A stretch of DNA of 58,235 nucleotides, filler included, from Sluysia triapertura (GCA_046118255.1; 4 parts of 4 records of this genome joined end to end with filler, not necessarily neighbours in it), one strand, 5' to 3'; shown: positions 1-58,235, counted from the first letter of the whole stretch. Notes: generated from the sequence alone by a model not told the origin. Numbers and translations: made by a program.

Positions 1-70
1 TTGTCGCAATTTTATTATCGCGTTATACGAAATCGCGTAATTGGGGGTCGCGTTATACGGGGTCCGACTG
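1..70. mobile_element. End of a pogo/Tigger-like (Tc1/mariner superfamily) element or MITE
   Basis: Reverse complement reads TA|CAGTCGGACCCCGTATAACGCG, a pogo-type TIR next to a TA target; internal TCGCGTTATACG is repeated. The rest lies outside the window. Confidence 0.65.
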
Positions 71-1310
71 TATACATTTTTACTAGTACTTTGGCTTTCG
101 AAAGAGTTTAAAATTTATGATTATATATTAAGGATATGAAGGCGACTGTCTTTTATTATAAAAATGTAATCACTTTATTAAATATATAGGTTTTTGTGAT
201 GTTGATGATTTTCTTATTATTTAGTATTATTTAAAAACGGTTAGTAACAGTATTAGATTGGTATTTCTTCGGATGGTCATACTATTCTTAAACAGTGTAA
301 TCATCATCTTACAAGATTTGGTATATATTAGAGTGTGTAAACTGCGATAATCATAGAATTTACGCAAACATAACAATGGTAACCATGGGTATGCAAAGCA
401 TAATATTATATATCACATTCATGTAAGTATGGTTGGTTGTTAGATTAAGTGATTGCAGATGTTGCGACATGCGACTCACTTTTCTGATTAGTTTATCATT
501 AAAATCAGCTTTGACTAATTAAAATAAAACTCCATGCAAATACCCTAAGTTCCATGCACATGAAAATACAATATCATATAAATCCAATTAATTAACACCT
601 AATCCAAATTTAATATAATACTTACTCTAACCAATCCATAATAAAATGCGAAATATGCGAGAAGGTAGGGACTAGTTTAGCTGGGATATTTCTATCTAAC
701 CTTTTATTTCTAATCTATCTAAAAATAGTACCATGAAATAACGAAAGCTATTAAATAATAGTAACTTATAAAAACTTATATTTCGCTGAACACTTATATA
801 ACTGAACACAGGCTTTTCTGCAGGATTTTATGCTAAAGATTTATTTGGGAGGTCACTCGAACGTTTTGTAAGACCTTTAAACTTAAATAGCTTAATTAAT
901 GAATTCCCCAATTTGTTACTAAAATAATCAACAAAATGAATTAATTAATCAATATTGCTACGAAAAAGTGTAAATACATTTTGTACACAGTAAATGAATG
1001 TAAAATTCTATGTATAAAATATTGTTTTGATATTTAGTATGATTTTATTCAACTATTTAAAATGCTGATTCAAAAATATAGGATTTTAAGCCATTTTCAT
1101 AAACTTAAAATATACCAAGTTGATGGTTATAATACAAAGCAAATCAATTCTTTATATTTTTCGAATCAGTATTTTCTAAATAAAATTTCTTGATAATACT
1201 TCCAAATGTGACAGCTTTTGAACGGATACTTAATAATTATTATCAACAAAATTCTTCTGTAAATTTTGTATCGTTTTGTTTGAACGAAGATCTTCGGTTT
1301 TTCTAATGTA

Positions 1311-1886
1311 CAGCCGTGGCCTAATTATTACATTAAAGACGACCATTTTTGTGATAAAATTCAACATTTTTCAAGGATACTATAAAACTATCAATCAAAA
1401 GTGTATAAATACATGCTACTTACAACCGACAGTTGTCACGGAAAATGAAAAAATCGGAAAATAGCTACTTTCTCCAAAAAATTCTGGTGAAAGTAAAACA
1501 ATAGATAAAAATACAGAGATCCAAAGCATAGAGAAATTTTATTCATGTAGAATGTGATAACACAATTTACTACAAATCAAATATAAACAAAACGTTGTAT
1601 CAGTATTTTGTTATCCAATCATTTCCTGATCCTTAAAATCATGCCACGAATGAGCGTGGAGCACAACTCTTTGATCTCATCAACGTGATGCCATACTTTT
1701 ATCGGGGTTTCAACAAGTTCCGTCTTGGTGGTTAGATTATGGGTAGAAACTCTCCTTTTGACAATCTTCCACAGATTTTCTATGGGATTCATGTCTGGAG
1801 AGTTTCCAGGCCAGTGGAGAAAATATTAAGAGAAGCAAAGAAAAACATATTTTTCCTGTCTTAGTCTAATAACTTGGCCACCAGTG
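1311..1886 (-). mobile_element. Internally deleted Tc1-like transposon with transposase C-terminal remnant
   Basis: Minus strand ~1620-1845 reads HWPGNSPDMNPIENLWKIVKRRV...VW, the Tc1 signature. Imperfect TIRs CAGCCGTGGCCTAATTATTA (1311) and CACTGGTGGCCAAGTTATTA (reverse complement, ending 1886) are both flanked by TA. Confidence 0.8.
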
Positions 1887-4800
1887 TATGTCTTTTTGGG
1901 TCTTTCTTGCGCTTAAAAATTTATTNNNNNNNNNNNNNNNNNNNNNNNNNNNNNNNNNNNNNNNNNNNNNNNNNNNNNNNNNNNNNNNNNNNNNNNNNNN
2001 NNNNNNNNNNNNNNNNNNNNNNNNNNNNNNNNNNNNNNNNNNNNNNNNNNNNNNNCGATTCCGATACATTTGATTTACTGCATAAATAAAATTGGATTTA
2101 CAAATAATTCGATATATTTTGATTGGATTTAAAATTTGATATAAGTATACTTTGAATTTGAACATAATTTAATTACTTAGTCTTCGATTTATTTATGCAT
2201 CTTTTTAATTAACGATATAAGTTTAAATATCACTTTCTGTTAATACTATTCTTAGTTTATAATTTTATATTATTAAAGTTTACGTTTTTAAGGATTGGTA
2301 GAAAAATTTTATTTGATATTAACCAAGTAGCAGTTCACTAAGTGTAGCTGTGAATGATTTGAAGAATGTATGTCGCGATTTGCCAAGGACGAGACTAATA
2401 TACACAAACTGAATGTATCGACGGAGAATCTCTGCTATTTTCTTTTTGAATATGACTATGTTTACTTATCCGGAAAATAATTACGTTTACTTTCACCGAA
2501 GAAATTGCCATCGATTATGTTGGTACATATTATTCAAAAAATGATAAAAACAAAGAAACAGAGAGAATAAGTTTATGAATCTGATATGCATTAAGAAGTT
2601 AGATTTCCAAGAGAAAAAGAAGCAACTATTATTAAATTAAAAAATAGAAAAATATATCCAGAATTAAGGCCATACGTTAGCCTGATTGATAATAAGCAAT
2701 TTACAAATATTTTAACGAAATTAAGAAACATCGAGAGATCTAGAGCCGATCATTTATATATTTATATTAATTTATTAATTATATGAAGACAATTTTAATA
2801 TTATGTTAAGTATAATACTAACACAATATGTGATATTCGAGATTTAAGAAATAATTTTAATCCCAAAATTTATGAAACTGACTTTAAAAGAAATGGAAAT
2901 AAATAATCGAGGATTTGTCTATTATATATGTAGAATTACGATTTGTTAATTATTAATATTATTATGATAATCATAATATTGATGTGATACCTGGTTATAT
3001 CATTGATTTTAATGATAATTCTCATGTAGAAACAAGTGATAAAGAAACAAATACGAAAACCGAGTAGGCCATGAAAATGTGAATTTAATGATAATTTAGC
3101 AGTTTTAATTTATAAATCTACATAAGTTGAAAATAAATAATCAAATTAATGTAAAATTAAAAGAGGAAACTATTGACACATTTGTTGAACATTGATATTG
3201 ATATATTTAACAATATATTGATTGGACGATTGTAACATTACACATATTTATTATTGATTATTTAATACAATTATTATTCGAAATTATTAGTGATTATTTA
3301 TTACAATTATTATTTATTTGGAATAATTTACAATTATTTTATTATTTTTAAAGTACGTTATTTTTAATTTTTAATTAATTAATATTAATGTGACTATTGT
3401 AAAAAATATTTATAAAAAATATTTTATTTCAATAAAAAACATTTTAAAAAATATTTTAATAATAGTTTGTTTTAATCCGACCTTGAAAGATCAGATTACA
3501 ATTTGATATTGTAAAATAAAAGTAACAAAGACGGAACAAAAGAATGCATGAGATATAGTCACATGCTAAAAGATATCAAGTAAACATAGCGTAATAATGT
3601 ATCCAATAATTTTTAATTTTAATACCTTTTACATAAAAGTTTTAAGCAAATTATTATTTCGGTTTGTCACGTGTCCACGGCGGTTGTAAATACATTCATT
3701 ATATCAAATACAATGATTATACTAAATGCTCATTGTCGAGATTTTTGTGAATTGGATCAGCCTAACCTTTATTATACTATCCAGTTTTCAAATTTCAGAT
3801 ATCAAGCTGCCATGTGTCAAGAAGATATGTCGTTTATTGCTATTTAAGTAATAATTTCATTTTGTTTTTTTAATATTTCATCTGTTTGCTTTTGTCTTAG
3901 GTTTAGCCTATTACTGTTTGGTATGAATTTCAAAAATATTACATTAAAGACAAAATGGATAATGAGATAAAATCTAACTATTATATATCAAAGCATGAAA
4001 TAAATTTGATCCGGAAACTAGTATCTGAAACTAAGAAACATAGTTTAACTCATCTTGACGACCATATTTTAAGAATTGATCGTCTTTGCAATCATTTTGT
4101 AATGATTCGTACTTTGACACTGTGATTTATACATTGATTGTTGTAATATAATGAATAATTGATATATTAATATTGTTAATTATTGAGTTGTTACATTAAT
4201 AATGATATTTTAATTTCGGATTTTTCAAAAAAAATGTAAGCGATTTTAAATTTAATTTTAATGAAATTGTTTTTTTAAATTTTAAAATTAATGAAACTTG
4301 TTTTAATTTAATAATTAAAATAATTTGTTTTAATATGAAAATGTATGCTCATACCATCCTACTGATAAAATCTTTCTCGAATAAAACGTAGCTCTTCTGC
4401 ATATTTTATTGGTATACTTTGAACCTTATTAAATCTCGCAAACCATTAATAATTATTGAAACCTTAACAGTATTTGTACAATGAACTGAAGGAAAATTAT
4501 AGCCCAGAATAAATTTAACAATTATTATACAAAACGTCAAAACATAAATTGAGAAAAAATGATAATAATAATTAACCTTTAAAATACTTATGAAATAAAT
4601 TAATAATTGTCAATAATAATAATAAAGGTAGTGAATATTAAAGCACTTAGAACCTTAAAATAGGATCAAATCAAAAATTATATTAATTAATTAAAATCTT
4701 AATTAACTTAATTACTGAATCACACATTTTTATAAATAAGGGTTTAATTTAGTAAGATCTTTTGATGGGACAATTCTAAAATGTCAACTTTTTCATATTT

Positions 4801-5321
4801 AAATGTTGGAAAGATTATGAATTGTACATGAGATGATTGCTAAAAAAGAGGAAAATCTAGAAATATTTATAGAATGACTTGCTTGACAATGAAAACATTG
4901 AAATTTGAAAATAAATAACTGGAATTTAATTGAATTCTAAAATATCTAAAGTTAAATTCATTATTTTTGTATGTTACAATATTATTGATGAATGATTTAG
5001 GAGAAATAATAGTTGATCTTTTTAATCAAGTTTTGTGTTCTGTATCGTCAAAGCTATCAAAATGATATAAACAATCATCACTAAACCAACCACATTAAAA
5101 CAAAAATAAGCTTTAATTTTAATAACTGAATATGGAAATTTTACTTAATAATATTGTATGTATATATTGTATATAATTTGTAACTTAAATATAATTGGCT
5201 TATTTTATTGACTAATCACATTATTAAACAATAAATACTGAGAAGTAGCCGTTGTAATACAATACATAAGAATGATATGAAATATTTAAAATTGTCATTA
5301 AAGTAACTTTAATATGAAAAT

Positions 5322-6653
5322 ATGAATTCAAGTATAAGCATCTGTACGGTATCTCTAAGAGAATTTCAGTCAACATTCGCCAAGATATACGTACACGCTG
5401 CATTAATTATATGTATACTATCATTAATCACAAATATCAGTAATATCATTGTATTAAATCAACCGAAAATGCGAACTCCAACGAATATTATTTTATTGGC
5501 CATTGCTGTTAGTGATATTATTGTATGTTTATCTCAAACACCTTTGATAATTGCACAAAACTCACCCTATAGCACCAATTATTTATGGACACTTACTTAT
5601 CTAATCACTACTAACTTAGCACTATTATCACACACTGTCAGTCTATGGCTTGGCGTTGTATTGGCTGTATTTCGATATTTATATATTCGATTTTATCCCA
5701 CTCATATAGCGAAACTGTTTTTCGGAATGCAACGAGCAAAGCTCAGTATTTGTTTGACATATGTAATTTGGTTCTTTTTATTATTGCCATATTTAACAAC
5801 AATGAAAATAAAATCGAAAAATCACAACAATCAAACTTTCTTTTTAGCAACAAGATACAAAATTCATTCCATCGAAGAATATTCGTTTTGGTGTCTTGCT
5901 ATGATTGGTAAAATTATTCCTTGCATTTGTATAATAATTTTCGGTAGTTTATTATTATCTACACTTCAGTATGCTAATAGACATCATAAAATGCTTAAAC
6001 AAAATGTAACTGCACAAAAATCCACCACCACCACACTTGATAAACGTCAAAGTATATTTCTTGCAAAATCAAACACCGGTTCTAAACGTAGTCAAGATCA
6101 CCGTCGAACAACTCGAATATTAGTTTCGATAATTTTATTAACATTACCAACTGAATTACCAATAGCATGTCTAATGTTAACAACACGTATCAATGACGAT
6201 CATATTTGTATCTACAGACAACTTGGAGATTTAGTGGATTTTTTATCTTTATTGAAAAATTTTCTCACTTTTGTACTTTATTGCTCAATGTCAAGTGATT
6301 ATCGACGAGAATTCATAAGACAAATTGTAAAAATGCATTCTCATAATAGTGGTAATACTAACTCCAATTTTAATCATAATCAAAATACACACCATAATGA
6401 ATCATTACCAATCAAAAGTACAAGCATGAATATGACAAAATGTGCTCATTTGAGTGCTTGTGAAATTTCAATATCACCAACGACTCATCTGAATGATTAT
6501 GATTATGACGATAATAGTAATAATAATAAAGATATAAATGACGAAAACACAAATGATGACAACTTTAACGTCAATACTAATAAAAATCGATATTTATCAA
6601 TAAAAAATAAAATTCATAAAAACACATTTTCAACAACACTATTTAATCAATAG
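5322..6653 (+). CDS. Intronless class A neuropeptide GPCR, DmsR/myosuppressin-receptor (dmsr/Srw)-like, 443 aa
   Basis: Seven hydrophobic segments. Family motifs: NIIVL..MRTPTNIILLAIAVSD, HTVSLWLGVVLAVFRY, KIIPC, RRTTRIL, TELP, LGDLVD, LYCSMSSDYR. Asn/Asp-rich tail; AATAAA at 6665. Confidence 0.92.
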   Translation: MNSSISICTVSLREFQSTFAKIYVHAALIICILSLITNISNIIVLNQPKMRTPTNIILLAIAVSDIIVCLSQTPLIIAQNSPYSTNYLWTLTYLITTNLALLSHTVSLWLGVVLAVFRYLYIRFYPTHIAKLFFGMQRAKLSICLTYVIWFFLLLPYLTTMKIKSKNHNNQTFFLATRYKIHSIEEYSFWCLAMIGKIIPCICIIIFGSLLLSTLQYANRHHKMLKQNVTAQKSTTTTLDKRQSIFLAKSNTGSKRSQDHRRTTRILVSIILLTLPTELPIACLMLTTRINDDHICIYRQLGDLVDFLSLLKNFLTFVLYCSMSSDYRREFIRQIVKMHSHNSGNTNSNFNHNQNTHHNESLPIKSTSMNMTKCAHLSACEISISPTTHLNDYDYDDNSNNNKDINDENTNDDNFNVNTNKNRYLSIKNKIHKNTFSTTLFNQ

Positions 6654-7024
6654 AAATTATTAATAATAAAGTAACAGAACATTAATAAATTGATTTTTTA
6701 TTTTCACACAATATGATTCGAAAATATAATTGTAATAATAAAGATGTTAATTTGTTTATAAATTCAAAAAATAGTGAATTTATTGTATTTGTACTTTAAT
6801 GAAAGTTTATAGTAAATTATTTCAAATTTTCGATATATTTAGTAAATGTGATAAGTAAGTCAAATATTATTTACATGCAAACTTAATTTGTAAAGTAAAA
6901 CCTATTAATCTGTTTTTATTTAGTTTTGTTCGGTTTTATTAGTTGTTTAAGGAAAAAAGGCGTTACATTTTACAAGTTTTATAGCTTCAAGGTCATTAAT
7001 ACTTCATTTCTATATTTTCTTTTA

Positions 7025-7520
7025 AAATAATAATAATATATTAATTTATATTACGCTCATATCTACTGCAAAGTAAGTACTCAAAAGCGCTTAAAGTAAA
7101 TCATTTACTATAATATTTCTGAAACAGAAACAACTTGGCCTTTTTCTTAAATATTTCATAATATTCCAATAATTTGACATTTTCTAATAGATGGCTGAAT
7201 ATTTTAATAATTATATCGCTAATTATTATATTCATTTTGGTTTCCGAATTTTTTTTCCATAATTTGTAAATTATTGTCATTATTTTGAATTCTATTCTTG
7301 CTAGTATTGATAACCAATGCAATTATTTAAGATAAGACCTTCTTCTTTCTGATTGGTTCATTATTAATTGTGATTGTTGCATTTTTCTATACGGAATTGA
7401 ATATAGTATATACCATTTGTTAGTAGAGCTATTTATTATTTATTATTAAATTTTCCAATATTTGATATTTGCACTTTTAACAATACAATTATTGATATCC
7501 TTCTTGTTCATTTATATCTA
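7025..7520 (-). mobile_element. L2-clade LINE 3' fragment
   Basis: LHWLSILARIEFKIMTIIYK matches the L2 ORF2 C-terminus. It is followed by AAGCGCTTTTGAG...GAGCGTAATATAAAT and a (TAT)n tail typical of L2 3' ends. Confidence 0.75.
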
Positions 7521-7959
7521 ACTCCATTTTAATTTAACCACGATAAACATCTAATTGTAGATGGTCAAATGCTGAAAGCGAAATTAAAGCTACGCAATGA
7601 AAGCTGCTGTGTGGATTCAAAAATGAACATGGAAATAAAGTGTAAATATCAACTATTCGAAAATTTATTAACCATCTAAGGGCCCTAGCTAATATATCGA
7701 CATTTTACCAAATAGTTTTAGTATACATCTTAATTATATAATACCTCTGAAATAACCAATGACAATATTGATGATGGTTGACAGCACCAACAATCTGAAA
7801 TAAATAAATAACATTTTTATATTTAAGGAGAGAATTCGGATCATAGAGAAACTTATAACTAATAACATAGATTTTAACAATGGTATATGATAATGAGCTC
7901 CGAATAGGAAAGTTTAACAATCAGCAAGCAGAAGATCTCATATAACACCTTATTAATAA

Positions 7960-8235
7960 AAACAAGAATAGAATTCAAAATCATGACAATAATTTACAAA
8001 TGCTTACATTATAGAAGTTCTGAATATCTCTTAGACGAATATTCAGACATAATAATCTATAGGTTATTTCAAAAATATACAACCAGTTACCAGAGAATGT
8101 CAAATTACTGGAAGATTACGAAAATTTTCAGAAATATTATAATGAATAATTTATGTTATGCGCTTTTGAGTATTTATTTTATAATAGATATTAGAGAAAT
8201 ATAAATTGATATATTATTATTAATATTATTATTAT
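7960..8235 (+). mobile_element. L2-clade LINE 3' fragment (same family, plus strand)
   Basis: RIEFKIMTIIYKCL at ~7967-8006, then GCGCTTTTGAGTATTT...AATATAAAT...TATTATTAT end. Confidence 0.7.
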
Positions 8236-8286
8236 TGTTAATTTTTTATCGAGCACATTATATTTTACTTATTAAATGCTCACTAA

Positions 8287-8289
<3 letters not shown>

Positions 8290-8355
<66 letters not shown>
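8290..8355. repeat. (AAT)n microsatellite
   Basis: Directly visible, about 22 units. Confidence 0.95.
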
Positions 8356-8439
8356 CACAATAATAAGAATACATAATACATAATGTTAAAATATATTGTT
8401 ATACAATGTAACAATATTTATATAATGTTACAATCACAA

Positions 8440-8950
8440 TCACAACAATATATCATAATAGATTAAGTAAATACTCAAAAGCACTTAGAATAAATCATTA
8501 TTTATAATATTTCTTAAATAGAAATCACTTTTTTTTAATGTTTCATAATCTTCTAGTGTGATTTTACATTGTGTTATCTAGTAGTGTGTTTTGAAACAAA
8601 CGGTATATAAACTATTATTTATATTATTCATTTTGGTTTCCAATTTATTTAATATTTTTAATAGATATTCAGGACTTCCATAATGTAAGCATTTATACAT
8701 TATTTTCATAATTTTGAATTCTACTTTTTCTCATATTGGTAACAAATGTTGTTTTTTAAGATAAAGTTTTATCTGATACATTCTTATATGAAAAATTATC
8801 CTTGACGATTCCTTAGCAATTGCAATTTTTTGTGTGGAATTGAGTACAATATACTATTATTAAAATACATATATTATTAGTTATTAATAATTTTTTTAAT
8901 GTTTGATATTATCTTTAATTGTTATTAACATTTTCTTCTGCGTTCATTTT
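8440..8950 (-). mobile_element. L2-clade LINE 3' fragment (third copy)
   Basis: Similar to 7075-7500 (TACTCAAAAGC, TTCATTTTGGTTTCC, TTTTGAATTCTA, GATAA, GGAATTGA). Confidence 0.6.
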
Positions 8951-9873
8951 TGAATCCTTGTAGAATCCTGCATTTCTTATTTTTAGTTTCACTTCCAGCA
9001 TTTTACTATTTATAATTAACTATATTTCATTTTTCTTAGTATTGTGGCTGCTTTTATTACTGAAAATTATAAATTCTGACCTTTCTTTATTGATTTCCAA
9101 TATTTATTCTCAAACCATTTTATCATTTCAGTTATTTGTTCCTTTATTCTTTTAAATGTATTTTCTGCCACACATATTCAAACGATTCAATTATACTTTA
9201 ATCATCGTTGATATAAACAATGATACATTAATATTTAAAAACAGAACGGTTACGAATAAAGCTAAAAATCACATTTCCATATTATGTACTTTATTTTATA
9301 AAATACTATATTAATTATTATTCAATAGATTATTGGAATAATTTCGTTTTGAAAGTAAATTTTACATTTTGCGTTTAAGCAGTGTCCAACTTACGTATTA
9401 AGTTCCTTAAATAGTAAGTCTAACATAGAAAGAAAATAATATTTTGTTATATCATGTTATAATATCTGTCATATTTCTAGAATTGAAGCCTTTTAGTTGT
9501 ACATCGAAATATTTCTTAACAATGTACACTAAATCAAGAAGTTACAAATTTCTGCACTTAAAGTGTTTAAACAACGAAAAATCATTGAGAAACAAGTCAG
9601 GACTTTAAGATAGATGTTTTAATTCGGCTAATTCTAATTTTTCGATCAATTTTTACGTATTTAGGACATTATCATGGAAATAAAAACATAGGACGTTTTG
9701 GTAGTTTTATTTTCATTATTATAGTAATTTTTTCTTATTAATTTTGAATTCACGAAAAACCGAAATTATTTCCTTAGTCAATTGTAAAATAGCATTGTTA
9801 TTACTAACAATAAATTATTAATAAAATGCAATTAATACTAATTTTAATAAATGATTTTATATTATAATTTTAA

Positions 9874-10474
9874 CCATAGGATTACCAACAATAAAATAAG
9901 TAGGTTAGCACGCACGGAAAAAATTGTCCAAAATACATTTCTTTATTTTCAATAAATTGCATATTCAAAAACTCTCATTACATATTACTCCCTTCTTCGA
10001 ATCTAAAAGACAATTATTACATTTACTACACGTACTAGGAATTATTTTAGCTTTTTGCTTTTCTTCGCTTGTGACTGAATATTTATAACAAATAAAACAT
10101 CTTCCTCAGAATGTTGCTGTATTTAACTTTTTCTCTGGGCAAATGGCTTTGCAAACATCGGTGTGCAATCCTACAATGTTTCTTCTTTCTACGTGGGGCT
10201 TGACTAACGCAAAATTAAAATTGAAAATAATAAATAAAAATGATTTTAAATTATATGGAATATTTATAAAATTAAAATAGAGAAGTTTCAAAACTTCAGC
10301 TCAGTATGATTATTAATTATAAAAAAATTTATATATTTATTAAAATGATTATTAATTATTAACATATATTTATTAATTATGTTTATAATATGTTTATTAT
10401 AAAAAAATGCTTACTAATTATAAAAAAATTAAAATAACTGTGGACAATTTTGTCCACATTTTGTAATCGTAAGG
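9874..10474 (-). mobile_element. Non-autonomous piggyBac element keeping the transposase Cys-rich C-terminal domain
   Basis: TTAA on both sides (9870-9873, 10475-10478). TIRs CCATAGGATTAC / CCTTACGATTAC; subterminal palindrome GTGGACAATTTTGTCCAC. Minus frame ALVKPHVERR...F*GRCFICY...TCSKCNNC. Confidence 0.8.
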
Positions 10475-13320
10475 TTAATTTGGCATGATACAATTAAAGG
10501 TAGTTAGATTTACATTGTGGTGCTGTAAAAATGTTTGAAAGTGTGTTATCGTTAGCGAATGGATGATTTTAGGTTTTGACTCATCACAATAGGGGAATAA
10601 TGTTTTCGTTAAATACATGTTAAATGCAGTGTGTCCACGTATCTGTAAACTTGATATAATAAGTATAAAAACCTCATTAACTATAAACCTTTTGATATCT
10701 TTTAATGCAACAGATTATTTACAGTTATAAAATTAAAATAAAAGTATTAGTATACAGTCAATTAAAATGTTTTTATTAAAAATTTAAAAATTTAATCATT
10801 TCAAAATTGATTTAAACTATTAACAATAAATAAAATTAATTATATTTATTAAATATAATAAAATTACATTTAAAACTGACAACAATAATAATAAGTAACT
10901 GCGGTTTTTATTTACTCTCTAAGGGGCGAATTTTTTCTTAAATATAAAAAAAATTTATTTATTTTGGCATTTCAGGTTATTTCAGAGGCATTATATAATT
11001 AAGACGTATACATCATCATGTGAAAAACAATTTGGTAAAATGTGGATTGACCTGAAAGTTACAGAGGCTCATAGAAGGTTAAATTATTGAAAATTCGAAT
11101 ATTTTCTATTTGATTAACTGATTCGATCAAGATTAGATTTATCAAGAAATAATAAGAATAAACAGCATAATATTATTGACAAATCATCGTCGTGCATATT
11201 TCTGATTTAGAATAATTTGTTTATCTACATCTTATGTTTATCTTATTTCGATGTGAAAAAAATTAATGTATTGTTTTATGGTGAGTCTACGTCACCATTT
11301 TCCATTATTATTATTGATCAAAATACTTTAAAACACATCTCAACGACAGAGTGATTTACATAGATTCTTGACTTTTTTATTCAATTTAAACTCTTTCAAA
11401 TTTTTCATTATCATTATTATTATTATCATCATTTTATAGCATTTATTATTATAATTAAAATAATTATTAATGATTGATTATAAATAGTGTATTAATTGAA
11501 CTTTTGTGTTTAAAGAGCAAGAGGTTAACACAAAATACAAATTAACAACTCAATCCAACACAACTATTAAAAACCTAACAAATTACATACAACAATCGAA
11601 ATACCAGTTCCATATTTTTACATTGTTTCTATCTCTTAAAACACAACTTCCCATAACTATCTAGACTCAATATAACACATTAATTATAAAACTGTTTTAT
11701 AATAATCTAAAATTTATTATTATTATTACTATTATTATTTTGTTATCGTTACTCTATTATGTTTTCTACATATGTTATTAATTATTTTATTGTCGCCGTT
11801 GCAGTTTTCATTAACAAAAAATCTTGTAAAATTTTGTGAATCCAATCGACTTAAATTGCTATATGTAAGTGACGCAAATTCAAAATTACTTTAACTTAAC
11901 TGTTGCCAAACATAATAAAACTAATGAAAATAAGAATGAGTAGTACAAGGCCATATGAATATTATTTTATTAAGTAATGCTAAATATTTAAAAAATGCCA
12001 GAGCTGATATTATTATTTCTAGAGATTTAATTCGAGCTTTATAAGCAGCAGAAGAAATATTCAAGCTCAATTATCATGTTCCAAATAAACTAATTTTATA
12101 TAATGAATAAATTATTTAAAACTGATTTCAACATATTAAATGACAACATTAAATTACAGTAATGCTAAACTATTTGAAAATGAATTTGATTTTGAAACTT
12201 TAAAAGACAAATTACCACACGCTGATGACCAATATTAAATTCTAGAAATACAAATGATACTGATGATATTACTAATAGTATTTCAACCAATTTATAAACA
12301 AATTTACAAACTAAAATATTAAAATTAACAGATAAATCATTTTTGAAACTAATAGTGAAAGTAAGAAAACTTGTTTCTTTCCGAAAATCAAAATTTCAAT
12401 GAATTAAAGCGAAAATTCATTTATATATCAATGATTCAATTTCATTTAATATTTTATTGAAAGAAAATTAGCTAATAAATATTAAGTACAAACGATTTCA
12501 AATTATTAATAGATATTAATTATAAAACCAATTTTGGTATGTCAGCGATAATAATTGTATTTCTGAATTTAAAATGGGATCAACTGACAAACGCATTTGA
12601 TTACCGGTTCTTAAAAGTGATATTCTTGATCATGTACCAAACAGTAAGTTAAATAAAACATTTTTTAATATTCAGAGCAGTAAAAAATCAAATTAGGATT
12701 AGGTTTAAATTATCACAGTAAACAAAACGTAACTCCAGATTTAATTATAAATATGTCAGTTATTAATGAACATAAATTAAAACAAAAGCAGCTCCAATTA
12801 TAATGCTATCAAAAGAAATTATGCCTATAAAACCCATGGCAAATTGTTGACAAAAATATTTTATTTATGTTAATAGTTATTTAAATGTTTATTTTATTAG
12901 TTGCTTAGAACGGATAGACGGTCTACTAATTAATAATTTAGGATTTTAATTTAAATTTAATATATTTTATCCACTTAATTTCCTTAGTGAGAACCATTGC
13001 ATATAAAATTTGTGTTACTCATATTATACTCATCATCTGATTGTAAGAGTTACTATTTTAAGCATCTTTAATTTAAATGATATATTTCTTTATTGAACTC
13101 ACCTTTCAGAATCATAAATTTTATTATTCTTCCTTTAGTTTTAGCTTAAAAATTTCATTAAAAATCATTTTAGATTTAAATAATTCTAAGTTACTAAATA
13201 CATTTCTGTAAAACGTTTTAAATTAAAATTCACTTACATTTTTGTCATGTGAACATGGTAAATCTGGTATCACTAATTTTAAGATTATGCTATTATATAT
13301 TTATTTCATCATTTATACAG

Positions 13321-14338
13321 ACTCTATTCGATGGAATTATGTCAACTATACGTACAGGAACCAGACCAAAAATGTCAAAAGAATCACTTGGATTTAATCG
13401 AGAACAAGTGTCAGCCATTCAGAAGTTAAAAAATTCGAAAAATAATTATGATCGTTTAGGCTTAAATCCTGGTGCTACTAAGTTAGTTTCTTTATAATAT
13501 TACCCGTGGTACTAGATTTATTTAACCTTTTCACCAATGAAATTCATATGTGACAGTGACACATTATTATTTACTAAGTACTTTAAAAGAAATGTAATGT
13601 TAATAAATGATATTTTAAAATATTAAAATATATTTTACATAATTTAAGATACACTAAGAAGTTAAATTTAATTTCAAAATACATAAAGATTATAATTCAA
13701 GTAAGCATAATCATGTAACAACGAAGAGTAGGAAAAGTAGTTATATCGGATTAACTCTTTTGGATCTTAGTAAATTTCGTGTAAATCTATTAAAATACGA
13801 ATAATTGAAAAATATCACGAGAAATTTAATTGTCAGATTGAAATTATGGTTGGTGACATTGATAGTTTCTTTTTAAAATATAGTATTATTAATTTAAAGA
13901 TGGATTACTTGATAGATCATATCATGATCAAAATCATCCAATGTTTAGTAATAAATTTCAAAATACAATCGGTGTTACGTAATGCGCATAAAATAGTATT
14001 ATTCAGGATATTATTAGAAACACAGCTTTATTAACTACTTGAATAGATAGAATGTGTCATATGATTTTAGTTTAAAATTACTGTCGTTAAAATAAAGGTG
14101 TATTTTTAGATAATAATTATTTCTGAACAAATTTTTCAACATATGTATCATTTGAAGAAATTGTAAAATTAAATAATATTTTCATTAGTTAAATTTATTT
14201 AGAGAAGAAATTAATAAAGCATATCGAAGATTAGCAGTTATTATACATCCTGATAAAAATGTGGCACCTGGCAGTGAAGAAGCATTTAAATTATTAGTTG
14301 CAGCGCGTAATGATTTGTTAAATTTAACTGGAACTTGA
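13321..14338 (+). CDS. DNAJC27: DnaJ homolog subfamily C member 27 (RBJ), last two exons: 13321-13481 and 14203-14338
   Basis: Spliced (GTTAGT..AG, phase 2): TLFDGIMSTIRTGTRPKMSKESLGFNREQVSAIQKLKNSKNNYDRLGLNPGATKEEINKAYRRLAVIIHPDKNVAPGSEEAFKLLVAARNDLLNLTGT*. Matches the RBJ C-terminal J-domain (HPDKxVAPGSE). AATAAA at 14344. Confidence 0.92.
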
Positions 14339-15084
14339 TATAAAATAAATTGTACATGTTTTATAAGTTTAATAAATAAGTTATTTATTAATTTTTAATA
14401 ATTACTGTAATGAGTTCTGTAACTTTTACGTTGTTATCATTTAAGTTGTAAAATTAGTAATTTTGTCTATTATTTGATAAATTTTTTAATTCTAGAAAAT
14501 TTTTTCTCGGTTTAAGGCTGTATAAAAAGTAAAATGTTAAAATTTGAATTGAAACTAGTTTAAAATTATTACTTAAACACTAAACGCAAAAAGTTAAAAC
14601 TGCCGAATAACACAAAATTTACCACTCTCACTAAATGACAGTCTTTGAAATGTACAAGTTGATTTTTTATTTTCTCATATATAATTAAATAAAAAGCACT
14701 TTTTAATTATTTTGCTTTTGACTGCTGGATTGAATAGAATCTGCCTTGATGCTAAATTCATCTAAATGTAAACCCATTAATAGTTTAGAACTCTTGTAAT
14801 TTGAAGTGTTGGAAAGTGAGTATAACATTTTTTTAATTGTTGATAATAAAATTGGTTAGTTTTTTCATTTATTTTATCCAAATTAAATGTCTTTTGTTAC
14901 GTAGGCATCTATTTTGAATGAAATTGCAATGAAATAGTACTGTTGCTTTTATTTGATTCACTTGATTCTGACGACCTTTTTACCTTTTCAGTTCTTTAGA
15001 CCGGTTTTTCGAACTCATTTTTAAATTCTGAAGTTGCCACCATTAACAAATTAATATTGACAAATTTATAATATCTGAAATTAA

Positions 15085-15085
<1 letters not shown>

Positions 15086-15149
<64 letters not shown>

Positions 15150-15249
15150 NNNNNNNNNNNNNNNNNNNNNNNNNNNNNNNNNNNNNNNNNNNNTTAATTA
15201 ATTAANNNNNNNNNNNNNNNNNNNNNNNNNNNNNNNNNNNNNNNNNNNN

Positions 15250-15290
<41 letters not shown>

Positions 15291-15300
15291 CATTATTATT
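15086..15300. repeat. (AAT)n/(ATT)n tracts flanking an assembly spacer
   Basis: Directly visible on both sides of the gap at 15150-15249. Confidence 0.9.
15150..15249. other. Artificial contig spacer
   Basis: 44 N + TTAATTAATTAA + 44 N; stop codons in all six frames. Confidence 0.95.
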
Positions 15301-15319
15301 TTATGATTAATGGCTTATA

Positions 15320-17250
15320 TTATGTTTCATTTTCATTTATTCTCACATAATAATATTATAATGCTAGATATTTTATCATTCTTATCTGTAAAATGGATAT
15401 TTAGTGTAGCATACGGTTTACATTCTGTTTTTAAAGTCGTAAGTATATGTTTTTTTGGACTGTATGTTTGCTTATTTGTTGTGAACTTATCAATCTTTAT
15501 ATTATTTTATTACTTAATCTCTAATAATTTCTTCGAAGCATTAATATTTCTAAAAGAATCCTTTATTACAAGTTACCGACTTTCTAATGTAAACCTTTCT
15601 AATAATTGATACTCACTAAATAATTCCTCGGTTTTTTATAAATCAAAGATAAACAACAGAAGGTTTATCAACAAAAATAAAAGAAATACACAAACGATAA
15701 TAATAATATTATAATTTAATATATTAAGTTGGATACTTAATATAGAATAAAAGTTTAGTTTTGATTTTAAATCTAGCTTTAAACTAGCTACTAAAATTTA
15801 GTATATTAGGTGGATTTTAAACCATCATTTAAGGTGGGTAAAATTTAATAAATGAATCTTGGTGTTTTAAAATTCTTGTTAAAATCTATTCTCGAAGTGT
15901 TGGATGAGTTTTGCACCAGTGATGTCATATTTGCGTTAACCTTAAAGTTAATGAAATGTTCAAAATTTTGAAATTATGATTATTCCAGGAAGTTAATATT
16001 CATTTATTTCTCAAAGTTGCGATGTCAAATGTTTCTTTTTGTTTTTAATGTTTAATAATTTATAATCCTTTTATAGTAATTATTTATCCTAAAAATATTT
16101 AACTACTTAATTTTCTGTAAACATTATTAAATTCATCATTAATTTTAATTTTTGTTATCCTAAGCAATAAATTTAATTTCAATAATTGTTTAAATATTTA
16201 TTACCATTTAATTTTTTATCAGGGATTTAATTCATTAATTATTTAAATATTTGTTAACAATTAATGTTTTAAGAAATAATAAANNNNNNNNNNNNNNNNN
16301 NNNNNNNNNNNNNNNNNNNNNNNNNNNNNNNNNNNNNNNNNNNNNNNNNNNNNNNNNNNNNNNNNNNNNNNNNNNNNNNNNNNNNNNNNNNNNNNNNNNN
16401 NNNNNNNNNNNNNNNNNNNNNNNNNNNNNNTCAACAAAGTTTAATAAAAATTTTATTTTAACATAATATACATTTTCAAAAATTCATTAAAAACACTTTT
16501 TACACAATCCTATGTCAATATAACACTCACCCCCAAAATTTACAACTGACATTTTTAAATTCACAATTTAATACAAAAATAATTAAAATCATATTCTTTT
16601 CAACACCACACAACAACCTTGTAAAATTCGTCACAACCGCTTTTATGTCTTATTCCTTTTACCAAAACCGCTCTCATTTTTCAGGCACTTCAGATCTACC
16701 ATCTCATAACATACATACCATCAATTTATACAAAAAGTTCATCAAAAATATTTTATTCGACATTTCATAACAATCCAACTACAACCACATTCGAAATTAA
16801 CTACCAGAACCCTTCAAACTAATGCGAACATTCTAAATTCATGATTCCTTATCTTTTAAATCCTAACAGCTAAACATTACTTTCATACAAAACTCTAACG
16901 TATATTTATTATTCATTTTAAACAGTCATTATTTCGAAATATTTAAATCATAATCTTTCAATACTCAAGCTCATCTTCAGCTAGAAACATTATTTCATTT
17001 GGAACATCAATGTGTATTCTAACATCCACATAAAGCATCCATACTGTTTCAAAATATTTAAAACCTAAATTTATTTTCACTTGAAATGAATAAATAGCAT
17101 TAAAAATTACACTAAAACGCTTTACGCATTATCTTATAACATCAGCGTCACTATTACACCTTAAAACCTTATCCAAAACACGTAACATTAAGCTGTAACA
17201 TCATAAATTCACAGCTTTTTGAAGCTCTTTTGTTTTAATAATTTAAGTAT
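15320..17250 (-). mobile_element. Heavily decayed LINE reverse-transcriptase remnants (discontinuous)
   Basis: Fragments such as HFTDKNDKISSII (~15350-15390), DVPNE (GVPQG-like, ~17000) and LGVSVID (~16520); many stops. Confidence 0.35.
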
Positions 17251-18904
17251 GTTAAGAAGTTTGAAAGGAACAAAAGAAAGATTATGTTGATATTAAGGAT
17301 TTACAAGAATTTATGCGTAATAATAATATTGTTATTATTATTCTATTTTATAATAATAATAGTGATAAACAAAAATTATATAACATTAGATTTTTTAGAT
17401 TGTTTTTCATCAATAAAATTTTGTGTGTTCATAAATTTTCTTTTAGTAATTATAAAGTTTCGATTTTAAATTTTAATTGGATTTTGGCTAACACGATAAA
17501 AGTTAGTAACAACATGTTTCGTTATAAATTTAAGCCAAACTTAATAACAAAATATATAAAACCACAACATCAATTAATAAAAATGAAGTGAAAACCAGGG
17601 ATGACGTAAAACTAAGAAAAATATTAACTGTTATTCACGTTTATTCCTTAATAATAATCGAATATAAATTTCCAATGAACAACACAAAAACAAAAACTAT
17701 TTTAATAAAATCTCCCAAAAAATAATATTAATTTTAATTATGAAATAAATTCAAAAATTACTTAAAAAAAGGATCTTCTCATTTGCATTACAAATTGTTG
17801 TTGTTGTGAAGTAAAATTTTTAAGTATTCTTTTTTGTATTTTTTCATCATTCAATCACTGCAACATTCATTGAGAATTCATCCGGCAATAATAACTTTTA
17901 CAGTTACATGGTAGAGACTCAAACTTTATTAGATATAAAACATAACATATTGATTTATGATTATCTATTATTTTCCTTTAGTCTACTCGATCTACTTTTA
18001 CGTAAATTACTTTTCACATTAAAATAACAATCATTATTATTGTTAACATACATAAAAAATAACGAATTTAATTTTAGTTTTTAGAATTTAATTGATTTTC
18101 TATTTTTCACACCCAATTTTTTTAATGAAAAATGTTTAAGGTTTTTATTCTCAACAAGTCACTCTACAAACATTTCAAACTCACTTCCAGATTCTCCTCT
18201 TTTATAGCAATCATCTCATATTCAATTCATTATATTTTCAACCGGTTCATTTAATCGATCGAATACCAAAAACTTGGCGAAGTAAAATACATTATAAATA
18301 TTAGCTTTGTTTTTGAAGATCCATAAATCTGAAATCTTCAAACACAGAAATTAGTCAATTAGTGAATTATTGTCACTAAGGAATACGAAGATGAATTTCA
18401 ATAGACTGTAAAAATTTTAACTTACAAATAATTTAGTACTAAAAGCAAGAAATAATACTTTAAAATTAAACAGACTCAGAAATATCATATTAATAACTGT
18501 TTCCGGTGTGAATACGAAAAAGTATAGAGTATATGATGGTTGGTTCCCAATAAAGGAAATGGTTAAAACTAGTTGACAACGAATCTGTAGCATAAAAGTT
18601 CAGAAATGTTCAGAAGACACAAGAAGATCTATCTATAACTTTAATGTCTATATTCTAGCAAGTTATATCTAATCTATATTAAAGTTCCATTAGACAGTGA
18701 ATCAAACTTCGAAAAAGCCAGAAATATAAATAGGAAAAATTCATTCGAACTTAGTAAAGAAATTTCCTGAAGAACGATAGATAATAAATCTATTATTATT
18801 AATAAAACAAAATTTGATTAAACAATTTATTATTAATATACTATTTTTTCATACAAATATTATATAAGAAAATCAATGTTAAAAATAATAGAAAGAAGCA
18901 TCAA

Positions 18905-19816
18905 ATGAATTTAGTAAGAAGTGAAACGAATATATTTTTAACTGATCCAAGTTACTATTACGGTTCTAGAAATATATCCGATAGTTATGAATCATTAAAT
19001 TGTAAACCAGAACGCAGAAATTCGTCAACTAGTGTTAACAATATCGAAAATAATGATCAAATTCATAAAACGGCTTCATTACAAATATTTTCAACAGATT
19101 ATGATTCAAAGTATCCCTCTTTTCCTCCAAACAGTTCAACATATTATATGACTAATTCAAATCTAACTGATTTTACGAAAAAAAAAGAAAAGAAATTCAT
19201 TTCTGAATTACATATTAACATCCGAGATCCAAAGTTTAATAAATTCAATCTTGATGATGATAGTAAAAGTTCCAACGGTAGTAATCATTTACACTGTTCA
19301 ACTTTCGAAACATTTATCAACGCTACAGATTTTAATATTAATAAATTCAATGATGATGTACATTATCAAGAATTATCGTATACTACTACCAGTTCATCGT
19401 CATCGCATACGCCGTCTTATAAACAATGTTTTGATGAAAATGTTTCTAACTGTCGAAAAGAATATCATGCGGAAAAATTTATATTTTTAGGTGGTGGTGA
19501 TGGTTCATTTAATGTTTATCCATCAAAATTTTCATCAGATAATGAATTAAAAATAGCCGAAATACATGATAGTGATATTAATATGGAGAATATGCACTTG
19601 ACTAATAATAAATCAGTTGATTTAAGTCATGTAGATCATTATAAAATTACACGATCTGAATCTAAATCATATTATAGTAACAGTAGTAGTAATAGTAAAA
19701 ATAGTAAACAATATAGTGTTAAATCTGTACAAACAACGAAACGGTTTGATTGTTTAATAAAAAATGTTTGTGATAGATCAATGATAACAGATGATTGGGA
19801 ATTATTACTAAATAAA
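18905..19816 (+). CDS. Large Ser/Asn-rich coding exon, probably the exon upstream of the TLDc domain
   Basis: A 310-codon open frame in very AT-rich DNA. Perfect phase-0 donor AAA|GTAAGT at 19817 after IKNVCDRSMITDDWELLLNK. The 5' boundary is uncertain. Confidence 0.7.
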
Positions 19817-20309
19817 GTAAGTGATTGTGGATTATAATTTTTGCAACATATTAAGTATTTAAAATAATACACAAATTTTAAGAAGCTAAGATTACAATCA
19901 ATAATGCTGATTAGATGAAGCTTCATCAATGAAACATTTTTTTAAATAAGGAACATTTAACCTATTAGTTTTATAAATTAAACAGATAAATACAGGGAAA
20001 AATTTTCTTTTATAGAATATTTCTTATTAATGATATTCTATGGAAATAACAAAAATGTTTAAAAAAATAATGTTAACTTTATAAAATAAATAATTTTCAG
20101 TCATTTATACTAAACTTATCAGTAGCTTCACATATGTCGTCCAATTTTTCCATACTTTTTAGGTATTTTATAATTACTTCAGCTTTGTCAGCATAATAAG
20201 GCAGTTTTTCATCTAAATTTTTATTTCTTAAATTTCACTTACCAACTAATACTAGAAATAAAGGTCTTTGGGTATCAATGCTTTGGTTTATCCCTATCCA
20301 ACATCAACA

Positions 20310-20615
20310 TTTAGACGCTGCAGAAGCCACCAGAATGATTTGTTGCGTTTGTGGAGAAGTATTTTGAAGAATTTTTCGACCAAAATCACTAAGTTTCTTC
20401 AAACGTTGGATTGACAAACTGCCAAAGCGGTGGAAGGAAGTGATCGCGATTGTGGTGGAGAATATCTTAACGATTGACACTAAGATATTTGTTTTTTCTA
20501 ATGATTTAATAAATTCATTTTGTTAACTGAACTTTTTTGCATGTTTTTTATTCTTGATCAGTATGCTTTTTTTCTAATTGTAATAAACCGCACGAACTTG
20601 GGAAATATGCAAATG
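20310..20615 (+). mobile_element. Internally deleted mariner element
   Basis: N-terminal AAEATRMICCVCGE is joined to C-terminal EEFFDQ..SFFKRWIDKLPKRWKEVI..GEYLND*. TIR-like AACCGCACGAACTT at ~20586. Confidence 0.7.
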
Positions 20616-20848
20616 AGATAAAGAGATAAACTTCCTTCGCATAATAATGCAACTAACAATATAACGTATTCATCGTACTCATCAAACGCATATAACAATC
20701 AATAATGATATTCATTTAATGTTTAATTAATGTTCGTTCTACAAAATTCGGATGTTTATATACTATTTTATTTTCGTTCACAATATATGACTAATAACTA
20801 TTCAATTTCCATCATATAGTGACTTCTCAGTAATACACTTCCATTTAA

Positions 20849-20885
20849 CCCTGCGGAGGTCGCTTGTATATCTCGTATACACTAA
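20849..20885. mobile_element. Isolated piggyBac-like terminus
   Basis: TTAA|CCCTGCGGAGGTCGC followed by an imperfect palindrome TGTATATCTCGTATACA; no partner end found. Confidence 0.4.
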
Positions 20886-20969
20886 CATAAGCATGTCTAG
20901 CTAGACATGATCTTCAAGCAATAAGCCAAATATAAACAAGAGTATTGAAAAAATAAAATTGTTTGTATA

Positions 20970-22150
20970 TATTAAATCAGTCGCTACCTGGTGTTTTTCA
21001 CCAGGTTTGTAAAATATAATTGTTCAGATTGTAAGTTTAAGAATATATCTTGGGTGGCTCTTTACTACATACAATTCTGATGTATTAAAACATAGAGGTC
21101 TGATATATTCATCAGAGATAATGGAAGCAATTTCATTAACCTTTAGAATATGAATTTATTGCAGTGTGCTGGAAACCGATTTTTTAAACTCAAAGCTGTC
21201 TACTTATGAACCCTTTTTGGTGAACAATTCTACTGTCCATGGGACGATTTTTTAATTCATAAAAATATTACTATAGTGATTCATAAAACATTTTATAACA
21301 TTCGTACCCTAAAGATTTCTGACTGATAGTGTTTTGTATCGATATTTTCTATATTATTACTGTTCAGATTTTATCTTAAAAAACCTAACAATTATAATTT
21401 TAACTGCTATTGGGTTCGCCTATAATCCAAGTTTTATATCCAACGGAAGACTTAGTTATAGATATGTCAAAATCTGCGAAAAGTATTTCTTAACTTCAAA
21501 AATGGAGGGTCTCTTTTTATATATGTCCCTAACTTATTCTTTAATAAATCAAAAGATTATACACGTAGTACGAATGTACTCTAAGAAGTTTTATTAATTA
21601 AATCAAATAATACAAATGGAATAATTTTACAATGATACACAAATAAAACAGAATAATTTGTGAAAGTAATATATGATAAATAATTTAGTAATTTAAGATT
21701 TCTCTTAAATGAAAATATTGATGATTTTAGAAAAGATTTTAACTCAGAGTTAATCTTTGAGTTTCAAAAGTTTTAAAGTTTAAGTGGATTTTAATACAGT
21801 GTATTACTGTATATAAACTTATAAAAAATAGCTTACGATAATTAACAACTGGTCCAAATGAAATTTTTCTATTAAACAGCAAATCTGGTATACGAATTCA
21901 CAAGACAATTCTTCTTAAACGAACTATCCAGTAATATCAAATCGAATCGATAATTTTCCAATGACCCAAATAATTTCCTTTGAAAAAGACACTGATGAAT
22001 ATCAATGTCCAAATCGAATTTTTCTTCAAATAATTCTACTCTATCGGAAGACGAATACCGAAATAAAATTACCACGAATAATAATTTTTTTGAACAAAAA
22101 TCCTTCTTCGATTAATATGATCCGTACCAACTCCAAAAGTGTTTTTTAAA
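20970..22150 (-). mobile_element. Decayed Ty3/gypsy pol (RT-RNase H) remnant
   Basis: Minus frame ..RYILKL..IFYKPGEKHQVA.. resembles the RNase H end (RW.L.L..Y..I.YKPG..N.VAD). Upstream FGSLENY and KNFIWT are RT-thumb-like. Confidence 0.4.
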
Positions 22151-25100
22151 ATTTGTAAAAATTATGTAGTAGTTAGAAAACTTATGTTGTGTTTAAAATA
22201 ATCGTAAACTATTTATACCCAAAATCCGTATCGAAATTTATTAGATAATTAAATTAGACATATTAATTTTTTATTTTATTGTAAAGATCCGACAATTATT
22301 TTAATATATAAAATTACATTTCATTTACAATAATTAATAGATAAAATTAAAGACATATTAATTACAATAAAATTGTTTTAATTATCGAATAGATAAAATT
22401 ATTAGATATTTTAATTACAATAAAATTTTATCTAATTTTAATTGTTTTTTGTACTTTTTAATTAAAATTTTCTTCTAATTAATAAATTTTGATTCTCTAT
22501 ATTTTTAATATTTACACAATTACATTATAATACGTAAATTATAATACATAAAATAAATTATAATACATAAAATTTAACTTCAACACAATAATTTTAATGA
22601 AACATTAAATGATTATTACAAATTTGGATTATAAGCTGTGTGATTTTAAAGTGTATAATAATATAAAAATTGTGTTTGTGTTATGATCTGCTATTTTTTG
22701 TTGAGGTGAAGTTTGTTTAGGATTTTATTTATAAGTTTGTTGGATTGTGTTGATGATTGTTTTATTTTGCATTTATTTATATTTTATTATTTATATTTAA
22801 AATTTTAAAATTGTAAATAATTATAAAAATTTATAAATATTATTAAAAAATTGCAAAAAGTTATTATTATTATTATTCTTTAAAAAATTGTAATTAATTA
22901 TATTAAAAAATTATATAAAAAGTTTAATTATTAAAAAATTAATTACCAAAACAGAATGTTCTGGATCAAAATGTTTTAATAAATCAAATTTATACATATG
23001 ACTCTTTATAGTCATAAGACTATAAAAAGATACACAAAGAACATCAGAGCGACCATTTTGATATTGAATTCAGTGATTTAGTTATTCAAGTTTCAAATAT
23101 TTCCATCAATCCAAATATCCGCAACAACATTTTGATCTCGAACTTTCGATTAGAGAGGTCGCAATTTTTAATTATCTTTTATATTAAGAAGTAAGTTTAT
23201 TTTAAATAATTTGTAGACTCGCAAGAGTTAAAATATCGACTTAAACTATTTAATTTTCACTTGGTCATTAAGGCCAATTATAATGTAATACCAAAATCTA
23301 AGATCATTATCTTTTCGTTGGCCCTTAAGATCAATTACAAAATAACCTTAGATAAATAGAGTCTTCGGGTTAGGTCTTTTTGTATTACAAATTCTATTAT
23401 TGTTATCAATTTTCTTTTATATTATTATCGTCTTTTGGTATAAATTATGTTGTAAAATCAATATTTTTGTTTTTAGTTTGATATAATACATTTTATAATA
23501 TTTGTTAATTTTAGTATAAAAATTTGAAGAATTTAACGATACATGAAGTAATTAAGTAAGGTTACAATATAAATTAGTTATATTATTTTACTAAAATAGT
23601 CGTATATTCTAGAATTATTAAAGACTTACTCTTAAATCTTGTTTATAAACAAATATGTCAAACTTGTAGATAATTTATTGTATAATTCATTGTTTATAAA
23701 TGTGTATAAATTAAAGTTATTAAATATTAAAGAATAATATAAAAAGTTATTTTAGTAAAAAAATTGTTAGTAGAAATTTAATAATTTTTAATTTTATGTT
23801 AATAGAAATTTAGAAATTTAATAATAATTTTATTCACAATCAAAACATTATCAGTTAAATGTTTTCGTAATTAAAAATCATTTATATTATCTTAAAAAAC
23901 TTTCACATAAAATTGATCCGTATTGTCAATATAGGTTACGTATGTTTACAAATTTATCCACATTTGTTCATGAAAGTTTTACATTTATAAAATTTATTAG
24001 ATTTTATCTTCAATAAAATAATCGGCATAAAAAAATAATAAAATTAATAATTACCTGAAAGTAGTAGTAAAAATTGATATAAAAAGGAGAACCAAACATT
24101 AATCGCTCACACAATTTCACGTTTTGTCATGAACAGTGTTGTGGAAAATTTCTAATTCAACAGTTCACGATTACTGAATAATTTGATTTCTAGTTTATAA
24201 TAGCAGTTTCTTCAATCCCGATTATTCGAGAATTCAATTTTAATCTTCTTGTTGAACAATATTCTTGGAAAATTAATTGATCTTTTTCAACTCAAGTCCA
24301 TGAATACGCAAGCTGGCTTTTATTAAGTTTAAGCTTATTAATCATTTCACTTAAATCCAAGTATTCACCTGGATTATAATCATTTAAGATGCTTTTAAAT
24401 CAGCAGCAATCCTGTATTGTTATATTATTATTTTTATTATATTTATATCCAATTGTAAAAATTAAATAATTATTTTCTTGTAGTAATAAAACTTAGTGTT
24501 TTGTTTATTGACTTTATTAAATAACATAGACGTAAAAGAATTTTAGCGAATTAGGATAAATACAGTTCGTACATTTCTGCCACATAAATCTAAAAGTAGT
24601 TTGTTAAAGAAACCATTTAAGGATTGTTATTGTTATTTTCATCCTGTGATTACGTCTTCCTTGAGATACAAATCTTAAATCACAGGCGAACCCGTTCCTT
24701 ATTATTATAATTGTTTCTACTAAAGGAAAAAAGTAGAACAAACGTAGAACTTACGTATAATAAATACATCTATTTAATATTTTTTCCACGAATTCTCGTA
24801 ACGCACATTTAAGTGAAATACATCTTTTGCATATTTTCACGTTATTTACAGTTACGCCATCAGTAAGTCGTATACTGTAAAAGGACTCTGAATATTAATC
24901 TATTTTGCTGATAGGTAAGTTTTAGAGTTAAAAGAAAACAGAAACCCAGCAATTGTTTATCATTGATGCGCCTTGATTTTGAACTCACCACAGTCATCAT
25001 CACTATTACTGTCATCAAAAAACACCTGCGAGACTTGCGAGATAGGGCATGTTCCAGAGAACCAGATATAAACGCATTATTACACGAATAACTAATAATT

Positions 25101-26040
25101 AAAACAAAATCCTTTTCAATTGTAAGCATTACATTATTACATAATTACAGATTAATCGATCAAATTAAAATAAACTTAATTACACAATTAAATGTAATCC
25201 TAAGTACTAAAGCAATTGTAATACATTCAAACCTGTTTTATGCGATCTCATATTAAGAGTTTTTGAAATTTGTTCCGATTAGCATTACGATAGTAATAAA
25301 ACTAATGACAATCATGATAACAATGATGGCAAAACGGTTGTTACAAAACGTTCAAAGCAATGAAATATTAGTTGTAATTCGTAGATGAGAAGAGGTTTTG
25401 AGAGGTATAGTCAGTGTCGACTGTGCTTTGACATGTTTCTGATACAATGAAATCATGGTTAATGGCACAAATTACAAGAATCTTTTATATATCATTGTTT
25501 AAAACTATAATTGCAATAAGCTAAATGATAAAATAATGCTACAAACTAGTAAAGTATAAAACCAAAAAACTAAAAATCAAATATTTGATTTTCAAAAACA
25601 TTTCAATTCCAAAATAATTCAAACAAATGATTGTCTTCATATTGATTAAAGACTATGGTAAAAATGCACATTTGAAAAATCTAATTATTTCTATTTTTCT
25701 TGTTGCAAATTATGCAAATACTGATAATATAATCAATTAGTAGTTTATCTGATGTACAAATAAAATATATTCATCAAATAAATGTTCTATTTTATGTACA
25801 CATTTTTCTATATTAAATTTTTTTGGATATTTTTTTTGTTTTGTTTACCATACATTATCAACTCAAAGTTCAAATTATATTAATACTAATAATAATCAGT
25901 ACTGATGAGTCATTACACTATTGGATCACAGCCTACTTTTAATTACATTTTTTGTATTGCATTTTATACAAAATACCGACCCTATTATCCTCAAAATAAT
26001 ACAGTAAATAATGAATTATCGATATTATTTACATTTCATC

Positions 26041-26063
26041 TTCATCATCATCATCATCATCAT
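26041..26063. repeat. (CAT)n microsatellite
   Basis: Directly visible. Confidence 0.85.
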
Positions 26064-26799
26064 TTTTTCAATACATATGTTCTCAATGGATTTGGATATC
26101 ATATGGTTTTATGACTCAATTCATGCATATATATGTATGTATCTATGCATACTAGTTGTATACTTTTATTTGTAGTAATTCCAAGTAGTTGTGCAGTTCT
26201 CTTATGTTAAATGAAGCTTTAAATCGATAATCGAACATACAATCAAGCATGTTATAATTAAACTACACTCCAGCTAGAACAAAACTAAATATTTTTTTTA
26301 TTTTCCTTCATTCAATATAAACAATAAGGTATATTAGTCACCGTTAATTTGAACGTTTTTTCTTCCTATCCTTTGTAATTATTCTTTATATCCATCTTCA
26401 TTTCATTTTATCCATTTCAATTTTATCCGAAATCTCTGAATAACTCATCACTTGTCATTTTTATTTTAAAAAATAATTAATTAGATTGATTTTATGTTTT
26501 AACAGAATCGTTTATATTTTAATTTGTTTCAATTATGATTTTTATTTAAAAATATGGGATTTAATAAAATTAATAAATGCGCCATGAAGCATTTGTTTGA
26601 AAGCAACTTTATGAGGCAATTAGTTAACAATATACAAAGGCGAAATACACAAATATAATGATTTCAATAAGTATCTTACGTATTATGCTTTAAGATTTAA
26701 AAGATACTTTAGTTTTATTATATTTTAAATATATTGAATATCGGACTTTTTAAACGAAATGTTTCAACAGTGACTTGTCTCTGTTAGATTAAAATGTCT

Positions 26800-28480
26800 A
26801 GAACATTCGCAAATATCAATTTTTGGACTTGTTAAAAGTGATAAGTAAGGGATATGAAGTTATGCGTTTTCTCATTTAACATCTTGTACATATAAAGCTA
26901 TCAGGTTCGTGCCTACATCCACAAAAGGCATTAAAAACAAATGGAAATATTGTTGGATGTTCTTAAGCTTTATTTTTATCCAACAATGTTTGGACAGTAT
27001 GAATTTTAAGGGGAGAGACACCATGTAATCTAAAATATTAGGAAACTTTTTCACCTACTATGCGATCTTCAAAACATCCTTCATTGCAGCGATAACGACT
27101 GGATTAAAGTTCTTAGGAAAGTTTACCAAGTTATCTACAATTGAAGAAAGGAAAAAAATTCAGACTTTACTAAGTTAAAGGTACTAAGAGAATTAGTAAT
27201 GCTGTGGTTTCCTTAAATCCAAACCTACGGCAAAATAAAAATTGAGAAGTGTCCGGTTAAAGTAAAGAGGGCATTCCTGTAACTATATCTAAGCTAAACT
27301 GATTTGTGTTTAAATTAACTTTAAAAAGTCATTAATTCCTTGATTATTTCATCCTGTTCATGAGATGTCTTAACTTGTGAAATCATAAACATTAGTTGCC
27401 CACAAACAAATACAAAACTAATACTGGATAATGAAAACTTGATTGCAATATTTTGATATATTCGAATTTGTAACATGACTCATAAGGGCTTGCGATAATT
27501 GCATGTCACTCTTAACATTAGCTTTGTGTAGTATTTCAGCTGAATTAGAACTTAATAAGAATTCAAAAATTGTAGTATAATAATCATTGTTTCGGACTTT
27601 TTGCACGAATAACAATTTTTCATCGGTTAAATTAAAAATAAAACAATCCCACAAATTCTCATATTTACAAACTGTTTTAGAAATTTTAATTAAAATTGCA
27701 GAATCTGTAAGTATGAATTAATGCAACTTAATTTTCCGTTAATATAGTCATATTTTTCACTATATGTTAATCATATCTTTCAAAATTGATCCAAAATTCG
27801 TCATTTTTATTGATAATAGTAAACCGTCAACATAAGCAATAGTTTGCTGATCTGAAATATCTTTTAAACTGTGCACATACTTTAACATATTTTCCTCAAT
27901 TCAATAAATTTAGTTTTCAAAGAAAAAAAAATAGAAGTCCATATTGTAATGTACAAATTGCTTTCGACTTATTTTTTAAAAACCTTTCTAAAACTGTTTT
28001 GTGAATTAGTTTATAGTTATATATTTTGCTTTTGTTAAAAGCGAATGTTAATACTATTGTGTGCATTTTGTTAAAAGTGTCACAGTATAAACTAATTTTG
28101 ACATGGTGCCAATTTATTTTTACATCAACCTCATTGACATGTTAAATGATTAATATTAAAATCAATTTTCTGCCCATAGATTCAAGAGAATTATGTAACT
28201 TTCCAGGTTTTGACATTCTGCAATTAATTCAGATTCTCATCATGTTCATCGCCGTTAACATTGAATATTTCATAGCTAATTAAAGAATATTTAAAAATAT
28301 CTGATTGTGATAAGCCCTGAAATCTAATATTTCTTCTATACATGTTTCGGGATTTTCTGAATTTTTAGATTGGTCTTGAAAATACAATTTTTTGATCATT
28401 GCTTGGGCTTTGTATATGAGCTTTTGGATTTTCAGAATTGTCACTCTTCATTTGTTGTCTTTTCTTATTGTTCATCATTA
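26800..28480 (-). pseudogene. Long decayed reading frame of unknown type (probably transposon-derived)
   Basis: Colinear protein-like fragments (ORF track 27418-27654 and 26872-27054, plus EENMLKYVHSLKDISDQQTIAYVDGLL and FICTRC) broken by stops and frameshifts. Confidence 0.35.
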
Positions 28481-29762
28481 AAATCAATGGTAAGATCTAC
28501 TATTTTTTGAGAATGACTTGAAATAAGATGTAACTTCATATTTTTTGTGTTTATTACAACTGCCTAAGGTTTACCGCGTTCAACATGATACTTTTATATG
28601 ATAGGATGAATATTACTATAAGAGAATTGTTTAGAATTTGCAAATGAGCATATAGATTCTTCTCAACTTATCAAAGACAACAATGTGATACAGATATCCA
28701 TAATTTCTAATTTTTCAATTCAGTTACCGATTGAACGACAAACGTAAAACCACGTACCAAAAATTAGACACTACAGGAACAGTAAACTTAAATCATGTAA
28801 AGTAAGTTCCTCGACAAAATAGTTAAAACTATTATGTCCTACGTATTTTAGTCTCAGTCTTTTATATCAATTCAGTATTTATTTATTTTTAACAAATTTT
28901 AATATTAATTAATATAAAGTAATTTTTATTTATTGAAAAGTTTTTTATTTATTTTTCATTTAGTGCATTTGTTTATTCTAATAATTGATATTTACATTTC
29001 AGGTGTACTCAGGTTATTTGTTTTTTCATTAACTATTAAAATAATAATAAATTAATTATTATATTATTTTTTAGTATTATTATCATTTATCATTTATAAT
29101 TTCAGGTATTCAATAAATAACCTTACATAGTTGATATGTCGATTTGATATTGTTACGCATTGTCTTTTGTTGTGAATTGATGTTTAAAAATAATTAAAAG
29201 AATAATTAAAAGTTTAATTAGAAGAAATATTGAATTTTATTTGATAAAAATTTATCAATAAATATAAAGAATTTATATAGAATATTTGTCGAACTATAAA
29301 GAGTTTTAAAACGAGATAGAATTAGAATCAAAAAATCCAATAAGTTTGTTTTAAGTTAAGGAAAGTTTCAAAGAAATTCAGTTTTATAAGGAGCTAAATA
29401 ATTCGGTAACTAAGAGATTTATAAGATTAAGAGGATATTAATAAGAGAAGTCTAATTACGCAAGAATAGAATTAAAAGAGGAGTGAGTCATTGTTTAAAC
29501 TTAGGGCTTATTAAACATAAACCGTGGAACGTAAGTGAACCGATTCTTAACCATTTGCTTCTAAGTTTATAAGAAAAGCGCTCAGCAGTTACATTACCAA
29601 AACAATACGAAGCTCTTTAACATATCATTTAGTTGGTTATCACATATTTAATAAATACTCAAGAGAGCTTAAAACAAATCATTCTTAAAATTTTGCTTGG
29701 AACAAAAATTCTCAATCATTTTCAAATTACTAAAATATTTTGGTTCTATTTTACCTTGTTAT

Positions 29763-29764
<2 letters not shown>

Positions 29765-29828
<64 letters not shown>
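29765..29828. repeat. (AAT)n microsatellite
   Basis: Directly visible. Confidence 0.95.
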
Positions 29829-29967
29829 GGGCGTCCAATTGAATGTACATGAAATGTTGACTGCATGCGTAAATGTTATTGGTAATCCAATCAAAAAAAC
29901 AAGATTGAAGTAACATTAGTAATTGTAGTTGGACGGCAGCGAATATTGAGAATGACAGTGAATTGAT

Positions 29968-30067
29968 NNNNNNNNNNNNNNNNNNNNNNNNNNNNNNNNN
30001 NNNNNNNNNNNTTAATTAATTAANNNNNNNNNNNNNNNNNNNNNNNNNNNNNNNNNNNNNNNNNNNN
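29968..30067. other. Artificial contig spacer
   Basis: 44 N + TTAATTAATTAA + 44 N. Confidence 0.95.
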
Positions 30068-30138
30068 ATCTTGCATAGCAGTTGTGTAAGAGAAAAAATC
30101 GCCATTGACGCCATATGGCGGTCCCGGGGCTGAAAGGG
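30068..30138. mobile_element. piggyBac-type terminus truncated by the gap
   Basis: ...GGGGCTGAAAGGG|TTAA with subterminal palindrome CGCCATATGGCG. Confidence 0.65.
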
Positions 30139-30193
30139 TTAATGTATTATAAAATAAAAAATATCTGAAAACATATTAATTATTAAAACTAAC

Positions 30194-37038
<6,845 letters not shown>

Positions 37039-39030
37039 CTGAAATTAAATTTTACTTAAACATTTAAGTATTCTCGAAATATTTTCAATTTTTTTAATTA
37101 TTTTTTTAATACTAAATTTTTAATAAAAATTTTTAATTAATACTAACATGCGTGCATTTAGGGAAAATAATTTTATAAATTATGCTCAATTTATAGCTTA
37201 ATTACTGCTTCATACTTCACATAATACTAACTATTATTTGAAAGAAAATAAATAGCACAAAAGAAATTATTTAAGTGCTTCAGATATTTACATTCTGTAC
37301 AAATTTTGCAGTTGAAAACAGATATAACTATGCGTTCATGCTAAAATGTGATTAGAAAATTTGAAGAACTTCATGTGACTTGCTGATAACTGATAAAAAT
37401 AGAGCTTGGTGTAAAAATGCATTTGAAAACCGACAGTTGTATGACTCATAACCAGTAACAATAAAATAATTGAATTTGCTGCAAAACTTTAAGTTAAGTA
37501 TAATTTAAGAAAATGTTAAATAGCAATTTGAATTATAAATTCGTCTGTACTTAAAGAAAATTGTGAATTTAACAATACTTATGAATTTCTGTTAATTTAA
37601 TTTAAGGAGTTTCTTATAGATCAAAATAATAATAGACTTATTATTGTACGATTGAAAATGCATTTTTAGATTTGGTAAAAATAACCGAAATAACGTTGCC
37701 AGATTATAATAAAGAAATGAGTTTATTTGTAAAGCAAAAGTTGTGCTATTATCGACAAAGAAACTGCTCCAATATTGAGATAGTATTTAAATGTTTAGAA
37801 AATGATATAAATGTTTCAACGTTTGTTAACGGCGGAAGAAAAATTTGATACATTTAAATATACTTTAACAGATTTACACTTTTGTGAATTTTGAAATCAA
37901 TATAATAAAATTTGTTACGATTTATAAATTCATTTTTATTCGTGTGAAACTCTTCAAAAGAAATAAGAGTTGATTGAAATCATTACTGATCCCCCTTCGT
38001 CGAATTATTTTTTACGAATGATATTTAAAATTGATGAAGATACTAAATGGGAACTCTTTTAAAGTCTATTTCTTATAATTTCAATTTTAGGTGTTTTGCA
38101 ATGATTATTAAATGTATGAAATTGTTTTACATGTTTTCTTAAAATAAAGCGAGCTAAATTTCAGAATTTATTTCTAAATTGATGAATAACAAAGCTGATT
38201 TTTATTTCGATATAAAGATAAATGACATTAAGATAATACGTGGATAATTATTTTATGTAAGCGCCATTTTTTTGCTATTAATATTATTAACATAACCATG
38301 TTAAACATAAATTTAAAAATTAAAAAAATCTCTGTCAAGCTGGAGACGGGTTAAAATAACTCAAAATAATTTATAATTATAAAGTTATGGATTATATATG
38401 TTCCATTAGATTTTCAAAAAATACTGAAATGGTAAGAAAATTGTACTTGGATGTCCCCTCGTTCAATATGGATTTTACTACCACCACCATATAAAAAATT
38501 AAAAATTTCGTGGCTGTATTAAGTGAAAATTTTTCTTAAAATATAAGTCGATTGAAAAACAGACGAGGAAAAATTAAAGAATTAAACGGGCTGAAGACAA
38601 AAAAATATAAAATATTTTTCGAGGATAAATAATTAAATTACTATTATTATTAATATTACTACTACAGCTATTATAAGTCATATCATTTCTATTTATACCA
38701 AACACATAAGACCTAATTAACTTCATTCAAACAAGTAGAGACCTACAACAATTCGAGATAAGCACTTCACAAATTTCTTAGATGCATCAGAAAATCGTCA
38801 ACAAACATTCCAAGCAAAACAACATTATAAACATTTTAAAGAGTATTAAACTTATATAAAACATTGAAATAAACAACAAAAATTTCAATGAATTTTATTT
38901 AATGATAATAATAATCTAATTTTAATTAATCATTGACGTCATCAATAATATCTTATCAATTAGTCATGCATGACTTTGTTGTTAATCCAATCAAATGTGA
39001 ATTGGCTACACAAATAAACAAAGTCATTAA

Positions 39031-39640
39031 CCCTTTAACCGTCGGTGAGCGCATTTTGAGAACATAAATTTATTTGAGATTATATGAAATATATGTGAGA
39101 AAAGCCATTAAACAGCTGGCGCCACTTGTGTTAGTGTTAATTTCAAAATCAGTAAAAAAATGTATAATTTTTCATGAATTTTCAATCAAATAGAAAATGT
39201 GAAAATTGGTGAATATATTCGACGTAAGTTAGTTGGTCCCATGATTGATTACCAATATTTGGTTTTGCCTGGCACGCATAATTATGAAAATTTGGTTGAA
39301 AGTGCGTATTTTGCCACGTCCATGTATCATTCAATAAAACAGGGTCAATATTCTCTTCGACATCAGTATCTTCGTCACTATCGTAGTTTGACATTATCAG
39401 CCATCTTCTAACAAAAGTAATAACTTTAGACTTTATAATATTTTCACTTATTTTATTTGATTCAAATATTTTTCTCACAAAATGGAGGTATATTATTGAA
39501 ATAACTTTGTGCACACACTTTAAAACGATTATACAAAACATTGTTCTTATTTAATCCTCTAAAACAATATGTAACATGACCTGCCTGAGAAACTTGCAGA
39601 AATACGAGTGGGACCAATTGGTCCAAGCGGCGACGAAGGG
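39031..39640 (-). mobile_element. Internally deleted piggyBac element keeping the transposase N-terminus
   Basis: TTAA|CCCTT at 39031 and AAGGG|TTAA at 39640; palindrome GGACCAATTGGTCC (39611-39624). Minus frame SNYDSDEDTDVEENIDP..DTWTW..P.F is an acidic N-terminus typical of PGBD transposases. Confidence 0.75.
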
Positions 39641-41731
39641 TTAAAATTATTGCCAAAAAAGATTTTACAAAGATTCTTATTCAAATGTTATCAGCTTATA
39701 TGCAAAAATCTAGTATGATTTATTAATAAACACAGTATTGTGCTCTGTATATTTCTAAATTGTTTGGATATCAAATCTTTAGAAAAAAATATTGTGAACA
39801 AATTCAAAAATTTTCTAGCTCAAAATCGTATTTTTTGAATTTCGTACTCCAATGAATAATTGTTGAAAATTCAATTAGTTATTTGTTTCATATAGCAATT
39901 GTTAGCCGAAATATTCTATCAGATTATTTTTTCCCACAAAATAAAATAATTATGAAGAAAAAATAATTATTGAATTGAAATGATTTATAAAAATTGTGAA
40001 TAGTGAGTAGCACAATTCTGGAAATAAATTGTGGTATTATAAAAGATTTTTTGTGACTACAGATTGTACACATTGTCTCTAAATTTTTCTTTAAAAAGGT
40101 ATTATGACTAATAATGCTTCTTTATTTATAAATAAAACAATCTAGTTAATGAAATTTTAGGTTTGTTAAACATTCAAATACATTTTGTACTAATTTATTT
40201 TCTCTCTCATATAGCTTAAAAGGTCTTTTATTTTGAAAATATTGTTGTATGTAATTTTAGTACTTGATAAATTGATTATTATTATTATTTTTGTTATTAA
40301 TATTATTTCAAATTAATACTACCGTTATATTATTGTCATCATTATTATTTTTTACAATTTACACCTTGTAGAACGGGACTTAGAACGTGCCTGCTACTAA
40401 AATTGACAATAAAAAATAACGAGTAATATGTAACGTATTTTATAACTTCTAATGCCAATTATCTTGTTTATATCTAATATGGAGCGTCTAACTAATGCTG
40501 CTAATATAATTAATTTACAAATACTTTGTAAACTTGTGTGTTTTTAACTTTATTTGTTAATCTTAACCAAATTAATTATTCACAATTAATAAAATATAAA
40601 ATGAAATTTAGCCATTATTAAATCGGCCCAAAATAAATAAACTTAAAATCTAATAATTTCAAAGTGGTGTGAACGGAAATAAAATTTATTATTAATACTT
40701 TTATAAGCAAGCAATTATTTAATATTGTTTTTAATTTTATTATATTTTTGAAAATATTGTTTTTACCTACTTATTTCCGTAGTAGATAATTTATTGCAAT
40801 TATTTAAATGTTTCTCTATCATTATATTTGCATAATTACTAGTATTAGTATTATGTCTACATTATTTTATTTATTATCAACATTATCATCATACGCCTTT
40901 TTAAACAAGACCAACATTAGTTTAACCTAATACATCTAATTCAGTATTCTACTAACTAACCAATAGCTTATATGTATTGGATCTTATATCCAGTTTTTTC
41001 TGTATACTAGTTAATTACAATACATTTTATTTTTTGGTAATATATTTTTACTATATATTATAATATCAACAATTTACTTATTCGATTATATCCGTCTTGA
41101 TAGCTAGTGTCTGCTATATTTTGGTATTTTACTAGGTTCATTATGAATATATGCAGCACTTTGATTGCTTAAGTCGAATTATTTCTTGAGTATCATTCAA
41201 ATTTAAAATACTGTTTTTTTGCTTTCGGAATATTTGTTCAATAATTACTTATCGTCTTGATACAGAATACTTGCTATTGTACTTACAAGAAACAAATCTT
41301 GATATTTCATAAATTTGAGTATATTCAATATTGATATTTGTGTTTAAATTGAGAATAGTATTTGTCATTGCTCTCGTTTTTATAGTCAATCTAGATTAAA
41401 TTAAGCATCAATTATTAAGATCACCTTCAGAAGCACCTGAAATTGATTTGAAACAACTTTAGCTTAAAGGTGGTAATCGAGATTATTGTAATTGGTAATT
41501 TTTCCTTTAATAACTAGAATATTTTAAAGTGGTGAAATTATTAATTGTAGGTAATGGTTAAGGTATTAAATTTGAGGCAGATTAGAAAGTATTTATTTTA
41601 TCATGGTTTTATTTTTTCAGTTTATAAAACTTTAGGTGGAAATGTTCAAAGAATTTTCTTTATTGAAAACTTATTTTTAATTTACATTCTGTATATATTT
41701 ATTTTTATATAAATTAAACTATTTTAATCAG

Positions 41732-41977
41732 ATAAATATTTTGTGCGGTGCAACGGATGGTATGGATGGAGCAACTGATTGTGCTGGAGCTATTGTTGAT
41801 ATGACAACCGCGTCTTTGGCAACAAAACAAAATTTAAATCCTAATGATTATCTAAACAGATTTGATTCATATAATTTTTTCAAAAAATTTAATAACGGAA
41901 GTAATTTTCTGAGCACTGGATTAACTGGCACTAATGTAATGGATATTTTTATAATTTATCTAAGTCTTAAAAAATAA
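41732..41977 (+). CDS. GLYCTK: Glycerate kinase (MOFRL domain), terminal exon
   Basis: After a CAG acceptor: INILCGATDGMDGATDCAGAIVD...YLNRFDSYNFF...STGLTGTNVMDIFIIYL*. Carries the TDG.DG, DSY.FF and TG.TGTNVMD signatures. Confidence 0.9.
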   Translation: MNILCGATDGMDGATDCAGAIVDMTTASLATKQNLNPNDYLNRFDSYNFFKKFNNGSNFLSTGLTGTNVMDIFIIYLSLKK

Positions 41978-43756
41978 TATTCTTATTTTTATTGTGATTT
42001 TTTAGTTATTTAATATAACAAGTTTATTTTTAATATTATATTGTCGAATTAACATGATCAGTTTTGCATTATATTTTTAGCAGGTTATTAGTTTTTCGAA
42101 TGTCATTTAAAAGAAATCAAGTTGAATTTGAAAAAATTTCAATGTCTTTCATGGTTGTTTATTTATTGAGTATAATATACTAATCTTTTTAGAACAAAAA
42201 TTTGATTGAACTCCTACATTCTGCTGCACACTACTTTAATATGATAAATGAAAATGTATACCAAATGATAGATCGATATTTAAATAAGTGTGCACCATGT
42301 AATATAGGTGGTTTAAAAAAGGTCATCGCATGTATAAAAAATAAATTTTCAATTAATCATTGCTTAGAAATTGCAGCACATTCGAAAACTACGTCACACT
42401 TGGCTTTTTATTTGTGTAATTTTTACATATGGTCTGCATTTGTAATTCCTAATAACCTGTTTGATTTATTTTGAACGTTTATTTGTGATAAGTGATAGTT
42501 TAAGAGCAGTTAAATCTTTTTTGTCTTAATGAATAAAGAATAACATTAGTAAAGACGCAATGAATCCATAAAGTTTTAATGATTAACTTTTTCAATACGA
42601 CTTTTGGCCAGTGAAGATATTTCTGTATAATTGAACTAAATGTGCTGTAAATAAGTAAAGGTGGTACATGTTTACATAATTTCAGATTTTTAGAAAATAT
42701 GGTTTTTGAAAAAATGCCTTGGAAACATATGTCCATCAGTAGTTTAATTATGGAATAAATTCTCTGTAACTTATATATCCCGCAATATTGAAAGGATTAA
42801 GTATCAAGATTTAGAATATGGCTGATTATTAAATTTGTGTAGTTATTTTACTTGTAATCGTAAGTAATTGACGTAAGATGATAAATGAATAAAAAATAGA
42901 ATTAGTGAATTCGCTTGTGATCATAGATCTACAAACTCAATCAATGGCTTTAGTAAAAGAATTCTACAGAAATTTATAGAGGTCAACTTGTTTCTGCGGA
43001 GTATCTCCACTTAATGCTAAATGTAACGTTGTGTCTTTTATTACTTTTATTTTCCCAGATTATTAAATTAGAACTCAAGAACTAAATAAACTCAAAATCT
43101 CGATATATTCGTTATATTATCACTAAACTACAACTAGAATACATGTATATTATGACAATACAAATTATTCTTTATAACAATGACAATACAGATTATTCTT
43201 TAAAGACAAATTATAACCAGGTGTGACACAACTTATTTAAACTTTAGCACCCGTATCAATGCAAAATATAAACAGTAAAAAATATATCACTAACCCTTGT
43301 CCTAAAAAGAAAATTGATTATTTTAGTCAATTACTAAAGAAATAACTTTGGTTTCACCGTTATCCACTGATGAACCAAAGCAGCTTCTCTACAGTTAGAA
43401 AGTTTTCTTAATCTGATTTATCTTGACGCTGTTCTATTCTCGTTTCTATTTCTGTTTTCATTGCAGAAATGTAACTGCTTATATAGCAGTTTTATCGCAA
43501 TTAGTGAAATTAGAAAATCAGAAATTGAACAAGACGGAAATTAAAGCTGTCAGTTTTCTTTTACTCGGCAATAAGACGACTAATTTCGCCGATTAAATGT
43601 CGATAGCAATTTCCATCTTTGTTCAACTTTATTATCATTCCAATTATCTAAAGATAATGGGATTTGTGGAAAACAATCTCCTTATCTTCTTAATATCACC
43701 TAATCCAAATTTAAAATCATTGTTACATTGCTTTTATAATAATAACGCAATTTGTC

Positions 43757-43856
43757 NNNNNNNNNNNNNNNNNNNNNNNNNNNNNNNNNNNNNNNNNNNN
43801 TTAATTAATTAANNNNNNNNNNNNNNNNNNNNNNNNNNNNNNNNNNNNNNNNNNNN
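43757..43856. other. Artificial contig spacer
   Basis: 44 N + TTAATTAATTAA + 44 N. Confidence 0.95.
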
Positions 43857-43932
43857 CTTAATCAGTTGCGGAACCCCTGTCAACGTTCCAGGGAACCCTA
43901 GGGTTCCGCGGAACCCAGGTTGAAGACCCCTG
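43857..43932. mobile_element. hAT (Charlie/Buster-type) terminus inserted in an L2 fragment
   Basis: Reverse complement CAGGGGTCTTCAACCTGGGTTCCGCGGAACCC with repeated GGAACCC motifs. The adjacent 8-mer CCTTAAGA fits nnnTAnnn. Confidence 0.75.
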
Positions 43933-44110
43933 CCTTAAGATAAGATGCTACATGAGATCTTCTTCCCTCTTGGAAAATTAGTCTTGCTGCTTGATTAATT
44001 ATTAATTGTAATTTTTTCACTTTTCTATATAAAACTGAGTTAAAAATTTTACAGTTATAAATTAAGATTATGAGTGTTTTCAATTTTAAATTTTGCACAT
44101 AAAGCAAATA
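43933..44110 (-). mobile_element. L2 LINE ORF2 fragment
   Basis: YNCKIFNSV..KKLQLIINQAARLIFQEGRRSHVASYL fits the LQ..QN.AARLI...R..H motif. Confidence 0.75.
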
Positions 44111-47100
44111 AATTCGAAAATATGTATAAAATATTCATCTTAATAACAAATTTAATATATTAAATGATATGATATAATTTATAAAACACTCGAATGAGCA
44201 GAAATCCTTGGGTGTATAACTAATTTGTCGAATTAATTAACTAAAAATTACAAATTTTTAAAAATTGACTGAATAAAGCATATGACAAGATGGCTGCTAA
44301 AAATTAGACTAATAATTTGAATTATGTTTTCAAAATGGCGATTCTCATTAAACTGATGCTAGAATCGATGGAATGTTCTAGAAGCTTCTATTCTATCTTT
44401 AGAAGCGGTTTTTTTATAGAAATTTTATTTTCTTTTTTGGAAAATAAACATTTTAAAAGTATTTTTAGAGATTTATAAATAATATTAAAGCATTCTAACA
44501 CGTGTAGTTAAAAATGGTATAACTTATTTAAAGTTTTCGAACAATCAAAATAATCTTTCAAAAGTTATTATGTCTTTCGCGTTTGTTAATAAAATAACAT
44601 AAATTATTGAAGTATATTAATAAACAAATAACAAAAATGAAAAATAAAAGATATACAGAAAAGAATTTAGTGGCTAAACATCGAGAAAGTTTCGAGTTTG
44701 AATCATATGCAGTTCATTTAAAGTCTGAAAAGAACAATGGAAAGGAAATACCTAAGAGGAACTGATACCTCTATAATAAATAATGCTATCAAAGATTATC
44801 AGATGAATTACTACTGCATTATAATAATAATGTAATTTGTTACAAAGATAATCACAATAATGCATCATTTAATAGATGTGTTTAGATTAATATTTTCATA
44901 TAGATTAATAGGATCAATTTTTGCTGACAAAGTGAAACTATGCATCGATTTTCAAAATTTAATTTAAAATTTATTCTTTAATGAATATTTAACTCATTTT
45001 TTGAATTAAAAGCAAGGTATATATTTTATTTTTATAAATAACTTCATTTAATAATAATAGATGTTTATATTATTACTTTGTTGAATTATAATTTTTGTTA
45101 CTTTTAAAAGGTGATTGTAAAACAACATATTTGCATTATTTGTTGATTTTTGCAGAAATTTTTTTAGTGAAAATCGTCTCAAAAAAGAAAACATTGATTC
45201 ATAATATAATTTTGATAATTTGAAATAAAATGAAGACATTTAATTAAATAAATAAATAAGAATATTTAAAATGAGAAAACAATTTAAAGTTGACATAAGT
45301 TAAACATGTCAATAATTGTTTTATCGTCGATGAAGCAAAATGTTTATTAAATAAATATTCATAATAGCTTAAATTTAACGTCAATATTAAAATTTACAAT
45401 TTCATTATTAATTCTGATTTGTTTTGTCTTAAAATTGGTGATTTTAAAATATAAAACAATAACAATATAGTTCAAGTGTAATAAGTAAATGTGAAAATAC
45501 AAAACAAAATATGTGCAAATTATTTAAAATCAATAATTAAATAAGAATTACTTTAAATTTATAATTATCTTCGACAATTATATTTTCCATTTTAATTATG
45601 TAAAAATTTAAAAATTTAACTAATCCAAAACGTTGAAATTAAAAAAATTATATTAATAAATTAAATATTATTTTATAAAATATGTGTTTAAATAATACTT
45701 TAAAACATCTTTATAAGTGATTGCTTTAAGCGATTAATCATTTATTCAAAAGGCATTTTATCCATATGATAATGAAATATTTCAAAATCAAATATTTCAG
45801 ATGTCGTGAATCTTACGTATGGAATGGTGTTCCAGATAAATCAAATATCATAATTATTATGTATTATGGCTACTATTAGACTAAATTTTATTTTTCTCAT
45901 GCTTAGTTTGTAGATACTTTTAATCATGTATATATTTCTGAGTGTTTATCAGGCAATTATTTCTATTTTAATTTTAATTCAATTATTTATTTAATTTCAA
46001 TCAAGTCAACTTTTTTATTTACACTTAATTTTTTAGATTTTTCCTAATTGATACACCTTCTGTTCTAAAATGCAAGAAATGTATATGTAAGTGGAGTGCG
46101 AGAATAAAGCTTAAATAGTGAGTTCACCAACGTATTGGACTTACTAACTTAATGGCCAACCGTTGGATTTTTGACTTAAAATGGAGGTCAAGAAAGATTT
46201 TTCTTAGTCACTTTAATGCTCTATTATATTATACAATATTTTATTCAATGTCTAATCAGAAGTATATTAATTGAATCCTTTACTCAATTTTCAATAATAA
46301 CGTTGAACTGAATCAAAAATGCTATGCTTTAATAGTCACTGAAATTAATTTAAATGGTTACTATCAAATAATCACAATTAATATTAATAATAATGTAATT
46401 AATAATTTAGGGGACAATTGATTTTATGATTTTATATGATTTTAAAAAATATGAATACGAAGATTTTACTTCGGTTTGATTATACAAACCGTTTAAATAT
46501 TTGATGATTTTTCTTAGGTTCAATCTAAATGAACCTTTACTAATTTTACAAGAGTTTACTAAGGTTCGTTCAAGAACCTGATCAATTATTTTAAAATAAT
46601 AAATTAATAAATAAGGTCAAATTGAAAGTTTTATTATTACAATTATTTGTTACTACAATTATTATAATATGATAATATATATGCAATTTACAAAAGATTA
46701 TTCTTCCAATAATCTTGATAAAAATTTTAAAAAATAATTTTTCTCTGCTATTAATAAACAATAGCTTTAATTATGAATTCGATTTTTAGTCGATTTTAGT
46801 AAAGCAACTTCTAAATGTTGCTAAAAAATCTTATCATAAAAAACTAACGTTAATACTCGAAAGTTGCAAAAATTGAATTTGAAGAATTGAAAATGGTAGT
46901 GTTAATTGATGGCTGAAGTTGAATTGAATCGCATAATAGTACTTGTTTCACGAAATATGTTTAAGTCAAACTGAAAGCTATAAGTGGTAAGTTAAGTTGT
47001 GAATTAAGTTATGAATTTAGTTGTGAAAATGTTATAGAATGTCAATGTATTTATACTTATTTTGAAGGTCAATCAAGTTTTAAAACAAGGTTTTGATAGC

Positions 47101-47440
47101 AAATAAATTTAAATAATATTTTAATAATTTTAGTAATAATAATTTTATTTTACAAATTTTTACAATTATCAATAATAATATTTTAACAAATAATAATTAA
47201 TAATGATTTTATAAATAATTTTGTATAATAATAATTTCACTAATAAAATATAATAATGTTTAATAATAATAAAATGATAAAATATAATAATGTTCAATAA
47301 TAATAAAATAAAATTAAATATATACTAACTTAGAAGATGATATGATTTAAAATTTGAAATCCTTTTTTGAAATAATTATTTGAAACTAAATTAATTGAAA
47401 TATTTTAATTATTTTAAATGTTTAAATAAATTAGATATAA

Positions 47441-47530
47441 ATCTAAAGGTCATTAGCTTTACATAATTCTAAAGGTCATTGTTCTACATAAATCTAAATA
47501 AATCTAAAGGTCATTAGTCATTAGCTTTAC
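47441..47530 (+). promoter_or_regulatory. Three TCTAAAGGTCATT repeats (nuclear-receptor extended half-sites, NBRE-like) upstream of the RING exon
   Basis: AAAGGTCA at 47445, 47471 and 47506; TATA-like TATATAG at ~47560. Function is inferred only. Confidence 0.35.
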
Positions 47531-47755
47531 ACGATTAAGGTATAGGACTAAACAGTACATATATAGTAAAGTTACGAGTGATCGCTGTCGACGGTTATTT
47601 CCTGTCCAGCCGGTCACCTAACTTCGTAAACAACTGTTTATTGCTTTTCGCAGTTTATAGTACTGTACATACTTAAGTTCATAATTATATCATTTTTACT
47701 AATTAATTAATCAGCTAACTCTAAAATATTATATTTATTTTTCCTTTTTTAGAAT

Positions 47756-48210
47756 ATGCATTTCCATCGTTGTCCAATTTGTCAACACTCTATCCACAAA
47801 CATTTCATAAATACAAATCCTTGCTCACATAAATTCCACTTTAAATGTATTCTTAACTTCTTTCATTTCACTACTACAGATTAAATGAACTGCCAATTAT
47901 GCAGAACACCTGTAGAGGAAATTCATAATTATTATAAAGGCAAATATCAACTCATACGCTTTAGAAAAAATACCACATTATCTACATAATCAACATATTG
48001 AGGTACAAGAGGTGATAATTCATCGCCCAAATCAACTCAAGAAAAATAATAAACAGCATTTAATAACAATACCTCTTCCAAACTATCCTTCTGGTTTGAC
48101 AAAGTCCCAGAAGCATAACAGACGCGTCGTCAAATACGTCTTTATAAGAGAGCAGGATTATATAAGAAAAACAATGTGATTAATCCTTTCATCAAGAAGA
48201 ATCGTAATTA
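47756..48210 (+). pseudogene. RING-H2 finger gene remnant inside the TIR element
   Basis: After a strong acceptor (TTTTTCCTTTTTTAG, 47752): MHFHRCPICQHSIHKHFINTNPCSHKFHFKCILNFFHFTTTD*MNCQLCRTP, i.e. CxxC..CxHxxHxxC..CxxC. In-frame TAA at 47882 and later frameshifts. Confidence 0.8.
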
Positions 48211-48346
48211 AGGATATTTTTTTTAAAATATATAGGATAAAGTAATTAATTAAATAATGTATCATAAATAAAAAAAATAAACTATCGTTTAAATTATTTT
48301 ATGTATCAATTTTTTTTACTTCTTTAAAGTGTACTATTTTGTTTAG

Positions 48347-49716
48347 ACTGATCCAATTACTCACCCTCAAGCAAAAATCATAACGAATATCTCATCTTTT
48401 TACAATGCAATCGACCGATACTGTGGTCAAAATGACACCTACTACGTTTTTTAATTATAAAAACACCCCTAATTCTTTGAAATGTGAATTAAATGAAGAG
48501 TTTATCACACATTTTTAAAATAGATAAGTTAGAGGCTCCAACGGTATTAAACAATTTACAAGGCTACTCATTAGGTGATAAACCTGTCTTAATAGCAGCT
48601 GAAACCTTAAAATCACACGATTTGTTGATTTTAATCCATTGCAGATTAGAGTTAATAGTTTTAACTCTATATATAACCAGCGTTTCAGAAAAATGTCGAA
48701 TTTATGTGGATTCCAACGAACTACCATCAACTTTCGCCAACATATTTGCAAAAGAAGAAGAGAAATTAAACACCACAAAATATCCTTTGTTATGCGAAAC
48801 TGACATGGAAAGCCGATATAAGTGGGAAGAACGTGTAACTTTTACACACACGCCCCACATTTCAATAGCAGAAAAAACTGACCTGGTGTTTGTCGCAGTC
48901 CAGTTTGCACTTGATTTTAAGGACAAACATCAAATCATAAAGGCTTGCATGATGCCTTAGCACCAAAAATTTCATTGCACGGAACTTATAAAACCTCGAG
49001 TCAGAATTAAAAACTTCCTACCAATCTCAAGGAAGAAAAAGACATAAGTGAAATAAGAACATTTTGGACAGCATCATTTCACAATAAAATTATTGTTTCT
49101 TTTTGCCCAGGTTTAATTATCAACACTTTCAAGATTCCATATGGTTGGGTGAAAGGTATTGTCAACTTAACCTGAACCAACTTAGTATCATTTAATTCCT
49201 TAAATATGATTAGCAAAACAAGAAAAATTTTACAACTACTATATTCGCCACCTCCACGCTCTTTTACATGTGAACAATTGACACGAGATTCTATCTCAAT
49301 CTTTGACCTACTATCTGCAAAAGATGTGTCATTTTTTTCCATCAGTAATACAAAATAAAAATTTGGATATATTACCTTTTTCTCCCTCTTCTTCAAATAC
49401 TATCTCTAAAACATCACACCTACATATAAATTTGATACACCAATATTACATGACCACCTTAAAAAACAAAGACATTAAAAAATCTAAAATCAATTTGGAT
49501 GACATCAGAACAGATACGAAACAACAACAGCCCAAACTTCCAACAACCGATACAAGTAAAATCAATAGGAAGAGACGCTGTTCCGTCGATGATTCTGAAG
49601 AAGAATCCCTACAAGCAGATTTTAACCATATTTTCGGCGACCTCGGCAATTTATTATCAGATAATGAATTCTTCACATGCGAAGATGTACAGGACATAAT
49701 CGATCTAACATTTTGA
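48347..49716 (+). pseudogene. ~450-codon disrupted gene: unknown N-terminus, DEDDh-exonuclease-like fold, NLS, acidic tail with SIM
   Basis: Acceptor TTTTGTTTAG at 48346. ORF-track pieces 48493-48960 and 49303-49716 join through a few stops and frameshifts; the frame ends RKRR...EDVQDIIDLTF*. Confidence 0.6.
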
Positions 49717-51779
49717 TTGGAGACCAATCTTTTGATCCCCGGGAGTATTTGTGGTAATCATCTATTTTATCAATATATTTAATTTTGTGAATCATTGACT
49801 ATGACTATTTTAAAATCATTTTTCATTGACTATTTTTATCGATATATTTAATTTGATTAACAATGTATTTGTTAATGTATGATTTAATTTAAATTTTGTA
49901 TTTATAACATTTTAAAATTTTGATGGATATTTATTTTTCAATTTTTGTTAGATATTTATGAAATTTATAATTGGATAATTATGAAATGTAATTAATTAAC
50001 GGTAAGTCATATTTTAATATTATTATTTTTAATTTTAATTTTCTAAATTTTAAATTTAAATGTTTTAATTTTTCAATATTTTAAATTTTTAAAAAATTTT
50101 GTTTTAACCTTAATAAAAATTATGTCAAGTTTGACAGCTAGAAAACTATTTAAGATACCACAATCTTCATAAAACTACACAATAATGATAAAGTTTTAAG
50201 ATTCAATTTTGAAGATTTCAAAAGAAGATTTTGGTTCATACTTTCAAAAAACAAATACGATTTTTATCCTGTCAACGTTAGCTTATTTTTATTAAGGGTG
50301 ATATTATTTAATATCAAAGCAAAATTAAGGAAAATTTATTAAGTTAATATTAGACTATTGTAAAATCTTACTTAAATTTATATTTGATATTAAAAAATAC
50401 ATCTGTAATTTATGCAAAACTTATATTTTTATTGTTTGATTGTTGTATTTTTCTTTGTATAAATCTTTGTATAAATAAATATTCAAGAAAGACAAAAGTG
50501 TTGTGTTATAATATAAGAAATAAAATAATTTTTGATTAAAGAATTAAAGAATCCTTATTGTAGGATTCATGCAAAATCTTTTTTAAGATAAATAAGATAG
50601 ACTAAAAATTACCTCCAGAATTTCAGTTAAGGAGTCGATTAAAGCATTTTGAGACTTTTATTAAAGCATCTTTCTTTTACGTTAAAATCCAACGGTTGGC
50701 CCTCACTGGTAAGTCCAGTACGTTGGTGAACTCACAGCTTTAAATTAATTTTGTTTTTATTCTAACATTAATTTTATTCCCACATTACTATTACTATTAT
50801 TATTGTAAATACATAACAGAATAATACTCGAAAATAATATCAAATAAAATTTTTGAATAAATTGCTAAAATGAAACGTTTTATTATCGAATTTTTGAAAA
50901 ATAAAATTATTTTAATTTAATAAGAAGTCTAAATTTACAACGATTAAATTTACAACGGTTCAATATTATAATCGATTAGGTAAATAAAATCATTTTAATT
51001 TTACATTGTATAGGAATAATATGAAATCTAAATTTATAAACACTAAATCTTGATGATTATGATAATAAAATCATTTCCAATTGAGATTTAAATGAAAAAA
51101 TAAATTGCCGGTTTGATTCCCAAAGAATGTTTTAATGATATTTGTGCGAGAATGTTTTATTGTAAACCTTAAGAGTGATTTGATAGTGAAGAAGTATAAA
51201 ACGAGTATCGACCGTATTACCATGGTGAGGTCCAATGCTTATTCTGAGGCAATATATATATAATTATGAATAAAAATATAAATTAACTATTAATTCTATT
51301 TTTTGCTGAAATTATATTAGAAAGAGGTATTTATTTATTATTAAAAAAGGAATCCCCTATTGTTCTAAATAAATATCTCAAGGAATTCTCCTATTTATTT
51401 ATTTAAAATAATTTTTTGAGAATTCTCCGTTTGTTACAACTATTTTTGGGGAATTTCATTTTAAAATCATTTTAGAGGATCATTCTGAGAAAACAGAAAT
51501 TGAATTTTTTAATTGTGTATGTTGCGTCAGCCCTGGTTTTTGTTAATTTTGCGATTTAAATCATTTTTATTTAATTCATTTGTATTATTGTTAAAATAAA
51601 AACAATTTGTATTTGATTTTGCAATTATTAAATTATTGAGTTATTTTTATTAATTTAAATTGAAAAAGGTAACAGTTTGGTTTCAATAAATATCATCGTT
51701 AAAGTAAGAGAATTTGTGATAATTTGCATTTGATTTTATAATTATTAAATTTATTGAGATTCTCTTAAGTAGGCCTATT

Positions 51780-52440
51780 CTACTTTAAAACAGTCATTAT
51801 TAAACTTACAAATAAAACGAGGAAAAACACTAAAAGGTACTCTGAAGATATAAGTTTAGCTTTCATTTTTAAGGTAAAAGAAAGACATATTCCCTTTTGT
51901 TACTTGGTTAAATAAAAATACTTTTCATTTTTTTTTCATCATTCGATTTATCGGCATTTTGCAGTGTTTACATTTTCCACCAATGTTTACTTATCCGGTC
52001 ACAATATTACTAAAGTCTTTACCGTTATAGAAGCATTACAAATGAGGTACAAGCACTTTGTAAAGACATACATCACTCCTTTTATACATTGAAATAGTAC
52101 CTTTTGAAGTTTTCGGTATACTTGTGCACTGCGTGAAGTGAACTTAAGCTATTCGCTGCTAAACCTAAATTGTACCTAAATTGTATGAAGTTATTCGCTT
52201 TGCCATTTCTGTTTTGAGTGTTATTGTTTATCTAAGTTTTTTTACATGTATAAAAATCAAACACGAGTACACTCGATATCCTTTTCCTTATTTGCTCACG
52301 TTTAAGCAAAAAAAACAAATGAATCACACAAATAGATGAAAGAGTAAAAATACTAAAAAAAACGGATTACAATTTTCTGCAAATTTGCAAAAGCTCGTTA
52401 CTTACTGCTCACTTACTTACTTACTAGTTACTCACTTAGA
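51780..52440 (-). mobile_element. Possible hAT remnant with BED-finger fragment
   Basis: NIGGKCKHCKMPI on the minus strand (~51950-51990); clustered TTACT/GTTACT subterminal-type repeats at 52395-52438. Confidence 0.35.
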
Positions 52441-53439
52441 TTCTGTTTCGCCCCAGAGATAACGGAATTATGCAATATTGAACAACTTGACTCTGAGTTT
52501 ATCTTCAACATCTCTCATCAACAAGCAGTGTAGTTTTGTAGTATACTTTTTGTAGAAATAATTTATTTGCAGCTTTTGTTCAAGTATTTACATTGGCATA
52601 TTTAAATTTGTGGCCACGAAAAGTTTCCAAGCTCCACAAGGTTGTATCCTATAATACACTGAAAGTATAACGAGTATCTTCGTGGTTGGTAGCGAATAGG
52701 TTAGTAAAATATAATTACTATTCAACCAACAATTTTATTTTTCAAATATTTTAATCGAATTTTCAAAATTTTCATTTAATTATATAGACATCTATTTCAT
52801 AGTTGAAACATGCTACCAGAAATGTAACGAGTGTTGTGCCAAGCTCGTGTCTCAGAGAGGGCCAAGACCTCGATCAGGTGCCTCCTAATCACCACCATCA
52901 ATTGTCAAAAAGTACTATACATTGACTATGCATTTTGCACCTACCCCTCCTTTTGTTCCGCCACTGAATCTGACTACTGCCACACTAATTTCATCGTATT
53001 CTAGTCAACTGAAAATATCCAAACCACCTTGTCAAAACCCTCTCGCACAAGTAAAAAAATTACAAAATATAAAAATTCAATCCCACTCAATAATACCAAA
53101 AATGCGTTACCACCACTAACAATCACTCTAAGCACACATTTCGAAAAAAAGTATTTAATTTGATTTTCAAAATAACACAATTAATCACTAAATTGCAAAA
53201 AAGATTACGAATTGAGGCAGGCACGCTTACATAATACACACCACTTAGTAATTAATATAATGTATTTTCACTGACTTAATAAGACTTATTGTTCCATAAT
53301 ATAATAAATCCGTAAAAAGTAAACCAAGTACAAATATAAACACAATAATATATTTAATTATAAATATTAAGTACACCAACAACATAACTATATATCATGA
53401 TTATGAGTAGAAGGATTCATTTAAAGTAACAATAGTAGC

Positions 53440-53440
<1 letters not shown>

Positions 53441-53489
<49 letters not shown>
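53441..53489. repeat. (AAT)n microsatellite
   Basis: Directly visible; a further AAT/GAT tract lies at 53851-53900. Confidence 0.95.
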
Positions 53490-53491
<2 letters not shown>

Positions 53492-54709
53492 AAAATCCAA
53501 AATGAACTATTTTTATTTCCATTTGCTCAGTAAACACGTATGAAAAACAACACATTCACTTAAATAATAAATTAATAAATCAATCCCAAACACAATTATT
53601 TAAATTATTTATACTACTTACAAAGTTTAGTATTACGTTTACTTACAAATATAAATTAGAAATATTAACGGTAAAATTTTGCAAAATTTTTTTTGAAATT
53701 ATTGTTTAAAATTAAATTAAAATTAAAAGTATTAGTTCTTTTTTGTATACGTTTTTGCAAAATTAGAAATAAGTTATTTAAATATTTTGTCAAAACATTT
53801 AATAAGATATTAAATAAATTTTATAGCAAATAACAACATATCAGTATAGAATAATAATAATGATAATAATAATAATGATAATAATAATAATAATAATGAT
53901 ATTAAAGTCAGATTTTATACAAAAATATTTGCAGAATATAATGCAGAAATGACCAACAAACAAATATAATCCATAGCATGCAAAACATCTTGGAAGGATA
54001 TTATAATAGTTATAATTGGATAAAATAAATATTCAATTATCGTTGTTCTAATAATAATTACGAAAAACGTAAACACGCACGCACACATTTTCTAACATTG
54101 TCAAATTTTAATTTAATCTTTTTGTTTTAATTTGAATACAATTAAAAAAGAATGTAGGATGAACTTCAGAAAAACAATCGGGACAAAAATAAAAAAACTA
54201 AAATTATCAAAGATTTCAAAGGAGATTGATAATAAAATGTTAAAGCACGGTAATAAAACGAAAAGAAAATTCAAACATACAAACGAATACATATTTCAAT
54301 TATCAGTGTTATATCAAAACTGTATTAATTAATGAATACTGGATTAAATTGATATTTTTCAGTTAAAAACTAAGAACTTGCGATAAGTAATTTAAAAATA
54401 TAATTTCATGTTATTTGATAATGATTATTATTATTAATAAAAGTTGTTTTAATGAAACAATTCAACAAGTTTTTCTTCACTATCATTAATTAATCATCAT
54501 TTACATATGACCAATAATCTTTTTATTTTATACTTAATAACGTATCCAATAAATAAAATAAAAGTAAAAGCACACACGCAAATATTGTTGCCAATTAACT
54601 AGGAACTACGGGGCCATGAAAAAAGGAAAGAAACAAGTGATGATTCAGATAAATGGGGCTCGTCGTCAACTTTTTGTATGACTGTTCAATATCGTAAATA
54701 TTGTCAATA

Positions 54710-54865
54710 TTACATCGGTGCTGCAGCTCCGTCTAAAGTGGTATTCAAATTTGACGAAGAGGGTTGCTGATTCTGCGAAGTTAACTCAGAACCATGGTTT
54801 GTACTGCCATCATTTCCTGTTAAAAGACTGTATGGATTTGAAGCAACTGCTGCATTTGCGTTATC
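54710..54865 (-). CDS. Probable terminal coding exon of an unidentified gene
   Basis: Strong acceptor TTATTCTGTTTTCAG, locally higher GC, frame DNANAAVASNPYSLLTGNDGSTNHGSELTSQNQQPSSSNLNTTLDGAAAPM*. AATAAA on the minus strand near 54525. Phase is assumed. Confidence 0.5.
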   Translation of the reverse strand, partial: DNANAAVASNPYSLLTGNDGSTNHGSELTSQNQQPSSSNLNTTLDGAAAPM

Positions 54866-55932
54866 CTGAAAACAGAATAAATAAATATTTAAACAATTAA
54901 TTCAGACATTTTCTTCTACTATTTCCCTATCCCTCGTTATGAAACAAGTTAGAAAGGACCCGAAAGTTGGACTCAAGTTTTTAAATGTGGTTCAGATTGA
55001 AATTGTTCCTGCAGCTGTAACGGAATCAGAAGGAATAGATTCTGACATTCTCGATGAATAAAAAATAATTAATCTTTATCTTTATTGAAGGAAAATAACT
55101 TTGTAAAAAATGGGTATTCCCCGGGGAAATAAAAGAAGTTTTACAGTATTATTAGGGAGCTCAATAAAATCAGAATTTCGGCGTAGAACCTTTAACAGAA
55201 ACATAACATTCGAATTTTTAAATCCAAAGGGTCTTTGGTCGTAACTTAGGGTTCCCAAAAACAAAACAATAATATGCTTTATCTTTATTAAAATCAAGAT
55301 TATGTTTAGTTATTTATTTTAAATTTAAACATCTTTACTTAATATAACATTATTGATGTCTTCAAATTCTGCTAACGCATTCTTCTCTTGAATCCTTCGA
55401 ATTCAAAATATCTCTATTTAAGATAACATTATCAATCTTCAAAATATGCTCATGTATTTGCGAAATTACACAGAACCAATGTTATAAAATTTCCATTCTT
55501 AATTTTAGACATGAATTCACAATTAAAGCAAATTCTCTCTCTCACTCTCTCTGACTATATTAAATGATATTGAACTTCTGTATGTTGAATTTATTAAATG
55601 AACGATGATGACTCTATGAAAATAGACTGCTATGAAAGTTTATGATTGAAAATTTATAATGAAAATTCACTATATAAATTCACTACTATAAATAGTCTGA
55701 ACTTAACATTTAACATTTAAACACCAACAAGATTTGAGATCAAAAATTATTGACCAGATGAAAACTAAGTAGTGCAAATGTTTCAAAAGGAGTTTAAGCA
55801 AGCAGTTAAGAACTGTTATGATGTAACAAGAAAAGGTTCTATGTTATTATTCAATTATGAATGTGTGAAGAGAATTGTATTATCAAGCACTTGATCGGAA
55901 CCGTAACAACCTCAATTTAGACAATGTAATTG

Positions 55933-55998
55933 TTGTAAATTGGTATTGCTAAAATTGTAAATTGGTATTGCTAAAATTGTAAATTGGTATTGCTAAAA
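55933..55998. repeat. 22-bp tandem repeat x3 (TTGTAAATTGGTATTGCTAAAA) with degenerate copies downstream
   Basis: Directly visible. Confidence 0.9.
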
Positions 55999-56256
55999 TA
56001 TATTGCTTAATAAATTGTTATTGCTAAATTAATGTAAAATTGTAAATTATAAAGTGTTTTGCTAAATTAATATTTGTAAATTAAATATAATTAATTGTTA
56101 ATATTTGTAAATTGTTAAAGAAGGCAACGAAATATAATAAAATCGTATTTATTTGTATTTATCATTTTTTATTTGTGTTATTATTAAATTACATAAATTA
56201 ATATTTCACAAAAAGTACATTTAATAGTTTAATATACAAAAGTACAAATACAAAAG

Positions 56257-56558
56257 TTAGTTATTTTTAAAATATACTATGTTTATAAATTATTATTAGT
56301 TAGTTTAATACATATAATCATTTATTCTATGTACATAAATTATAATTTAGTTATTAAAATATACTATGTTTATAAATTATTATTAGTTAGTTTAATACAT
56401 ATAATCATTTATTCTATGTACATAAATTATNNNNNNNNNNNNNNNNNNNNNNNNNNNNNNNNNNNNNNNNNNNNNNNNNNNNNNNNNNNNNNNNNNNNNN
56501 NNNNNNNNNNNNNNNNNNNNNNNNNNNNNNAATTTAGTTATTAAAATATACTATGTTT
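56257..56558. repeat. 87-bp tandem repeat spanning a gap
   Basis: Unit AATTTAGTTATTAAAATATACTATG...GTACATAAATTAT occurs twice and restarts after the Ns. Confidence 0.85.
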
Positions 56559-56579
56559 ACAAAAAAAATCAGAAAATGT

Positions 56580-57930
56580 TATGATTATATCAGTTGGATG
56601 GTTGCAATTTTTAATCATTTGCTATAATAATGTCATATTTGATGTATATCAGTAGTTATTTAAAAGTAATTAATGATCATTTTCAGGTGAGGTAATACAA
56701 CTGATACTTTTTCACTTGACGAAATTTTAGACTATATAATGAATTATTAATAAGTTTCAATAAAACCGGAATAACTTTTGTGAAAATGGATCAATTTGGT
56801 TGGTACTTGTTTTTGATATTTCCGAGATAATCTTTACTAAATCATCTTCATAAATTTTCTTAAATTCAATTTTATTTAAATTCTTCTTTTTTTGGATTTC
56901 TAATTTAACATTTAATTTATTATTGCCACTTCATATATTTTCTATTTTCGATACAAAATATTTAAAAGGCATTTGACATAATTTTATCATTTTATAAATA
57001 ATTTTCATTCTTTTTATTAAATAATTTATTTAATAGTTTATAAATACCTTTAATATTTATTGAGATATTATTGGTCTTATTATAAAAGTCCACTATTTGT
57101 TTCTAATAGCTTGGAAGAAGGTATTACGAAATTTTATGCATTCTTTCTTTGTTTTTTTACTTTTTCATTACTTTTCTTTGCATTGTTTTATTTTTCGTAA
57201 CTAATTAATATCTAGATTTCTAATTAACACATGGTTTGCAACAAAATTTTTCATTTTCAGGTGGATGCTTGTCTAAATAAAATGATAGCATTCTGTTGTT
57301 TAATTCATTTAATGTATCTATATTGTTTCTAAAAGTTATTATTTCTTCAACTTTAGTCCATAAGTGTTTACTCAACTCTTCAATGTCAACTTTTGATAAA
57401 TTTCTATATTCGATCTTTTGTAATTTTATATTTTACTTTAATGATCAGATAAATTCTCACACTTATGAGTTTTAAAATTTACGCCGTTCATTAAATTGAA
57501 TATATTTAGTAATCCGACGAATGTTCTGCATTTTTCATTCATTTTTATATAAAAATCTCCTACTATGGAAACTTCTTTGGCTTTTTTCAAAATAATATCA
57601 AAATAATCATAAAATTCATCTGAAAATACTATGTATAACAATTAATAATATTGATTTATTTGATAATTTTAAATTTTTAAAATTTTAAATGGTCGAATGA
57701 TTGACATGTAACTGAATGGTATTGTAACACCATTTGACCCTATTCGACATTTATGAAAAAATCAATATCTATTTAAGTGAAATAATGAATTAAATATTTT
57801 ATCATTTTTGATCCAAGTTTCTATTAAACAGAAAGTGTCAGTGCGATTATGTTACATAATCTCAATAATTTCCATAATTTTATTTTGAATAGACCTAACC
57901 ATTTTGAATACCAAATTTAATATAATCTTT
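56580..57930 (-). mobile_element. Decayed L2/CR1 LINE ORF2 (APE endonuclease to start of RT)
   Basis: VRSIQNKIMEII..DTFCLIETWI (~57810-57900), IVGDFYIKMN..LLNIFNLMNGVNFKTHKCENLSD, and LLNNY..SN near 56650. Confidence 0.8.
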
Positions 57931-58235
57931 TTTTGCAGTTTGTTCACAATTTTTATATAACCTTAGTTTTTGATTTATAGTCATAATTTTTCTTAGTTTT
58001 TAAAATTTCCGTATGTATTGGACATTGGTGAATTAGGTACATGATTAAAATCATTATGACACAATTTATGCACTTGTAGAACTGCTCATTTTATTTATTT
58101 TGATAAATTTTCCCTCTATTGTTTTCGAACAATAAACAGATCGGACCATTTAATTTAATTGTTATATGGATTCAAAAATGAACATGGAAGAAAATATTAA
58201 TTGTATTGTTAAAAAGTGTAAATATCAATTAAATA

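What the first reader, a model, noticed from the sequence alone, without database searches (positions are those of the whole stretch)
46115..50739. Transposase-less TTAA/TIR element carrying a RING-H2 + exonuclease-like + SIM cargo
Seen: ~60-bp imperfect TIRs with TTAA on both sides enclose two acceptor-led plus-strand coding blocks, and I find no DDE transposase motif. Known: TTAA duplication with purine-purine termini (AG..CT, intact at the right end only) fits Kolobok rather than piggyBac (CC..GG); RING plus SIM is the logic of SUMO-targeted ubiquitin ligases (RNF4, herpes ICP0), and SUMO pathways silence transposons. Inference: this may be a non-autonomous element family carrying its own anti-silencing or regulatory gene. 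This copy is pseudogenised.
Basis: partly seen in the sequence, partly recalled or inferred. Interest (0 to 1): 0.75.

Follow-up and report, generated by a model that had tools for sequence, protein, structure and literature searches.

The report
Dead DNA transposon with RING-finger gene
This is one old, broken copy of a cut-and-paste DNA transposon whose only gene encodes a RING-finger protein with no detectable relatives; its ends look more like an 8-9-bp-duplication (hAT/Mutator-type) element than the TTAA/Kolobok type proposed, and the proposed anti-silencing role cannot be tested from this one copy.

Summary
The inverted repeats are real: 46118-46181 and 50675-50735 match at 54 of 61 aligned bases, far above shuffles, and the core occurs nowhere else in the piece. 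TTAA does stand on both sides. But it lies inside a longer direct repeat, AGCTT(T)AAAT, that abuts the repeat core, so an 8-9-bp target duplication (hAT/Mutator-like) explains the ends better than TTAA/Kolobok.

Inside is one plus-strand gene made of two GC-richer blocks (0.32-0.33 against about 0.2), split by a 170-bp intron-like gap. Block 1 is a true RING-H2 finger with all eight ligands, cut by a TAA stop. Block 2 is about 455 codons and ends in RKRR, an acidic serine run and IIDLT, a SUMO-interaction-type motif. The gene carries at least 3 in-frame stops and 4 frameshifts.

No Pfam transposase or exonuclease family matches any frame. No relative turned up among 1.84 billion protein representatives, PDB, metagenome or viral contigs. 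So "exonuclease-like" and "transposase-less" are both unproven: block 2 shows only a by-eye RNase H-like pattern, which would fit a transposase as well as an exonuclease.

Interest is moderate to low.

The parts
46108..46116 (.). Left flanking direct repeat AGCTTAAAT (candidate 8-9-bp target-site duplication).
   Evidence: best gapped match of the two 12-nt flanks scores 7, P about 0.018 against random 12-mer pairs from the piece.
46118..46181 (+). Left terminal inverted repeat. Core GTGAGTTCACCAACGTATTGGACTTAC, then a palindromic box CCAACCGTTGG (46156-46166). With 46116-46117 the end reads TAGTG, which fits the hAT terminal motif YARNG.
   Evidence: (I2).
46182..47755 (.). AT-rich (GC 0.21) non-coding interior with short tandem repeats. 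It includes three 20-bp repeats ATAAATCTAAAGGTCATTAG at 47437-47517 and a GC-richer, CpG-containing patch at 47555-47645, just upstream of the gene.
   Evidence: (D9). No ORF with a Pfam match.
47756..48176 (+). Block 1 (exon-like, GC 0.32), starting at an ATG 3 nt after TTTTTCCTTTTTTAG. It holds a RING-H2 finger: C6-x2-C9-x13-C23-x-H25-x2-H28-x2-C31-x14-C46-x2-C49. Breaks: TAA at 47882-47884, TAA at 47987-47989, and a frame change near 47990-48000.
   Evidence: (zf-RING_2 E 1.3e-5, zf-C3HC4 E 2e-4).
48177..48346 (+). 170-bp intron-like gap (GC 0.165) that ends in TTTTGTTTAG.
48347..49716 (+). Block 2 (exon-like, GC 0.33, about 455 codons), read through frames 2/0/1/0/1. In-frame TAG at 48958 and TGA at 49173. 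The longest intact piece is 48493-48957 (155 aa). No detectable relatives.
48589..48930 (+). By-eye RNase H-like pattern in the 155-aa piece: LIAAET on a predicted strand, CETD 68 residues later after a fourth strand, and ALDFKDKH 37 residues after that. This is a lead only. It fits either a DDE transposase core of the C/DxxH group or DEDD exonuclease motifs.
   Evidence: (very low-confidence model, pLDDT 36, strands 32-39, 42-51, 54-62, 96-101). No statistical support.
49567..49713 (+). C-terminal tail: basic RKRR (49567-49578), acidic/serine run SVDDSEEES (49582-49608), and a SIM-type core IIDLT (49696-49710). Stop codon at 49714-49716.
49717..50674 (.). AT-rich (GC 0.19) non-coding interior with low-complexity repeats.
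50675..50735 (-). Right terminal inverted repeat: the same core with 1 mismatch in 27 nt, and the palindromic box at 50689-50699.
50736..50745 (.).

Best explanation
This is a single, old, inactive copy of a cut-and-paste (class II, TIR) DNA transposon of about 4.62 kb. It inserted as one unit and duplicated about 8-9 bp of target (GCTT(T)AAAT). That places it with the hAT/Mutator-type group and not with Kolobok or piggyBac.

Its about 62-bp ends carry two CCAAC..GTTGG-type palindromic boxes, which are the likely transposase-binding sites (inference).

The element holds one two-exon gene of its own. Exon 1 is a RING-H2 finger. Exon 2 is about 455 codons with no detectable relatives and ends in a basic patch, an acidic serine run and a SIM-type IIDLT.

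I take this to be the element's own protein and not a host regulator. About even odds say exon 2 hides a divergent RNase H-like catalytic core, which would make the protein the transposase with an N-terminal RING, as in the RING-ORF-plus-transposase layout of aphid Mutator families. Otherwise it is a transposition accessory or host-interaction factor with SUMO-targeted E3-ligase logic.

Since insertion the gene has decayed neutrally, with at least 3 in-frame stops and at least 4 frameshifts, at roughly the rate seen in the TIRs (about 11% mismatch between arms). This copy does nothing today.

Shown: the TIRs, the flank repeat, the RING, the tail motifs, the decay, and the absence of known families. 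Inferred: the superfamily, the binding sites, and the role of exon 2.
For: - TIR pair significance and uniqueness.
- The direct repeat AGCTT(T)AAAT abuts the TIR core on both sides. Under a TTAA model the shared AGC and AT outside the TTAA, and the non-pairing terminal 3-4 nt, are left unexplained.
- The left end reads TAGTG, matching YARNG. hAT has 8-bp TSDs (PMC3014272). MULE TSDs are 8-11 bp, and Spectre has an 8-bp TSD with a 74-bp TIR (PMC6446971).
- There is a single gene in the centre. GC is 0.32-0.33 in the two blocks, against 0.165 in the 170-bp gap and about 0.2 elsewhere. Acceptor-like sites precede both blocks.
- RING-H2.
- Layout precedent: Ghost has a 420-bp RING ORF plus a 1373-bp transposase ORF. 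Here the figures are 421 bp, a 170-bp gap and 1370 bp.
- Weak strand pattern beta-beta-beta-(alpha)-beta, with an acidic residue after the fourth strand.
- No second TIR pair or other ORF lies inside the element.
Against: - Only one copy is available, so TSD length, TIR consensus and family membership rest on a single decayed example with an indel in the putative TSD.
- No Pfam model of hAT, MULE, P, piggyBac, PIF, Tc1/mariner, Merlin or RNase_T matches any stop-free segment of 30 aa or more, in any frame, even at E<=10.
- phmmer of the intact 155-aa piece against 1.84 billion representatives found only two spurious repeat proteins. Published aphid Ghost/Spectre transposases should be in that library.
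- The right end reads CTGTG, one mismatch to YARNG.
- The D1-to-E span would be short for a hAT.
- The RNase H-like reading is by eye only. The structure model is unusable (pLDDT 36; Foldseek gave nothing).
Confidence: 0.5

Rival explanations
1. This is a non-autonomous TTAA/Kolobok-type element family that carries, instead of a transposase, a RING + SIM (SUMO-targeted ubiquitin-ligase-like) gene. The gene would serve the element as an anti-silencing or regulatory factor, and this copy is pseudogenised.
For: - TTAA lies on both sides, within 4 nt of the TIR core. Chance P is about 0.011.
- The right end would start 5'-AG, the RR terminus of Kolobok (PMC9587614).
- RING-H2 is confirmed.
- IIDLT after an acidic run is rare by chance.
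- No recognisable transposase is present.
- There is a precedent for TE-borne anti-silencing factors: VANC of VANDAL MULEs (PMC6446971).
Against: - The TTAAs sit inside a longer flank repeat, and the outermost 3-4 nt of the two ends do not pair under this model.
- Only one SIM-type motif is present. Known STUbLs use several (own knowledge).
- About 400 residues between the RING and the SIM are unexplained.
- No other copy, no intact ORF and no selection test is available.
- Absence of a Pfam hit does not show absence of a transposase, and I know of no Pfam model for Kolobok cores (own knowledge).
Confidence: 0.15
2. A KolobokD-like element remnant. Block 2 is the DEDDh (DnaQ/TREX/ERI1/exuperantia-like) exonuclease that the KolobokD lineage is known to encode beside its transposase, and the transposase gene has been lost from this copy.
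For: - KolobokD families in arthropods, molluscs and cnidarians encode such an exonuclease (PMC9587614).
- By eye, motifs with DEDDh-like spacing can be read: AAET for DxET, VQFALD for HNxxFD 104-106 residues later, and HNKIIV for Hx4D about 56 residues later.
- TTAA is present.
Against: - Only 3 of the 5 catalytic residues are present.
- Pfam RNase_T and related models give nothing even at E<=10.
- phmmer against PDB, which holds TREX1 and ERI1, finds nothing at E<=10.
- The TSD evidence argues against Kolobok.
- No RING is reported for KolobokD proteins in the paper's text.
Confidence: 0.08
3. A non-autonomous element that captured a host gene or gene fragment (Pack-MULE or hAT-transduplication style). 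The RING gene would be a decayed copy of a host E3-ligase gene with no role for the element.
For: - Gene capture by MULEs is well documented (PMC6446971).
- The gene has an intron-like gap, as a captured genomic fragment would.
- No transposase family is detectable.
Against: - No parent gene or any relative turned up among 1.84 billion representatives, or in two word searches. A host E3 gene from an annotated genome should have appeared.
- The gene looks complete from ATG to stop, whereas captures are usually fragments.
- Capture of whole genes is rare in animals (own knowledge).
Confidence: 0.15
4. The two repeats are ends of separate short insertions (or one end pair of an unrelated MITE family) that happen to bracket an unrelated decayed gene. 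There would then be no 4.6-kb element.
For: Only one copy could be examined, so the pairing cannot be checked elsewhere.
Against: - No further copy or partner of either TIR lies within the 14-kb piece.
- The two arms are in exact inverted orientation.
- The sequences just outside them form a direct repeat, as expected from one insertion event.
- There is no inner TIR pair.
Confidence: 0.05

Closest known systems
Ghost and Spectre Mutator-like elements of aphids, spiders and cnidarians (Dupeyron et al. 2019, PMC6446971)
   Same: - Two-ORF layout with a small RING-finger ORF upstream of a larger ORF. Ghost has 420 bp plus 1373 bp; here it is 421 bp plus 1370 bp with a 170-bp gap.
- Spectre has an 8-bp TSD and 74-bp TIRs; here the TSD is about 8-9 bp and the TIRs about 62 bp.
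- Element size is about 4.6-5 kb.
- Both occur in AT-rich invertebrate-type sequence.
   Different: - The large ORF here gives no Pfam MULE hit.
- It gives no phmmer hit to any protein in 1.84 billion representatives.
- Homology to Ghost/Spectre transposases is therefore not supported.
- No TIRs were found for Ghost, so ends cannot be compared.
hAT superfamily transposons (8-bp TSD, YARNG termini; PMC3014272)
   Same: - A candidate 8-bp TSD, GCTTAAAT.
- The left end reads TAGTG.
- A single gene of about 600 codons with an N-terminal zinc finger.
- Spacing of about 68 residues between the two putative first acidic positions.
   Different: - No hAT dimerisation domain (Pfam PF05699) and no BED finger; a RING stands in its place.
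- The TIR is longer than usual.
- The right end has one mismatch to YARNG.
- The long acidic C-terminal tail is atypical.
Kolobok superfamily, including KolobokD with a DEDDh exonuclease accessory (Kojima and Bao 2022, PMC9587614)
   Same: - TTAA is present beside both ends.
- The right end could start with RR.
   Different: - The TTAA is embedded in a longer flank repeat, and the terminal nucleotides do not pair under that model.
- No exonuclease or Kolobok transposase similarity is detectable.
- A RING is not described for Kolobok proteins in the paper's text.
SUMO-targeted ubiquitin ligases (RNF4, Slx5/8, Degringolade; herpesvirus ICP0). Comparison from own knowledge.
   Same: A RING finger plus a [VI][VI]DLT SIM core next to an acidic/serine run.
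   Different: - Only one SIM-type motif.
- The RING is at the extreme N-terminus and the SIM at the extreme C-terminus, with about 550 residues of unknown sequence between them.
- No sequence homology.
- The gene sits inside a transposon and is broken.
TE-borne host-interaction factors: VANC of VANDAL MULEs (PMC6446971); Ulp1-type SUMO protease domains in Kaonashi MULEs and Zisupton (own knowledge)
   Same: Transposon-encoded proteins that act on host silencing or on the SUMO pathway, and not on DNA cleavage.
   Different: Those are different protein folds, shown or inferred in plants and fish. Nothing here has been tested functionally.

Membership tests
Kolobok | TTAA target-site duplication directly flanking the element | tested here: inconclusive
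   TTAA is present on both sides but lies 3 and 4 nt from the conserved TIR core and inside a 9-10-nt direct repeat. One copy only.
Kolobok | Termini 5'-RR ... YY-3' (PMC9587614) | tested here: not met
   Under the TTAA model the right end is AG..(CT) but the left end is AT. The outermost 3-4 nt (ATA against AGCT) do not pair.
Kolobok | Kolobok DDE transposase, or a known accessory (a DEDDh exonuclease in KolobokD) | tested here: inconclusive
   No Pfam RNase_T or any nuclease or transposase hit and no PDB hit. No Kolobok profile was available to test against.
piggyBac | TTAA TSD with CCC..GGG termini and a DDE_Tnp_1_7 transposase | tested here: not met
   The termini are (A/T)GTGAG, and there is no Pfam hit.
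hAT | 8-bp TSD | tested here: inconclusive
   GCTTAAAT against GCTTTAAA(T): identical once a single extra T is removed.
hAT | Terminal motif YARNG | tested here: inconclusive
   The left end is TAGTG and fits. The right end is CTGTG, one mismatch. Definition from PMC3014272.
hAT | hAT C-terminal dimerisation domain / BED finger | tested here: not met
   No PF05699 or BED hit in any frame. A by-eye ISKTRKIL..P..CEQL resemblance is not statistically supported.
Mutator-like (Ghost/Spectre) | 8-11-bp TSD and TIRs of tens to hundreds of bp | tested here: met
   An 8-9-nt flank repeat and 61-64-bp TIRs, with the caveat that only one copy was seen.
Mutator-like (Ghost/Spectre) | MULE DDE transposase domain | tested here: not met
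   No PF10551, PF00872 or other hit. No phmmer hit at E<=1e-3 in 1.84 billion representatives.
RING-H2 E3 ligase finger | C-x2-C-x(9-39)-C-x(1-3)-H-x(2-3)-H-x2-C-x(4-48)-C-x2-C | tested here: met
   C6, C9, C23, H25, H28, C31, C46 and C49 are present, with a TAA stop at codon 43. Pfam zf-RING_2 scores E 1.3e-5 on the truncated piece, 25.8 bits against a cut-off of 27.3.
SUMO-targeted ubiquitin ligase (STUbL) | RING plus functional SUMO-interaction motifs (usually several) | tested here: inconclusive
   There is one [VI][VI]DLT core beside an acidic run. SUMO binding is not testable with these tools.
DEDDh exonuclease | Exo I (DxE), Exo II (D) and Exo III (Hx4D) motifs; RNase_T-type domain | tested here: not met
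   By eye, 3 of 5 residues stand at plausible spacing, but there is no Pfam or PDB sequence match.

The most novel reading that the evidence does not exclude
A family of DNA transposons carries its own SUMO-targeted ubiquitin-ligase-like protein, with an N-terminal RING-H2 and a C-terminal SIM. The protein is either fused to or replaces the transposase. The element would use it to remove SUMO-marked silencing factors from its own chromatin, making it a transposon counterpart of herpesvirus ICP0.
Probability: 0.1. Interest if true: 0.75.

Novelty: new variant of a known kind. Interest (0 to 1): 0.33.

Why it matters
If intact relatives exist, they would show a cut-and-paste transposon whose own protein joins a RING E3-ligase finger to a SUMO-interaction motif. 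SUMO-dependent heterochromatin formation is a main route of transposon silencing in animals. A transposon-borne SUMO-targeted ligase would therefore be a direct counter-defence, so far known from DNA viruses and not from transposons.

If exon 2 proves to be a transposase core, the element would be a further case of RING-bearing transposases, next to RAG1 and some aphid Mutator elements. It would also give the Ghost-type layout its missing ends.

As it stands, this is one dead copy with an orphan ORF: a useful seed for a genome-wide search, not a result in itself.

Tried and rejected
**Alternative genetic codes.** I tried tables 6, 4, 10 and 15. In DNA this AT-rich, table 6 opens long ORFs in all frames, and the frameshifts and a TGA remain. 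The gene is broken under any code.

**Homology searches that found nothing**
- Word search of the 155-aa and 144-aa pieces.
- Full HMMER scan of 1.84 billion representatives. The two hits are repeat proteins and spurious.
- PDB phmmer.
- Metagenome and viral contig scans, by TIR pattern and by protein.
- ESM Atlas. It gave a weak TPP_enzyme_M look-alike at 0.91 with low shared features, and nothing for the 60-aa piece.
- Rfam and tRNA scan.
- tblastn of all pieces against the rest of the 14-kb piece.

**Structure.** A single-sequence AlphaFold model had pLDDT 36, and Foldseek on it was meaningless.

**Ideas dropped**
- Nested TIRs or LTRs around the gene: none.
- Subterminal ACGT-motif enrichment: none.
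- Literature search for the TIR sequence: none.
- My first impression that the flanks hold LINE relics. It was not supported by Pfam or by a protein search, so I withdraw it. The organism was not identified.

- A read-through of the whole broken gene, since only its stop-free pieces could be searched by reference.
- A direct comparison with published Ghost, Spectre or Kolobok sequences, which I could not bring in by reference.


Full report
**What was examined.** Only the piece 43857-58235 is genome, and all work was kept inside it. The DNA is very AT-rich, with GC of 0.17-0.33 in 500-bp windows. The organism could not be identified.

**The ends.** The inverted repeats are real.
- The repeat finder reports arms at 46103-46144 and 50709-50750 (I2).
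- A local alignment extends the match to 46118-46181 against the reverse complement of 50675-50735. That gives 54 matches, 7 mismatches and 3 gap columns, with a score of 75 against 29 +/- 4 for shuffles.
- The 27-nt core GTGAGTTCACCAACGTAYTGGACTTAC occurs exactly twice in the whole window, with none expected.
- Each arm also holds the palindrome CCAAC(C/G)GTTGG, which also occurs only there.
- No inner inverted-repeat pair brackets the gene; everything else reported is AT-rich low-complexity matching.

**The target duplication.** The conserved TIR core, however, starts at 46118 and ends at 50735.

Under a TTAA model the element would begin ATA-GTGAG and end CTCAC-AGCT. These outermost 3-4 nt do not pair with each other, although the next 27 nt differ at only one position.

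The sequence outside the core reads AGCTTAAAT on the left (46108-46116) and AGCTTTAAAT on the right (50736-50745), the same string apart from one T. Random 12-mer pairs from this piece reach that gapped score in 1.8% of trials. TTAA within 4 nt of both cores arises by chance in 1.1%. The two events are nested, not independent.
- A 4-bp TSD leaves the shared AGC and AT, and the unpaired tips, unexplained.
- An 8-bp TSD (GCTTAAAT) or a 9-bp one, with a single T indel and one terminal mismatch, explains all of it.

By my rough reckoning this favours the longer TSD by one to two orders of magnitude (inference, from one copy). With 46116-46117 included, the left end reads TAGTG. That fits the hAT motif YARNG; hAT elements make 8-bp TSDs (PMC3014272). 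The right end reads CTGTG, one mismatch. Mutator-like elements make 8-11-bp TSDs, and the aphid family Spectre has an 8-bp TSD with 74-bp TIRs (PMC6446971). Kolobok is defined by TTAA and 5'-RR..YY-3' termini (PMC9587614), which fits poorly here.

**The gene.** Two plus-strand blocks stand out by composition. GC is 0.32 for 47756-48176 and 0.33 for 48347-49716. The 170 bp between them are at 0.165 and the rest of the element at 0.19-0.21. Each block follows a polypyrimidine tract plus AG: TTTTTCCTTTTTTAG before an ATG at 47756, and TTTTGTTTAG before 48347.

*Block 1* is a RING-H2 finger with all eight ligands at canonical spacing: C6, C9, C23, H25, H28, C31, C46 and C49. Pfam scores the 42 residues before the stop at E 1.3e-5 for zf-RING_2, and similarly for other RING models. 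A TAA at 47882-47884 cuts the finger before its last ligand pair.

*Block 2* has to be read through several frames:
- frame 2 from 48347;
- possibly frame 0 for 48384-48515;
- frame 1 for 48493-48957, a 155-aa piece that is the longest intact stretch;
- a TAG at 48958;
- frame 0 for 49011-49355, with a TGA at 49173;
- frame 1 for 49282-49713.

Alternative genetic codes do not rescue the gene.

The degree of decay is what neutral drift would give, judged against the roughly 11% mismatch between the two TIR arms (inference).

*The tail* reads RKRR (49567-49578), SVDDSEEES (49582-49608) and ...DVQDIIDLTF-stop, with IIDLT at 49696-49710. [VI][VI]DLT is the classical SUMO-interaction core (own knowledge: PIAS and RNF4 SIMs). 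It occurs only this once in 28,754 residues of six-frame translation of the piece. The motif is really there and is unlikely to be chance, but it is a single motif.

**What block 2 is.** This could not be settled.
- Every stop-free segment of 30 aa or more in all six frames of the element was scanned against Pfam. Only the RING families appear.
- Even at E<=10 the block-2 pieces match nothing. There is no hAT, MULE, P, piggyBac, PIF, Tc1/mariner or Merlin transposase, and no RNase_T or other exonuclease.
- Two word searches returned nothing.
- A full HMMER pass over 1.84 billion representatives returned only two repeat proteins, which I take as spurious.
- PDB sequences and metagenome and viral contigs returned nothing. 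The ESM Atlas gave nothing usable: a weak TPP_enzyme_M look-alike for the 155-aa piece and nothing for the 60-aa piece.
- A single-sequence AlphaFold model is unusable at pLDDT 36, and a Foldseek search with it is noise.

By eye, the 155-aa piece shows hydrophobic strands at residues 32-39, 42-51 and 54-62, then a helix-like stretch, then a strand at 96-101 followed by D104. A further strand at 131-140 is followed by D141. That order is the RNase H-like pattern, and it can be read in two ways.
- As DEDDh exonuclease motifs: AAET for DxET, VQFALD, and later HNKIIV, with 3 of 5 catalytic residues kept.
[quoted passage not shown] Here the spacings are 68 and 37 residues; in the P element they are 73 and 36.

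A resemblance of ISKTRKIL..P..TCEQL to the hAT C-terminal motif is also by eye only, and Pfam does not support it. I treat all of this as a lead, not a finding. 'Transposase-less' is thus unproven. What is shown is that no known transposase family is detectable.

**Comparison with known elements.** Two published cases bear directly on the finding.

First, Dupeyron et al. (PMC6446971) describe the aphid, spider and cnidarian Mutator clades Ghost and Spectre. The most complete Ghost element has a 420-bp ORF with a RING finger and a transposase ORF at 602-1974 (1373 bp) on a 4.9-kb scaffold, and no ends were found for it. Spectre has zinc-finger and transposase ORFs, an 8-bp TSD and 74-bp TIRs, and one copy carries a RING. 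The layout here (421 bp, a 170-bp gap, 1370 bp, about 62-bp TIRs, an 8-9-bp TSD, 4.6 kb) is strikingly similar. Homology fails the test, though. Ghost and Spectre transposases align with MULE DDE domains, and several are UniProt or RefSeq proteins. Yet neither the Pfam MULE model nor the 1.84-billion-protein scan sees block 2. I therefore name them as the closest architecture, not as the family.

Second, Kojima and Bao (PMC9587614) show that Kolobok lineages carry accessory nucleases, including a DEDDh exonuclease in KolobokD of arthropods, molluscs and cnidarians. The end structure and the lack of any exonuclease match argue against it.

**Verdict.** The object is one dead copy of a TIR DNA transposon with a single two-exon gene for a RING-H2 protein that has an orphan second exon and a SIM-type tail.

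Confidence in each part:
- That it is one element inserted as a unit: about 0.9.
- That the TSD is 8-9 bp and not TTAA: about 0.7.
- Whether the protein is the transposase itself (about 0.45), an element-borne accessory or host-interaction factor (about 0.3), or a captured host gene (about 0.15) remains open.

The anti-silencing idea is attractive. SUMO-dependent silencing of transposons, viral STUbLs such as ICP0, and transposon-borne SUMO proteases are all known (own knowledge). Here it rests on two short motifs in a pseudogene. They remain the decisive steps.

The broken gene was searched only as stop-free pieces given by reference. Published Ghost, Spectre and Kolobok sequences could not be brought in by reference and were not compared by computation.

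Noticed in passing
window 47437-47517: Three copies of a 20-bp unit, ATAAATCTAAAGGTCATTAG, lie 240-320 bp upstream of the RING ATG (two identical, one 85%). Each contains AAAGGTCA, which matches the monomeric nuclear-receptor (NR4A/NBRE-type) half-site as I recall it. They could be a regulatory module of the element's promoter, or transposase-binding subterminal repeats.
   Followed up: no
window 47555-47645: A GC-richer patch (GC 0.42, 6 CpG in 91 bp) sits in otherwise 20% GC DNA, just upstream of the gene and bracketed by TTAA...TTAA. It may be a core promoter or a small foreign fragment. There is no Rfam match.
   Followed up: partly
window 55933-55999 and 56267-56430: A perfect 22-bp x3 tandem repeat (TTGTAAATTGGTATTGCTAAAA) and an 87-bp x1.9 repeat at 100% identity. 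The second runs straight into the 100-N gap at 56431-56530, so a longer satellite array probably caused the assembly gap.
   Followed up: no
window 52857-53356 and 54357-55856: Two GC-richer stretches (0.29-0.32), the first with a strong C-over-G skew of -0.41. They hold short ORFs but match no Pfam family in any frame, so they may be exons or decayed repeats of unknown kind. My first impression of LINE relics at 43901-44134 and 57223-57641 was not supported by Pfam or by a protein search.
   Followed up: partly
window 53440-53489 and 53850-53905: Two (ATA)n/(AAT)n microsatellites about 400 bp apart; the first has 16.7 perfect units.
   Followed up: no
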